Position numbers and translations under genes: made by a program. A stretch of DNA of 64,000 nt from an uncultured Methanosarcinaceae archaeon (GTDB lineage Archaea; Halobacteriota; Methanosarcinia; Methanosarcinales; Methanosarcinaceae): assembly GCA_963847185.1 (NCBI GenBank), contig CAWJYV010000007.1, forward strand, positions 640,001 through 704,000. Reading direction: 5' to 3'. A model generated the notes under the pieces. The model was not told where the DNA came from. It made no database searches and saw only the letters and a program-made list of their open reading frames with translations. Shown here in pieces: positions 1 to 64,000 of this stretch (its first letter is position 1; every line of letters starts with the position of its first letter).

Positions 1-380
1 AAAGTTCCATCCTCTATTTCCTTCAAATCCATTATTGCACGCAGCAAACCTGCAGTTTCGTGGTAGAGAGCTTTTGCTTCTTCCTGTGTTAGAGCATTTC
101 CTTCCAGCTCACGTTCATCTTCTTTTTCCCTGGATGAAATTATTTCGATACATTTATCTATGCTGGCTTTCTCTGCTTCTGTAAGCGTCTCTTTCTGAAT
201 TAGTTCCCATACATAATTGTGCAGAGGACAATTTTTTCCTCCTATCTCTATATTATGCGGGATGTACTGCCCCACCCAAAAGAGGCGTGAATGTAAAGCA
301 GAAAGTAATTGCCTGCGCTCCTCGTCAGTTATATATTTTTCCGAGCTTTCTTTCTCATTTGCTTTAGTGCTTTGCTCCAC
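1..380 (-). CDS. Conserved methanogen protein, DUF5788-like (runs off window start)
   Basis: Manual translation from GTG at 380: MEQSTKANEKESSEKYITDEERRQLLSALHSRLFWVGQYIP...LYHETAGLLRAIMDLKEIE; open to the window edge. Confidence 0.7.
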   Translation of the reverse strand, partial: MEQSTKANEKESSEKYITDEERRQLLSALHSRLFWVGQYIPHNIEIGGKNCPLHNYVWELIQKETLTEAEKASIDKCIEIISSREKEDERELEGNALTQEEAKALYHETAGLLRAIMDLKEIEDGT

Positions 381-694
381 AATATATTCCCCAAATTATA
401 TCGAGTCTTCAATCAGAACAGTTTTCGTGATAAGATCTAATCCCGTTCTGTCTCTTTACATCAAATAATAAAGCATCAATGTAAATTAACAAAACTCCTG
501 AGTAAAAATAATATAGATTATAAAATACTCACATATAAAAAATAAATTAATAATTCAATCAAAAAACTTAATGATAAGATATAAAACTCGAAAATTCAAC
601 AGATAATTCAAAATTAAAGCAAAAATAAAAACAAAAGGGGAAACGATGCCGAAAAGTGGAACATTTAGGTTTTCGTTTTCCCTATTGAGGTGAT

Positions 695-1978
695 ATTATC
701 GTTCCCATAATTCAGGTTGCACTTGATCTTCTGGAATTGGACCGCTCGGTAGAGATTGCAAGAGAAGCAATCGCAGGAGGTGCGGATTGGATCGAAATAG
801 GCACTCCTCTGATTAAAAGCGCAGGAATGGACGCGATCCGTACCATGAGGAAAATTTTTCCGGACCGGACAATCCTGGCAGATATGAAAACTGTGGATAC
901 AGGAGCCATGGAAGTTGAAATGGCAGCAAAAGCAGGTGCTGATGTTGTTATTGTGCTGGGAAGTGCAGATGACTCTACAGTACTTGATTCTCTTCGTTCA
1001 GCCCACAAATATGGAGTAAGATTGATGGCAGACCTCATCTCGGCTCCTGATCCTGTAAAAAGAGCAGTGGAACTCGAAGCTCTGGGTGTGGACTATGTGA
1101 ACGTTCACATAGGCATAGATCAGCAGATGATAGGAAAAACCCCTATATCTATTCTAAAGGAAATCTCGGAAAAGGTCACTATACAACTTGCAGTTGCGGG
1201 CGGGCTTGATATAGAAAGTGCTGCACAGGCTGTCAGGGCAGGGGCCAGAATTGTAATTGTCGGAGGAAATATTACCCGCTCTGACAACGTAACGGAAGCT
1301 GCCAGGAAAATCCGGAAGAGTGTTGATTCTCCTGAAGCCGTGGAAACTCGGGACACAGAAACAGTAGATCAGGAAATAAGAAAGATCCTCAAGGAAGTAT
1401 CTACCTCAAACATCTCGGATGCCATGCACAGAAAAGGTGCAATGAAAGGTATTCATCCTGTTATAAGAGGAAAAATGGTAGGAACTGCAATTACTGTGCA
1501 GGCTTTTGCCGGAGATTGGGCAAAGACAGTGGAGGCGATTGATATTGCAAAAGGGGGAGATGTAATCGTAATTTACAACGAAAGCAAAGATATTGCCTGC
1601 TGGGGAGGGCTTGCAACCCTGAGCGCCTTAAATAAAGGAATTTCAGGAGTTGTAATTGAAGGGGCTGCAAGAGACCTTGATGAGATCGAAAATCTGGGGC
1701 TTCCGATTTATACCAGTAATACTGTTCCTAATGCAGGAGATCCTAAAGGTTTTGGAGAAATTAACGCTGAGATTACCTGCGGAGGCCAGACAGTAAAACC
1801 AGGAGATTATATAGTTGGAGATGAAAGCGGGGTTGTAGTAATTCCCAGAGAGAGAGCCTACGAACTTGCAAGAAGAGCAAAAGAAGTTAATAAGGAGGAA
1901 AAGAGGCTTTTCGATGAAATCCGGAGAGGTGGGACTCTATCAGAAATTCTAAAACTTAAAAAATGGGAAAAACTTTGA
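695..1978 (+). CDS. 3-hexulose-6-phosphate synthase (OMPDC/HPS barrel) fused to RraA/HMG-aldolase-like domain
   Basis: [24 protein letters not shown] motifs; C-terminal STSNISDA...WGGL...GAARD...[18 protein letters not shown]. Conserved N-terminus lies upstream of TTG 737; start placed at ATT 695 or ATC 698 after GAGGTGA. Confidence 0.85.
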
Positions 1979-2109
1979 ATTTATACTCAAAAATGTTCAG
2001 GATTCCAAACCGTGTATAGAAGCTTATGCTTCTATACCTTTCGAGTTCCCATAACCGTAATTTCAATTAACAACTCTATTGGAATGTTTGACTCTTTAGT
2101 AGAAAACAA

Positions 2110-4962
2110 TTATTTTTCAGAGTCTTCAGATTGAGTAATAATGATTTTGGACAGAAGAAAGGCCCTAACAAAGTTTATCTCTTCTTCCTGGCAATCCTTA
2201 CCTATTTTTGCTCTAATTAAGGAATCCATTTCAGTTTCTAACGTTTCCAATGCAGCTTTTATCTGTTCTTGCCTCTGCGGAGGCAACAGTCCTTTAATGT
2301 TCCTTACCTTTCCCGCAAGGGTTAGCTGCTCAAGCTGCTTAAAAACATCTCCAATACTCAGGCCTTGGATTTCGGCAATCTCATCGACCCTGAGTCCTTG
2401 GGTAAAGAGAGAATAAGTCCTTTGCTGATAGACCATTTTAAGATTATCTGTTTCAAGAGCATCCTTTTTATGCAAATCCGCGATTTTAGATTCAGGTGAC
2501 ATCCCGGTTGAATCTGCTTCGATTGAACCTTCTCTATTAGAGCTCCATACAGGAGAATCAGACTTTGACCAGTCCTGTATACTCATATCAAGATATCTTC
2601 CCTTTTTTGTTGGTAGCGTGCAGACTTCCGAATTATTTATCTTTACTTCCGAACTATTTGCCTTTATTTCAGAGCTGTTTATTTTTTTTACCGGGCTATT
2701 CAGTTCATCTGATTCAGAAATAGGCATTTTTTCCGTAAACAGCTCCATCTCAACTTCCGGATTCTCATTTTTTTGGATTGGATTTTTTGAGTTTACTCTC
2801 CCATTTTCAGACTCTTTGTCGGAGTTTCCTGGACTTTCATCTTTTTCAGTGGAGGCCAGATCGTAATCTATGCAGTAATTTTCAATTTCCCTGAGGAAGA
2901 TGTCTCCATATTTTCTCAGTTTATGGTCTCCAACTCCTGTAATGGAATGAAATTCCTCTGGATTGTGAGGAAATTTTGTAGCCATTTCTTTAAGGGTGGT
3001 ATCGGAGAAAACTATGTAAGGTGGAAGGTTTTTCTTTAAGGCGATTTCCTTTCTCAGAGCTTTTAGTCGCTCAAAAAGGATCAAATCAGGCTCTTCTCCG
3101 GTTTTTACGCTCTTTATGACTATTTTCTTCTTCAGTGTACCCTCAGCAGTGCCGGCAACACCTATGGATTTTTTTGTAGCGTTTCCCTCTGTTGAAATAA
3201 TCTCTGAAGGGCCCTCTGTTGAAATAATTTCTGAAGAATCCTCTATTGAGAGAATCTCTGAAGAACTCTCTATTGAAAGAATCTCTGAAGAGAGTTCTTC
3301 TTTAGAAAACTTCATATTGATTTCAACGTCTTCATCTTTTGTTTCTAAAGATGTTGAAAGCGTCAGGTTTTCTTCAATCTCTGGAGTAAAACCTGCAGGA
3401 CAGACAAGTTCTACTTGCTCCCGGCCATTCAATATTTTCCTGCTCATGGCATTCATTTTCAAAACAGGATACTGCGCCCCCTCCACATCTAAGAGCCCTG
3501 TATTTATCATTTCGGAGGCTAAGGATTTCCATTGCTCCTTTGTAAATTCCCTGCCACTGTTGTGACTCTTCAACTTTTCGTGGCGGTTTTGCTTGATTTT
3601 TTTGTTTTTTGAGCCTGTAAGGATATCAATAATATAATTCGTGCCAAAACGCTGGTTCAGTTCCTGTACACAACCTATCAGCTTCCTGGCAGTTTCAGTT
3701 CCGTCAAAGGTACCTTTTGGCCTGAGGCAGGAGTCGCAGTTTGCACAGGATTCTGGAATTTCCTCCCCAAAGTATTCCATCAGTCTCTGACGCCTGCATT
3801 TATTGCTCTCACAGTAGGCTACCATTTGCCTTAACTGCACAAGAGAAAGATCTTTTTCTTTTTCATTTGTTTTCTGAGAAATAAAGTATTCAATCTTGAA
3901 GCGATCCCCTCTACTGAAAAAAAGTATACACTCACAGGGTCCGCCGTCCCTTCCTCCTCTGCCTGTTTCCTGATAGTAACTTTCAAGATTTCTGGGAAGA
4001 TCATAATGTATCACAAAACGTACATTGGACTTATCAATCCCCATTCCAAAAGCAATTGTGGCAACTATGATATCCACATCGTCCTTTATGAAAAGTTCCT
4101 GGTTTTGGTTTCGCTCCATATCGGAAAGGCCTGCATGGTAAGGAAGAGCCCTGAAGCCCGCAACATTCAGTTTTTTTGTAAGGGATTCAACATTGTTTCT
4201 GCTCTGGCAGTATATAATCCCGGCTTCACTCCTATGCTTTTTCAAATAATCAGAAATCTCAGAAAAAGTCTCTTTCTTTGGCCTGACTTCATAATAAAGG
4301 TTTTTCCGGTTAAAACTGGCTACATATGGGCCTTTTTCAGGGGGTATTGCAAGCCCCAGCTGCGATACAATATCTTTTCTAACCCTTTCTGTGGCTGTAG
4401 CCGTAAGTGCAATAATGGGCACTTCAGGAAAGCCTGTCTCCTGATTTCTCAAATGTTTCAGTTTCCTGTATTCAGGCCGAAAATCATGTCCCCACTCGGA
4501 AATACAGTGTGCTTCGTCTATTGCAAAGAGGCTGATCTTCCCTTTTTTTAAAAAAGCAAAGGTACCTGGCATCATGAGCCTTTCTGGCGCGATATAAAGA
4601 ACCTTCAACCTGTTTTCGAGAAAAGATGCTTTCACATCCCTGATCACCCGGGCACTCTGGGTACTGTTTAAGCAGGCTGCAGCAATCCCGTTTGCATCAA
4701 GACTGTCAACCTGATCTTTCATAAGGGAGATCAGGGGCGAAACCACTACAGTAACTCCTTCCATCAGAAGGGCAGGCAACTGGTAGCAGATCGATTTGCC
4801 GCCGCCTGTAGGCATGAGCACAAAAACGTCTTTTCTTTCCAGAACGTCCCTGATGATTTCCTCCTGTAGGGGACGAAAAGAACTGTATCCGAAGTACTGA
4901 CGCAGGGCAGAATGCATTCTGGATGACAGGGAATTCCGGGATTCAAGCCCTCGTTTACTCAC
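2110..4962 (-). CDS. recQ: ATP-dependent DNA helicase RecQ with RQC and HRDC domains and low-complexity C-terminal linkers
   Basis: MPTGGGKS, DEAHCISEWGHDFRPEY, ATIAFGMGIDK, QETGRGGRDG, Zn-binding CRR...CANCDSC, HRDC LPPYIVFSDTTL. Confidence 0.96.
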   Translation of the reverse strand: MSKRGLESRNSLSSRMHSALRQYFGYSSFRPLQEEIIRDVLERKDVFVLMPTGGGKSICYQLPALLMEGVTVVVSPLISLMKDQVDSLDANGIAAACLNSTQSARVIRDVKASFLENRLKVLYIAPERLMMPGTFAFLKKGKISLFAIDEAHCISEWGHDFRPEYRKLKHLRNQETGFPEVPIIALTATATERVRKDIVSQLGLAIPPEKGPYVASFNRKNLYYEVRPKKETFSEISDYLKKHRSEAGIIYCQSRNNVESLTKKLNVAGFRALPYHAGLSDMERNQNQELFIKDDVDIIVATIAFGMGIDKSNVRFVIHYDLPRNLESYYQETGRGGRDGGPCECILFFSRGDRFKIEYFISQKTNEKEKDLSLVQLRQMVAYCESNKCRRQRLMEYFGEEIPESCANCDSCLRPKGTFDGTETARKLIGCVQELNQRFGTNYIIDILTGSKNKKIKQNRHEKLKSHNSGREFTKEQWKSLASEMINTGLLDVEGAQYPVLKMNAMSRKILNGREQVELVCPAGFTPEIEENLTLSTSLETKDEDVEINMKFSKEELSSEILSIESSSEILSIEDSSEIISTEGPSEIISTEGNATKKSIGVAGTAEGTLKKKIVIKSVKTGEEPDLILFERLKALRKEIALKKNLPPYIVFSDTTLKEMATKFPHNPEEFHSITGVGDHKLRKYGDIFLREIENYCIDYDLASTEKDESPGNSDKESENGRVNSKNPIQKNENPEVEMELFTEKMPISESDELNSPVKKINSSEIKANSSEVKINNSEVCTLPTKKGRYLDMSIQDWSKSDSPVWSSNREGSIEADSTGMSPESKIADLHKKDALETDNLKMVYQQRTYSLFTQGLRVDEIAEIQGLSIGDVFKQLEQLTLAGKVRNIKGLLPPQRQEQIKAALETLETEMDSLIRAKIGKDCQEEEINFVRAFLLSKIIITQSEDSEK
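3180..3300 (-). repeat. Intragenic 27-bp (9-aa) tandem repeat in RecQ linker
   Basis: SSEILSIES/SSEILSIED/SSEIISTEG/PSEIISTEG; approximate bounds. Confidence 0.8.
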
Positions 4963-5159
4963 CTTTAAGAAATCATGGTCAGCGCTCGTTATCTAATCCC
5001 CCTCTCTGCAGGCTTGATATTCCGTCGGGTAAATCCCAGGAAAACTTCGAAGAGTTCATCTTGGGATATTCTCTGATGATCTGGTATGCTCTCATGTACA
5101 GATATTCTCTTTAATGTTTCCAGGTTTATAATGGATCAGCTAGTTACACAATAATTACA

Positions 5160-5195
5160 CAATAATGATGGACCATACGCAATAATGATGGACCA
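5160..5195. repeat. Short direct repeat CAATAATGATGGACCA x2
   Basis: Two exact 16-bp copies at 5160 and 5180. Confidence 0.7.
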
Positions 5196-5934
5196 AATAC
5201 TTACACAATATATACTTAGTTTTGGTATCTGTGACGGTGTGATGTTTTAAGCTTATTGTATTTAAGTTACATGTGTGCAGGGTGAAAATATTCACCTTTT
5301 TTCTATATTATTTGGAAAAGTAGGGAAGAGATCATGAAAGAAAAGTCAGTTTAATTCTGAAAAGCGACTGTAAGGTATATTAATTGGAACAATTAATGGA
5401 GGCACTTACCAAATCTCCAGCGTTAGTATTATTAATGTTTGGTCTGAGGTAAAGAAAGGAAGGTATGGAGTGTGGCTACACCCAGGCACTTCTTATCTTC
5501 CTCTGTTTATTATATTGCTTTTTATATAATTTTTGATTTTCCTTTCTCTTCGCATGTCCTTCCATCTTCTTTTTTATCTCTGCTTGTTCTTTGTTCCATA
5601 ATTCTATTGAAATTTATTTCAGGACAAGCTTATTCAGCAATTCACTTTGTGAAAAGGTCAAATCTACAAAAGTGTTAGAAATCTCATAACGGTAGAGTAT
5701 TGTACTAATTTATAAAGCTTAATTTTACTAAGCTACAAAAATTAAAAGTCTACCGAAAATACTATATCTCTTAATAAATATTTGTTCTCTTACAGAAATA
5801 ATATTTTTAGGGTGGGTAAGTAATTAATGTTTTATGTTTATGCTCAGATTTAGTCTACTCTCCTAAAAAATTCAGAATATTTGATGAAAGTCCTTATGAA
5901 AGTCCTTATTCCTATTTCTGGAGGAGTAATATAA

Positions 5935-7953
5935 ATGGTAGTCTCTTTACTGGCAAATGTTGATGTAATCCTTGGTTTTGCCATTTTAATTCTTACTATA
6001 TTCTATAGATTTGAATTTCCTCCTGTACTGGGTTTCCTTGTAACCGGAATGCTGATCGGACCTTATGGGCTTGGGATTCTGAACGGAGGGCAGAATGTAG
6101 ATCTGAATTCCGAGCTAGGTGTAATCTTCCTGCTTTTTACAATAGGAGTTGATCTTTCCTTAAAAGAACTCTGGAAAATAAAAAAGGCCTTATTGCTGGG
6201 TGGGACTCTCCAGATTATTTTAACGACAGCGATAGTTCATTTTGTTTGTTTAGCTCTCGGCTTCAGCCCTGCTACTTCTGCTTTTATTGGTTTCTTGATC
6301 TCACTTAGCAGTACGGCAATAGTGCTCAAAGTCCTTCAGGATAGAAATGAAGTCTATACACCACATGGAAAAACCTCGCTTGCGATTCTGATCTTTCAGG
6401 ACCTGGCTATTGTGCCTCTCATCCTGATCACTCCTATGCTTGCTGGAAGTTCCTTGAGTTTAGAGGGGTCAATCTCAAATGTTTTTTTTAAAGGCTCTCT
6501 AATTATCCTGGTTTTTATCCTGAGTGCCAAATTTCTGGTCCCCTGGATATTTTACCATGTAGGTAAGACAGGTAGTAAGCAACTTTTTCTAGTCAGTGTT
6601 GTTTTCATCTGTCTCTCAGCAGCTATCTTTACTTCGAGTATCGGATTATCTCTGGCCCTTGGAGCCTTTTTAGCCGGGATAGTCATATCCGGATCTCCTT
6701 ACAGCCAGCAGGCAATGGGTAATATCTTACCTTTGAAAGACATGTTCATGAGTTTCTTTTTCGTGTCAGTGGGCATGCTTCTTGATGTGGGGTATCTGCT
6801 TGATCACCTTCCTCTTCTAATTCTTGCAACTATAACCCTAATTGTTATAAAATCAGTAGCTGGGTCAATTGTAGCTTTCCTTCTCGGGTCTCCTCTCCGT
6901 ACAACTATACTTACAGGGCTTGCACTTTCACAGGTAGGAGAATTCTCTTTTGTTCTCTCCAGATTAGGGGTTGAATATTCTCTTCTCACACCGGAAACTT
7001 ATCAGGCATTCCTGGCAGTTTCAATCCTTACTATGGGAGTTACGCCCTTTTTGATTGGTGCTTCTTACAAGCCTGCTGATTTTATTGTCAAAAAAGCTTC
7101 AAGTACACCTTTCGGTATGAAACTTGTAAAGGGATTTTACTCGGATTCTCTTGAAGAGGAAGAATTTATTGAGCCTGAGATAAAAGATCACCTTATAGTT
7201 GTAGGGTTTGGTTTTTCAGGAAAAACGGTTTCAAGGGCCGCAAAAGCTGCAGGCATCCCCTATATTATCGTAGAATCAAATCCTGATACAGTCAGGCAGG
7301 AGAAAACAAAAGGAGAAAGGATACAATATGGAGATGCAACATTTGGGGCTGTACTGGAACATGCAGGTATAAAGAATGCAAGAGTCCTTATAGTTGGGAT
7401 CTCTGATGCAGAAACTACAAGGAAAATAGTAGAGACAGCAAAAGAAGTGAATCCCAATGTTTGTGTAATTGCCAGAGTAAAGGATCTACAGGAAATGAAG
7501 CGTCTCAATGCCCTGGGAGCGGATGAAATTATCCCTGAAGAATACGAAACTTCAGTAGAGATCTTTGTCCGCATGCTGGAAAAGTATCTGGTACCTCAGG
7601 AAGATATCGAAAAACTGGTAAACGACATGAGGGCTAACGGCTACAGAATGATGAGAAAATTGTCGGTTGATACAGGGATTGATAGTGGATTCAGTCTTAA
7701 GGACGGACTCCCGGGAGTCGACATCCAGGTAGTTAAAGTAGGAAGCGGCTCAACTTTCGATGGAAAAACCCTCGCAGATCTGGAATTCAGGAAAAAACAT
7801 GGAGTAACAGTCCTTTCTATTCGCAGAGGTTCGGAAATGATTTATACCCCTGACGGAAACTTTCTCCTCCGGGCAAAAGATGCCTGTGTCCTTCTGGGGA
7901 AACCAGAGAAGCTATTTGATGTAAGAAAATTCTTTGAAAGTGTTCATGGATAA
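5935..7953 (+). CDS. CPA2 monovalent cation:proton antiporter (Kef-like) with TrkA-N and TrkA-C domains
   Basis: Many TM helices, SLSSTAIVLK, LIFQD, LSQVGEFSFVL; RCK motif IVVGFGFSG, YGDAT. Confidence 0.92.
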   Translation: MVVSLLANVDVILGFAILILTIFYRFEFPPVLGFLVTGMLIGPYGLGILNGGQNVDLNSELGVIFLLFTIGVDLSLKELWKIKKALLLGGTLQIILTTAIVHFVCLALGFSPATSAFIGFLISLSSTAIVLKVLQDRNEVYTPHGKTSLAILIFQDLAIVPLILITPMLAGSSLSLEGSISNVFFKGSLIILVFILSAKFLVPWIFYHVGKTGSKQLFLVSVVFICLSAAIFTSSIGLSLALGAFLAGIVISGSPYSQQAMGNILPLKDMFMSFFFVSVGMLLDVGYLLDHLPLLILATITLIVIKSVAGSIVAFLLGSPLRTTILTGLALSQVGEFSFVLSRLGVEYSLLTPETYQAFLAVSILTMGVTPFLIGASYKPADFIVKKASSTPFGMKLVKGFYSDSLEEEEFIEPEIKDHLIVVGFGFSGKTVSRAAKAAGIPYIIVESNPDTVRQEKTKGERIQYGDATFGAVLEHAGIKNARVLIVGISDAETTRKIVETAKEVNPNVCVIARVKDLQEMKRLNALGADEIIPEEYETSVEIFVRMLEKYLVPQEDIEKLVNDMRANGYRMMRKLSVDTGIDSGFSLKDGLPGVDIQVVKVGSGSTFDGKTLADLEFRKKHGVTVLSIRRGSEMIYTPDGNFLLRAKDACVLLGKPEKLFDVRKFFESVHG

Positions 7954-8041
7954 GTGACACTTTCTTTTTTACTTTTTTTACTTTCCTTCTAGTCCTTCAA
8001 TATCCAATACAAATATATTCTATATAACTTGAGTTTCTTCT

Positions 8042-8635
8042 ATGCGTCAGATTATTCTTGCTTCCTCTTCCCCAAGGAGAAAAGAGCTTCTTAAACAGTT
8101 GATAGGAGATAACTTTCTTGTATATGTCAGTTCATATGGAGAATCTACCTCTCCAGGTTTAGCTCCTGAAGAGCTTCTTATGAAGCATTCAATCGAAAAA
8201 GCCAGGGATGTAGCTAAACACTTCAATTCTGGGCTTATTATTTCTGCCGATACCGGAGTTGTGTGCGGGGATGAGATTTTGGGGAAGCCTCAATCTCCTG
8301 AAAAGGCAGAAGAAATGCTGATGAGACTAAATGGGCAGAAGATTCGAGTTATAACTGGTCTTACTGTTCTGGATCTTGATGCCGGGAAAGAAATTAGCGA
8401 ATTCGAATCCACCTTTGTCTGGATAACTGAAATGAGCAGGGAGCATATTTCAGCTTATATAAGGACAGGAGAGCCTATAGACAAAGCCGGGGCTTTTGCT
8501 GCTCAGGGGAAAGGAGCAGTATTTGTAGAAAGGATCGAGGGCGACTTCTTTAATGTGGTAGGATTTCCTCTTTTCAGGCTGACAAAAATTATGGGAAAAT
8601 TCGGAGTATCTGTGTTTGATGAGGATTTTTCCTGA
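8042..8635 (+). CDS. maf: Maf family nucleoside triphosphate pyrophosphatase
   Basis: [34 protein letters not shown]. Confidence 0.93.
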
Positions 8636-9001
8636 GTTTTATTCTTTATACTTGGGGCTTCAGGCTCAGGGAGCTTTGTCGAGAGCCGCAAAAGTAATAA
8701 AATAGTCAGGAATAACATAACAGTCTAAATATTAATTGTCAAATGTTAGTCAACAGCAAAAAGGCATTTTAGTTGATTAACAGCAAAAAGAGTATTTAGT
8801 TAGTTAATAAAGATAATTTATAGTAAAAAAGATATATTACTCTGATTACGGAAATCGTGTGTATTCAAATTATACTTTCACTACTGTCGCGTCAACAGCA
8901 AAATGTTGTATAAAATCGATTTCAACTAAGACTTGTTGAATTGTAGAGGATTGACGCGACACTACAGTCCTTTCAGGCATTTAACTATAGAGGCGTTTCG
9001 G

Positions 9002-10423
9002 ATGCTGCAAGTCTATAATACCCTGACAAGAGAAAAAGAGCCATTCAAACCTTTAAAGGAAGGCGAGATTTCGATTTATGCCTGCGGACCTACGGTCTAT
9101 AATATGCCGCATATCGGTAATTATCGTACTTTTCTGACGGCGGACAATATTGAAAGAACTCTCGAATATCTTGGATACAGGGTAAAACTCGTAATGAATA
9201 TCACGGATATCGATGACAAGACTATCAGGGATTCAAAAGCTGCGGGAATGTCTCTCAAAGACTTTACGAATAAATACGCAGCTGAATTCTTTAAAGGCCT
9301 GGATATGTTGAATATAAAGAGAGCTTCAGCGTATCCTAAAGCTACCGAAAACGTTGAAGGTATGATCAAACTTGCTGAAAAGCTGATAGAAAAGGGACTT
9401 GCTTACGAGAAAGATGGCTCTGTTTACTACAGGATTTCAAGGTTTCCTGACTACGGCAAACTTTCAAAGCTTGATTTTGATAAGATTCTTGTTGGAGCGT
9501 CGGTGGATGTAGATGAATACGATAAAGATAATCCCCGCGATTTTGCTCTGTTAAAAGCTTCTACCCCTGAGGAAATCGAAATAGGTATTTATTATGAAAG
9601 CCCCTGGGGAAAAATCCGTCCTGGATGGCACATCGAATGCTCTGTCATGGCCATGAAATATTTCGGACCAACGCTTGATATGCATCTCGGAGGAGTGGAC
9701 CTTATCTTCCCTCATCATGAAAACGAGATCGCTCAGTCTGAAGGAGCAACTGGAAAGCCTTTTGTGCACTACTGGATTCATGGCGAACACCTCATAGTGG
9801 AAGGAGAGAAGATGAGTAAATCGAAGGGGAACTACTTCACATTGCCTGAGATTGTCGGGAAGTATAGTGGAGAAGTTGTTCGTTTTATGTTTCTTTCAGT
9901 TCACTATCGGAGAAAGCTTGACTATTCCGACGCCTTCGCAGAAAATGCAAAAAATAATTATTTACGGCTTAAAGAAACTCTTGATAACCTGAAATTCGCC
10001 CTCGAAAGTTCAGAAGACAAACTATATCCCGAAGACGAAGAAGTTCTCAAAGCCCTTCCTGAAATGGAAATTCAGTTTAGTGAAGCTCTTGAAGATGATT
10101 TCAACACTCCTAAAGCTATAAATGTACTTAAAGACCTTTCCCGAAAGTCCAATAAATATCTTGAGGCAGGAAAAAACAGAAAGGTTCTTAAAGATCTCTA
10201 CTCTCTTTTCGGGCAGTTTTCTGATGTTCTGGGCATCTTTGCAGAAGCTGGAAATGAGGAAATTCCGGAAGAAGTAATGAAACTGGTTGAAGAACGCGAA
10301 GTTGCCCGAAAAGAGAAAAATTGGACAGTTTCCGATGTCCTCAGGGAGAAAATAAAATCTCTGGGATATATAGTGCAGGATACAAAACAGGGCCCTAATG
10401 TCAAAAAGGTCGAAGAGAGTTGA
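9002..10423 (+). CDS. cysS: Cysteine--tRNA ligase
   Basis: [33 protein letters not shown]; ATG 9002 follows GAGG. Confidence 0.97.
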
Positions 10424-10455
10424 AAGTTCTTCTTTTGAAATTATCCATTTCCAAG

Positions 10456-11316
10456 TTAAAGTTTAAGACTCGGGCTCCCTTCTTTTTCTGAAACTCTCTC
10501 ACTAATTGCCTGTATCTGGGAATCTTGAAGTGAAGAATAGATTTCGTTCAGGCCCTGAAGGATTTTGAACCCTTTTTCAGTAATCATATAATCTCCTCTT
10601 TCGTGCTGCTGCAGAATAAGCCCGCTGTCCATTAGTTTCTGGAGATGGAAAAGCAGGTTTCCTCCTCTCAGGCCTGTAAGTTCGGAAAATGCCGAGAAAC
10701 TTCTGGTTTCGAAAGCTACAGCTCTAAGAATCTCAAGGCGCTGATTATTAGATACAGGTTCAAGAATCTCGCTCATAATCACTTTGGTTTTAAGGGCTGA
10801 AATGTCGGTTTTATGCTCCTGGTTGTCTGCATAAATCCTCATAGAGCGCATGAGATTAACCTGTTTGATAAAGAGGCTCGAAACTTCGGAAAAGCATTGT
10901 TCGCATTTAGTACCAAAAGGAGCCCCGCATCTCAGTTCATCCAGCTTTTTTCTGTTGTTCGAAATTAGGGTGTCTTCTACTTTGCTTTGTTTTATCAGCC
11001 CTGCGTTTTTTTGCAGAATCGCTGTAAATGCAGAAGTGCAGTTTTTCTTTTCAGGGCATTTTTTTACCATATTCCTTTCCAGTCCTGTATCGATATCATC
11101 AAAAAGATGAGTGAGAAGAACATTTGAGTATTCCTGTCTTGAAATTTCGAGAGCTGCCTCTAAACGCAGTCTATTGGAGTATTCCATAACTTTTTTGATA
11201 TCGTTATGCATCTCGGAAAGTTTTTCCTTAATAGCCTTCATTTCCGCCAGCTCCTGAGCCTCAGCAATTACCGGGTTATCAGCGGCGTTTTCCTTTATCC
11301 TGCCTGCTTCTATCAT
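10456..11316 (-). CDS. Winged-helix (ArsR-like) transcription regulator with Cys-rich N-terminal domain
   Basis: C-terminal RLEIL...FSAFSELTGLRGGNLLFHLQKL...GDYMITEKG; N-terminal CPEKKNC...C...CEQC. Confidence 0.82.
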   Translation of the reverse strand: MIEAGRIKENAADNPVIAEAQELAEMKAIKEKLSEMHNDIKKVMEYSNRLRLEAALEISRQEYSNVLLTHLFDDIDTGLERNMVKKCPEKKNCTSAFTAILQKNAGLIKQSKVEDTLISNNRKKLDELRCGAPFGTKCEQCFSEVSSLFIKQVNLMRSMRIYADNQEHKTDISALKTKVIMSEILEPVSNNQRLEILRAVAFETRSFSAFSELTGLRGGNLLFHLQKLMDSGLILQQHERGDYMITEKGFKILQGLNEIYSSLQDSQIQAISERVSEKEGSPSLKL

Positions 11317-11365
11317 AATTCTAAATCTTCCATACTTCTATTTATCTATAACTTTTAAAGTCATT

Positions 11366-11385
11366 CTGATGTATAAATTCATCAG
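11366..11385. promoter_or_regulatory. Palindrome CTGATG-N8-CATCAG, candidate operator in divergent promoter
   Basis: ctgatg tataaatt catcag, spanning a TATA-like sequence about 50 bp upstream of the wHTH gene. Confidence 0.45.
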
Positions 11386-11510
11386 TATTTATTGACATAT
11401 TTAGTATCTTTTAACGTTGGTTATATGCAAATCAGCAGTTAGCTAATTATCAATATAGGAAAGCTTCCGGAAATTGGAAGAAGAGTTAAAAGGATACGGT
11501 GAGTCGCTGG

Positions 11511-11615
11511 ATGTGTGAAGGCGAAGCTCCCAGGCAGCCCTGCATTACTGAAGAAGGAGCATGCAATATTTGCGTAAAAAGGAAATCTTGCAGAAAGGAA
11601 AAACAAATAAATTGA
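11511..11615 (+). CDS. Putative Cys-rich small protein (34 aa)
   Basis: MCEGEAPRQPCITEEGACNICVKRKSCRKEKQIN*; GGTGAG upstream; 5 Cys including CxxC. Confidence 0.5.
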   Translation: MCEGEAPRQPCITEEGACNICVKRKSCRKEKQIN

Positions 11616-11774
11616 CAAGAAAGTAGCAAATAAAACGGAGTACTTGACTATTTTTGGATCCGGCTGAGAAAGTGTCAATAAATATTTATCTAATTATATA
11701 CTATGTTGTTTATGTTTTATTTGTTCTAATTCTGGGTCGTATTTTTTTTTCTATAGTACGTACCCGTACTTGCT

Positions 11775-12161
11775 GTGGGGGTGAAATTTCTGAATACAGA
11801 GATCGTTAATGGGAAAGTGGGTGACGATTCCGACAAGGATACCTTAAAAACTGTGTCTATTTTAGCCGAACTGGGGCATGCCCCAGGTGCATTTAAAAGA
11901 GTTATGCCTGTATCTCCTAAAGCTGTGGAAGAGAAATCTAGAGAATCAATCGCCAATGCCCTTCTTGTAATTAAAGAAATATCTGAACAGATTGCAGAGA
12001 CTATGGAAGAGACTCCTGCTGGGCATCGACCATCTCAGATGCAGATGGCATTCAACTTACGCTTAACTGCAACTGGGGACGCAGTTATTACCAAATCGGA
12101 GAAAGATCTAAATTTGAAAGTAACGCTCGTATGGAAGAATGAAGGAAAAGAAATCATATGA
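11775..12161 (+). CDS. Trypsin-co-occurring (Trypco1 / CU044_2847-like) domain protein
   Basis: Helix followed by RPSQMQMAFNLRLTATGDAVITKSEKDLNLKVTLVW, matching the family pattern as I recall it; start uncertain (possibly CTG 11790). Confidence 0.6.
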   Translation: MGVKFLNTEIVNGKVGDDSDKDTLKTVSILAELGHAPGAFKRVMPVSPKAVEEKSRESIANALLVIKEISEQIAETMEETPAGHRPSQMQMAFNLRLTATGDAVITKSEKDLNLKVTLVWKNEGKEII

Positions 12162-12288
12162 AAAGTAAGAGAAAGTCTGGCCTATGCAATTCGTAAACAT
12201 TTATTACAAATTTGCCTGCTAAGATGAAGACTTTTCTCTCCTCTTTCTGTAATTTCAAAAGGAAAAAATAGGTATCACCCAGAGTAAA

Positions 12289-13227
12289 TTGATAATGGTC
12301 AGTAACATGAAATCCAAAATGCTTGTCTTTTTATTGGTCCTTTCACTTGTTGCAAACGCGTATTTTGTATGGTTTGAAGAACAACCTTCATTTAAGGGAG
12401 AACAGGTACAGGAAATGCAGTCCCGTATAAATTCTCTTGAGGAGGAAAACGAAAACCTTAGGGGGCAGATTAATCAGAATAATGAGTCACTAAAGTCTTA
12501 TGCTTCTCAGCTTGATTCTTATCGAGAAAAAGTTTTCGAACTTCAGAATGGTTCTCCAATGTGTCCGGTAGGCCTTGAAGGGTTTGCTACACTTCAGGGG
12601 CCTGCAGTTTATCAGAAAATCCAGAATAATCAGGAAGGTCCATTTATCAGGCAATCAGTTTCTGAAGAAGGAGCTTTGCTCAACATCTCGGTTGAAATAA
12701 GACCCGGAAAGGGCCGCGTGCTTGTTCAGACAACTCCTCTTATGGGTGTGGTATTCCAGGACGCTGCAAACACTGCAGTCTTTGCAGCTGAGAATAAAAC
12801 TGAAAAGCAGCTCTCAAGCAGTGACATTATTTTCAGCATAACTGCTAAAGACAAAATCCCGGGTGTTGATGGGTCAAGTGCAGGTGCTCTTATGACTCTG
12901 CTTACTATTTCTGCTATCGAAAATAAAACACTTAATGACAGTATAACCCTTACAGGCACTATTGACAGTGAAGGCGCTATTGGAGAAATAGGTGGAGTCC
13001 TTGAAAAAGCCCAAGCAGCAAAAGATGGAGGTAAAACTCTCTTCCTAATACCCAGGGAAAACAGCAAACTTGTTACGTATAAGCTGGTAGAAAGAAGTTT
13101 TGGTGGCTTTACTATTGTTGAGAGGCAGCCGGAAATAGTGGACGCTGAAAAATACATCGAGAAAAAGGTGGGTATAAATATCGAATATGTGGACAATATT
13201 GAAGATGTCCTGAAATATGAGAAGTGA
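12289..13227 (+). CDS. Membrane-anchored or secreted S16 (Lon-like) serine protease lacking an AAA+ domain
   Basis: N-terminal hydrophobic helix, coiled coil, VDGSSAG (Ser), TGTI, IGGVLEKAQAA (Lys); start may be ATG 12295 or 12307. Confidence 0.85.
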   Translation: MIMVSNMKSKMLVFLLVLSLVANAYFVWFEEQPSFKGEQVQEMQSRINSLEEENENLRGQINQNNESLKSYASQLDSYREKVFELQNGSPMCPVGLEGFATLQGPAVYQKIQNNQEGPFIRQSVSEEGALLNISVEIRPGKGRVLVQTTPLMGVVFQDAANTAVFAAENKTEKQLSSSDIIFSITAKDKIPGVDGSSAGALMTLLTISAIENKTLNDSITLTGTIDSEGAIGEIGGVLEKAQAAKDGGKTLFLIPRENSKLVTYKLVERSFGGFTIVERQPEIVDAEKYIEKKVGINIEYVDNIEDVLKYEK

Positions 13228-13649
13228 AACCAGGAGAGCTGGGATTTCCAATAATTTGACTGCAACATTTGTTTTCAGGAATTCTTTTCTTTCCTGAAAC
13301 CTCATATTCTTTTCCAAGTCTTTGGATTACGAATTCAGCTACGTTTTCTTTTGTGTTCCGCTTCTTGAGGATAAGGATATCTTTACTTTATACAAACTGC
13401 GTAAGATTTGTCTTCTTTTAGCTCAGGATCTTGTCTTTTTTGTAACCTTCGTTCTTCGAATTGATCTATGCTTATCAAGAAAGGTCTCTTATGGAACGCT
13501 CCCTACTTAAGACAGTTATTCTTTTATATGGTGTCAAATATATATTAGCAGACACCTGAAGCTAAGAGTAGATAGATAGACAAATAACATTAAAATCGTT
13601 ATTTCGGTATGCGATTTTCAAAATTTTGAAAAATTTTTTTCCTCATATT

Positions 13650-14540
13650 ATGCCACCTGAAATCATACCTATTCTTGAAGAACCTGCGCTTGTAGTCAGA
13701 AATTCTGAAATCTCACTTGCAGTTGCTGACATTCACCTTGGGATAGAGTGGGATCTGTACAGAAGCGGAATAAATTTACCCAGCCGAATGGAAGAGAGGC
13801 TGAACCGAATTCTGGGTTATATTCAAGAGAATTCCCCTGACAGGATCATACTTCTGGGGGATGTGAAGCATAATGTCCCTCAGGTTTCCTGGCAGGAAAA
13901 AGATGAAATTCCTCGTTTTCTTGAAACACTTGCAGAACGTGCCCATGTGGATATTTTTCCGGGAAACCATGATGGGGGAATCGAACTTCTTTTCAGCAGG
14001 CAGAAGGATATTACAGTTCATTCAGCACGCGGTGCGGTTGTTGACGGAGTAGGATATTTTCACGGGCATACCTGGCCTGCACCTGAATTGCTGGCTGCAT
14101 CTCATGTAGTCACTGCACACAATCATCCTACTGTTCGTTTTACGGATTCCTTTGGTTACTCCATTGTGGAACCTTCCTGGGTCAGGACAAAGTTTATTGA
14201 ATATACCCTGAAAACCCGTTTCGTAAATCTTGATTTTGAAAACAAGGAACAATGGGCAGACCCTGAGCTTTTTATTATGCCCGCCTTTAACGAACTTTGT
14301 GGGGGAGTACCTTTTAACGAATCAATGCAGGAAGATTTGCTGGGTCCTGTCTTCTCTTCAGGAGGGGTTGAAATTGAAAATGCGGAAATTTATTTACTTG
14401 ACGGGACAAGACTCGGGATTCTGAAAAATATCCGCAAATTGCAGCATACAAGGGTTAAAAATGGCAGTATGAGAGGGAATGGGAGCAAGAAAGGAAACAG
14501 AAGTACAAACAGAAACCATACATCCAAAAACTCTTCCTGA
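13650..14540 (+). CDS. Calcineurin-like metallophosphoesterase (COG1407-like)
   Basis: ADIHLG, LLGDVKH, PGNHDG, FHGH, AHNHP, MPAFN. Confidence 0.88.
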   Translation: MPPEIIPILEEPALVVRNSEISLAVADIHLGIEWDLYRSGINLPSRMEERLNRILGYIQENSPDRIILLGDVKHNVPQVSWQEKDEIPRFLETLAERAHVDIFPGNHDGGIELLFSRQKDITVHSARGAVVDGVGYFHGHTWPAPELLAASHVVTAHNHPTVRFTDSFGYSIVEPSWVRTKFIEYTLKTRFVNLDFENKEQWADPELFIMPAFNELCGGVPFNESMQEDLLGPVFSSGGVEIENAEIYLLDGTRLGILKNIRKLQHTRVKNGSMRGNGSKKGNRSTNRNHTSKNSS

Positions 14541-14727
14541 GATAATCAGGCAAGCAACCAGGTGATAAGTGCTGGAAAACTGAAACGAAAATTCAAAGCG
14601 ATTTCTTCCAGGAAAGTATAATTTTATTAATATATTGATTCTTTTCTCAATGTTTATATAAAATGCATGGATCTATGGAAAAAAATAAATGTCAGGAATC
14701 AGGCTAATAGACAGTCATCATTCTTGA

Positions 14728-14782
14728 TAACTCAAACTTAACTCAAACCTAACTCAAACCTAACTCAAAGTTAACTCAAACT
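14728..14782. repeat. 11-bp tandem repeat TAACTCAAA(C/G)(T/C) x5
   Basis: taactcaaact taactcaaacc taactcaaacc taactcaaagt taactcaaact. Confidence 0.9.
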
Positions 14783-15018
14783 TACATCATTCAGCCCAGG
14801 TGAATGGAAATTCAAAGGCTTTCAGCAGCCCCTAAAGCCCTCCACAATCTCCTTTTGCTGTAAGTTTGGGCTTGATTATTGATTACCAACTTATTACTAC
14901 TATCGATCTACTATGAGTGATTTAATGATCGGGCTTCTTACTGATTTCTGATCTATTTCACGGGTAATTACTGATCAGTTTATTTATTCGTATTACTTGA
15001 AGAGGATGTACTGATTCA

Positions 15019-16554
15019 ATGAGCATGGAAATTAACAATACAGAGAATTCGGAAAATATTCCCCTTTCTGACAACAATGATAGCTCAAATAGCAGGGTCT
15101 TTGATGACTCTAAACTTGTAAAATTAAATGGCCTCAGGACACAGGGGCTGAATCCTTATCCTTACAAGTTTGAAAAGAATGGAGATATCTGTGATATACT
15201 TAAAAAGTTCGACGACTTTGAAAAGAATGAAGGTTTAACTGTCAGGACGGCTGGTAGACTTTACAATATTCGCAAGCATGGGAAAATGATATTTGCCGAC
15301 CTTGGAGATCAGGCTGGCAGGATTCAGATTCTTGTAAGGAAAGGCAACCTTCCTGATGAGGAGTTCGAGATCTTTAAAAACTTTGTAGATTCGGGAGATA
15401 TTATAGGAATCAAGGGAGAACTTTTCAGGACAAAGAGAGGGGAAAACTCTATCAGCGTATCCGAGTTCTCTTTGCTCTCAAAGTCCCTATGTGCGCTTCC
15501 GGAAAAATTCCACGGTTTAAAAGATATTGAAACCCGGTACAGGAAGAGATATCTTGACCTGATAGTCAATGCCGAAAAAAGGGATATTTTCGTCATGAGG
15601 AGCAAACTCATCTCCGAAATCAGAAGATTCCTTTCCGAAAGGGAATTTCTGGAATTTGAGACCCCTATCCTTCAGACTGTGTACGGAGGGGCAAATGCAA
15701 GGCCTTTCATGACTTTTCACAACTGCCTTGGACAGAACCTGTTCCTCAGGATTGCTCCCGAACTTTATCTCAAGAGGCTTGTTGTCGGAGGTTACGAGAA
15801 GGTCTTTGAGATTTCCAAAAACTTCAGGAATGAAGATATCGACACCACTCACAACCCTGAGTTTACAATGATAGAGATCTACGAGGCTTACCAAGACTAT
15901 AATGACATGATGGACTTAACCGAAGCCCTGATCTCGGAACTCGTGTTCAAGCTTACCGGCGGCTACGAAGTTAAAATGGGTGAGAAAACTATCAACCTCC
16001 GCTCCCCCTGGAAAAGAATCTCAATGGAGGACGCTTTAATAGAGTATGCAGGGCTTGACGTTTTTGCCCACTCTCTTGAAGAGTTGAAGCAAATCGCAAT
16101 TCAGAACAGGATTGAGGATTATGAAAAGGCAAAAACCTACGGGGAATTCCTTGCCCTTCTCTTTGAAGGCCTTGTAGAAGACAAGCTAATAAATCCGACT
16201 TTCATATACGACTTCCCTGTAGAAAATTCCCCTCTTGCTAAAAACCACAGAGAAAAAGCAGGCTTTGTCGAGCGTTTCGAACTCTTCCTCAATGGCTGGG
16301 AACTGGCAAACGGTTACTCAGAATTAAACGACCCACTTGAACAGGAAAAAAGGTTTGAAGACCAGGACAAGAAAAGAAAGCTTGGAGACCTTGAAGCCCA
16401 GACAATCGATTATGACTTCATAAACGCTCTCGGATACGGACTGCCTCCAACAGGTGGCATGGGGCTTGGAATTGACCGCCTTACCATGATCCTTGCGGGG
16501 CTCGAATCTATTAAAGAAGTAATACTTTTCCCGCAGATGAAGAGAGAAGACTGA
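15019..16554 (+). CDS. lysS: Lysine--tRNA ligase, class II
   Basis: OB-fold N-terminus, RYRKRYLDL, GGANARPF, FRNEDIDTTHNPEF, GLPPTGGMGLGIDRL. Confidence 0.97.
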   Translation: MSMEINNTENSENIPLSDNNDSSNSRVFDDSKLVKLNGLRTQGLNPYPYKFEKNGDICDILKKFDDFEKNEGLTVRTAGRLYNIRKHGKMIFADLGDQAGRIQILVRKGNLPDEEFEIFKNFVDSGDIIGIKGELFRTKRGENSISVSEFSLLSKSLCALPEKFHGLKDIETRYRKRYLDLIVNAEKRDIFVMRSKLISEIRRFLSEREFLEFETPILQTVYGGANARPFMTFHNCLGQNLFLRIAPELYLKRLVVGGYEKVFEISKNFRNEDIDTTHNPEFTMIEIYEAYQDYNDMMDLTEALISELVFKLTGGYEVKMGEKTINLRSPWKRISMEDALIEYAGLDVFAHSLEELKQIAIQNRIEDYEKAKTYGEFLALLFEGLVEDKLINPTFIYDFPVENSPLAKNHREKAGFVERFELFLNGWELANGYSELNDPLEQEKRFEDQDKKRKLGDLEAQTIDYDFINALGYGLPPTGGMGLGIDRLTMILAGLESIKEVILFPQMKRED

Positions 16555-16780
16555 GCCACAAAGAATCAGTTTACTAGTTATTTCGGCTTGGGATTGTAGT
16601 CCAGTGATGGATCTTTTAGAAGATTCATCATTTCCTTTTTCCTTTCTTTTAGTGGTTAGTTCATACTATCTGATTATTTATCTTTTGATTCAATTCTTTT
16701 GCTGCTCATCCATCTTCCTTCACTGCTCATTTATCTTCCTTTTTTGGTTTTTTAAATCGAGTTAAAAATCCCCACTCTCA

Positions 16781-16793
16781 TGCATAAGTCCTA
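16781..16793. mobile_element. Possible solo IS701-like terminal inverted repeat
   Basis: TGCATAAGTCCTA, 12/13 match to the reverse complement of the IS left end (TGCGTAAGTCCTA), followed by TAATA. Confidence 0.4.
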
Positions 16794-17335
16794 TAATATT
16801 AACTCCAAAATTTTACAGAATCTGGGAAATCAGTTTTTGGTGATAGACTTCCAAACTTCTAAAGAAACAAAGATCAGGAGAAATATTACTGTACTAATTA
16901 TATATTTAAAAATTTATCTATTGCTCTTAATATTTGGCTAAACTAAGAAAAGTTCGTTATTATAATGCCAACTTAGATAGATTGAAAGATCAGTGTTGAT
17001 TGAAAAATAGCTTGAATAGAGGTACTGAGAATATTGGGTGAAAAACATGAGAGAAATTAACAGTTTAAATTATCTTTTAGTTCTTCTTCAGGGAATCGAC
17101 AATTTTACAAGTTTAATGTTACTGAAAAGCACTTTAAACTCCCGAAGGCTTTCAGAAATCTTCTTTCTGTCCTGGTCCAGAGGTTTTCAAATTGGGAACT
17201 TTTGAGTTCATAATGAACTCAAACAACAATGACATCATGAAATTGATATGAATAACCCAAATAAGATTTTTCATATTGTGATTTTAGTTCTGTACGCTGC
17301 ATAAGCAGAAAAAATTAAAATGTGGGGATATAACG

Positions 17336-18838
17336 ATGAAAAATCTAATACTTATATTTAGTCTCATATTACTGATTTTCTCTTCTAATATAGTACTGGC
17401 AGAGGATACGAATTCCAATTTAAATTCAGGACAACAGAGTAACGTAACTAAAGGCCGCCTTTTGTGGAGTGGGATCAACTGGCGAGTCTATACTCAGATG
17501 GAAAACAGTACATGGGTGGATGATCAAGGTCTTCTTCATATGAGGTTACAAAAAATCGGGGACCGCTGGTATGGCACGGAGCTAAATAGCCCGACTACTT
17601 ATTTATATGGAAAATTTATATGGAATGTAAGTTCCACATCTTTGCAATTCGAACGTAATACATCAATTGGAATGTTTACTTATACAGATGATGATCATGA
17701 AATTGATATCGAAATAAATCAATGGCCTGGTCTCGATCCTCATTTATGGTTCGTGAATCAACCTGGGACACTTGGTAAACGCCCTGATAACGTTTATTAT
17801 AGTGTATATTCTAATTCTTCATATTTAGATGCAACAAACGTAACTTACATGTTTGATTGGGAGCCTACTTACATAAATTATTCAGCCATAAGTAGTGATG
17901 GAACAGTCATCAGCAACTGGAATTTAACAAATGCAAGCGCTGTGCCTCATGTCGATGCAACGATTATTGAAGTCATTACCACTGTAAGGGGAAAAGCGCC
18001 ATTAAGTGGGCAATCAAAAGAAATTGTATTTAATAGTTTCCAGTATATACCAAGTGATTCAGTAACAGTTCCGAATGTTGATTTTTCTGTATATCCTATC
18101 TGGGGGACAGCTCCTCTGCCGGTGACATTCACAGATAAGAGCACAGGTTCACCTACTTCCTGGTTCTGGGACTTTGGAGACGGAACTAATTCCACTGAGA
18201 GGAATCCTATTCATAATTACACTGCACCAGGAATTTACACAACTAGTCTGACAGTAAGCAATGCAAACGGTACACTCACAAGATATGCCGCAATTACTGT
18301 TACAGATAAAGCTGCTTCAGTACTTCCAGTAGCGAATTTCAGTACTAATATAAGTGAAGGTTATGCTCCCATTTATGTTCAGTTTACAGATATGTCGAAA
18401 AATGCAACTTCATGGAATTGGGACTTTGGAGATGGAACATATTCGACTGCCCGGAACCCTGTACATACTTTTAGTAAAACCGGAAAATATACTGTTATTC
18501 TGACGGTAAAGAATGCCAAAGACAGTAGTTCGGTAACGAAGACAGGCTTCATAAATGTTGCAAATTCTTTAAAACTTCCAGTTGCTGCTTTTTCGGCATC
18601 ACCAACCTCTGGAAATGCGCCCCTGAAGGTAATATTTACAGATAAGAGTACAGGCTCACCAACATCATGGAAATGGAGTTTTGGAGATGGAACATATTCA
18701 ACAGAGAAGAATCCTGTACATACATACAGCAAAGCAGGGAAATATACTATAAGTTTAACAGTAAAAAATGCGTCTGGCAATAACTCTTTAACAAAATATA
18801 AGTATGTCAGTGTAACTAGCTTCAAAGTGACAAAATGA
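17336..18838 (+). CDS. Secreted GH16-like domain protein with three PKD repeats
   Basis: Signal peptide; HEIDIEINQW (ExDxE); three WxWxFGDG PKD repeats. Confidence 0.8.
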   Translation: MKNLILIFSLILLIFSSNIVLAEDTNSNLNSGQQSNVTKGRLLWSGINWRVYTQMENSTWVDDQGLLHMRLQKIGDRWYGTELNSPTTYLYGKFIWNVSSTSLQFERNTSIGMFTYTDDDHEIDIEINQWPGLDPHLWFVNQPGTLGKRPDNVYYSVYSNSSYLDATNVTYMFDWEPTYINYSAISSDGTVISNWNLTNASAVPHVDATIIEVITTVRGKAPLSGQSKEIVFNSFQYIPSDSVTVPNVDFSVYPIWGTAPLPVTFTDKSTGSPTSWFWDFGDGTNSTERNPIHNYTAPGIYTTSLTVSNANGTLTRYAAITVTDKAASVLPVANFSTNISEGYAPIYVQFTDMSKNATSWNWDFGDGTYSTARNPVHTFSKTGKYTVILTVKNAKDSSSVTKTGFINVANSLKLPVAAFSASPTSGNAPLKVIFTDKSTGSPTSWKWSFGDGTYSTEKNPVHTYSKAGKYTISLTVKNASGNNSLTKYKYVSVTSFKVTK

Positions 18839-18876
18839 GTGAAAAATCTCGGTTAAAATAATAACGAAAAAGGTCA

Positions 18877-18932
18877 AGACCAGAAGGCTGTCAGGAATTT
18901 TGTCGATTAAGTTAAGTCAAACCTTCTGGTCT
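18877..18932. terminator. Inverted repeat downstream of GH16-PKD gene
   Basis: AAGACCAGAAGG ... CCTTCTGGTCTT followed by T-rich sequence. Confidence 0.5.
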
Positions 18933-19046
18933 TATTTAATATTTGAAAATTATTTTCCTGCCTCTGTAACTTGTTTCTGTGAATTTTTCGGTTCTTTATG
19001 GGTAGTGCTCTGAAATAAGTACTGATAATATCATGATTTATATTAT

Positions 19047-19173
19047 GAGCTAATCCCGAAAACTCAGATTACATCCTTAAATCTCGGATTTTGGATAATC
19101 AATCTTCTGATCAGGAAAATGGTTCTGAAACTCTTTTTTACGTTGAAATAGAATTGGTTTTGGGATTAGTTTT
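19047..19173. mobile_element. MITE-like element (about 125 bp)
   Basis: Imperfect terminal inverted repeats CTAATCCCGAAAAC / GGTTTTGGGATTAG, no ORF, AT-rich flanks. Confidence 0.6.
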
Positions 19174-19373
19174 ATAAGAAATTAATTTAATTTCTAACTA
19201 TTTTACATCCAAAAAAGCTACTACTTTTTATCTTGCATCCAAAGTCCTCATTCTGCACCCAGGTCAGGAGACAAAGGTGCTTTAAGTGCAAAGCCTCTTA
19301 AATAAAAGCATTTATATTCTTGCTGACTAACTCAACAACTGGAATAATTCTAACCAAAATCGCTTACGAAAAC

Positions 19374-22247
19374 ATGACATTTCATAACGCATTCAACTCT
19401 TTTCATCCGAAAATTCAGGAAGCTCTCAAAATCCTTGGCTTTACAAAGCCCACGGAGCCTCAGGAAAGGGCTTTTCCTCATATAATGGATAGGAAACACA
19501 CCTTTTTGATAGCCCCTACAGGTTCTGGCAAGACTGAATCAGCCGTGCTGCCTGTTTTTCACAGCATCCTGAAAAAGAAGCCTGAAGCCAGAAGGGGAAT
19601 TTCTGCCCTCTACATAACTCCTCTCAGGGCCCTTAACAGGGATATGCTTTCCCGCATCGAGTTTCTCGGAAAATTGCTTGATATCAAAGTGCAGGTCAGG
19701 CATGGAGATACCCCGCAGAGTGAGAGGCAGCGTCAGTCCAGGAATCCGCCTGATGTCCTGATTACAACACCTGAGACCTTGCAGGCGATGTTTACCGGCT
19801 CTCGTCTGAGGCAGAACCTGGAAACAGTAACCCATGTTGTTATAGATGAAATTCACGAGCTCGCAGGCTCAAAACGAGGAGCCCAGCTGGCTGTGGGGCT
19901 TGAGAGACTTGTGGAGATTTCAGGAGAGTTTCAGAGAATAGGGCTCTCTGCTACAGTCGGAAACCCCTGGGAGATTGCAAAGTTTCTGGCAGGAAATGGA
20001 AGGGATTTCACTGTCATTGAAGTAGCCCTGCTCAAATTGCTGGAATTCGATGTGGTCAGCCCTCAGGTCTCGGACGGAGGCGAGATACGGGAGAAAGAAG
20101 TGCTTGAAATTGCAAATAAGGCGGGCTGCGAGCCAGAATTTGCATCTCATCTCCTTTGTATCAGGAAAATTGTGGATGAAAGCCAGTCCACTCTTATTTT
20201 TGTTAATACGCGGCAGAGTGCCGAAGCTCTGGCTGCCGGTTTTCGGAAGCTGGAAGCATCCATAGGTGTTCACCACGGTTCTCTTTCTTTTGAAGCCCGT
20301 GTGGAAGCTGAAGAGGCTTTCAAATCTGGAGCCTTAAGAGGACTTATCTGTACTTCTTCCATGGAACTTGGAATTGATATCGGAAATGTTGACCGGGTAG
20401 TCCAGTACGGATCTCCAAGGCAGGTTTCAAGGCTGCTCCAGAGAGTCGGGAGAGCAGGACACAGGTTGCATGAAATCTCCCGGGGTACTATTATTTCGAT
20501 GGAAGTGGACGATACTGCAGAGAGTATGGCGATTACTAAAGCTGCACTTGAAGGCAGGGTTGAAGAGGTTTCCCCGCACATAAAATCTCTGGATGTTGTG
20601 GCAAATCAGATCGCAGGCATGGTTATGGACTTCGGGGAGGTCGAAATCGAGAAGGTTTTCAAGGTTCTTCGAAGGGCTTACCCTTTCAAAGACCTGCAAA
20701 TTGAAGAGCTGCAGAGAGTTGTTGACCAGATCGGGGATTACAAGCTTGTCTGGCACGAAAAAGGCTCAAGAATACTGAAAAAGCGCAGGAAAAGCTGGGA
20801 ATATTATTACGATAACCTTTCCATGATCCCGGACGAAAAGAAGTACGAGATTTACGATATTGTGAGCGGAAGGCCAGTAGGAGTGCTGGACGAAGCCTTT
20901 GTTGTGAATTTTGCAGAACCTGGTGCCGTTTTTATAACAAAAGGTTACATGTGGCGCGTCATTGAGATGCCTGACCCGGGCCGAGAACAGGGAAAGGACA
21001 GGATCAAGGTCGAGCCTGTCGAGGGAATGGGAGAAGTCCCAAGCTGGACAGGCGAAGAAATCCCCGTACCTTTTGAGGTGGCTCAGGACGTAGGAAAGCT
21101 CAGGGGAGAAATTGCAACTCTTATCCATGCAGAATTCGACGATGAAGCCATTGCAGAGAAGCTGCGGATAAAATATCCTGTTGCAAGGAATGCTGTACTT
21201 GACCTGATACGCCTTATCCGCGACCATGTAGAAGGAGGCTTCCCCCTTCCAGATGCGGCTACAATAGTTATAGAAGACGAAGGAGACGCCGTGACCCTGA
21301 ACGCATGTTTTGGCCACAACACAAACGGCACCCTTGCCAGAGTCCTGACCTCTCTCCTCTCAGCCCGCTTCGGGAGCAGTGTAGCCCAGGAAGTGGACCC
21401 CTATAGGATAAGACTGACTCTTCCCAGGCGTGTCGGCCCTGTTCAGATTCGGGACATGCTTCTCTCCCTCCGTCCGGAACACGTTGAACCTATTATCGAA
21501 ATGACCCTGAAAAACACAACTGTCATGAAATGGAAAATGGTCCATGTGGCAAGAAAGTTCGGAGCCCTCTCCCGCGACGTTGACCACGACAGGATAAGCA
21601 TGAAAAAGCTCCTTGAGATCTACGAAGGCTCTTCCATGTACGACGAGGTCATCCGCGAGATCTTCCACGACCTGCTTGATGTCCCCAGGGCAAAAGAAGT
21701 CCTTACAAAACTTGCAGCCGGTGTAATTTCAGTCGAGGTATCCGGCCCGACCCCCATCGGTTCATCTGGCTTTGCCATGAAAAAAGACCTTGTAGCTCCT
21801 GAGAAAGCCGACCGTTCAATTGTCCTCGCCCTTAAAGAGCGCATTATGAACGACAAAATCATCCTATTCTGTACGAACTGCAAGAAATGGACCTCCCGCC
21901 GCCAGGTGAAAGGCGTCCCTGAAGAAATCATCTGCCCTGTCTGCGATTCCCAGATGATTGCAGCCCTCAAACCCTGGGAAGAAGAAGAAATCAATCTCGT
22001 TAAAAAACAGGCAAAAAACGTCAAAGTCACCCCCGAAGAAAAGAAACGCATCCAGCGCGTCTACAGAAACGCAAGCATAGTCCGCTCCCAGGGAAAGAAG
22101 GCAGTTATTGCGCTTGCCAGCAGGGGAATCGGGCCTGAAACTGCATCAAGGGTAATTGAAAAGATGAGGGTGGATGAAGAGGCGTTTTACAGGGATATTC
22201 TGGTTGCAGAAAGGAATTATGTAAAAACGAAGAAGTTCTGGGAATGA
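19374..22247 (+). CDS. lhr: Lhr-family ATP-dependent helicase with C-terminal Zn ribbon
   Basis: [52 protein letters not shown]; CTNC...CPVC. Confidence 0.92.
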
Positions 22248-22755
22248 ATGGATGAATAAGCAAATTATCAGAATGATTGTATGCTCATTTTTGGTCCAAG
22301 TCCTTTCTATATAGTTTCTCTGGAGATTGAAACTTTTAATCTCGTCTTTGGTTAAAAAGTTTAATTCCTTAAAATGGTGTCTTCGTTTTCTACTTTAGCT
22401 AGGGTTATAATCGATTTTGATATTTGTTTGATGGATTCCCATACTCCGAATATGCAATAGAAAGTGAAAAACACCGAAACAAATGTTACATATATAGTAA
22501 ACTTGTTGTTTGCTATCAACAATACATTGCCAACAAAGGAAAAAAAGATCCCTATTATTGCTGGAATTGCAGGATAGAAAAGCACTAAAAGGTATTGATG
22601 CAATCTTCCTTCTTCTTTTTTGTACCCATAAAGATTTCTTAACAGTTCTGGTCGAGAAAACGAAGAAAAAATTGCTATTGATGCGATTATTATGCCTAAT
22701 AATGAACTATTGATTACGATTGTATTTGATAGCATAGATTCACTGATTTTTAATA

Positions 22756-23888
22756 TAGGACTTACGCATTTGCCTGCTTTGCAGGCAACTTTTTAATTTT
22801 TTCGATATTTAGGTTAAGGTATAGATTGGCTTTTTTAAAAATTGACTAACAGCATTTCTTGTAATGTTCCACTTTGTTTCAAACCATGTAACTCCTGTTT
22901 TTATCCTTTGAATTTCAAATCTTAGAAATGCTCTTATTGCCATCATAATATGTGCTCTCTGCACATTGTTTCTTCTTGCCTGACAGCGTTCTACTCCACA
23001 AAACTGTTTTATTCCCCTACGAGACCTTCAATTTTCCAGGATTTTTTCCCTAACTCTTTCCTTTTTTCTTCTTTCATATCCAGTACATCTGTAGCCCAGT
23101 ATTGCGCGTCTCCGTCCTTGGAAACTATCCAAAATACCTTAATAAAGCCATATTCTTTCAGATGAACTGTCATTCCTTCTGGTGGAATAGTTAACAATTC
23201 AATTGCTACATTACCAGTCTTATCAGGGTTAACTAACCGGTTTTTCTTCAACCTTGTTAACCAGTGCCATCCTTTTTTCCTGATGTCTTTGAGATTCTTT
23301 ATGCTTGAATACCATGTATCAAAAAGAACAAATTCTGGTCTAAAACCACGTTCTTCTGCCTTATTTAGCATGTCAAGGAAGTGATCATTTTTTGTTTTTC
23401 CGTCAGTATCTATATCGTAAATTCTAAAGTCAACAGGAATTATAGCATCATTATATGTCCAGACAACGGTTTCAAGATTGATTCCATTTACAATCTGATG
23501 ATGTTTACCACTCCATTGCCTGTAAACAAGATCGATGTGTTTGGAATAAGGTTTATCGAGAACAGTATCATCGATAATAAGAAAGCCAGTTTCAGGAATG
23601 ACAAAAGTCTTGACTTCGTCCCATAAAGCCTCCGTTTCCGGAGGCTGCCTTAGAAGAAGACGAGAAAAAGAGTCATGAGATGGACTATTAGAGTCTATAA
23701 AACTGCACTTAGAAGCTTCAGTACAGCTGAAGACGCGAGAAGAAGCAATGAGAAAGTTGATATAATCAAGGTCGTGCAATTAGTTGGTTGATGTTATTTA
23801 ATTCAAAAACATTTTTATATATCACAACATATTATTTTAAATGCAATTCAGTATGATTTACAAAAGTGCTTCAACCGCGTAAGTCCTA
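22756..23888 (-). mobile_element. IS701-family-like insertion sequence, 1133 bp, with 5-bp target duplication TAATA
   Basis: TIRs TAGGACTTACGC / GCGTAAGTCCTA; TAATA at 22751-22755 and 23889-23893. Confidence 0.9.
22809..23779 (-). pseudogene. IS701-like DDE transposase, frameshifted
   Basis: IDDTVLDKPYS, FDTWYSS, WKIE; after a shift near 23020 another frame gives RGIKQFCGVERCQAR...RAHI to stop at 22809; 5' end also degraded. Confidence 0.88.
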
Positions 23889-24532
23889 TAATACAAAGAT
23901 TTTAGATTCTTGCTGTGATTCAAAGTTTAGTGAGAAATATATTATTAAGAGTAGCAGAATAATGGCACAAAAAAATGACCGAAGAAAATCACTAGAAAGA
24001 ATGATATCTTTGATAGAGTACGACTGGATAAAATAGTTAGGGCTCAAATCATCTTTTTTGTAATTTTTAGAAGTCATTTTACCTTCATACGTATCTTTTT
24101 CGATTTATTTCGCAAAGCATAAGTATTTCGCCAGTTTACTTAAAGATTAAGTTTATACACTAAATATTAAGGTTTTGATTTATGGCTAATCTTGGAGTTG
24201 CTTTTGCGAGACTTTTATTGAATAATCATGGAAACGAAGTAAATTTAATAGATTATTCGTATAAAGTCCTACAAGGTAGAAATGATATTGATACATAAAA
24301 AGCAGGTATTTCTAGAACTGGAATCAGAGTCCTAAAACACCAACCGCATAATGATAGACGATCAGAATTCTTTTCTTCTAATCTATTCTGGAAAAGCTGC
24401 GCTCTAGCGCGGAAAAAACCCGTGAAGACAGCTAATACGGTTGCTTCGGTTTTAGAGATTAATTATAGAACTTCCCTGGCAGCCTTTTCACTCCAGCATA
24501 CCTTTAAATGATCACAAACAAAATATACTGAC

Positions 24533-24824
24533 ATGGAGAATGCTGCTGGCACAAAGAGTTGTTCGAAAAAATCTCTTCCTTCCTTGAAAAAGAAGGAGCG
24601 ATAACGGTAGCTGTCTTTGGCTCTTACGCAAGAGGAGAAGAAAAGAGGAAAGCGATATCGATATTCTTGTGGAGTTTCGAAAAAAAGGTCTGAGAATCCT
24701 TTTTCGGACTGAGAGAGAATTGTCAGAGTTTCTTGGAGTAAAAATAGGTTCACTTACTGGGGAATCAATAAGTCCGTACCTTATTGATGGAATCAAAACA
24801 AAAGCTAAAGTAATCCAGGCATAA
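24533..24824 (+). pseudogene. Minimal nucleotidyltransferase (MNT antitoxin) pseudogene
   Basis: VAVFGSYARGEE, then a frameshift to SDIDILVEF...ERELSEFLGVKI...SISPYLIDGIK*. Confidence 0.8.
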
Positions 24825-24860
24825 AAAGAATGACTTTGTTTACCTCAATTCATATCCTCA
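24821..24860 (+). pseudogene. Possible 5' remnant of a HEPN/DUF86 toxin gene
   Basis: Overlaps the MNT stop; reads KNDFVYLN-HIL, resembling DUF86 N-termini; very short. Confidence 0.4.
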
Positions 24861-25152
24861 AAAATTCAAGCTTCTTTTTATATGACTCCAGTTTCTGCTT
24901 CAGATAGATTAAGATTTTTTAATTTGTACTGATAAATGAAAGTTTCAAGGCTGTGCCTTTCAAAAACTAAGTAAACCCCCAAAATAGCGGCGCAATCGGA
25001 TGATTTTCTACCGACGAATTTAAGGGGGGCTGGGGCGGAAATATAATAAAACAGTTATATCGCTCCGACTTTTTGCGGTTCTAAGATAACTTTCACTTCA
25101 ATTTTGGCGGTCGCAGTTTTAAATACACAGACTAAATGTTATTCCGGTAAAG

Positions 25153-25313
25153 ATGGAAGGCAAGAGCTTGAATTATCGGTTCTGATCGAGCAGGACGAAG
25201 ACGGGATATATATTACTAAAATTCCTGACATCCCGGGCTGTTATACTCCGGGAAAAACAGTTGAGCAGGCCATGGAGCGTATAAAAGAAGCGATACAGGT
25301 CTGTGGAAGCTGA
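25153..25313 (+). pseudogene. HicB-family antitoxin fragment
   Basis: SVLIEQDEDGIYITKIPDIPGCYTPGKTVEQAMERIKEAI; nearest ATG (25153) is out of frame; no hicA seen. Confidence 0.75.
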
Positions 25314-25512
25314 ATAACGTGAAAAATACTTTTTAATATCAGAAGTCCCATTTCTTTTTTGAGCTCTGAAAGGGGTATCAACGTTCCTTTTTCTAGTTCT
25401 CATAACTTTCATCTACGAGCTTTCTCTCTTCATCAGTGAGTATGCGGTCTGTGTCTACCTTATAATATCTTACGCTATCTCGACATAATAAATGGATTAA
25501 ACAAAATCACTG

Positions 25513-25905
25513 TCAGTAACTCATTTTCCAGGAGTAATATTTTTCCAAGTCATCTTTAATAAGGCTAGCTGCAAAAGCAAGCACCGCGATATCATCTACA
25601 AATCCAATTAAAGGAAGAATATCCGGAGAGATGTCTATCGGACTTATTAGATACAGGAGTGCGAATGTTATCACGAATACTGTTTTCTTTGGAACAGGGT
25701 ATTTCCCATTAAAGGAATCTGTTAACATGGAAAACAATAATTCCAGATAATCCCAAATTCTCCTGGGGTCTGCTGGGCGGTAATGGGCGCCTCTCACTTT
25801 TTCTGGAAAAATCACGCTATTATCAGAAACCCTCTCTAAGCTGACGTTTGATCGTTCAAGATCTGTTTCAATTTTCTCCTCTCTTGTATTATAAATTTTA
25901 TCCAT
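25513..25905 (-). CDS. YkvA/DUF1232 membrane protein
   Basis: ALLYLISPIDISPDILPLIGFVDDIAVL. Confidence 0.88.
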   Translation of the reverse strand: MDKIYNTREEKIETDLERSNVSLERVSDNSVIFPEKVRGAHYRPADPRRIWDYLELLFSMLTDSFNGKYPVPKKTVFVITFALLYLISPIDISPDILPLIGFVDDIAVLAFAASLIKDDLEKYYSWKMSY

Positions 25906-26531
25906 TATTAATCCCCCAATCTTGTATTAAGTTGTATAAAGGATTCCTTAAACTAACTATCAAGTTGGATTTTTCTTCTTTCGTATCAATTGAGACAATT
26001 AATACTCTTTCTAAAAGTAAATCAAATTTTGGCTCTATGGAAATCCTAGTTTGTTGCATCATTAAAAAAAGGATCTAAATTAAGTACAAGTTCCTGTTTC
26101 TGCAAGAATTACAGGTGCACTTAAAATAATTGAATGCAAATAAAAATAGTAATAATAATATATTAAGCTTGTTAAAGTTAGTCTGAAGACTGCTTAATCT
26201 TCCAAAATGAACCTCTGTTCTGATGAATTCTCATAATGGATTCTTATGCAATTGAACTGAAAAATTTCGCACCATGAATATATTTAAAAAGGATTAACGA
26301 TATATTTATAGTAATCACCTGTTTCTGGGGGGAAACGGTCTTTGGATATCTATCAGTTTAAATATTTAGCTGCTACAGGCATTGTCGTTATGTGGATTCT
26401 AAGTTATTTTTGCATGACATAAAAAGGTTAAAAATGTACTAAAAAAGCAAAAGAAAGGAAATTATTAAAAATTATAGAGGAAAATTTAGAAAAATGTTAA
26501 AGGCAAAGGTTCAGTTCAGATTACTATAATA

Positions 26532-26966
26532 TTAAATTACTATAATATTAAGTTTGAATTTCTGTTCTGCACCTGTTTCCTGTTCCCAGGATCTCTTGTA
26601 TATCCCTTCTATCTGCTGTTTGCCTCTAGCTGTGGCTTTTATTTCCCATAAATGAACTCCTCCGGCACCTACAATGAGCTTGTTAGAAGGATTTGAAGAG
26701 ATATATTCATCTGACTTCAATTTGAGCCCTTTACTCATAGTTAGGTTCCATGAGTAGCCCGTACTCGGGTTTTCCTTAAGCTTTAAGTAAACAGTATCTC
26801 CCTTTTTGAGAATGATGAACTTTCCGTTGTCGCTTTCGGTTATTATTTTATGTTGATTTATTGGATGAGGTGCAGCACAAACTGTAGCTGGAATCGTTGC
26901 CAGAATCAAGCATATTATTAAAACTGTTACCCCAAGTCGATTCTTCGACATCTCATTACCCCCCAT
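26532..26966 (-). CDS. Secreted protease inhibitor I42 (chagasin family)
   Basis: Signal peptide; LKENPSTGYSW, VGAGG, YKRSWE. Confidence 0.9.
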   Translation of the reverse strand: MGGNEMSKNRLGVTVLIICLILATIPATVCAAPHPINQHKIITESDNGKFIILKKGDTVYLKLKENPSTGYSWNLTMSKGLKLKSDEYISSNPSNKLIVGAGGVHLWEIKATARGKQQIEGIYKRSWEQETGAEQKFKLNIIVI

Positions 26967-27406
26967 TAAAAGCAGTTACTCAATAAATTGTCTTCTCTTG
27001 TCGGCTTCATTTTGCCAATTTTTATAATTCTATAAGACTTACACAAATCAGATCGATTCTATGCAGGAATACCTGAAATAACTAAAAATTTTAGAATTGA
27101 TCTGTATATGACTAAAGAATATATAAATTAGAACGAATATAATATTCTTATACTAAATAATTATAAAATATATAAAAAATTTATAAAAATATATTTTCTT
27201 TTAAATAATATACTTACTTTTAAATAATCTTCCCATAAAATCTGTTTTGGAATCTTAATTTTATTTATTTTTTCTATATTTTTAAGTTATCTGCTTTTAA
27301 TGATTCACTTTAAAACTAAACAACTTACAAAAAGGATCCCAGCCACAACATTTGGGGGAGTCTGGAGAGTGTAATTATAAGTTTCTTTCATTTGTAGTCC
27401 ACCAGA

Positions 27407-27808
27407 TTATGGAATTTTTGAAGCTACGGTTTTTTCTATTATCAAATTAACTGTTCCTGAGTTAAGTGGTTTAGCATGAATATGGTAAGTTCCATTTTCT
27501 TGTACAGTAAACATCGGATGGTAAGGAAGATAATTTTTCCTGGATTCCGTCAATTTAAATGTGTCTTCAAAAACGATTAACGAACCCTTGCTTATTGTCA
27601 CATTTATCTTCTCTGGACCTTTGTAATTTTCAATTAAGAGTTTATAATTCACACCCTTTGTGAGATCTACCGGAAAATCTGATTCGCTTGATACTGTTTT
27701 TGATATCACATTTTCCCCTCCTCCATGAAGTGCTGTAGCTACATAATATATAAAAATCAATATGTAAAGCCATTTAAGACCTCTGTGTTTTTTAGGTTCT
27801 TCTGGCAT
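27407..27808 (-). CDS. Hypothetical membrane-anchored protein
   Basis: One TM helix followed by a beta-rich domain; ATG after GAGGGGG. Confidence 0.6.
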   Translation of the reverse strand: MPEEPKKHRGLKWLYILIFIYYVATALHGGGENVISKTVSSESDFPVDLTKGVNYKLLIENYKGPEKINVTISKGSLIVFEDTFKLTESRKNYLPYHPMFTVQENGTYHIHAKPLNSGTVNLIIEKTVASKIP

Positions 27809-27966
27809 CTTTTCCCCCTCTTTCAAGCAATATTTCATACTCAAATAGCTTTCATCTAAATCTCTTTCCTCTGTCGCAGCTTTATTTTTGATATGCTTTA
27901 TTTTTTTCTAAATAAGGTAAAAGGATAGTTACAGTTTATCAGAAGGTTACAACATTGGATCAGGAT

Positions 27967-28896
27967 TCACTGCTTGTCGTCTACAACTCTTAAAACAATC
28001 TTCCCACGCGCGTGACGACTTTCACTGATCTCATGCGCCTTTTGTGCATCCTTCAGAGGAAGTATAGTCGTCACTATCGGTTTGATCTGTTGCTCATCTA
28101 TTATAGCTGCAATTTGAGTGAGCTCTTTTCCATCAGGCTGGGTCGTGAGTCTTTCTGCACGTACTCCATATTTTTCAGGAGCATTCTCTGGAATAGTGGC
28201 CACAGTCGTTACCAGAAATCCACCGGGTTTTAAGACTTCCCATGACCTCTCAAGAGTCTCCCCTCCTATTGTGTCCAGTACCACGTCCAGCTTGCTAACT
28301 AAATCTTCAAATCGCTGGTTCTTGTAATCAATTACTTCATCTGCACCTATGCTTTTCAAAAACTGCAAATTGCCACTCGAGGCAGTTCCAATGACATGTG
28401 CTCCTTTCCATCTGGCGAACTGGACTGCAAAAGTCCCGACTCCTCCGGCAGCTCCATGAATGAGTATGGACTGCCCTTTTTCGAGTCTGGCAATATCAAA
28501 GAGCGATTGCCAGGCAGCCAGTCCCGCAGTAGGAATGGCAGCGCTTTCTACAAACCCTATACTTTTTGGCTTCCGTGCAACCTGCGTGGAGTTAACAACA
28601 GCGTATTCAGCATATCCTCCCTGACCTATCGATACTTTGGCAAAGATTTCTTCTCCGGTTTGAAAGGTAACTTCTCCTTTCCCTACAGAGTCTACGATAC
28701 CTGCAATATCCAGTCCAACAGTCATCGGCAAGGGGAATTCACCTATCAGACCTTTGCGTATCTTCCAATCTATCGGATTGACTCCTGCTGCAATTATTTT
28801 AATTCGAACTTCACTCTGGCCTGGCTCAGGCTCAGGAATTTCCTCGTACTTCATAACTTCTGGTCCCCCAAACTCATGAATCCTTATCGCTTTCAT
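27967..28896 (-). CDS. NADP-dependent oxidoreductase (MDR, quinone-reductase-like)
   Basis: MKAIRIHEFGGPEV, AAGVNPIDWK, IHGAAGGVG, RGKIVL. Confidence 0.92.
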   Translation of the reverse strand: MKAIRIHEFGGPEVMKYEEIPEPEPGQSEVRIKIIAAGVNPIDWKIRKGLIGEFPLPMTVGLDIAGIVDSVGKGEVTFQTGEEIFAKVSIGQGGYAEYAVVNSTQVARKPKSIGFVESAAIPTAGLAAWQSLFDIARLEKGQSILIHGAAGGVGTFAVQFARWKGAHVIGTASSGNLQFLKSIGADEVIDYKNQRFEDLVSKLDVVLDTIGGETLERSWEVLKPGGFLVTTVATIPENAPEKYGVRAERLTTQPDGKELTQIAAIIDEQQIKPIVTTILPLKDAQKAHEISESRHARGKIVLRVVDDKQ

Positions 28897-29006
28897 AATC
28901 CGTACCTCAAAATGTACTTTCACTAGATCTTTTGTCCAAGCACCCTTGTGAGAAAGATAGGAAAACCGCAGATTTTTGGTTTTGATAAATTTCCTTTATT
29001 TTTACC

Positions 29007-29300
29007 TCAATTAACAGTTATCAGGTTGCACGCAGGTTCCGAAGACGATATGAAAGAAGTTCTATCTCCACTATGTTTTACGACATATCTCCGATTTTCG
29101 AAATAATTAAAGTTATCAACAATCCCATCCCTGTAAATTTCCCCGCTGTTATTGTAAACTATTTCACCTACTCTTATGTCACCTACCGATTTCCCTTTTT
29201 CAGAACCCTTATTTTCCGTCAAGCTGTATTTTTCTGTGTTTGAAGCCACTGTAAAAAATAGAATGACTATAAAAGGCAGCAAAGCTCCTGTTAATCTCAT
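29007..29300 (-). CDS. Small hypothetical secreted protein or gene remnant
   Basis: GGGGG RBS-like sequence and signal-like N-terminus; no recognised domain. Confidence 0.35.
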   Translation of the reverse strand: MRLTGALLPFIVILFFTVASNTEKYSLTENKGSEKGKSVGDIRVGEIVYNNSGEIYRDGIVDNFNYFENRRYVVKHSGDRTSFISSSEPACNLITVN

Positions 29301-29937
29301 GTTAACCCCCCACTATTTATTTATATTCAAATGATTCTATTTTAATTTTCCCAGCTTACTGAACAGTATTCAAATTAGATATTTCCTATGTTTTTTATTT
29401 AATTCCAGAGGATGAATCAGGGGGTTAAAAATCGATTTTTTCAAATTTTCCTTGAATTTCTGGGATATCCTGCATCAAAGAGTGTTTAGGTCAATAAAGG
29501 GTGTTTCTCGCTATGATAAGTTTCGTGAGACATGCCTCTTCACATCACCAAATTTCTAGTTCTGAGTTAATTTTATATAACAATACAATTTTTTTATATA
29601 TGATGTTGATTTCAAAATTTGAAATGTTTGGGCTAATAAATGCTATCATTATATCATTTAATGACTGCGTAACAGCCATCTAATTAAACTAGATATGAAT
29701 AAGTGAGAAATTTTTGCTGAGTGTTTGGTTCTTTCTTATTTTATTTTTAAAGACTGAATTGAAAGTCTGGAGTTTCAAGTGGAGATAGCAATCTTAGAAA
29801 TCCCGCCAGGTGTTTGTTACTGAGGGCTTCAACACATCCTGTAAAACCTTGCATAAGTTTCTCTCTTAATGTTAACTCAAATAACTATTAAAAACGTGTC
29901 TAGTTACTCAATTTAAAATTCTACTACGGTGTTTACC

Positions 29938-32553
29938 ATGCGGCAAATAATACAAAGATTCATAACTGTTTTTTTATTAATTTTTGCATTAAATCTGATG
30001 ACTGTAGGGAGTGGAGCAGCTATTGCAATTTATGTGAATAACAGCACGGATCCTGTTGCAGATTTCACCTCGATCCAGGCTGCGGTAAATGCTGCAAACT
30101 CTGGAGACGAAATTATTGTCAAACCCGGTACTTATGTGGAAAATCTCAATATCACCAAGAACCTGACTATTGCTTCTGAATCTGGAAATTCTTCAGACAC
30201 TATAATTCAGGCAGCAAAGAGCTCTGAGGACATTTTTACTGTCATGGCAAACGGTGTAAGCATTAAAGGTTTTACTATAAGCGGTTCCACTTACTCTGGA
30301 ATACACTTTTTCGGAGTTACTAATTGCCTTGTTCAAAATAATAATTTATCAAATAATAGCTGTAGTATCGATTTGTGCCAGTTCAGTTCAGGTAATACGC
30401 TGGATAACAATAACATTACGGACAGTATGACCGGCATCAGCCTTGGAGACAGCTGGTATAATATCCTGAGTAATAATTCAATATCAAATTGCACAAATGG
30501 AATTTCACTTTTTGATTCCACAAATAATATCCTGAACAATAGCCTCATATCTAAAAATGTCGAAGGTATTTCTCTAATAGGGGAGTCAAGCAGTAACACT
30601 CTGATAAACAATACTCTATATTCTAATGAAATTGTGGGGTTGAATGTATACGAGACTTCTGACAACCTAATCTACAATAATTATTTCAGTAACACTCTGA
30701 ATGTACAATCAGAACTTGTTTCAGGAGCAAACGTCTGGAATTCCACTAAAATTGAAGGGACTAACATAGTTGGCGGCCCATATCTGGGAGGGAATTTCTG
30801 GGCAAGACCTGATGGCACTGTATATCCTGAGGGAATTAAGGATACTGACCTTGACGGTATTTTTGATGTGCAATATAATATTGAAGGAAACGAATTCATA
30901 GATTTCCTCCCTCTTAAAGAATCGAAGCCTACGACAGTTACTGTAAATAATAGTTCAGCTGACAATAGTACAGATCAGGCTGCGGATTTCACTTCCATCC
31001 AGGCTGCTGTAGACAACTCTTTACCAGGAGATATAATTCTTGTTTCTCCGGGCGTATATAAGGAAAACGTCGATATATATGTAACAAATTTAACTGTCAT
31101 GTCTGAATCCGGAAATCCTGAAGATACAATAATTGAGGCAGCCATCAGTTCGGATGATGTTTTCTATGTTATCGCAGATGGGGTGACAATCAGTGGGCTT
31201 AGTTTAAAAGGACCCGTAAATTCTCCCTATTCCAAAATCCATCTTAATGGAATTAAGCATTGCCTTATCGAAAACAATCAACTTTCTGGTACTGATTCCA
31301 TAAATAATTCTGGAAATGATACCGTAAATAACTCTGAAAATTATTCAGGAAATGATTCAAATTCTGATTCGGGGTTTGGGATCCGTCTGGATTCTTCCAG
31401 CAGTAATATTCTGGGCAATAACTCGGTGTCAGGTAATGGAACCTCTATTCTCCTGAATAATTCCAGTGAAAATATTCTTGGCAATAACACTGCATCAAGC
31501 AATAATTTTGCTTTCTGGATAGATTCTTCTACCAATAATATGCTGGATACGAATAACGCATCAAATAGCAAAATAGGGTTCTATCTGAAAGCTTCCGTAG
31601 GGAACACGCTTAATAACAGTACGGTTCTAAATAATATTTATTCTGGGATCAGTCTGAGGAATTCTACAGAAAATGAACTGAGTAACTCTACAGTATTAAA
31701 TAACAATATCTCTATTTTTTTGCGTAATTCCAGCGGAAATTTGCTGAATGGGAACATAGTATCCAATAACAGTTATGGTATCTGGCTTTACTCTTCCAGC
31801 AATGATAATAATCTGACTAATAACATAGTATCAAATGGCAAAGTAGGTATTCATGTAAAAGACTCAAGTGGAAACGTACTGACAGCCAACGAGGCATCAA
31901 ACAGTACTATACATGGTATTAGTTTATGGGATTCTGTAGGGAACACTTTAAACGACAACAAAGGGTTGAATAACGGCGTCTCTGTCCTGATGTATAACTC
32001 CAGCAATAATATGCTTGTCAATAACACGGCAATCAGCAGCATTTATGGCATATGGATGAATTCTTCCAGCAATAATAACAATCTGACTGATAACAGAGCA
32101 TCAAACAATGAAATCGGGATTTATTTGAGAACATCCAGTTACAACGAGTTGTCTGGTAACGGGGCAAACCTGAACAGTAGGTATGGAGTCTACTTATGGT
32201 CTTCTGGGAACAATAAACTGGATAGTAACAGGGTTGTTTCGAATTCTGAATACGGTCTCTACATTCTTGACTCAGAAAACAACTCGATTTATAATAATTA
32301 CCTCAATAACTTGAACAATACTTATCTCCAGGGTATAAACTCCGGAACAATGTTGAATACGACCAAAACAGAGGGAACGAATATTGTCGAAGGGCCCTAT
32401 TTAGGTGGGAATTTCTGGGCTACACCAAACGGAGATGGTTTCAGCCAAACTCAAGTAGACTCAAATAACGATGGTATCTGCGACGTAGTTTATGCCTTGA
32501 GTAACGAAAGCATTGATTATCTGCCTCTTTCGGGTTCTGGTACTACGGATTAA
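29938..32553 (+). CDS. Cell-surface NosD/CASH right-handed beta-helix protein with duplicated module
   Basis: Signal peptide; ADFTSIQAAV x2; many GIxLxxSSNN repeats; NIVxGPYLGGNFW x2. Confidence 0.9.
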   Translation: MRQIIQRFITVFLLIFALNLMTVGSGAAIAIYVNNSTDPVADFTSIQAAVNAANSGDEIIVKPGTYVENLNITKNLTIASESGNSSDTIIQAAKSSEDIFTVMANGVSIKGFTISGSTYSGIHFFGVTNCLVQNNNLSNNSCSIDLCQFSSGNTLDNNNITDSMTGISLGDSWYNILSNNSISNCTNGISLFDSTNNILNNSLISKNVEGISLIGESSSNTLINNTLYSNEIVGLNVYETSDNLIYNNYFSNTLNVQSELVSGANVWNSTKIEGTNIVGGPYLGGNFWARPDGTVYPEGIKDTDLDGIFDVQYNIEGNEFIDFLPLKESKPTTVTVNNSSADNSTDQAADFTSIQAAVDNSLPGDIILVSPGVYKENVDIYVTNLTVMSESGNPEDTIIEAAISSDDVFYVIADGVTISGLSLKGPVNSPYSKIHLNGIKHCLIENNQLSGTDSINNSGNDTVNNSENYSGNDSNSDSGFGIRLDSSSSNILGNNSVSGNGTSILLNNSSENILGNNTASSNNFAFWIDSSTNNMLDTNNASNSKIGFYLKASVGNTLNNSTVLNNIYSGISLRNSTENELSNSTVLNNNISIFLRNSSGNLLNGNIVSNNSYGIWLYSSSNDNNLTNNIVSNGKVGIHVKDSSGNVLTANEASNSTIHGISLWDSVGNTLNDNKGLNNGVSVLMYNSSNNMLVNNTAISSIYGIWMNSSSNNNNLTDNRASNNEIGIYLRTSSYNELSGNGANLNSRYGVYLWSSGNNKLDSNRVVSNSEYGLYILDSENNSIYNNYLNNLNNTYLQGINSGTMLNTTKTEGTNIVEGPYLGGNFWATPNGDGFSQTQVDSNNDGICDVVYALSNESIDYLPLSGSGTTD

Positions 32554-32759
32554 TAGAGAGCTTTGTATAAGATGTGTTATCCTTACTCTCCGGTATAAGC
32601 CAGCAACCTGGGTGCCAGTGAAAACAGCGAACAGCATTAATGGAGATTGGTGTATGGATTTTATAGGCACCTGCCTGCCAATCTCCAGAAAATGTTTGAT
32701 AAATTATTTTTTTTCTTTTACCCGCCTGAAAAAACTCGGGTAGCTGATTGATTATACAA

Positions 32760-33317
32760 CTACTCACTTTCTTTTTCAGGGGTATTTTCGAGGAATTTCT
32801 GCAACCACACAACATCAAAATACTTCCCAAACTTGGTTCCTGCAGATTTGAACCTACCACATTCAACAAATCCGTTTTTTAAGTGAAAATTCAGGCTTGC
32901 CTCATTTTTCGAAGAAACATTTACAAGGAGGCTTTTCATCTTTTTCTTTTGAGCTTCCCGGCAGAGTGTATCAAATAGCTTTGTTCCTAGCCCTTTTCTC
33001 GTATATGTCGGCAGAATAAAGTATGAGAGAACACCTGTGTGAAGAAAATTCGGAAAGGGTAAATAGGGTTTCAAGGCTCCTATGCCTATAATCCTGCTGT
33101 TTACTTCTATCACATAAAAAGGAAATTGCTCATCTTTCTTCTGCTCATTTCCTTCATAGATATTCTTGAAAAAGTCCGGGCCTACGGGAGTTTCGAGATA
33201 TGCTGCAAAACTATTTTCCACGTAGTAGTTAAAGACTTCAAGCATTTCCTGAATATCTTCAGACATAGCTTCTCTTATTGCAAAAGTTTTGAATTTATCT
33301 TCTTCCAGCATATGCAC
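32760..33317 (-). CDS. GNAT N-acetyltransferase (phosphinothricin acetyltransferase-like)
   Basis: YTRKGLGTKL, NEASLNFHLKNGF, GTKFGKYFDVVWLQK. Confidence 0.88.
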   Translation of the reverse strand: MHMLEEDKFKTFAIREAMSEDIQEMLEVFNYYVENSFAAYLETPVGPDFFKNIYEGNEQKKDEQFPFYVIEVNSRIIGIGALKPYLPFPNFLHTGVLSYFILPTYTRKGLGTKLFDTLCREAQKKKMKSLLVNVSSKNEASLNFHLKNGFVECGRFKSAGTKFGKYFDVVWLQKFLENTPEKESE

Positions 33318-33830
33318 ATAATCTGAGCATAATCATTTAAATTTTTTTATCTGTTGACGGTTAGTTTAGGAAAAGGTTTTACCAGGCGAGTTTAGGGAAG
33401 GGTTGTATCTATAGACACACAGAAGCTTTTCTAAAAGGCATTTTCAATTTTTAAGCCCTTTATGAGGCATATTGCTAGAACCTTGATATAATTTAACTCT
33501 AACCCCATATTTTTTCTACGCCCATCTTAAATTTTTAAGATATGATGGTATATTATCGAAACTGGTGTTTTTTGGACCGGATATTTGTCATGATTTATAT
33601 TTATAATTTATTTTCAGTGAGAAATATATTTATATACTTATGTTTTTCTATTATCCCTGTATAAAATAATGTGATCTTACTCTAATTTCCAGGCTGGGCT
33701 TTAATTTATTAAGAGGGGTCTAAGAGTCCAGAACTCTGAGATGGTTATGCAACTGATATATTTCACTCAATACTCAGTCTTGGAAAATAAAAACCTAAGA
33801 GAAGATATCTTCTCAAGAAGTGAAAAATAG

Positions 33831-34898
33831 ATGTTCCCTAAAGAAAACAAAATTATAGACAAAATTTGTGAAATCCCGGTTACACTTGGAGATGTCTCTG
33901 AAAGCATCTTCGGAGGTGTAAATACAAAAAACAGTCTGTTGAACAGACTTATCCTTCCTGAGGAAGGCGGTTCTGATTCATTTTATCTCTGCGAAGGTCT
34001 CTGCAGACCTGTATTTTTAGAGCCTGAACTTGTTTACCCATATGTATCTGGGTTATTTTCCGAAAAGTTTACTTTTCACCCTTCCCCTTACAGCTTTATG
34101 CTGCCTTATGAGTTTTCCGACGAAAGCAAAAAGGAAGAGTATAGAGTAATTCCTCCCGAGAAGCTAAAAGTCGAATTTCCTATGGCTTACAGAAGAATTC
34201 TGGAATTCAAAAAAGAGTTCCTTCACGATAATTCTTCACTTAGCTCTGCAGATTATAGTATAAAAGGGAGAAAATTCCTGGAGTACTTTAATACTCCCAA
34301 AATCATTGCTACTGAAGGCTATCACTTCCAGGCTGCATACGATTCTGCAGGAAATTGTGTATTTGAAGATGGCTGCGGAATTGTTCTCAAAGATCAGAGT
34401 AAATATCCTTATGTTACTTCAGTACTTAACAGCTCTATTGCTAGACTCTTTCCTGCAGTTTGCAAGTCTGAAATGATGTACTCGAGTGCCTCAGCGCCTG
34501 CGGTCTTAAAACATTTCCCCATTGTATTTCCTGATAACAGGTTGACTGAATCGCTTATAGATACTATTTACAGTTATCTTATGTACCTCAAAAGACAGAA
34601 ATATATAGCATACCATGAGACTTCAGCCTGGTTTGGAGAACTTGAAGGTTTCTACGAGCAAATCTTAGACCTCCTGGTTTTGGATACCTACTTTATAAAT
34701 GAACTTGATTCCCGGCTCATGGATGCCCTCGAAGAAAATATCCATCCTTATGCCGGAGACATGGAATCTGAAAATAGTGAAAACCTTCTAGGTGCTCTGT
34801 ATTACATAAAGCAGAAGATTCTTGAAACCTCAAGTTTTGGAAAATACAGGTTTAATACGGGATTAGCTGGCCTTCTAAGCTTTTCCTCTGAATGGTGA
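33831..34898 (+). CDS. Stand-alone protein resembling the C-terminal (TaqI-C-like) specificity region of type IIG RM enzymes
   Basis: TLGDVSESIFGG, FPMAYRRILEFK, YFNTPKII, YVTSVLNS, LKHFPI; no MTase motifs seen. Confidence 0.6.
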   Translation: MFPKENKIIDKICEIPVTLGDVSESIFGGVNTKNSLLNRLILPEEGGSDSFYLCEGLCRPVFLEPELVYPYVSGLFSEKFTFHPSPYSFMLPYEFSDESKKEEYRVIPPEKLKVEFPMAYRRILEFKKEFLHDNSSLSSADYSIKGRKFLEYFNTPKIIATEGYHFQAAYDSAGNCVFEDGCGIVLKDQSKYPYVTSVLNSSIARLFPAVCKSEMMYSSASAPAVLKHFPIVFPDNRLTESLIDTIYSYLMYLKRQKYIAYHETSAWFGELEGFYEQILDLLVLDTYFINELDSRLMDALEENIHPYAGDMESENSENLLGALYYIKQKILETSSFGKYRFNTGLAGLLSFSSEW

Positions 34899-35367
34899 AG
34901 AAAGCTCCTTTGGATCTTATCTCAAAATCCCTTTTTTAATTTTTATTTTTCCGTTATTTCAAGGGCTTTATCTTTCATTATTTTACATTTAGATTTATAT
35001 GAATAAGTTTATATCTCTTGACATCCCCTGACCCACGAGGTTACAAGCCCTCTCAGGGCAGAAAAGTAATTCTCAAGCAGAAGTAAAAAGACATTTAAAA
35101 TACAATTTTACTGCTTCAGTGATTATCTTTTTGGAGTTCCTTATGCTGCGGAGGTCTGGAGATAATCTATGCAGGCTATTCCCTCCTTAATGCTTACAAA
35201 TTCTTACAAACAGAAGCTCTGAGAGATTTCTAACCTTAAAGTTTTGAGATTGGATATCATCTTTTTCTAAAATCGATAGCCTTCTTTACAATGAGGAAAG
35301 TAGTTTTTCAACACATGCAACTTTATATCTAAGTCTTCGATACATCTAAAGATAACGGAGGTTTTTG

Positions 35368-35844
35368 ATGCCCGAGGTTACTGTTGTTGAACTAAGCCCC
35401 CAAGTAGTACTTGGAATACGCAAGAAAGGCTCTTACCAAGAAATTCCTTTAATGTTTCCCAGAATTTTTGATTTTGCTCTCAACAAAAATATTCAGATTG
35501 CTGGCTATCCCGTTTTCATCTGGCATGAGACTACGGTTGAAGAAGCTCAAAAAGCCGATACAGAAGGAAGTGCTGATATTGAAGTTTCATTCCCGATCTC
35601 AGAAATTATCGAAGTCCCGGAAGATAAGGAAATCCAGGTATATAAACTTCCGGGAGGAAAAATGGCAAAGATTGTTCATAAGGGTCCTTATGAAGAATGC
35701 ATTCTGACCTATGAAAAACTTTTTTCGTGGATTGCAGAAAGTGGAAAAATAATTGTTGGGCCTATTCGTGAGGTATATCTGAATGATCCCAGGGAAGTTC
35801 CGCCTGAAGAGATAACTACTGAAATTTACGCGCCTCTAGATTGA
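35368..35844 (+). CDS. GyrI-like small-molecule-binding protein
   Basis: LPGGKMAKIVHKGPYE, REVYLNDP, TEIYAP; GGAGG RBS. Confidence 0.88.
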   Translation: MPEVTVVELSPQVVLGIRKKGSYQEIPLMFPRIFDFALNKNIQIAGYPVFIWHETTVEEAQKADTEGSADIEVSFPISEIIEVPEDKEIQVYKLPGGKMAKIVHKGPYEECILTYEKLFSWIAESGKIIVGPIREVYLNDPREVPPEEITTEIYAPLD

Positions 35845-36147
35845 AACTGAAAATTTAATGTCCTTTCCTGAGTATTTTTTTCTTTCATTTTCTATTTTTC
35901 TCTTCTCTGTTTTCTTTCCCTTATTTTGTATATTCAGACTTTTGTCTCTTATAAATTCTATACTTCTTCTTAAATTAACACATAAACTTATATACATATT
36001 ACTTACGTAATTACTACAACATCCAGTGTTTTTTGATTTGATCTCGCTTGATTTGATCTTGCCGCCTGTGACAATTTCTCTAACGTTAATTGAAAATAGG
36101 AAGGTCGTCTTATAAATCTTCAAATCTACAATGCTGCATTTCCTTAC

Positions 36148-37833
36148 ATGGGAGCATTAATTTTTTCGGGGCTTATATCCATTTTACTTGCAATTAAAGC
36201 ATACAATACCTTCAATTCTCGAAAGACGCCTTCTTCAAAATATTTCATACTTATTATGCTAAGTATGTCCTTGTGGTCTGTTATTTACTCTTTTGAGGTA
36301 GGATTTATTGATTATGAACTCAAATTTCTTTTTGCCCGCCTGGAGTATTTTGGAATCGCCCTTGCTCCCGTAGCATGGTTTCTATTTGCAGCTGAATATT
36401 CAGGGATATGCAAACAATTCGTGAGAAAGTACGAGAGTATACTTTTCCTTTTTCCTTTTCTTACAATCCTGCTGGTGCTTAGCAGGTTTCATGAGCTCTA
36501 TCTTAAGGTTAGTCCCGGTTTCCATGGAGGCTTACATCTTGTTATCTCACATGGGCCCCTTTTCTGGATTTTTTATGCTTACTCCTTTATTTTAATTGTT
36601 TTTGGAATTTCTTTCTTTTTCAAGCAGTTCTTCAGTCTTTCTGCGCCCTTTAGAGGTCAGGCGGGAATCGTTCTTATGGCAGCTTGTATCCCTCTTCTGG
36701 GAAATATGCTCCATATTGCAGGTGTTGGTCCTTTTGAATTTCTCGATCCAACTCCTTTCTCGTTTACAATCACAGGTTTGATCCTTTTCTGGAGTACAAG
36801 GCAGTATGGATTTCTTAATATCGTTCCGATTGCAAGAGAAAGTGTTGTTGAATCAATGAAAGATGGTTATGTCGTAGTAGATCTTAAAAATTCCATAGTG
36901 GACATCAATAAGGCTGCTCTTGAGCTGACCGGAAAAACGAGAAAAGAAATTCTCGGGAAAGATTTTAATGAACTTTTCGGGGAGGGGATAGACCTTTCTC
37001 ACAATGATATTTATGAAGGTGATTTAGGCAAAGAGCTTTCTTTAAAAAGGGGACTTGATACTAAATTCTTTACTTTCAGTGTCAGTACCCTCAAGACCTG
37101 GGATTATCCGGAGGGTAAATTGATCCTGATTCATGATATTACTGAAATATACCGATATCAAGAAGCTTTGAAACAGGCTAACAAGAAGATAAATCTCATG
37201 AGCACTATCACCAGACATGATATCCTCAATCAGGTAAATGTGCTTTCAGGATATACGGAATTGATCGCTGAGACTCTTCCTCAGGATATTAGGAACGATC
37301 CTCGAATAGGAAAGTACCTTAAAAACCTCAATAAAGGAATTGAGACCATCCATAACCAGATTATTTTCACTAAAGATTACCAGGAACTTGGAGTGGTTTC
37401 TCCAATCTGGCAGTCTATAAACAGTGTGGCAAAAGATGCGGCTTTTGCCTTTTCTGGTCAGGGATTGAAATTTTCCATCGAGGAAAATGAACTGGAAGTG
37501 TACGCTGATCCTTTGTTCAGAAAAGTCTTTTACAACCTTTTTGACAATTCAAGAGCTCATGGAGAGCATGTTACTGAAATCAGCGTCAGCTCCAAGAAGG
37601 TTGAGGAAAGTGTTGTAATCGAAGTAAAGGATAATGGCATAGGAGTTTCTCCTTACATGAAAGAGCCAATTTTCGAGAAATCTGTCGGGAAAAACACGGG
37701 GCTTGGCCTTTTTCTGGTTCGAGGCATTCTTTCTATAACCGGCATGGGAATTAGAGAGATTGGAACTGAGGGAGAAGGCGCGAAGTTTGAGATCACAGTA
37801 CCGCCAGGTAATTGGCGCGGAAACATCCCTTAA
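36148..37833 (+). CDS. Sensor histidine kinase (7TM N-terminal domain, PAS, HATPase)
   Basis: About 7 TM helices, LDPTPF; PAS-like DINKAALELTG; H-box ITRHDILNQ; NLFDNSRAHG, DNGIG, TGLGLF. Confidence 0.9.
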   Translation: MGALIFSGLISILLAIKAYNTFNSRKTPSSKYFILIMLSMSLWSVIYSFEVGFIDYELKFLFARLEYFGIALAPVAWFLFAAEYSGICKQFVRKYESILFLFPFLTILLVLSRFHELYLKVSPGFHGGLHLVISHGPLFWIFYAYSFILIVFGISFFFKQFFSLSAPFRGQAGIVLMAACIPLLGNMLHIAGVGPFEFLDPTPFSFTITGLILFWSTRQYGFLNIVPIARESVVESMKDGYVVVDLKNSIVDINKAALELTGKTRKEILGKDFNELFGEGIDLSHNDIYEGDLGKELSLKRGLDTKFFTFSVSTLKTWDYPEGKLILIHDITEIYRYQEALKQANKKINLMSTITRHDILNQVNVLSGYTELIAETLPQDIRNDPRIGKYLKNLNKGIETIHNQIIFTKDYQELGVVSPIWQSINSVAKDAAFAFSGQGLKFSIEENELEVYADPLFRKVFYNLFDNSRAHGEHVTEISVSSKKVEESVVIEVKDNGIGVSPYMKEPIFEKSVGKNTGLGLFLVRGILSITGMGIREIGTEGEGAKFEITVPPGNWRGNIP

Positions 37834-37999
37834 AAACTCATTTTTGCAGTTCACTTTCCTATAAAAAACCTTATTCTGAAGGATCAAGCCAGAATCGAAA
37901 TACTTCTTTTGTTTAAACCGCACTTAATATCAATTTCACTATCATTTCAATAATATGAGTCTCATTGAGTCAAATTTAAATTCTGGAAAATATGCGGGG

Positions 38000-38320
38000 T
38001 TAAGAGACACCTGTAAAAGCCAGAAAGGCAGTTGATATTACCAGCAACAGGGTTGCAATTATCACTGCAATTAAGAGTTTATTTTGTTTTTCATTTATTT
38101 TGTCAGATCTCTTTCCCATTTCGAAAATTGCTCCTATGCTCACTCCAGCCCCAATCCCAATTGAGACACCTATAACTATCCCTTCCAGAGGGCTTCTCAA
38201 AGCAGGTCCAAGAATAAAAGCTCCATAGAGGCTTCCAAGGGCCGCACCTGCGGCAAAAGATAGTAGCATCCAGCACTTTTCGTTTTCATGTTTGTCTGAT
38301 GTTCCCATTTTCCCTCCCAT
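38000..38320 (-). CDS. Small Gly-rich membrane protein
   Basis: Three hydrophobic segments with GxxxG motifs; start uncertain. Confidence 0.6.
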   Translation of the reverse strand: MGGKMGTSDKHENEKCWMLLSFAAGAALGSLYGAFILGPALRSPLEGIVIGVSIGIGAGVSIGAIFEMGKRSDKINEKQNKLLIAVIIATLLLVISTAFLAFTGVS

Positions 38321-38456
38321 GTATTCAATCTTATATTCTTTCGAAAGTTTCTTCATTTATATGTTTTTATATTCCTTTGCCATTATATTATTTAATTCTA
38401 AAATATTCTCCAGAGAGCATTCTTTCAGTGAACAATTTTTCCACCCGGTGACAGAA

Positions 38457-39482
38457 ATGAGTAAACTTACCTTGAAAGAGAGATTTGAAAAGGCACTAAA
38501 AGGAGAAGCCTTAGATATGGTTCCTGTCTGTTCTGTAACTCAGACCGGCACTGTCGAACTTATGGAAATGGCTGGAGCATACTGGCCCCAGGCAAACTAT
38601 GATGCCAAAAAGATGGCTACGCTTGCACTGGCAGGATATGAGATTGCAGGATTCGAAAATGTCCGCTGTCCTTTCTGCACCACGGTGCTTGCCGAAACAT
38701 TTGGCTGTACGGTAGCTGAAGGAAGTATTGACATACAGCCCTATGTAACCGATTTCCCCTGCAAGAAAAAGAAAGATGTCAAAGAGTTAACAGTTCCTGA
38801 TTCGCTTCTCGAAAGCAGACGGACTTCAATAGTGCTGGATGCAGTTGAAATTCTAAAGGAAAAAGTCGGGGAAGACGTGCCTGTTATTGCCGGACTTGTA
38901 GGCCCTGCCGGACTCGCCTCCATGCTTGCCGGGATGAGAAACTATCTTATGTGGTTTGTAACAAATCCCGAAGTTGTTGAAGAGCTCATGGGGATTTTGA
39001 CCGAGGCATGTATAGAGTATGCAAACGGATTGCTGGATAGGGGAGCGGATGCAGTAACCCTTATAGATTCTGAGGCCGGACCTGATATTATTGCTCCTGA
39101 AATGTTCCAAACATCTGTCTTTCCTCTTTATAGAAAATTCTGCAGGGAGGTTAAAGGCTTGAGAATCCTTCATATGTGCGGAGACGCAACTGCGGTCCTT
39201 GATCCCCTTGCAAATGCAGGGTTTGAGGGGATAAGCATTGAAGAAAAAGTAGGTGTCAGTTTTGCAAAAAAGCTCGTGGGTAATCGAGTACGTCTTATAG
39301 GAAACGTTTCTCCTTCCGACACTCTGCTGACGAAAGGACCTGAAGAAGTTATAATAGAGGCTACTGCCTGCCTTGAAGATGGGATCGATATTCTTGCCCC
39401 TGGTTGCGGGCTTGCTCCTCAGACTCCACTTGCAAATATAAAAGCGCTTCTAAAGGCAAGGGATCTTTATTTCTCACAGTGA
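38457..39482 (+). CDS. MtaA/CmuA-family methylcobamide:CoM methyltransferase
   Basis: PVCSVTQTGT, Zn ligands LHMCG and APGCG, UroD-like fold. Confidence 0.9.
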   Translation: MSKLTLKERFEKALKGEALDMVPVCSVTQTGTVELMEMAGAYWPQANYDAKKMATLALAGYEIAGFENVRCPFCTTVLAETFGCTVAEGSIDIQPYVTDFPCKKKKDVKELTVPDSLLESRRTSIVLDAVEILKEKVGEDVPVIAGLVGPAGLASMLAGMRNYLMWFVTNPEVVEELMGILTEACIEYANGLLDRGADAVTLIDSEAGPDIIAPEMFQTSVFPLYRKFCREVKGLRILHMCGDATAVLDPLANAGFEGISIEEKVGVSFAKKLVGNRVRLIGNVSPSDTLLTKGPEEVIIEATACLEDGIDILAPGCGLAPQTPLANIKALLKARDLYFSQ

Positions 39483-39486
39483 TTTC

Positions 39487-40491
39487 TTACAGTATTTTTT
39501 CCTTAAGGGTCTCCTGAGGAAGCTTCTTAATAAGAAACTCTCTGGTTTCTTTAATCCTGTCTGAATCTTTAAGGCTAATGAATGCTGCACAAATCATTAT
39601 GAGAGCGCAGCCTGCAAGAGTCTCGGCGGATAACTTGATTCCCAGCAAAGCTATATCAAAAAATACCCCGCTGACAGGTTCTATCAGGGCAAGAAGGCTG
39701 CCTGTCTGGGCTTTGAGGTTGGCAAATCCCAGAACCGTGAAAATTTCTCCAAACCCTATGGATACTATCCCGAAGGCTGCAAGCACTTTCAGATTTCCAT
39801 AGAGAATTTCAGGGGATACATCAAGCGCAAAAGGGCTCAGCAACAAAAGAGCGATTCCCATTGGCCAGAAGATGATCGCAAGTTCCGGATACTCTGTTTT
39901 CAGGACTTTTACGTTCATAATCAAGGCTGCAAAGACCACTCCTGAGAGTAATCCTGCCACAATGCCAAGTATGTAATTACTGGTAAGTTCCAATCCTGAG
40001 AATCCTTCTGCAGGTCTGACGATCAGGAATACACCTGCAATTGCGATTAATAGAGCCGCTACGCTTTCTTTTCCTACTTTCTCATTCAGGATAAGAGGAG
40101 AAGCCAGCATTACATATATAGGGGCTGTATACTGGAGCAGGATGGCAATAGAAACACAGGTAATTTTAAGGCAAGTGAAGTAAAGCAACATGCAGGCAAT
40201 AACAAGAAATCCCTGCAATAGAAGGTTTCCTTTCTTTTTCTTTAATTTCAGATCTGAGGTTTTTCCTCTGCTAGCTATATATATGAAAAGAAATAGCAGT
40301 CCGAAAAATAATCTGTAGAAAATTATCGGAGAAATGGCCATATCATGGATCCGGGCAATGAAGAGTCCGTTCATACTGTAAAATATGCAGCCTGTAATTA
40401 CTGCCAGGTGAGCCTTTTTGTTCTCCAGAAGCATTTCAGAGTGGATATTATGCATACTATTTATATATCTATTGGGAAGTGTCATTATCAT
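39487..40491 (-). CDS. DMT/EamA family transporter
   Basis: About 10 TM helices, LQYTAPIYV, LNEKV, IEPV. Confidence 0.88.
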   Translation of the reverse strand: MIMTLPNRYINSMHNIHSEMLLENKKAHLAVITGCIFYSMNGLFIARIHDMAISPIIFYRLFFGLLFLFIYIASRGKTSDLKLKKKKGNLLLQGFLVIACMLLYFTCLKITCVSIAILLQYTAPIYVMLASPLILNEKVGKESVAALLIAIAGVFLIVRPAEGFSGLELTSNYILGIVAGLLSGVVFAALIMNVKVLKTEYPELAIIFWPMGIALLLLSPFALDVSPEILYGNLKVLAAFGIVSIGFGEIFTVLGFANLKAQTGSLLALIEPVSGVFFDIALLGIKLSAETLAGCALIMICAAFISLKDSDRIKETREFLIKKLPQETLKEKIL

Positions 40492-40507
40492 CCGGTAATA
40501 AGCAAGA

Positions 40508-41270
40508 ATGACTCATGGCAAATTTATGGAAAGAAAAAACTCCAAAGCAATCAGAGATCTTATACCCGAAATTACAAAACTTTCAGGCCGGAAATGCATA
40601 TTCAGGCAGCTTTCAGATCTCACTTTCCTTCCTGAACTTGAGGATAAGCTTAAAGAGGAACTCGAGGAGTACCTTGAAAGCAAAGAGCTTGAGGAGCTTG
40701 CAGACCTTCTTGAGGTTATTTACAGGATAGCAGAACTGAGGGGATCCTCAAAAGATGGTCTTGAGGCTTTAAGGGTTCATAAAAAGCTCGAAAAGGGAGG
40801 TTTTGAGAAAAATCTGCTCCTTCTTTCTCCTGCTGAAAAGATAGATCCTTCCTTCCTCTTCTTCTTCTTTGGACTTACTTCCTGCTGAATTACATCCCTC
40901 TGACCTTTCAGAATCCAATCATATAGTTTTCAGGCCTGAAAATGCAGAATTAATTGAGAAACACGGGGTCAGGATGAGGATTTATACCACTAAAGCGGAC
41001 TGCAAAAATGCTGCTCTCCTGTATCAGGATACAGAAATCGGACATACAGAAGAGTTTCTGCACGAAAGAAGTGATTTCATTTATTATATTCTTGAAGGAA
41101 GCGGTAGCTGGATAGTTGAAGACAGGGAATTTGAAGTCCAAGCCGGAGATGTGGTTGTCGTGCCTGCAGGGAAAAGATTCTGGTTCAAGGGAAGCCTTAA
41201 ACAGATTTGTATTACAGCTCCGGCCTGGGAAGAACAGTACGAGAGACACATAAAGTATCTTGAATTATAA
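40508..41270 (+). pseudogene. Pyrophosphohydrolase (PRA-PH/MazG-like) and cupin ORFs, probably one frameshifted fusion gene
   Basis: KAIRDLIPE...EELADLLEV...KGGF in ORF 40508-40888; cupin EFLHERSD...AGDVVVVPAG in ORF 40869-41270; overlap lies in a CT-rich tract. Confidence 0.6.
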
Positions 41271-41313
41271 CTGCGTGAAATTTAATTATTTAATTATTGT
41301 TACTCATTTTGTT

Positions 41314-42174
41314 TCATCCAAGTTCAAAACTTGTAACGCCGTAAACTCGTTCAAGCTTTATTTTCGGCTCTTCCAGGCTGTACATGCGAATAGTTTTGAA
41401 CATTACGTTCATCCTGTATTTATCTGCAATTTGCACTGCTTTTTTGTTTGGTTCCGGGACATCTAAATATATGGCTTCACCCGGGACAGAGGCCTTGAGG
41501 CCCAGAAATATTTTTTCCGCAATTGCCTGGTTGTCTGCAAAAAGAGGTCCTATTTTGTATCCTTCCCGGCATTTCCTTATAACACCATATCCTTTTAGTT
41601 TTCCTGCTTCAAGGGCAGCAAAAGAATAAGAATCAGGTTGTTTGATCCATCTTTTCAGAAAACCGGGCCTTGAGGCCGGAAACATTTGCCTGTCGTATTC
41701 CAGCAGTTTTTCAAATGGGACGGCTGAGATTTCTACAAGCCCATCTGGAAACTCTCCTCCACCCTTGCCTTCAAAACGCAGGTTACTGTAGAAGGAACGG
41801 AATTTCATTACCTTCTGATACTTTTTTTCGTTTTCTACTACCCCATCAAGCCCTATATTCCTGTTCCCCATATATTCCAGACATTTCTCGGTTAGTTTTG
41901 CCCCTACACCTTTTTCCCTGAACTCTGGCTCAACTACGTAAAGACCTAAAAAACCAAAAGAATCATCGTATGCAACAGCAGAAGCACAGCCTACTGTTTT
42001 TCCTGCCACTTCTGCAATGAAAAAGCCGTCAGGGTCAGTATCGTAAAAAAGTTCTCCATCATGGATGCCGGGATTCCAGCCTTCTGCAGCTGCCATTTCA
42101 ACTGCGAATTTGGCTTCTTCCCGGCTCATTTTTCGGATTTTCAGTTCTTTTATCTTTTCCTTATTTTTTTCCAT
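41314..42174 (-). CDS. Tandem GNAT acetyltransferase (YitH-like)
   Basis: AAAEGWNPG, FREKGVG, KIGPLFAD. Confidence 0.85.
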   Translation of the reverse strand: MEKNKEKIKELKIRKMSREEAKFAVEMAAAEGWNPGIHDGELFYDTDPDGFFIAEVAGKTVGCASAVAYDDSFGFLGLYVVEPEFREKGVGAKLTEKCLEYMGNRNIGLDGVVENEKKYQKVMKFRSFYSNLRFEGKGGGEFPDGLVEISAVPFEKLLEYDRQMFPASRPGFLKRWIKQPDSYSFAALEAGKLKGYGVIRKCREGYKIGPLFADNQAIAEKIFLGLKASVPGEAIYLDVPEPNKKAVQIADKYRMNVMFKTIRMYSLEEPKIKLERVYGVTSFELG

Positions 42175-42199
42175 GTAAGGTTTTATTCTTACTTCCTAT

Positions 42200-43336
42200 T
42201 TATTTTTTAAGCCTCTTGCTCTTCCCAACCGTTACTGCAAGATATGCCGCTACAATCGCGGCTGCTACAGGGTATATGCCAAAGGGCGATTTTTCTACTT
42301 CTGAATTTCCGTCTCCTTTAGAGGCCGTTTCACTTGTAGAGCTCTCGTCTGTAAACATAAATATATCCATAGCACCTTTGCGTTTGTCCTGCCAGACTAT
42401 CCTGCTTCCGTCAATTGCAGGGTTGCTCTCATACTCTGAGGCAGTAGAGACAGTCTTTTCTTCCCCTGTGGGGATATCGTAGATATAGATATTTGTTCCC
42501 TTTATTCTTCCGTCAGCCCATACGACTCTTCCATCTGATATAGCAGGGGTTTTCTGGGGAGATGTATTGGTAACTACAGGCTTTTCCTCTCCTTTAGAAA
42601 GGTCGTACATGTAAATGTCAAGGTTCCCATTGCGCCTGTCTTCCCATACAATATAATTGCCTTCAATCGCAGGGTTTGACTGTTCTGCAGAATCCGTAAC
42701 TACCTCACTTTCTTTACCTGTGTTGATATCGTATATGTAAATATCATCATTGCCGTTTCTGGTGTCTTTCCAGACAATTTTATCTCCTGAGATTGCAGGC
42801 TGAGACTGATCCGCTTTATCTGTTGTTATTTGAGTTTCTTTTTTGGTTGTAAGGTCGTACATGTAGATATCCGTATTCTGGTTCCTGCGGTCCGTCCATA
42901 CAATCTTATCGCCTGAGATTGCGGGTTCTATTTGGGAAGCCTTATCCGAGGTAATCCGGGTTTCGGTTTTGGAATCAAGATCATATATATAGATATCAGA
43001 GTTGCCTCTTCTGTTATCTGAGATAACCAGAAGGTTGCCAGATATTGCAGGTTCCATTTCATCTTCTGAGCCTGAAAAAAGTGCAACTTCTGTCCTTCCC
43101 ACAGAAAGATCGTACATGTAAATATCCCAGTTTCCGTCCCTCTCATCCTGCCAGACAATATAGTTCCCTGAGATTACCGGGCTAACCTGGTTCCCAAAAG
43201 CCGAGCTAATCTCCTGTTCTCTTCCATTCAATGCTTCATCAGCAGCCGACCCTGTGAATGTACACATTGCCATTAATAAAATAATCGAAATCAACAGAAT
43301 TGGAAAGTTTCCTTGTTTCAATCTTTTCACTTCCAA
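42200..43336 (-). CDS. Secreted beta-propeller (TolB-like methanogen repeat) protein with C-terminal membrane anchor
   Basis: Seven PAIxGxxIVWxDxRNGxxDIYMYDL repeats; C-terminal KSPF, hydrophobic helix and basic tail. Confidence 0.9.
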   Translation of the reverse strand: MEVKRLKQGNFPILLISIILLMAMCTFTGSAADEALNGREQEISSAFGNQVSPVISGNYIVWQDERDGNWDIYMYDLSVGRTEVALFSGSEDEMEPAISGNLLVISDNRRGNSDIYIYDLDSKTETRITSDKASQIEPAISGDKIVWTDRRNQNTDIYMYDLTTKKETQITTDKADQSQPAISGDKIVWKDTRNGNDDIYIYDINTGKESEVVTDSAEQSNPAIEGNYIVWEDRRNGNLDIYMYDLSKGEEKPVVTNTSPQKTPAISDGRVVWADGRIKGTNIYIYDIPTGEEKTVSTASEYESNPAIDGSRIVWQDKRKGAMDIFMFTDESSTSETASKGDGNSEVEKSPFGIYPVAAAIVAAYLAVTVGKSKRLKK

Positions 43337-43563
43337 TATTCCCTCTGGAACTTCAGTATGGATTTTTGAATATGTAGAATGCTTTTATTTTTCAGCATGT
43401 ATCTAAATAATATATTCCAGCAAAGAGTCTTTTTGACAGCTAGAAATCCTCGAATTGTATATATCTTCCATACTTTTTATCAATTTCCTGAGTCCGGCTT
43501 CTTCTTCTCTTTTAAAGAAGATCTTTTGATATTAAGTCTGAGAGTCTGTTTTCATTGGTCATG

Positions 43564-44166
43564 CTAAAACCTTTCAAGTTCTGCCTTATTTTTTGTCTGG
43601 TTTTTTACTTTTTCGATTAATTCATTTTCAAGATCTTTTTTTACGAAAAGAGTAAACTCTACGGTCTCAGAGTATTTTTCTTCCTCTATGTTTCCATATC
43701 CCTCTATCAGATTTCTTATTTTCTGACTTTCAGGATATCCTGTGCGTATTTTAAGCCTGACCTGTTCATAAACTTCAATAGTTCCTGCCTCTTCAATAGC
43801 TGAGAGTGCTGTTTCTCTGTATGCTCTTGAAAGGCCTCCAAAGCCCAGCTTTGTTCCCCCAAAATACCTGGTCACAACCACAATAGAGTTCTGAATGTCC
43901 TTTGACTCAAGTATTTTTAATATGGGCTTTCCGGAGCTTCCGGAAGGTTCTCCGTCATCGTCCGATTTGAAGGCAAAGGAATTTTTTTCTCTTACAAAAT
44001 AGGCTGAAACGTTATGATCTGCATCCCCATGCAATTCCTTTATCTTTTTTATGAAAGCCTTTGCTTCATCCTCATTTTTTATAGGACTTGCATAACCTAT
44101 AAACAGGGAATTCTTGAATTCCTTTTGAGTCGTGCTGGAGCACCTAAGGGTTTTATGATAATTCAG
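43564..44166 (-). CDS. YigZ/IMPACT family protein
   Basis: EFKNSLFIG, ADHNVSAY, DDDGEPSGSSGKP, VVTRYFGGTKLGFGGLSRAY; frame open up to CTG 44166 after GGGGA. Confidence 0.88.
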   Translation of the reverse strand: MNYHKTLRCSSTTQKEFKNSLFIGYASPIKNEDEAKAFIKKIKELHGDADHNVSAYFVREKNSFAFKSDDDGEPSGSSGKPILKILESKDIQNSIVVVTRYFGGTKLGFGGLSRAYRETALSAIEEAGTIEVYEQVRLKIRTGYPESQKIRNLIEGYGNIEEEKYSETVEFTLFVKKDLENELIEKVKNQTKNKAELERF

Positions 44167-44556
44167 TTTTTATCCCCATGTATTTTATCTCTTTTATATA
44201 CTGAAAGTTAATAAATTTTTATTATTCAGCGGGGGACCTTCAAACCTTTAAATATTTTCCTTTTTTTTTCATTATGTATTATCTAACTTGTTTATAATAT
44301 ATGAAACATGGGCATTTATTACGATTCATTTGATAAATATAATTATATTTATTTTTACATTGGAATTAATTAATTTTATTATTCAAATTGCGTCATATAT
44401 TTCTATTATATAAACTATTTCGGTCTCTTATTTTTTAACCAAATCGAAAAGTTTTAATCTTATTGGCTGATCATGCATTACTATCTCATATGAAAAATCT
44501 CATAATTTTCTATGAGCTGGGTGTAAAAAAGGAAGAGAACTTTCGAGGTAAAATTA

Positions 44557-44850
44557 ATGAAAAAAATGTTAAAGATCATGGCTATGCTCCTCGTTATTGC
44601 TACTGTCATCTTTGCAGCCGGCTGTGCTGACAAAGAAGCTCCAGCAACAGAAGAGGAAAATACAGAACAGGTAACTGAAGAAACTAATGTATCAGATGTC
44701 GGTCTTGGAGAACAGACTGGAAACGGTGATGCACCAAACATGACTGAAAACATCACTGAAAACATGACTGAAAACATCACTGAAGACATCACTGATGAAA
44801 ACATCACTGAAAACATCACTGATGAAAACATCACTAACGAAACAAAGTAA
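44557..44850 (+). CDS. Small acidic lipoprotein with TENI/TENM tandem repeats
   Basis: Lipobox FAAGC; 12-bp repeats ACTGAAAACAT(C/G) at about 44740-44840. Confidence 0.8.
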   Translation: MKKMLKIMAMLLVIATVIFAAGCADKEAPATEEENTEQVTEETNVSDVGLGEQTGNGDAPNMTENITENMTENITEDITDENITENITDENITNETK

Positions 44851-44877
44851 GAGTTTTTTGTTTCCACAAAAATCTGA

Positions 44878-44897
44878 GTAGCCTTTATAAAGGCTAC
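44878..44897. terminator. Perfect 20-bp palindrome after lipoprotein gene
   Basis: GTAGCCTTTATAAAGGCTAC with nearby T-runs. Confidence 0.55.
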
Positions 44898-45457
44898 AAA
44901 CTTCTATTTTTTCAATACCAGTAATTCAACTTAGATTATCTAATGTTTCTCTGTGAACGATAATCATTTTTCTAGACCGTAAGTTATCAATTTTTTTACC
45001 CTGCTATCGAAGGAGCATTGTAATATATTTTCTTTATTTTAACTATCTCTGATTATCGATTTTAAGGCATCTAGAACTAATTTAAAGGTCTTTTACTGTT
45101 CGGTTTTTCCTGATGAGTTGAATCAGTATTGTTAACACTTAATCTCACGCATAAAAAACGCCATTTATTAACCTGGACCTTTATAATCCTCAATTATAAC
45201 AGTAACTTTATTATTGGACTGTATTTTGACTATTCGTTTTACAATTTTTCTATTTATTATCTAAATAGTTGCAAATATGTCGCAAATCTATATAAATATT
45301 AATTTTTCTTTATTTTTGAAGCTTATTTATTTGATATTTATGTTTAATTATATAAATACGAATTAAAAATAGAAATCTTTTAATCTATTGTTTTACTTGT
45401 TATAAATTTGGTGTTTATAAATTAATTTTTTTAATGAAGGCTTTTAGAGGTACTGAT

Positions 45458-46345
45458 ATGCAAAAAATGTTAAAAACAATTGTATTTTTTCTTTTAATTG
45501 CTACCATTGTCTTTGCAGCCGGCTGTGCTGAAAAGAGTGTAGACGATACAAAAGAAGTTGCCCCAGCAGAAGAAAACATTCCTGCTGAAGGAAGTGTTGG
45601 TGCTGGAGAAAATACTACTGCCGCAGAAAATACTGTTGCAGATAATACATCCGGGGAGATGCCCACTTACATCGTAGGAACAGAAGCCCAGTTTCCTCCT
45701 TTTGAGATTGTTGATTCTCAGGGGAATGTTATCGGCTTTGATGTTGACCTTCTGAACGCAATTGCGGAAGACCAGGGATTTAAAGTTCAGTATATGGACC
45801 AGGACTTCGCAGGTCTTATCCCAGCACTCCAGACCGGAAACATTGACATTATCGCCTCAGGGATGACAATTACTGAAGAGCGCGAAAAAGAAGTCGATTT
45901 CAGTGAGCCTTACATTACTGCAGGACTGGCTCTTGCCGTAACTGTTGACAATGAAGATATTAAAAGTGTAGATGACCTGAAGGGCAAGACAGCAGCTGTT
46001 CAGACAGGTTCCACTGGCTATATGAAAGCAGAAGAGCTTAAGAATGCAGGAGTTATTGCCGAAATCAAAGATTTCCCTCATGTAAATGAGGCTATTGAGG
46101 AAATAAAGATCGGTGGTGCAGATGTAATGATCAATGACCTGCCTGTCACAAATGCTTTTATTGCAGCTCAACCTGGAGTAATTAAAATCGTAGGTGAACC
46201 TCTTACTGGCGAATCCTATGGTTTTGCCGTTCGTTCTGGCAATACTGAACTTCTTAATAAGATCAATAAAGGTCTTGAAAACGTCAAAGCCAGCGGCAAG
46301 TATGATGAACTTATGAAAAACATTCCAAATTATATGGAAGAATAA
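45458..46345 (+). CDS. Polar amino-acid ABC transporter substrate-binding lipoprotein
   Basis: FAAGC lipobox; FPPFE, GFDVDL, GMTITEER, AVQTGSTG. Confidence 0.93.
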   Translation: MQKMLKTIVFFLLIATIVFAAGCAEKSVDDTKEVAPAEENIPAEGSVGAGENTTAAENTVADNTSGEMPTYIVGTEAQFPPFEIVDSQGNVIGFDVDLLNAIAEDQGFKVQYMDQDFAGLIPALQTGNIDIIASGMTITEEREKEVDFSEPYITAGLALAVTVDNEDIKSVDDLKGKTAAVQTGSTGYMKAEELKNAGVIAEIKDFPHVNEAIEEIKIGGADVMINDLPVTNAFIAAQPGVIKIVGEPLTGESYGFAVRSGNTELLNKINKGLENVKASGKYDELMKNIPNYMEE

Positions 46346-46759
46346 ATGAAGTTCTAACTTGAGAATCAAGCACTAATTGTGCTTCTCTCATTTTCACTTC
46401 TGTTTTTTCAGGCCAATTTTGCTAAACTCTTGTTGAAAGATTATTTGATTTCTAAAATCTCTTTATTTTCCTTTCTCATAACATTCTAACTTATCATGCC
46501 CCTGTTTAAAATGATTGGTTTTATATAATTGAATATTATTTATCAATATGTATTTCTATAAAACAGGTAACTGCACTGGATATTTCTCTAAAGGTCTTAT
46601 TAAGGACGCTCTGAAAGCTATATGCTGAAATGTGCACCGAAAAGACCCTGTTCTGGTTGCATCTGGAAAAACGTACATTCTTCATAAAGGTACTCTCAAC
46701 ACTTGCCATATTTGCTCCAAGTCCATCTCTATATTATCGTAAACATCTGAGGTCGAAGT

Positions 46760-47455
46760 TTGTCTCTTTTAGCCTCCTATCTTCACCACATTATCGCCGT
46801 GTTCCCCAGTTTGCTAAGGGGGGCAGTAATTACTGTAGAGGTCACTACCTTTGCAATATTTTTTGGATTGATGCTGGGGACTATTGCAGCCTTTGGAAAA
46901 CTCTCCAAAAGATCGCTTTTCAGAATTCCCAGTTCTATTTATGTTGATTTTATCAGGGGAACCCCTTTATTTGTTCAAATCCTGATTTTTTACTATGGTA
47001 TTCCCGGTCTTATTAACGGACTTACAGGTGAAGTGTTCCGCGTCGATCCAATTATCGCAGGTATTGCCGTATGCAGCATCAACAGCGGGGCATACAATGC
47101 GGAAATTGTACGTGCAGGCATCAAGTCTGTTGACAGAGGCCAGATGGAAGCAGCTCGTTCCCTTGGAATGACCGAAGGGCAGGCTATGAAGGAAGTAATT
47201 ATGCCTCAGGCTGTCAGGCTCATTATCCCCCCTCTGGGAAATGAATTCATTGCACTTTTGAAAGACTCTTCTCTACTGGCAGTTATCAGCGTACATGAGC
47301 TTTCCAAAAATGGAATGCTCTATGTCTCAAAAACATTTGCAGCCTTTCCAGCGTATATTTCGGTAGCTTTTGTGTATCTGGCATTGACCATGGGAATTTC
47401 CAGGATTCTTAATTACATTGAAAGGAGGCTCGGTGTAAGTGATAGAAGTGAATAA
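46760..47455 (+). CDS. Polar amino-acid ABC transporter permease
   Basis: [18 protein letters not shown]...[17 protein letters not shown]. Confidence 0.94.
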
Positions 47456-48161
47456 TCTTCACAAGAACTTCGGAAATTTGAAAGTCCTTAAAGGAATCAC
47501 TGAGAAGATTGAAGACAGTGAAGTGGTCTGTATAATTGGCCCTTCAGGGTCCGGCAAAAGCACTTTCCTCCGTTGCTTGAACCTCCTTGAAACCCCTACT
47601 TCCGGGGATATCTGGATTTATGGGGAAAAGATCACATCCCCTACTGTTAATATAAACAAAATCAGGGAAGAAGTAGGCATGGTTTTCCAGCGCTTCAACC
47701 TTTTTCCTCACATGACTGCTCTTAAGAATGTAGCTCTTGCCCCGATAAAGGTTCGTGGTATTTCCGAAAAAGAAGCTTACGACCGTGCCCGTGATCTCCT
47801 TAAAAAAGTAGGGCTTGAGGATAAAGCCGATGTCTATCCCAATTCTCTTTCCGGGGGTCAGCAGCAAAGGGTTGCAATCGCCAGAGCTCTTGCCATGCGT
47901 CCCAAAGTCATGCTTTTTGATGAGCCCACATCTGCTCTAGATCCTGAAATGGTCGGAGAAGTCTTAAACGTCATGAAAAGCCTTGCAAAAGAAGGCATGA
48001 CAATGGTTGTCGTGACACATGAAATGGGTTTTGCCAGGGAAGTAGGGAATCGAGTACTTTTCATGGATGACGGTATCATAGTCGAAAAAGGGACACCCCA
48101 CGAAATCTTCTTTGATGCTCAGAATGAAAGAACAAAGTCATTTTTGAGCAAGATTTTGTAA
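47439..48161 (+). CDS. Polar amino-acid ABC transporter ATPase (GlnQ-like)
   Basis: [28 protein letters not shown]. Confidence 0.95.
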
Positions 48162-48448
48162 AGTTTTACTTAATCTAGGTTCCCTTTTCAGATATTTGCG
48201 TCTCAATATTTTAAAATACAATTGAAAAATTCTTTAGCTGGCTAGATTTATGCGGAAAGTATTTCCTGGATTGAAATAAACGAAATATCATACCCTGGGT
48301 TGTAATGTTAGTAGCAATACTGAAATTAAATCAAGCTTTAATAAGCTAACTCAAGTTTTAAGGTCCATTATTTACTAGCTTATTGGGGAGCGAAAAATGG
48401 GGTATCTATGTTTCTACCTCTGTGTTAAAAATTATTATATTTACTGAG

Positions 48449-48777
48449 TTTGTTTGATGGAGTTGAGCCTGAGGTCATAGATAAGGTGAAAAATTGTTGA
48501 AGGTGTTTGCGAAATTACAGACCTCAGAGCCCGCTGGATTGGCCCCAGGCTCCATGTAGAGATCAATGCTTCCGTTTTCCCTTCGCTTTCTGTTAAAGAA
48601 GGGCACGACATTGCTAACGCGATAAGAGAAAAGCTTCTGGAAAACTTTTCTCACCTTTCAGGTACTACTATTCATGTAGATCCCCTTACAGCTTCAGGAG
48701 AGTGCTGTCACTGCGGGCTTGAAAGTTCTGAAATAAGGCATGTGAAAAATACACATATTTTAAATGTTCACTCATAA
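48449..48777 (+). pseudogene. C-terminal remnant of a cation diffusion facilitator (dimerisation domain)
   Basis: LFDGVEPEVID, then shifted frame VEGVCEITDLRARWIGPRLHVEIN...LSVKEGHDIA...TIHVDP*; no TM part or start codon. Confidence 0.75.
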
Positions 48778-48890
48778 TGAAGTTAATGAAATATCAGTTT
48801 CTTTCCGATCCGTCATGATTTTTACTTCTTACTTTTTTACGTTTGCTGCCTGAAGCTTTTATTTATCTCTTTATTTGTCATGCTGTTTTG

Positions 48891-49559
48891 TCATGCTGTA
48901 AACACTACGTCTACTCTTTCTACATCCCACAAAGACCCCAGTTTTTCCATAATGTCTTCTTTTATTGCAGATGCAAACTGGTGATCTGCGGGCAGGTCTA
49001 CGACCACTCTAATCACTCCGTTTTCAACACTTGTTTTCAGGATAAGATTTGTACGGATTATGTCCAGGCCGGTTAGCGGGTTCATTACATGCTTAAGCCT
49101 ATTCCTGATAACTTCCTCTGTCGTAGGCTCCTTTTCGGTAACAAGTCCGTGCTTTTCTTCATAGTCTCTGATTGCAGCACGAAGACCCTCAACTGCAAGC
49201 ACTGAGCAGTGGGCTTTAATCGGAGGCAGCCCTCCAAGTTCTTCAGAAGCCTGTTTCCAGGTTATTTTTTTTGCTTCATCAAGAGTCTTTCCACGTGCCA
49301 TATCTGTTATAACCGAACCTGTAGCGATATTTGAAGCACAGCCATAAGATTCGAATTTTATGTCCTCAATAACCTTTGTGTCAGGATTGACCTTAAGATA
49401 AACTGCAACCATATCCCCGCATGCAGGGCTTCCTTCAAGACCTTTCCCATCAGGATTTTCTATTTTTCCTACGTTATGTGGATTCCTGAAATGTTCCAGC
49501 ACTTTTTCAGTGTAAGGAAACTTTATTGTTTCACTTTTCTCTTTGCGTTTAATCTCCAT
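48891..49559 (-). CDS. iscU: IscU/NifU-N Fe-S scaffold with C-terminal DUF59-like domain
   Basis: YTEKVLEHFRNPHN, PACGD, YGCAS, LPPIKAHCS; LKHVMNPLTGLDII. Confidence 0.9.
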   Translation of the reverse strand: MEIKRKEKSETIKFPYTEKVLEHFRNPHNVGKIENPDGKGLEGSPACGDMVAVYLKVNPDTKVIEDIKFESYGCASNIATGSVITDMARGKTLDEAKKITWKQASEELGGLPPIKAHCSVLAVEGLRAAIRDYEEKHGLVTEKEPTTEEVIRNRLKHVMNPLTGLDIIRTNLILKTSVENGVIRVVVDLPADHQFASAIKEDIMEKLGSLWDVERVDVVFTA

Positions 49560-49608
49560 TTTCCGACCTTCTTTTATCCTGATTTCTTATGTTTCCTTTA
49601 TTTTCAGT

Positions 49609-50775
49609 TCATTTTCTTGCAAGGGGACTTATTTCTCTAAGCTTTGCCACAATCTCACTCATGGCATCAATAGCCGCATCGACATCTTCCATCTTATTGT
49701 ATCGTCCGAAGGTAAAACGAACTGATCCATGAGCTCTTTCATGATCTCCTCCAATACCCCTTATCACATGGCTGGCTTCAAGGGAGCGGCTAAAGCAGGC
49801 TGAACCTGTACTTACTGCAAACCCTCTCATGTCCATATGCAGAGTAACAGATTCTCCTTCTACATAGTGGAAAGTCAGGTTTGCGTTCTGTGGCAGGCGT
49901 TTTTCTCGGCTCCCATTGAGGGTAACATCCGAAATTTCGGAAAGGGCTTTCTCGATTACCCTATCTCTCATGGCTTCAAGCCTTCTATTTTCTTCTTCAG
50001 TTACGAGTTCTACTGCCTTTGAGAAACCTACGGCCCCTGGAATATTTTCCACTCCAGCCCTCAGGTTGAACTCCTGAAAACCTCCGTCCATAAATTTACT
50101 TATTGGCGTGTCTTTTCTGATGTAGAGAGCACCTACTCCCCTGGGGCCATGAATGGTGTGGGCTGACATAGTAACCAGATCTACGGGCAGTTCCTTCACA
50201 TTGAGGGGAAGCCGGGTAAAACTATGGGTGGCATCCGTATGCAAGAGCACATCTTTTTCTTTGCAGATCTCTGAAATAAGCTTCAGATCCTGCACTGTTC
50301 CTATTTCCTGGTTTCCATGCTGGATTGAGACAAGGATTGTCTCTTTTGCGATCGCTTTTCTTAGTCCTTCGAGGTCTACAAACCCATGTGCGTCTACGTC
50401 CAGGAAAGTTACGTCAAATCCCTGTTTCTGGAGAGCTTTTGCCGTATTCAGGACAGGAAAATCCTCTATTTTTGAGACAATAATATGCTTGCCTTTTCTT
50501 TCTTTAAGGGCCCAGGCCACTCCTTTAAGAGCAGTGTTGCTTGACTCCGTATCTCCAGAAGTGAAAATTACCTCGTTTGAATCAGCGCCGAGTCTTGCAA
50601 TTATACTTTCGCGTGATTTTTCGAGCCCTTCTTTTGCATCCAGGCCCATTGAATACCCAAATTCAGATGTTGCTACTGCATAGGTCTCAAAAAAATAAGG
50701 TTGCATTGCCTCAAGCACCCTTTCATCAAGACGGGTGGACGCAGCATTGTCAAGATAAACTATATTCTCAAATAT
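49609..50775 (-). CDS. iscS: IscS/NifS-like cysteine desulfurase homolog lacking the PLP lysine
   Basis: VYLDNAAST, FTSGDTESSN, HTDATHS, SAHTIHGPRG (K replaced by T), STGSACFS; start placed at ATA 50775 after GAGGAGGGG. Confidence 0.88.
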   Translation of the reverse strand: MFENIVYLDNAASTRLDERVLEAMQPYFFETYAVATSEFGYSMGLDAKEGLEKSRESIIARLGADSNEVIFTSGDTESSNTALKGVAWALKERKGKHIIVSKIEDFPVLNTAKALQKQGFDVTFLDVDAHGFVDLEGLRKAIAKETILVSIQHGNQEIGTVQDLKLISEICKEKDVLLHTDATHSFTRLPLNVKELPVDLVTMSAHTIHGPRGVGALYIRKDTPISKFMDGGFQEFNLRAGVENIPGAVGFSKAVELVTEEENRRLEAMRDRVIEKALSEISDVTLNGSREKRLPQNANLTFHYVEGESVTLHMDMRGFAVSTGSACFSRSLEASHVIRGIGGDHERAHGSVRFTFGRYNKMEDVDAAIDAMSEIVAKLREISPLARK

Positions 50776-50965
50776 TTTTTCCCCTCCTCAGATTAAATAG
50801 ATCTTCTACTTTATAATTAAATTTCAAGTTTACAATTAAATTTTGAGAATTATCGGATAGGATTCTAAACACGTTATTTGCTGAATATAACTGATTAAGA
50901 ATTGAAACAAATCAAATAGAAATTCGGACTGCCATAATAACCTAAGCCTTAAAAATTCCTAATAA

Positions 50966-51385
50966 TCAAATAAATAGAGTTACGTTAGCATCTCTTGCTT
51001 CATGGATGTAAGACCCTACAGCTCCCCACTCATCTATCCATTCCGTTCGGAGTTCTTCTTTCTTTATGCCCATAATTTCCATGGTCATTTCACAGGCGAT
51101 TATCTTTCCGCCAAGTTCTTTGAAATCACTCATGAGCTTTTCAAGTGAAGCAACGTTGGCTTTGTCCATTCTCCTTTTGACCATCCACCTTCCAAGTCCA
51201 AGCATGTTCATCTTGGAAAGAGGCCCCTTCTCAAGTTCTCCTTTCTTTAACCTCATTAGTCCCCAGAAAGTGAAGTATATCGAGGCTTCCATCCCCATTG
51301 CCAGGGCACCGTTCCCAATTATAAGTGCACTGTATACTTTGTCCATGTCTCCACTGTGCAAAACAATAACTGTCTTTTCCCCCAT
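50966..51385 (-). CDS. DsrE/DrsE-like sulfur-relay protein
   Basis: SGDMDK, SIYFTFWGL, IIACEMTM. Confidence 0.88.
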   Translation of the reverse strand: MGEKTVIVLHSGDMDKVYSALIIGNGALAMGMEASIYFTFWGLMRLKKGELEKGPLSKMNMLGLGRWMVKRRMDKANVASLEKLMSDFKELGGKIIACEMTMEIMGIKKEELRTEWIDEWGAVGSYIHEARDANVTLFI

Positions 51386-51404
51386 TTTCCTTCCCCTTTC
51401 GGTT

Positions 51405-51632
51405 TCACCTGCGGATCTTTATCTCCCACTCTTTACCTCCCTCTTTGTCTTCAATTTCCAGTACCTTGAATCCCATTGCCTCACAGGCCATAGGAATTTC
51501 TTTTTTTGATGCCGGATGCGTACCCTTTACAATTACAAGATCTCCTGGAGAAGCTTTTTTTAATGCTTTTCTGCACTCCACCAGTGGAACAGGGCAGGTC
51601 TGCTTGCGGACGTCTATTTCTATTTCTGCCAC
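51405..51632 (-). CDS. TusA/SirA family sulfurtransferase
   Basis: IDVRKQTCPVP (CPxP motif), 75 aa. Confidence 0.88.
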   Translation of the reverse strand: MAEIEIDVRKQTCPVPLVECRKALKKASPGDLVIVKGTHPASKKEIPMACEAMGFKVLEIEDKEGGKEWEIKIRR

Positions 51633-51662
51633 TTTCTCACCCCCAAAGCAAGAGAAATGAAA

Positions 51663-51698
51663 GAATCATGACACATTTCTGCCGTCTGTTCATGATTC
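51663..51698. promoter_or_regulatory. Inverted repeat upstream of tusA
   Basis: GAATCATGA ... TCATGATTC between a TATA-like sequence and the RBS. Confidence 0.4.
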
Positions 51699-51786
51699 AG
51701 TAATCTCGAAAAATATGTCACGGTTTTATATTGAAAATATTATTTGGAAATAACCCTTAATATTCTTATTCTAAATTATTTTCTCT

Positions 51787-52206
51787 TCAGAGTGCTCTCC
51801 TTATTTTCTCTGCAATCTCTTCCATATTTGTAGTGTCAGGTTCGGTCCATACTATTGATTTTATTCCTCTTCCTCCATCTCCCTTCTTTCTTGGAATAAT
51901 ATGTACGTGTACGTGAGGAACTTCCTGACCGGCAACTTTCCCATTATTGATGCCAATATTCGATCCTTCTGCCGAAAATGTTCTCTCGACTGCAATTGTA
52001 ATTTTCCTTGCAGCTTCAAAAAGCGAGCCGACTCCTTCTGCATCCATGTCCTTGAATGAGTTAAAATGTTTTTTAGGAGCTACGAGAGTATGGCCTTCGC
52101 TTGCCGGGTGAATGTCCAGAAATGCAAAAGTGGAGTCGTCTTCATATATCTTATTCGAAGGAATTTTTCCTGCTATTATTTTACAAAAAAGGCAATCTTC
52201 TGTCAT
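51787..52206 (-). CDS. HIT family hydrolase
   Basis: DCLFCKI, AGQEVPHVHVHIIPR. Confidence 0.93.
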   Translation of the reverse strand: MTEDCLFCKIIAGKIPSNKIYEDDSTFAFLDIHPASEGHTLVAPKKHFNSFKDMDAEGVGSLFEAARKITIAVERTFSAEGSNIGINNGKVAGQEVPHVHVHIIPRKKGDGGRGIKSIVWTEPDTTNMEEIAEKIRRAL

Positions 52207-52357
52207 AACTGTATCCCCTTAGAGGTTTAAGAGGTACACTTATATCAGGGTTCTGTATCTTCCTTAATTTATTGTTGGACTTTGAGACTAAGATTCTGAC
52301 AAGATCAACTGTAAATACATTTCCAACTCTAATATTTATCAGGAGAGTGAATTTTTC

Positions 52358-52669
52358 ATGATTGGTTATATTGCAGGAGCGCTAACAACCATAGCTTTTG
52401 CTCCCCAGCTTTTAAAAGCCCTGACAACAAAATCTACAAAAGACGTATCTCTTATGATGTTACTCTGCTCAACTTCAGGCATGTTTCTCTGGCTCTTTCA
52501 TGGGATTCAGGTGAATGATCCCGCAATTGTCGTAGCAAACAGCATTTCTGTAGTACTTGCTTCCTTACTTCTGGGGCTCAAAGTCAAGAATGATTATGCC
52601 AATCATGTTTTCAAGTCTAATCGAGATCTTAGGAAGTCCAAAAATAGTTTTCTTTCTTCTCGAAAGTAG
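52358..52669 (+). CDS. SemiSWEET/PQ-loop transporter
   Basis: IGYIAGALTTIAFAPQLLK, TKDVS, LWLFHG, IVVANS; 3 TM helices. Confidence 0.87.
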   Translation: MIGYIAGALTTIAFAPQLLKALTTKSTKDVSLMMLLCSTSGMFLWLFHGIQVNDPAIVVANSISVVLASLLLGLKVKNDYANHVFKSNRDLRKSKNSFLSSRK

Positions 52670-52770
52670 GATATTTAATGCTCAACTATATATCTGAGAA
52701 TAAATATAATTCCTCTTATTATATTGACCATTTTTTATCCTTTTTTTAATTGGTGTTGGGGTGAAAATGA

Positions 52771-53127
52771 ATGTCTAGAGTTTTAGCTGGTGCACTGATA
52801 GGTATGGTCTGTACTTTTATCTTCTATTTCATTCCGGGTGTAAATGTTATAGCTCCCCTACTGGGTGGTCTTTTAGCTGGTTATTATGCAGACGGAGAGT
52901 TTAGAGGAGGTCTTGAAACTGGAGTTCTAATGACTATATTTATGATTATTCCGGGAATCGTTCTTGGGGGATTTCTGGGGTCAATACTCAGAGATGCTCC
53001 TGTGCTTGGGGGATTCGTAGCTGCCTCTACATTTGTAATTACACTGGTTATCGTAGCGCATACGGCTGTGATGGGTATAATTGGCTCGATAATTGGGGCC
53101 GTACTGGCGGAAAAGAGAGTAGTATAA
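52771..53127 (+). CDS. DUF5518-like membrane protein
   Basis: APLLGGLLAGY; Gly-rich TM helices. Confidence 0.7.
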   Translation: MSRVLAGALIGMVCTFIFYFIPGVNVIAPLLGGLLAGYYADGEFRGGLETGVLMTIFMIIPGIVLGGFLGSILRDAPVLGGFVAASTFVITLVIVAHTAVMGIIGSIIGAVLAEKRVV

Positions 53128-53252
53128 CAGTTAGGTTTCGCTCTGGAAACTAAAAGTTAAGCTCTAAAAGTAATGAAAAATATCTTCTGAGCTAAGGAAG
53201 TTAATATTCTTTTGAAATAAGAAAAATAGATTATGAAGAAAAAGAAACTTTT

Positions 53253-55180
53253 TCAGAGCTTTTTCTTCAATATGAAATATTCTATAAGGATCATCAATAA
53301 AGGCAGGGAAATAGCCATTAGAATTTTCGCTTTTCCCATTGGTTTTGTTGTTCTTCTGTCCTCATTTCCTACGCCTTTATCCAAAATAGATTTTCCTTCA
53401 TCCTCCAGGCCTTTTAGAGTTTCCTTGATTGATGCTCCTGTCTGAGTTTTATTTTCGTCTGTTTTTTCTTCAATGCCATTGTATCCGGTTATTGCAAATG
53501 GAGAGAATCCAGGACTTTCTGCCTTGAAATACAGATATTTACTGTCTTCCCCTGAAAGAGTGGTTGGAAGTTCATTCCATTTCTTGTCACTGTACCTGTT
53601 CAGGATGATTGAAGACTTGTTAATACTTTTATCCTGCATCCAGGATTTTTCAACTCTGAAATTTATGACTGCATTTTCGAGATTATCTGTGTCGCTTCCA
53701 TACCCGCTGTTTCCAACCCATATATTGAGGTAGTTATAGACTTCGTCTTCAGGTGCATCCGGAGTGAGAGTGGATTTATTTTTCAGCATTTCAACAATAG
53801 TTGTTGTCTTGCCAACAGTCTTCTTTGAATCAAAGCTCAAACTTACAATAGCAGTAGCGTTATTTATGAACTCAAACTTTATAAATTTTCCACTGGTAAT
53901 GAAAACCTGGGAAAGTTCCTTTACTTTCACATTCGATGCGGGCTCTGGAGAACCGCCGCCAGCACCGCCACTAGAACTTGATTTTGATTTTGAGCTGGAT
54001 CCAGAGCTGGAACCTGAACTACTGAATCTGAACCTGAACTCTCGCCTGAAGAGGATTTTGTCACATTCACAGTTTTTGTGAGTTCATTGTTTGTTTCGTC
54101 TTTTTCACGTATCACTGTTCCGGAATCCACTGTAAGTTTTACTTCGATTTGTCCCTCGACTGTAGGAGTCCAGAAAAATGTGATCGGTGACGTTCCACCT
54201 GCAGAAAGGGCAGGTACCGTTGTTTGCCCGCTGGAAGTCTCATTGATTCCCTTGATGTTATATTTGAGTTCGCATCTTGATGAGCTCCCAGGCCCATTAT
54301 TTTTTACTGTTACTGCGAAAGTAATGTTTTCTCCGGGCTCCGGAGCTTCCGGATTTACAGAAAGAGACTCTATAGTCAGATCAGGAGGTATGGCTAATAT
54401 GTTCACTTTTTTTGTGAGTCCGTTGTTCGTTTCGTTACTTTCATATACTGCTGTTCCTGAATCAATAAGTCCCCCTATTTCTATCTGGCCTTCTTTGTCT
54501 GGGGTTAAGGAAAATACAACAGATGTACTCTCTTCCGCTGGAAGAGGTGAAACATTAATATCCTGACCTGCAACCCCGTCAATATAATATCTCACCATAA
54601 CAGCTTCTGAGGGGGCTGTACCCTGGTTTTTTATTTTCAGGGCAATATTTAAGAGATTGCCTACTTGAGGGGCAGATGATCCCGGAACAATGTCTTCAAT
54701 TATCAGGTCTGGGAGAGGATTTTCTATTACCGTTAATGTGGCTGTTCTCTGGTTATTTTCATCATTGCTTTCGACTACCAAATTTTCTTCATCGACCTTT
54801 GCGGTCATCTCCACGGTACCCTCAGTTCCTAAATTCCATAACAATGATATTTGTCTACTCTGCCCGGCTACTATTTCAGGGACTTCGCTCTTTCCTATAG
54901 AGTTTCCATCGCTATAATAAGCTACATCAGTTACTCCCGAGCTTGCTGTTCCTTGATTTTTTATTGTTGCTGTAATAGTTACCGTTTGTCCAGGTTCTGG
55001 ATTCACTGGATTAAAAGAAAGATCTTCAATTATCAGATCTGGAAATTCATTAACAGTTGAATTATTTCCTGTATCATTTTCATCTGCGGCAGTTATAATT
55101 TCGGGCATTAGTCCTGGGATGATTAAAACTATTAATAATATCGAGATTAAAGAATTGTAAAAACCTGTTTTCATTTTCAT
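53253..55180 (-). pseudogene. CARDB-repeat / PGF-pre-PGF surface protein split by a frameshift near 54024
   Basis: Signal peptide and three PDLxIE...NN CARDB repeats; other frame continues SSSGSSS...GGAGGGSPEPASNV...SPGFSPFAITG and a TM anchor. Confidence 0.85.
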
Positions 55181-55550
55181 CGGCTTTGCCCCCACCTTTG
55201 TAAACAAAAATGTCTGATATATACTACTGATTCTCCGATAATTATTTCGTGGATAATATAAATAAAGTTTCTGATCTTTAATTCTGAAATATATCTTATT
55301 ATAAAATTGTTTATTAAGACATTTATATATTGCCCCGGTATAATCCTCGTACAATTTTTGGAGCAAAAACTTTAATCATTTACTATTTTTAGTTTAGTTT
55401 TTCAGTTTATACAATTTCTTTTAAGCTTACAATGTAAAAGTGAATTTTCCCAGCCATTATATATCTTTTGTTATTTTTTCCAATCCCAATCATAATAGAA
55501 TATAATTTTGTAAGCTTTCAAAGTAAATGGACAATGTACAATAAAAGGGC

Positions 55551-55616
55551 AAAGAAAAAAAAGTGCAAAAAGGAAAAAAAAAAAAAAAAAAATAAATAAA
55601 TAAAAAATAAATAAAT
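55551..55616 (-). terminator. Long A-rich tract (T-rich on minus strand) downstream of the tyrS-proximal gene
   Basis: Run of about 19 A plus AAAT repeats. Confidence 0.45.
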
Positions 55617-55692
55617 GCTGTATGAGAAAAGTGAAATAAATAGAGTAATAAGCGTAAAGTCTCTAAGAGTAAAGAGTAAAAATAAAGAGGAA

Positions 55693-56865
55693 TCAAGCAA
55701 TCAGATATTTTTTATCTCTGATCTGGGCTCTGCTATCTACCCCAAGTATTCCGGCAATTTCTACCCCTTCACTGCCTACCTCCGCAAGCCGGGAGTAGAT
55801 TTCTGATCTTGAGATGTATTTTTCAGTCCTTGTTCCATCAGCATCTTCCATTTTGATGGTTATCTCTTCTTTATTGTGTCCTTTTGCCAGGCATTCCTGA
55901 ACGATTACCCCGTATTGTTCGGCAATAACTTTCAAGCAGTCAAAAATCTGGTTTGTGGAAACTGCATCTTCTTCGTCAAGCAGAACTTTTAAAAGATCAT
56001 AGGTACGGATATTTGTCCTCAAGTAAGCCTGGATTCTTTCCGGAACTTCTGCCAGTTTTTCCGTATCTACAAAAGCTCTGAGTTCTTTATCAGCAGTGAT
56101 TTCCTTATTGTCTTCATATATGAAATATCTTAATTCTCCGCCTTCGATCCTGTATTTTCTGTTTGCTTTTTTGTTTTCAAGGGTTAGGCGGAAGTTTTTA
56201 TCACTATCATATGCCAGAAAAGTTACAATAAAGTCAGATAGATCCTGCATTTTTATTTTCTCTTCTTTTCGAAGAATACCTGCCCTGGTCCAGCCCGGCA
56301 GGCTTAAATTCCCAAGCAGCTTTTCTACTGTCAGGGACTCTTCTAAGAACTCAAGCTTATAATAATACTGGAGGCCTGAGACCGAACCCTCTATCTCTCC
56401 TGAAATGCCGTTTATGCTGCTGGAAAGCTCAAATCTCTTCTCGGCCCCATAAACTCCTGAGATTAAAAATCTGCTAAGCACTTCCAGGATTTTGCTTTCA
56501 ATTTTTTTGTATTCGTGAGCGTTTCCACTTTCAATTTTTTTGTGCTCTGTTTCGAGGACATCTCTTTTTTTCTCAAAATTCTCACTGCAAATCTGGAGGA
56601 GTTTATTGGCACAGGGTATGACATCTTCAGTGCCCACTTCATTCACTAATCTTTTGAGTAGTAAGCCCAGTTTCTCTTCAAAAATGTTCATTCCATTTAT
56701 TCTGCTGTTCAATTCATGGAGCGCTTCTTTATGTTTGCACTTTATTTCTATTATGGAGTTCTCCAGAGGGATTACTTTGGAAGTCATATCTAAAAATATT
56801 TTCAGATCCTCAATGAAATCTCGCTGCACAGGCAGTTCTGTGGAGTCTTGGTAAATATATTTCAT
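55693..56865 (-). CDS. Hypothetical protein with coiled-coil N-terminus (about 390 aa)
   Basis: Long ORF with ATG after GGGTG; no domain recognised. Confidence 0.75.
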   Translation of the reverse strand: MKYIYQDSTELPVQRDFIEDLKIFLDMTSKVIPLENSIIEIKCKHKEALHELNSRINGMNIFEEKLGLLLKRLVNEVGTEDVIPCANKLLQICSENFEKKRDVLETEHKKIESGNAHEYKKIESKILEVLSRFLISGVYGAEKRFELSSSINGISGEIEGSVSGLQYYYKLEFLEESLTVEKLLGNLSLPGWTRAGILRKEEKIKMQDLSDFIVTFLAYDSDKNFRLTLENKKANRKYRIEGGELRYFIYEDNKEITADKELRAFVDTEKLAEVPERIQAYLRTNIRTYDLLKVLLDEEDAVSTNQIFDCLKVIAEQYGVIVQECLAKGHNKEEITIKMEDADGTRTEKYISRSEIYSRLAEVGSEGVEIAGILGVDSRAQIRDKKYLIA

Positions 56866-57034
56866 GAAAGCACCCTGGATAGCTAAACAACCCTTCAAAT
56901 ATTCTATGACCTATAGCTATATAATATTTTATCCAAGATCTTATCCTATTTTTAAGTGATGTTTCTCTTTTCTTATGTGGGTTACCCCCTTATACTCCCC
57001 AAGGATACCCACTAAAGGTCCAGACACTTCTATT

Positions 57035-57988
57035 TTATAGCAGAATCTTTCTGACAGGGTCCAGAATTTCATTTATATATTTTGCAGCTGAATTTTTAAG
57101 GTCCATTGGATGAACGTTTTCTGCTACAAAAGCACTTTCCATTTCAAAGTAACTTGCATATGTCAGGTTTCCACCAAACTTTTCAGGTCTCTCTATGACA
57201 ACTGTTTCATATCTGGGGAAGATGTGATAGCGGAAAAGAGCAAGAATAGGGTTTTCTTCTACATCTCCGATTTTACAGAAGGCTTTCTTAAACTTTCTGT
57301 ATATTTCTTCTTCAGTGTCGTCTACTGAGATGAAATTATCTTTTGAAGAAGCCATCTTGGTTCCATCCAAGCCGAGAAGAATCGGGGTGTGAATGCAGAT
57401 GGGCGTTTGGAACCCTAGATTTTTTAAATTTTCACGGGCAAGCATATGGATTTTCCTCTGATCAATACCTCCAACTGCAACATCTACTTCGAGCATGGCA
57501 ATGTCAACAGCCTGCATCAAGGGATACACCATCTGGGAGACCATTGGGTCATCCATAGCACGCCCAACCTCATCCATGCTCCTGCGTGCCCTGTTAAGAG
57601 TTACTGCCCCTGAAAGCTTGAGGACATTTAACATGTACTCGTCTCCAAGCTGAAAATCCGATCCATATACAAAATTAGTTTCTTCTTCATCAAGCCCGAG
57701 TGCAATAAAGCATTTCCTGTTATAATCTGCTATTTTTCGTACTTCTTCAAGTGTGCCTTTTCTGTTCAGATAAGCATGTATATCTGCAAGTAAGACAGTG
57801 ATTTTGAAGCCGGCCTTTTGCAGATCAATTAGTTTGTTTACTGTCAAGACGTGTCCCATATGGATTTTCCCGCTAGGTTCGTATCCTACATAGGCACGTG
57901 GAGCTTCCTTTTTCTTAAGGAGGTCTTCAAGTTCATTTTCAGTTACAATTTCCTGAACATTTCTTTTTATAAGTTCGAATCTGTCCAT
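57035..57988 (-). CDS. tyrS: Tyrosine--tRNA ligase (archaeal)
   Basis: YVGYEPSGKIHMGH, YPLMQAVD, GGIDQRKIH, KMASS. Confidence 0.96.
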   Translation of the reverse strand: MDRFELIKRNVQEIVTENELEDLLKKKEAPRAYVGYEPSGKIHMGHVLTVNKLIDLQKAGFKITVLLADIHAYLNRKGTLEEVRKIADYNRKCFIALGLDEEETNFVYGSDFQLGDEYMLNVLKLSGAVTLNRARRSMDEVGRAMDDPMVSQMVYPLMQAVDIAMLEVDVAVGGIDQRKIHMLARENLKNLGFQTPICIHTPILLGLDGTKMASSKDNFISVDDTEEEIYRKFKKAFCKIGDVEENPILALFRYHIFPRYETVVIERPEKFGGNLTYASYFEMESAFVAENVHPMDLKNSAAKYINEILDPVRKILL

Positions 57989-58030
57989 TGCCTCTACAAT
58001 CCTTATCTTTATTTTCTTATTCTCAAAAAC

Positions 58031-58762
58031 TTAGTTTCTATTAATAAGTTTCTCTAAAAATACCATCCCTTCTTTTGATTTAAAATTGGGAACTTCCCAG
58101 TTTTGGGTGACTTTTCTACGCAGAGATTTTGTTTCCTTACTAAGAATGGGGTTAAAGCCAGAAATTTCATATTCTTCCTTAGAAATAATAATTCCTCTCC
58201 TCTGCCAGGCAGGGAGTGTGGCAAGATTAGTTCCTCTTTCAAAAAGCATTTCGTGAATTTCCCGTTCCTTTTTCCCTTTCAGATATTTTGCAGCCTCATC
58301 TTTTTCCATTCCTTCATCCCTCAGGGTATAATACCCCCAGGCTGCTACAAAATTGCGCCAGGCTTCAAGCTGTCTCCACTGAAAATAAGTAGAAATTTCT
58401 TCTTTTTGAAGGGCAACTATTCTAGAATCAAAAGCCACAGGTTCTTCAAGCTTTAAATTTATTGTAAGGGAACTTCCCAGAAAGCTTGCTACGATGGAGT
58501 CGATTTTTTCCACCCTTCCTTCAAATGGAAGCTCCATGAATAAAAAGCTGATTTCATCCGAAAAAGTATAGGCAGAGAGGGGACTTAAACCGCTTTTTTT
58601 AATTAAAAGTTCGGCAGTATCCGCCATTGCCCTGGCGAAGGTTTGATCATAGGGTTTTTTAAAGCCCAGTCCCAAAAGCGTATTTCTAAAATTCCTGCCG
58701 TCAGCGCGCACAATCACAGGAGGGATACAGCGCATTTCAGCATAGATTTCCCGGCTTTTCAT
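58031..58762 (-). CDS. thg1: tRNA(His) guanylyltransferase Thg1-like protein
   Basis: VRADGRNF, KPYD, YTFSDEISF, FDSR, WRQLEAWRN, PAWQRRG. Confidence 0.93.
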   Translation of the reverse strand: MKSREIYAEMRCIPPVIVRADGRNFRNTLLGLGFKKPYDQTFARAMADTAELLIKKSGLSPLSAYTFSDEISFLFMELPFEGRVEKIDSIVASFLGSSLTINLKLEEPVAFDSRIVALQKEEISTYFQWRQLEAWRNFVAAWGYYTLRDEGMEKDEAAKYLKGKKEREIHEMLFERGTNLATLPAWQRRGIIISKEEYEISGFNPILSKETKSLRRKVTQNWEVPNFKSKEGMVFLEKLINRN

Positions 58763-58779
58763 AAACCTTTCGAAATTTG

Positions 58780-59040
58780 TCAGTCTTCCTTCTGTTTCTT
58801 GTATCTCTGGACAATATCTCTAACTATGATAATATCTGCTGCTGTTATAACCCACCTGTAAGGAATAATTATGCCTCTGGTGTTCAGATCAAATAGTTCC
58901 CTGTTAATCTCCGAAACAGCAAGTCCGGTGATCTTCTGTTCTTCTATATCAATTACGAGATCCTGTAGCTTTCCAACATAGACACCATTACTTGTGTATA
59001 TGTTTAAACCAAAGAGTGATGTAATTTCTGCGCGCATCAT
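58780..59040 (-). CDS. PRC-barrel domain protein
   Basis: IYTSNGVYVGKLQDLVID, IIPYRWV. Confidence 0.88.
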   Translation of the reverse strand: MMRAEITSLFGLNIYTSNGVYVGKLQDLVIDIEEQKITGLAVSEINRELFDLNTRGIIIPYRWVITAADIIIVRDIVQRYKKQKED

Positions 59041-59423
59041 ATCCCTGCTTTGTAAATTAATTTAAATCTTTCTCCTAACCTTATAGGAAAAACATACTTA
59101 TATATCTTACAGTTTTACTGGCTTATGATTACTAATTTTCTGTCGTTATTTGGGTAAACTTGGATTAACTCTTTATTATAATAACAATTCTTATTAAGTT
59201 AACGAAAGAAATGAAGACATTTAGACATTTAAATCCTTTTTCCAATACTGAATGAAAAAGAAATAGTTTTAGTTGCGTTAAGTCGTTCTTGAAGATTCGA
59301 TCAAAGGGGCAACTTTTGTTTATTGTCTTTGCCGTTAAGTATTATACGTAGTTACACGTTCTATTGTGAACCGGGCCACTGTTATATCATGAACTGAAAG
59401 CTGATATCTTTTTATAATTTTTG

Positions 59424-59456
59424 GCTCATAGGTAAATTTCTAAATTACCTATGAGC
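59424..59456. other. Perfect 12-bp stem-loop in mdh-PRC intergenic region
   Basis: GCTCATAGGTAA-N9-TTACCTATGAGC. Confidence 0.6.
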
Positions 59457-59626
59457 AGAACTTTTTAATCTTTTATGCGACCTTTTTTACTTTCATTTGC
59501 TTATTTTTACGTTAGATTAATTTTGTTTTATTTATCTACATCAATTTGTTTTACTAGTTATACTTATTTTTTATCAAACTTACTCTAATTATTTTCTTCT
59601 TTTTGCACCGAGGTTATTTCCATTAC

Positions 59627-60550
59627 TTATATTTCCAGCCCTGAGATTACAGTTCTGATATTTTCGGCTGATTTCCTCAAGATTTCATGTTGATTCTCAT
59701 TAAGCTTGAGTTCAAGGATTTCTTCAACTCCGGATGCTCCGAGTTTCACTGGTACGCCAAAATAAATTCCTTCCTGTCCATACTGTCCTTCCAGATAAGC
59801 GCAAGCCGGAAGAACTCTTTTTGTGTCTTTAATTATGGCCTCTGCCATAGATACTATAGCTGAAGAGGGAGCATAAAACGCACTTCCCTGTTTAAGAAGT
59901 TCAACAATTTCGGCTCCTCCGTTTATTGTTCTTTCTACCAGCCTGGAAATTTTATCCTTCGGAAGCAAGTCTGTAAGTGGAATCCCTGATACTGTCGTAT
60001 ACTGAGGGAGGGGTACCATAAGATCACCGTGTCCCCCTATTACCATTGCCTGTACGTCCTTTTTCGAACATTTAAGCTCTTCTGCAATAAAGCTAGAAAA
60101 ACGGCCTGCATCCAGAACTCCGCTCATTCCGAATACTCTTTTTGTCTCAAATCCTGTTGACTTCATAGCTACATGGGTTATAATGTCAAGTGGGTTTGTA
60201 ACAGTAATTACTATAGATTTCGGAGCATATTTTGCAATATTTTTGGAAATTTCTATTATTATTTTAGAGTTTGTTTTAATCAGGTCTTCACGACTCATTC
60301 CTGGTTTCCTGGCAATTCCGGCTGTAATAATTACGAGATCAGAATCTGCGATATCTGCGTAGTTATTGGTACCCAGTATTGAGGTATCATACCCCTTTAT
60401 CGCTCCTGCCTGCATCAGATCAAGAGCTTTTCCTTGAGGCATTCCTTCTACAACATCAGTCATAACAATTTCGCCAAGCTCAAGTTCAGCTAGCCGCTGG
60501 ACTGTAGTTGCTCCCACATTTCCTGCACCAATAACAGAAATTTTAGCCAT
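59627..60550 (-). CDS. mdh: Malate dehydrogenase (LDH-like)
   Basis: VIGAGNVG, ITAGIARKPGMSREDL, VTNPLD, LDAGR, GGHGD, SAFYAP. Confidence 0.94.
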   Translation of the reverse strand: MAKISVIGAGNVGATTVQRLAELELGEIVMTDVVEGMPQGKALDLMQAGAIKGYDTSILGTNNYADIADSDLVIITAGIARKPGMSREDLIKTNSKIIIEISKNIAKYAPKSIVITVTNPLDIITHVAMKSTGFETKRVFGMSGVLDAGRFSSFIAEELKCSKKDVQAMVIGGHGDLMVPLPQYTTVSGIPLTDLLPKDKISRLVERTINGGAEIVELLKQGSAFYAPSSAIVSMAEAIIKDTKRVLPACAYLEGQYGQEGIYFGVPVKLGASGVEEILELKLNENQHEILRKSAENIRTVISGLEI

Positions 60551-60823
60551 TACTTGCACTCCTGTATCATACAATTATTCAGAATAGTTCCTTATCTTCG
60601 GAATTAAATATTTATTCTTTACTTTGTTTATTATTACTGGTAAACTATTATTTGAATATTTATTTTTTGTTGTTCCATCCTAAAATTTTTCATCTTATTT
60701 TTCAAGATGCACCAATAACAGAAATTTGACACTATTTTTTTCGAATACTTTCAGTTTTCATGCAGTATTTTTATTAGACATTACTCTCAATTAGGCAGAG
60801 AAATATGCTGGATCAGGGAAAAC

Positions 60824-61573
60824 ATGCTGAATAATACATATATTCATATTCCGGGTATAGGGAAGAATCTCGAGCAGAAAATCTGGGCTCAGGGAATACA
60901 TACATGGGAAGAGTTCCTTGAGATGAAAGAGATAATTCAAATCCCTTCTGCCCGGAAAGTCAGAATTTGCGAAGGAATTGGGGAATCCTCTGAGCGTCTG
61001 GCTTCGAAGGATTACTCTTTTTTTTCGCAGTGTCTCCCTTCTGTGGAACACTGGAGAGCTTATCCTGTATTTTCCGACTCTGTCGCGTTTGTTGATATTG
61101 AGACAACGGGCCTTTCTCAACATCGAGATAAAATTACCATTATTGGAATTTATGACGGGAAAAAACCAAAAACATATGTAAAAGGTATAAATCTCGATGA
61201 TGCCGTCGAAGAGTTTTCAAAATACGGACTGCTCGTTTCTTTCAACGGTGCTCGTTTTGATCTCCCCTTCATAAAGTCCGAATTTCCTGATATTAAATTT
61301 AATCAACTCCATATTGACCTGATGTATCCGTTAAGAAGAATTGGATACAGTGGAGGTCTCAAAAAAATTGAAAAACTACTCGGAATCTCCAGAAGTGAAG
61401 ATACTGAAGGTATAACTGGGTTTGATGCTGTCAGGCTCTGGAAAAAGTATGAGAGAGGGGATCAGGAAGCTCTGAACCTACTTGTTAAATATAATGAAGA
61501 GGATATTGTAAATCTGAAGACGATTATAGAGCTCACTTACCCTAAAATGGTTGAAAAGGCTCTAGAGGTCTGA
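60824..61573 (+). CDS. RNase H-like (YprB-type) 3'-5' exonuclease domain protein
   Basis: FVDIETTGL, SFNGARFDLPF, HIDL, GGLKKIE, YNEEDIVN. Confidence 0.87.
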   Translation: MLNNTYIHIPGIGKNLEQKIWAQGIHTWEEFLEMKEIIQIPSARKVRICEGIGESSERLASKDYSFFSQCLPSVEHWRAYPVFSDSVAFVDIETTGLSQHRDKITIIGIYDGKKPKTYVKGINLDDAVEEFSKYGLLVSFNGARFDLPFIKSEFPDIKFNQLHIDLMYPLRRIGYSGGLKKIEKLLGISRSEDTEGITGFDAVRLWKKYERGDQEALNLLVKYNEEDIVNLKTIIELTYPKMVEKALEV

Positions 61574-61675
61574 AGGCTAGAATCTTTTCAAGATCCGAAA
61601 TTAATAAAAGACAAAGATCTCAGGCAGTAGGTATATATTTTCCATTAATACTTATACCTTATACTGATGGTCTTA

Positions 61676-61745
61676 GATTCTGTCTCATGGTAGATACTGG
61701 CCTTTTGATAGACTCTGTCTCATAGTACATACCAGCCCTTTGAAA
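61676..61745. repeat. Imperfect 35-bp tandem duplication upstream of pgi
   Basis: gattctgtctcatggtagatactggccttttgata / gactctgtctcatagtacataccagccctttgaaa. Confidence 0.65.
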
Positions 61746-61799
61746 AATGTTGTCAACCGTTTAAAATTATCTCTGTGCTTATCAGGAAAGGGGAATTTA

Positions 61800-62540
61800 A
61801 TGGAATTAACACTGAAGTTTGGGGACAAAACCACTGTAGCAGATATAAGAAAACTCCATGATATGGAAGATGTAGTGTTTGATAAAGAATGGTTTGAGAG
61901 AACAGAAATCAGAAATAAAGATACATACTATATGTTCAGAGATCTTGCTAAAAGTGATGCTGACCTTCAGACAATTACATCGAATCATCTGAGATACGAT
62001 ATTACTGTAATTCCGGCTGGAATGCTAGGGTCGGAATATATTAAAACCGTAGGGCACTACCATCCTCGAGTTCCCGGGACAGATATTTCTTATCCTGAGA
62101 TTTATCAGGTACTTGAAGGTTCTGCTACCTATCTCCTTCAAAAAGTGGAGTATGGAAAGGAGGATTTCGCTCTGGATGTTGTAGTCATCACAGCGGAAAA
62201 AAATGATCTGGTGCTCGTTCCTCCCGGATATGGGCATGTGACCATAAATGCTTCTGATAAGACTCTTGAGATGGCAAATTGGGTTTGCCGTGATTTTAAC
62301 TCTATTTATGAGCCTATTAAGAGGCTTTCCGGAGCTTCCTACTTCCTTCTTGATGATGGTTTTGTCAAAAATCCTCTTTACAGGAAGGTCCCATCCATTC
62401 GCCATCTTGAGCCTCTGCCTCCCAATACTCTTGGGTTGAGTTCTGGGGAAAACATGTATGAGCTCGTGCATGAAATTGAAAAACTCCGGTTTTTGACAGC
62501 TCCACAGGACTTCATGGGATTTTTTACAGGAATATTCTAA
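61800..62540 (+). CDS. Cupin-type glucose-6-phosphate isomerase
   Basis: LRYDITVI, KTVGHYH, YPEIYQVLEG, VPPGYGHVTIN. Confidence 0.88.
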   Translation: MELTLKFGDKTTVADIRKLHDMEDVVFDKEWFERTEIRNKDTYYMFRDLAKSDADLQTITSNHLRYDITVIPAGMLGSEYIKTVGHYHPRVPGTDISYPEIYQVLEGSATYLLQKVEYGKEDFALDVVVITAEKNDLVLVPPGYGHVTINASDKTLEMANWVCRDFNSIYEPIKRLSGASYFLLDDGFVKNPLYRKVPSIRHLEPLPPNTLGLSSGENMYELVHEIEKLRFLTAPQDFMGFFTGIF

Positions 62541-62789
62541 AAAAACTATTTCAAAAATAGTTGTTAGATTTTTATCTTCAAAGCTTTATATGCTTTGATT
62601 CTCTTTTTCTTGCAATTCGTTCTGAACAATCCTGATTTTCCTTTATTTTTAAGAGCGGTTCTCTAACTTTGAAACAGGCTAAAAGCGCAAGAGTTTTAGA
62701 CAATATACTTTGGTAATTAGACAACATAATTTGGTAATAATACACAACTTATAAGAGGCATAAATACCTTCAATTAGTGGAGGGTTGAA

Positions 62790-63548
62790 ATGAAAAAAAA
62801 TGGATACCGTGTTCAATTTACATCATCCAGAATCAAGGATCTTATGTACAGGACTACTTTTGATCCCAAAAAGATGGATGGAGATATTATACTTAATCTC
62901 TCTATTATTGATAAAAAGGACCTTGATGACGTACTTAGAATCTTTAAGGTGGTTATCTCAAGCGGACTCTCAGTAACTCCCTATGTAAAAATAATCTCTG
63001 AAGGGGAGTCCATTGGAGACCTGACTATTGAAAAGGGAAAGGTAGGTATCGGGACAGTATGCAGTATAACAATTGATGGTGTTCTGCTCAAAGCAGGCAT
63101 TCCCATAAATCCGAAGCTAGGCGGAGTTGTTCAAATTCGAAATGGGATCCCGGTACGCTTTACTGATGTACTAACTTATGTAAGCACAACTGTAGACCCT
63201 CTTGAAATTCTGATGTCACAGGGTATTACTTCTGTTTCGGAAATGCTCAGAACAGGTTCAGGCAAAATCCTCGCAAACCTCAGAGAAGCCCCCATGGTTG
63301 CAAGAGACGAGATAGAAAGTTGTCTTTCTGATCTTCTGGATGCAGGTTTCAGTGGTATTCTGGAAGTCGGAGAACCAAATACAAGGGTTCTGGATGTCCC
63401 CATTGAGAGAGACCATCTTGGAATAGTGGTCATAGGAGGAACAAATCCTATGGCTGTTGTACAGGAATATGGAATCTCGATAAATACCAGCGCAATGTCA
63501 AGACTAATTTCATTTAAAGAGATGAGCAGAATTGAAGATCTGATCTAA
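62790..63548 (+). CDS. NrpR regulatory-domain (DUF128) protein without HTH, NrpRII-like
   Basis: [40 protein letters not shown]; 252 aa with no N-terminal wHTH. Confidence 0.8.
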
Positions 63549-63662
63549 AATCTGAAATGTCCTTCTTTCTAAAAGTCTCTTTTCACGAGCTTTTATTTAG
63601 CATTCATTCGGCTTTTTGTTCGGCTTCCTAAGTTTTGTCTCTTTTCTTGTTTCTTTTATTTA

Positions 63663-64000
63663 TTAACCCTTCTTTCGCAACTGTTCCCCTATAAACAAAT
63701 TAAGCCTCCTGGCAAATTCTTCTTTTGCATTTTCAGGAATAGTTGCTCCGGCTGCAATATCGTGTCCGCCTCCCATCCCTCCAACTTCTGCCGAAACCGT
63801 CGACATGGCTTCCGAAAGGTTTACCCCTCTTCTTATGAGATCCTGCGTTCCCCTGGCTGAGACTTTAATTCCTCCGTCGGCTTTTGCGAAGGCAATAATC
63901 GGAAGATTCCTGTTCTCAACTATTGTGGAACTCATGCCTGCAATAATTCCTACAATGGTTTCTTTAATCTCCGAACCTGCATCAAAATATTGAATATTTT
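63663..64000 (-). CDS. DHH/DHHA1 (RecJ-like) phosphoesterase, C-terminal part (runs off window end)
   Basis: KVSARG, GGMGGGHDIAAGA. Confidence 0.85.
   Translation of the reverse strand, partial: NIQYFDAGSEIKETIVGIIAGMSSTIVENRNLPIIAFAKADGGIKVSARGTQDLIRRGVNLSEAMSTVSAEVGGMGGGHDIAAGATIPENAKEEFARRLNLFIGEQLRKKG

Follow-up and report, generated by a model that had tools for sequence, protein, structure and literature searches.

Genes at the isc1 locus

The window (the whole 64,000-nt stretch of DNA analysed) comes from an uncultured Methanosarcinaceae archaeon and carries four genes on its minus strand that encode a TusA-like sulfur carrier, a DsrE2-like protein, the group-I IscS homologue IscS1 and an IscU-DUF59 fusion, IscU1 (Table 1). 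A HIT-family gene lies upstream, outside the cassette; it is retained at this position in the genera Methanosarcina, g16 and g15, and is absent there in g18, g21, g23, g24 and other phyla.

Table 1. Genes and motifs of the isc1 locus, with positions counted along the window
Feature	Position	Strand	Evidence or remark
HIT-family gene, neighbour outside cassette, upstream	51787..52206	-	Pfam HIT, E 1.5e-31
tusA-like sulfur carrier, 75 aa, GTG start	51405..51632	-	Pfam TusA (PF01206), E 9.8e-21
tusA CPVP motif	51585-51596	-	active Cys13
DsrE2-like (DrsE_2 family) protein, 139 aa	50966..51385	-	Pfam PF13686, E 2.1e-37
dsrE-like ACEM motif	51086-51097	-	candidate active Cys98
dsrE/iscS1 spacer, 190 nt, AT-rich, terminal GGAGGGG	50776..50965	.	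sequence reading
iscS1, group-I IscS homologue, 388 aa, without PLP lysine	49609..50775	-	Pfam Aminotran_5 (PF00266), E 6.4e-64
iscS1 start codon ATA	50773-50775	-	behind GGAGGGG
iscS1 AVATS motif	50665-50679	-	
iscS1 IED motif	50461-50469	-	Asp105 codon, 50461-50463
iscS1 SAHT motif	50155-50166	-	Thr207 codon ACC, 50155-50157
iscS1 loop GSAC	49795-49806	-	Cys327 codon, 49795-49797
iscU1, IscU-DUF59 fusion	48891..49559	-	NifU_N, E 3.8e-42; FeS_assembly_P (DUF59), E 7.2e-13

The genes are orthologous to, and in the same order as, the isc1 cluster of M. acetivorans, which comprises IscU1 (MA0807), IscS1 (MA0808), MA0809 (DrsE superfamily), MA0810 (SirA-like) and MA0811 (HIT) (Deere et al. 2020, PMC7585200); the two IscS1 proteins are 88% identical. 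We assign the locus to the Methanosarcina isc1 cluster and, at the moderate confidence that we attach to our best explanation as a whole, regard it as one of a distinct four-gene TusA/DsrE2-like/IscS/IscU-DUF59 Fe-S assembly cassette. The absence of the lysine from IscS1 is already known from Deere et al. 2020, who suggested that the protein may act like A. fulgidus IscS and reported that IscS1 alone was insoluble in E. coli (PMC7585200). That article describes the adjacent genes as 'genes of unknown function', names them only in the legend to Fig. S1 and gives them no role; neither the DUF59 fusion nor the ATA start is mentioned in it, and IscS2/IscU2 are the only pair that it characterises. 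New here are the fixation of the substitutions in 44 orthologues, the survey of tusA/dsrE linkage, the repeated loss of the lysine and the linkage in the Archaeoglobus-type clade.

IscS1 lacks the PLP lysine and retains the persulfide-loop cysteine

Fe-S cluster biogenesis is usually taught as beginning with a PLP-dependent cysteine desulfurase. In IscS1, Thr207 replaces the PLP lysine, the S-x-H-K motif reading SAHT, and Asp105 (IED) takes the place of the PLP-stacking His. In HMMER alignments, the Thr lies opposite Asp199 of A. fulgidus IscS (4EB5, E 1.5e-100) and opposite the Lys of its D199K variant, 4R5F; the second IscS of the same genome has SAHK, IEH and GNPSS at the corresponding columns. 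Two more PLP-site changes accompany the loss: the window protein reads DATH and RAGVEN where the genome's own canonical IscS has DAVQ and RAGTEN, so that His stands for Gln and Val for Thr, and we take the changed contacts to be Gln183 and Thr243 in E. coli numbering. The persulfide-loop Cys327 is intact in STGSAC. Both principal substitutions had been reported in a preliminary description of this DNA and proved exact to the base, by motif coordinates and by alignment to IscS structures and to the canonical paralogue; the loop Cys, the three IscU cysteines, TusA CPVP and DsrE ACEM that it listed are likewise all in place on the minus strand. Its third substitution, AVATS for GNPSS, is correctly read; AVATS or AVASS is present in lysine-bearing subfamily members too, so it does not mark PLP loss and is a subfamily signature rather than a mark of decay.

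Since it lacks the Schiff-base lysine, IscS1 should be unable to form the PLP internal aldimine and would thus not act as a cysteine desulfurase. Public records label such genes 'cysteine desulfurase' or 'homocysteine desulfhydrase', a chemistry that the residues appear to rule out, which is a caution for annotators.

The fold itself is complete. Aminotran_5 covers residues 2-348 of a 369-aa GTG-start ORF, equivalent to residues 21-367 of the 388-aa IscS1, and the alignments to IscS structures run full length. IscS1 scores under every NCBIfam equivalog cut-off (NifS, 439.4 bits vs 530.75; IscS, 389 vs 548 and 385 vs 643.2). Upstream of the invariant YLDN there is no in-frame ATG, GTG or TTG, so iscS1 must begin at ATA, which sets the gap to dsrE at 190 nt.

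The substitutions are fixed under purifying selection

Thr occupies the lysine site in 24/24 Methanosarcina orthologues and in 20/20 from six other genera (44 orthologues, 7 genera); across the same 44 proteins the stacking His is replaced by Asp (once by Glu), and the reading frame is unbroken in every case. The substitutions are fixed over the seven genera and are found in other phyla too. Within-genus dN/dS is 0.058 for iscS1, 0.041 for iscU1, 0.043 for dsrE and 0.054 for tusA. The IscS1 substitutions are fixed under strong purifying selection and are not the product of decay, and the strain-specific decay considered in the preliminary description is refuted. The loop Cys is present in 67/67 readable metagenome cassette loci, a retention suggesting that it is used.

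A missing essential Lys and a non-standard ATA start might instead be read as signs of a decaying, non-functional iscS copy, and non-functionality was raised as a possibility by Deere et al. 2020 (PMC7585200). The conservation data contradict this reading: the frame is intact in 44/44 orthologues, dN/dS is low and the substitutions are fixed across genera and phyla. IscS1 is, moreover, marked as proteome-detected in Table 1 of the same article (PMC7585200). We give decay virtually no weight.

A search of four g18 genomes and one g21 genome found no group-I IscS homologue besides IscS1, and IscU1 is the sole IscU match found in genus g18 and in three of the five sampled g21 genomes. With no second IscU or group-I IscS in those genomes, the IscS1-IscU1 pair is no spare copy there.

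Partner proteins

Cys13, Pro14 and Pro16 are invariant among 59 cassette TusA sequences. The tusA product scores 73.8 bits against the PF01206 cut-off of 28.6 and falls under the NCBIfam TusA, YedF and YeeD equivalog cut-offs; among solved structures it comes nearest to the YeeD/TsuB domain 8K1R (E 2.6e-13) and to TM0983. The DsrE-like protein reaches 128.9 bits against the PF13686 cut-off of 25, and 63.2 bits with the NCBIfam DsrE2 equivalog, whose cut-off is 210. It is closest to structures 3PNX and 2QS7, the latter named DsrE2B (PMC11094781), and Cys98 is retained in it and in all six cassette DsrE proteins aligned to it.

The scaffold part of IscU1 (aa 16-137) contains Cys47, Asp49, Cys74, His117, Cys118 and LPPIK, the cysteines sitting in PACGD, YGCAS and AHCS. 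The five residues named (His117 being H106 when counted along the first aligned sequence) and the LPPxK motif are invariant in 10 diverse IscU-DUF59 fusions. The DUF59 part (aa 148-218) scores 49.1 bits against the PF01883 cut-off of 23.5 and has no invariant Cys in the alignment of these 10 fusions.

Linkage of the cassette genes

Of the metagenome loci, 43 have 900 nt or more of sequence on either side; in these, IscS and TusA were each found in 43/43 and DsrE in 38/43, dsrE being absent from the remaining five. Two gene orders occur, in which neighbouring genes overlap or are separated by tiny spacers. Rubrerythrin recurs as a flank gene in 10 of 69 loci, and Nfu and an Rrf2 regulator in 5 each; the flanks are otherwise variable. 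By arithmetic on tblastn coordinates, the dsrE-iscS1 spacer measures about 119-306 nt in Methanosarcina, 215-319 nt in g16 and at most about 50 nt in g15, g21, g23 and g24. No RNA contig bridging the 190-nt spacer was found, and in Methanosarcina the long spacer and the ATA start leave coupled expression of tusA-dsrE and iscS1 putative. In three compared g18 genomes (G077, G071, G068), a distance of about 100 kb or more separates iscS1 from the tusA-dsrE pair. In other archaea, the closest tusA-dsrE2 pairs follow dsrEFH-like genes, with no IscS nearby.

In six Methanosarcina genomes dsrE is a pseudogene with 4-10 stops, in one it is deleted and in two it is split or truncated; iscS1 and iscU1 are intact in all nine. 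Together with the five cassettes that lack the gene, this makes DsrE dispensable. The decay of dsrE without loss of iscS1 or iscU1 would suit a scheme in which IscS1 does no more than support IscU1 structurally and provide a ligand to its cluster. The scaffold would take up free sulfide, which is plentiful where methanogens live, without an intermediary, and TusA and DsrE2 would be regulatory or protective, for example as a buffer of sulfane sulfur or as a gate to IscS. A sulfide source has been suggested both for A. fulgidus IscS-IscU (PMC8918507) and for the SMS system (PMC13066941), and the recurrence of rubrerythrin as a neighbour (10/69 loci) is in keeping with it. However, tusA is present in every well-flanked cassette with its active Cys invariant in 59 sequences, tusA and dsrE are under purifying selection as strong as that on the scaffold gene, and the loop Cys of IscS is universally retained in the readable loci. 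We consider direct entry of sulfide distinctly unlikely.

Repeated loss of the lysine

In the tree, the 93 IscS genes adjoining an IscU-DUF59 fusion form one clade (support 1.0). Seventeen of them keep the Lys (and the His), all outside a large lysine-less clade of 73 members (support 0.895) in which Asp105 and His184 are fixed. Three more lysine losses lie among the lysine-bearing members (L074, L204, L078), and the topology indicates that the lysine was lost at least four separate times within the DUF59 clade. Among readable metagenome loci of this subfamily, 57 of 63 are lysine-less. The existence of the 17 lysine-bearing members implies that, when TusA/DsrE joined the cassette, the desulfurase next to them was apparently still active, and at that stage they could have been acceptors, as TusA is in E. 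coli.

The best solved match to IscS1 is the A. fulgidus IscS-IscU system (4EB5, 4EB7, 4HVK; D199K variant 4R5F), in which the Schiff-base lysine is likewise missing. A. fulgidus IscS is inactive, its loop Cys ligates a [2Fe-2S] cluster on IscU, and its sulfur source has been called an open question (PMC8918507). The two types nevertheless differ. The Archaeoglobus type reads SSND, with Asp at the lysine site, and keeps the stacking His and GNPSS, whereas the window protein has Thr, Asp and AVATS; its IscU is plain, whereas that of the window is fused to DUF59; and its upstream DsrE is shorter and divergent, at 25-30% identity to the window DsrE. In two trees, the window IscS1 falls in a different supported clade from the Archaeoglobus type. 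The latter type, with Lys changed to Asp and a plain IscU, makes up a clade of 20 leaves (support 0.88); the smallest clade that unites it with the DUF59 clade comprises 160 leaves, lysine-bearing plain IscS proteins among them.

Archaeoglobus-type loci, all from relatives of A. fulgidus and spread over eight families, carry a tusA and/or dsrE-family ORF directly upstream on the same strand in 17/17 cases (both genes in 11, tusA alone in 3, dsrE alone in 3), compared with 0/66 lysine-bearing plain IscS loci having tusA or dsrE directly upstream. The association of tusA/dsrE with the lysine-less gene that the preliminary description had noted at this one locus thus reaches far beyond the genus and recurs in a second, independent lysine-less clade, which gives good support to a coupling between TusA/DsrE and lysine-less IscS.

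The direction of sulfur flow could be the reverse of the one we favour, with TusA and DsrE2 as acceptors. An ancestral active IscS would have fed both IscU-DUF59 and TusA/DsrE2, the latter for thiolated tRNA, molybdenum cofactor or similar; in lysine-less lineages cysteine sulfur would load the relay via a SufS-like enzyme or IscS2, leaving IscS1 as a mere docking platform. The 17/93 lysine-bearing cassettes agree with this, as does the observation that E. coli TusA takes sulfur from IscS in competition with IscU (PMC2854127, PMC11302665). Besides isc1, the genome studied here has genes for an IscS-IscU pair with the lysine and for a SufS-like enzyme, and g18 and g21 genomes have one or two SufS-like enzymes with Lys and Cys retained, so cysteine sulfur could reach the cassette in trans. 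An acceptor role, however, gives no reason why tusA/dsrE adjacency should track lysine loss (17/17 and 43/43 vs 0/66), leaves at least four lysine losses after TusA linkage unexplained, and would lead one to expect an acceptor deprived of its donor to quit the operon. We judge it unlikely.

The residues fixed in the large lysine-less clade raise another option, that the former PLP pocket was rebuilt for a different ligand, e.g., a metal at Asp105, Asp181, His184 and His206, and serves a new job such as iron delivery, besides or instead of sulfur relay. By reference to E. coli IscS, we take these four positions to surround the cofactor. Asp105, His184 and Tyr41 are each fixed (1.00) in the lysine-less DUF59 clade (n = 73), the plain IscS residues at these columns being His, Gln and His. 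Among 59 cassette IscS sequences, Asp181 and His209 never vary and His206 hardly does. Such fixation of new residues suggests a pocket reshaped rather than abandoned. On the other hand, non-covalent binding of PMP or PLP persists in A. fulgidus IscS (PMC8918507), and the stacking His is kept in the Archaeoglobus-type clade, so a metal site is no general trait of lysine-less IscS. As the explanation of the locus, a rebuilt pocket appears very unlikely.

Proposed mechanism and relation to known systems

The conserved tusA/dsrE linkage, together with the fixed loss of the lysine, speaks for TusA/DsrE as substitutes for the desulfurase chemistry that was lost. IscS1 is a conserved, working protein, most likely in the usual complex with the scaffold IscU1, and its flexible-loop Cys327 could serve as persulfide station and cluster ligand, by analogy with the A. 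fulgidus IscS-IscU structure. TusA Cys13 would hand in the sulfane sulfur formerly made by PLP chemistry, Cys98 of the DsrE2-like protein would assist TusA in most lineages, and the DUF59 domain would probably aid the onward passing of the finished cluster. Taken as a whole, such a TusA/DsrE-fed cluster assembly on lysine-less IscS1-IscU1 is our best explanation, and we think it somewhat more probable than an even chance. The preliminary description had proposed that sulfur from an inorganic source arrives via DsrE/TusA and passes through the loop Cys to IscU. Its coupling of TusA/DsrE to lysine-less IscS stands; we infer the protein contacts, the direction of flow from TusA/DsrE to IscS/IscU, the inorganic origin of the sulfur, its passage through the loop Cys and the independence from cysteine, against which the lysine-bearing cassettes, the other desulfurases and the decay of dsrE have to be weighed.

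The same families make up the E. coli system, in which IscS serves the acceptors IscU and TusA (3LVJ, 3LVL), and the TusA-TusBCD/DsrEFH relays: a group-I IscS fold, IscU and a CPxP TusA, with persulfide passed from Cys to Cys. In E. coli, however, IscS is the PLP-dependent source and TusA an acceptor, whereas in the window IscS lacks the lysine and the opposite flow is proposed; the window genes are joined in one putative operon, and their TusA is nearer to YeeD/TsuB than to E. coli TusA. The MIS system (MisS-MisU; Garcia et al. 2022) likewise pairs an IscS-like with an IscU-like protein in anaerobic archaea and bacteria, without chaperones or ferredoxin, according to a review (PMC13066941). 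As defined there, MIS 'does not contain additional components', unlike the cassette with its constant TusA and usual DsrE2, its DUF59 domain on IscU and its mostly lysine-less IscS. Side-by-side tusA and dsrE genes are also found in the DsrE2B/DsrE3A-TusA thiosulfate and persulfide relays of sulfur oxidisers (Metallosphaera cuprina; 2QS7, 3PNX), and in Metallosphaera thiosulfate is passed from DsrE3A to TusA (PMC11094781). Those relays feed dissimilatory sulfur oxidation (sHdr, rDsr), whereas the pair described here belongs to a methanogen and is linked with an Fe-S scaffold.

A wider reading, which we put forward tentatively and hold at somewhat less than even weight, is that lysine loss in IscS is a repeated end-point: an IscS-IscU system gains adjacent TusA/DsrE, after which it can dispense with desulfurase chemistry and loses it. 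Such a course would have been taken at least five times, at least four within the DUF59 clade and once in the Archaeoglobus type. IscU clusters in many anaerobic archaea and bacteria would then be built from relayed sulfane sulfur, not from cysteine, and the rebuilt Asp105/His184 pocket may also bind metal.

The sulfur source of lysine-less IscS-IscU was called an open question in 2022 and 2026 reviews (PMC8918507, PMC13066941). With lysine-less IscS tied to TusA and DsrE in two independent clades, and with a genetically tractable methanogen among the carriers, the question becomes directly testable; were the repeated-loss reading true, the adjoining genes would answer it, testably, for A. fulgidus-type IscS-IscU as well. 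The four-gene set points to the building of Fe-S clusters without cysteine-derived sulfur and, if this holds true, would represent a further sulfur route into Fe-S clusters in anoxic sulfidic habitats.

Organization of the isc1 locus

Five genes, from a HIT-family gene to iscU1, are co-oriented on the minus strand of the window. All motifs named in the preliminary description lie where it placed them: SAHT, with threonine (ACC, 50155-50157) in place of the PLP lysine, IED, AVATS and GSAC in IscS1, CPVP in TusA, ACEM in the DsrE-like protein, and the three cysteines of IscU. The best match of IscS1 among solved structures was the A. fulgidus IscS (4EB5, E 1.5e-100, HMMER), and the alignment set the threonine opposite Asp199 of 4EB5 and opposite the engineered lysine of its D199K variant 4R5F. 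None of the four cassette proteins (TusA, DsrE-like, IscS1 and IscU1) reached any cut-off of the NCBIfam equivalogs. Public records name the lysine-less IscS1 "cysteine desulfurase" or "homocysteine desulfhydrase"; judged from its residues, neither activity can be supported.

Genes of the isc1 locus and its upstream neighbor
Feature	Coordinates	Strand	Pfam assignment
HIT-family gene	52206..51787	-	clear
tusA	51632..51405	-	clear
DrsE_2-family gene	51385..50966	-	clear
IscS homologue (iscS1)	50775..49609	-	clear
IscU fused to DUF59 (iscU1)	49559..48891	-	clear

Near-identical proteins in public records bear Methanosarcina names, which assigns the window to that genus. The same 4.04-Mb genome also has genes for a canonical IscS (SAHK, IEH, GNPSS), a plain IscU accompanying it, and a SufS-like enzyme with the lysine and the cysteine motif. 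The isc1 locus is therefore a divergent second system of the ISC type.

The cluster was named isc1 in M. acetivorans by Deere et al. (2020; PMC7585200), who noted that the catalytic lysine is missing from IscS1 (MA0808), which might work in the manner of the A. fulgidus IscS; expressed by itself, IscS1 gave insoluble protein. According to the legend of their Fig. S1, MA0809 belongs to the DrsE superfamily, MA0810 is SirA-like and MA0811 is HIT; none of the three was assigned a role. A 2026 review still presents MIS-type systems as free of additional components (PMC13066941), and a 2022 review treats it as an open question where the A. fulgidus system obtains its sulfur (PMC8918507). Our search of openly accessible literature found only Deere et al. 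2020 for the cassette or the hypothesis built on it. The isc1 locus itself is published; in openly searchable papers we found no description of the cassette, its spread, its lysine-bearing forerunners or the Archaeoglobus-type parallel.

On the minus strand 3' of iscU1, the stretch at ~48450-48770 contains no long ORF (overlapping frames of 56 and 59 aa), is 76-86% identical at the nucleotide level in 8 of the 23 genus loci and has no Rfam match; it may represent the "conserved hypothetical" MA0806 or a non-coding element. The Rfam scan of 48000-52400 returned only AniS, which was dismissed at 23.8 bits against a threshold of 50. The G+C fraction is 0.497 at 20001-22000 versus 0.31-0.44 elsewhere in the window, and this segment could be an rRNA or other structural RNA gene.

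Conservation of the substitutions

An iscS1 orthologue was found in 23 of the 24 other sampled Methanosarcina genomes; the family search, which scored 58 genomes of the genus, detected it in 56. Lysine is replaced by threonine in all 24 aligned Methanosarcina IscS1 sequences, in which the stacking histidine has become aspartate (once glutamate), a glutamine has become histidine, and the threonine of RAGTEN reads valine or isoleucine. The identical pattern recurs in all 20 loci sampled from six other genera of the Methanosarcinaceae. Pairwise dN/dS values against the window are 0.058 for iscS1, 0.041 for iscU1, 0.043 for dsrE and 0.054 for tusA, and are approximate because dS (~0.9 for tusA, 1.2-1.4 for the other three genes) is near saturation. 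The substitutions in IscS1 are fixed and do not represent decay, a possibility that the preliminary description had raised.

Start codon, spacer and expression

The iscS1 frame contains no ATG, GTG or TTG from the upstream stop to the invariant YLDN strand, so that the start must be ATA, which follows GGAGGGG at a distance of seven bases; the lengths given in public annotations, 384 or 388 residues, are consistent with this start. The ATA (window 50773-50775) is shared by all 24 Methanosarcina orthologues (including L007-L029) and recurs at the equivalent codon of the two loci from the sister genus g16 (L036-L037). Among the 18 loci of the other five genera, 15 have ATG at or next to this position (MFDK..., MLDK...), and the upstream codons are unresolved in the remaining three, all from genus g21. 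A weak start codon fixed throughout the genus suggests that translation of iscS1 may be tuned to a low level.

The spacer between dsrE and iscS1 measures 119-306 nt in Methanosarcina; it is at most ~50 nt in four other genera, with iscS and iscU overlapping. Small shares of the stretch were matched in metatranscriptomes (three runs from two studies). At 90% likeness, RNA contigs covered pieces of all five genes and none bridged the dsrE-iscS1 spacer; contigs from RNA libraries are in themselves no proof of transcription.

Linkage to tusA and dsrE within the Methanosarcinaceae

Intact tusA and dsrE genes precede iscS1 in 19 of the 23 other Methanosarcina loci; among the remaining four, dsrE is split in one and deleted in another, a third holds a decayed relic, and the fourth lies at a contig end. 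Of the 20 loci from the other genera, 16 have the pair upstream. All four loci of genus g18 lack it near iscS1, and dsrE is kept elsewhere in 13 of 13 genomes of that genus; in G077, the one g18 genome whose dsrE region was read, tusA and dsrE form a dicistron. Behind this unlinked pair lies a 496-aa ORF (L268, 4656-6146) with paired CxxC motifs at its N-terminus, the rest resembling, by eye, the FMN domain of glutamate synthase. Across genera, iscS1 and this dsrE were found together in the same 7 of 16, which is a pattern and not a test, as related genomes are not independent. The HIT gene, confined to Methanosarcina and two sister genera, was ruled out as a cassette member.

Nine Methanosarcina genomes carry a defective dsrE (loci L229-L237; genomes G018, G172, G173, G175, G176, G163, G150, G019 and G005): a relic with 4-10 stops in six, a deletion in one, and a split or truncated gene in two. 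All nine retain intact iscS1 and iscU1, and seven retain an intact tusA, which has one in-frame stop in G018 and G005. These genomes weigh against an obligatory role of DsrE.

The cassette beyond the family and the order of lysine loss

The lysine is absent from 22 of the nearest 150 representatives (clustered at 50% identity). In our first tree the query fell into a supported group whose ten representatives include nine without the lysine, separate from the group containing the A. fulgidus-like representative P0134. A genome scan with P0123, the closest outgroup, gave 16 loci with IscU-DUF59 behind IscS and usually tusA after them, with dsrE present or absent; the hosts are WOR-3, Acetothermia, Fraserbacteria, Cloacimonadota, Aerophobetes, Brevinema and Thermoplasmatota. 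Lysine and histidine are both kept in 12 of the 16, and lysine-bearing members also read AVASS, IHGPKG and ITGSACFS. AVATS, which the preliminary description had listed among the departures from canonical IscS, is therefore a subfamily signature and was ruled out as a mark of PLP loss.

Scanning metagenomes with an IscU-DUF59 fusion-protein alignment yielded 80 loci. Where the lysine column was readable (63 loci), it held threonine in 36, leucine in 20, lysine in 6 and alanine in 1. The histidine column reads His in all six loci with lysine and Asp in 52 of 53 readable lysine-less loci, and the loop cysteine of IscS is present in 67 of 67. Of the 43 loci flanked by 900 nt or more on each side, all contained IscS and TusA, and 38 contained DsrE. 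Gene order was tusA-dsrE-iscS-iscU in 23 loci and iscS-iscU-tusA-dsrE in 46. The flanks are variable; genes for rubrerythrin (10), an Nfu-type carrier (5) and an Rrf2 regulator (5) recur among 69 loci, a neighborhood that fits Fe-S biogenesis and redox stress. No fifth conserved gene was found, the commonest neighbor family reaching 6 of 69.

Outside the family, a single IscU-DUF59-like fusion was seen in the 401-genome phylum sample (L068, G456:C1:650146-660736); it is 47% identical, has an internal TAA according to the genome search, and has no IscS homologue within 5 kb. The closest tusA-dsrE2 pairs outside the family (50-60% identity; L056 in G225 and L058 in G395) lie directly behind three DsrE/DsrF/DsrH-like genes, with no IscS or IscU nearby. 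G225 also carries an Archaeoglobus-type IscS(Asp)-IscU locus (L271), which is preceded by a separate, shorter dsrE-like gene.

In a tree of 145 IscS proteins, the 93 encoded next to IscU-DUF59 form one clade (support 1.0). It includes a lysine-less clade of 73 (support 0.895) with a long stem and Asp at the histidine column; the other 20 comprise 17 with lysine and three scattered lysine-less sequences (L074, L204, L078). Lysine-bearing members and scattered losses within this clade imply that linkage to TusA came first and that the lysine was lost later, at least four times. Methanosarcinaceae IscS1 is monophyletic (0.965), and its sister group (0.833) consists of Thermoplasmatota and metagenome sequences that share its gene order. 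Every member of the large lysine-less clade has Asp105, His184 and Tyr41 (frequency 1.00 each), at columns that read His, Gln and His in plain IscS; by this residue pattern, the pocket appears remodelled rather than eroded.

Archaeoglobus-type IscS as an independent replicate

Searching the phylum sample with an Archaeoglobus-like representative recovered 17 loci from 8 families, in all of which IscS reads SSND (Lys to Asp, His kept) and IscU is plain. Using TusA and DsrE profiles built from sequences collected in this analysis, we detected in each of the 17 loci a tusA and/or dsrE-family ORF immediately upstream in the same orientation; 11 loci have both genes, three have only tusA and three only dsrE, two of these last at a contig or locus end. 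Pfam confirmed the families of these ORFs. The same profiles found tusA or dsrE beside lysine-bearing plain IscS in 0 of 66 loci, and in neither of two more loci whose residue state is unverified; flank lengths varied from 1.5 to 5 kb.

In five loci of Eubacteriales and Aminicenantes MAGs (L106, L108, L115, L121 and L129), the lysine column holds Gln, the stacking His is kept and IscU is plain; tusA occurs in one of them (L106, after iscU).

In a tree enlarged by these sequences, the Archaeoglobus-type clade (support 0.88, 20 leaves) is not sister to the clade adjoining IscU-DUF59 (support 1.0, 95 leaves); a clade that joins the two takes in at least 160 leaves, lysine-bearing plain IscS among them. 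Methanosarcina IscS1 was thus ruled out as an orthologue of the A. fulgidus IscS, the two falling into separate clades in both trees.

A possible sulfur relay to IscU1

On balance, we lean slightly towards a relay in which sulfur would pass from TusA, with or without DsrE2, to the loop cysteine of IscS1 and on to IscU1-DUF59. What favors it is that tusA/dsrE accompany lysine-less IscS in two distinct clades and that the lysine was lost repeatedly after linkage to TusA. This pattern is expected if TusA and DsrE supply the sulfur that PLP chemistry no longer makes; a role of the two proteins as acceptors only does not predict it. Cysteine sulfur may enter in trans via SufS-like or IscS2 enzymes, which are present in genomes with the cassette. 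As for the contact that a TusA-IscS1 relay would involve, a complex prediction for two copies of IscS1 with TusA (59-row alignments each; score 0.07, mark 0.32) has no bearing either way.

The preliminary observation of a lysine-less IscS in this setting is confirmed, and its interpretation as a sulfur relay is partly supported: comparative evidence strengthened it through the TusA/DsrE association in two clades, and the nine dsrE-defective genomes speak against DsrE as an obligatory step. These Methanosarcina are natural knock-outs, useful for judging the need for DsrE.
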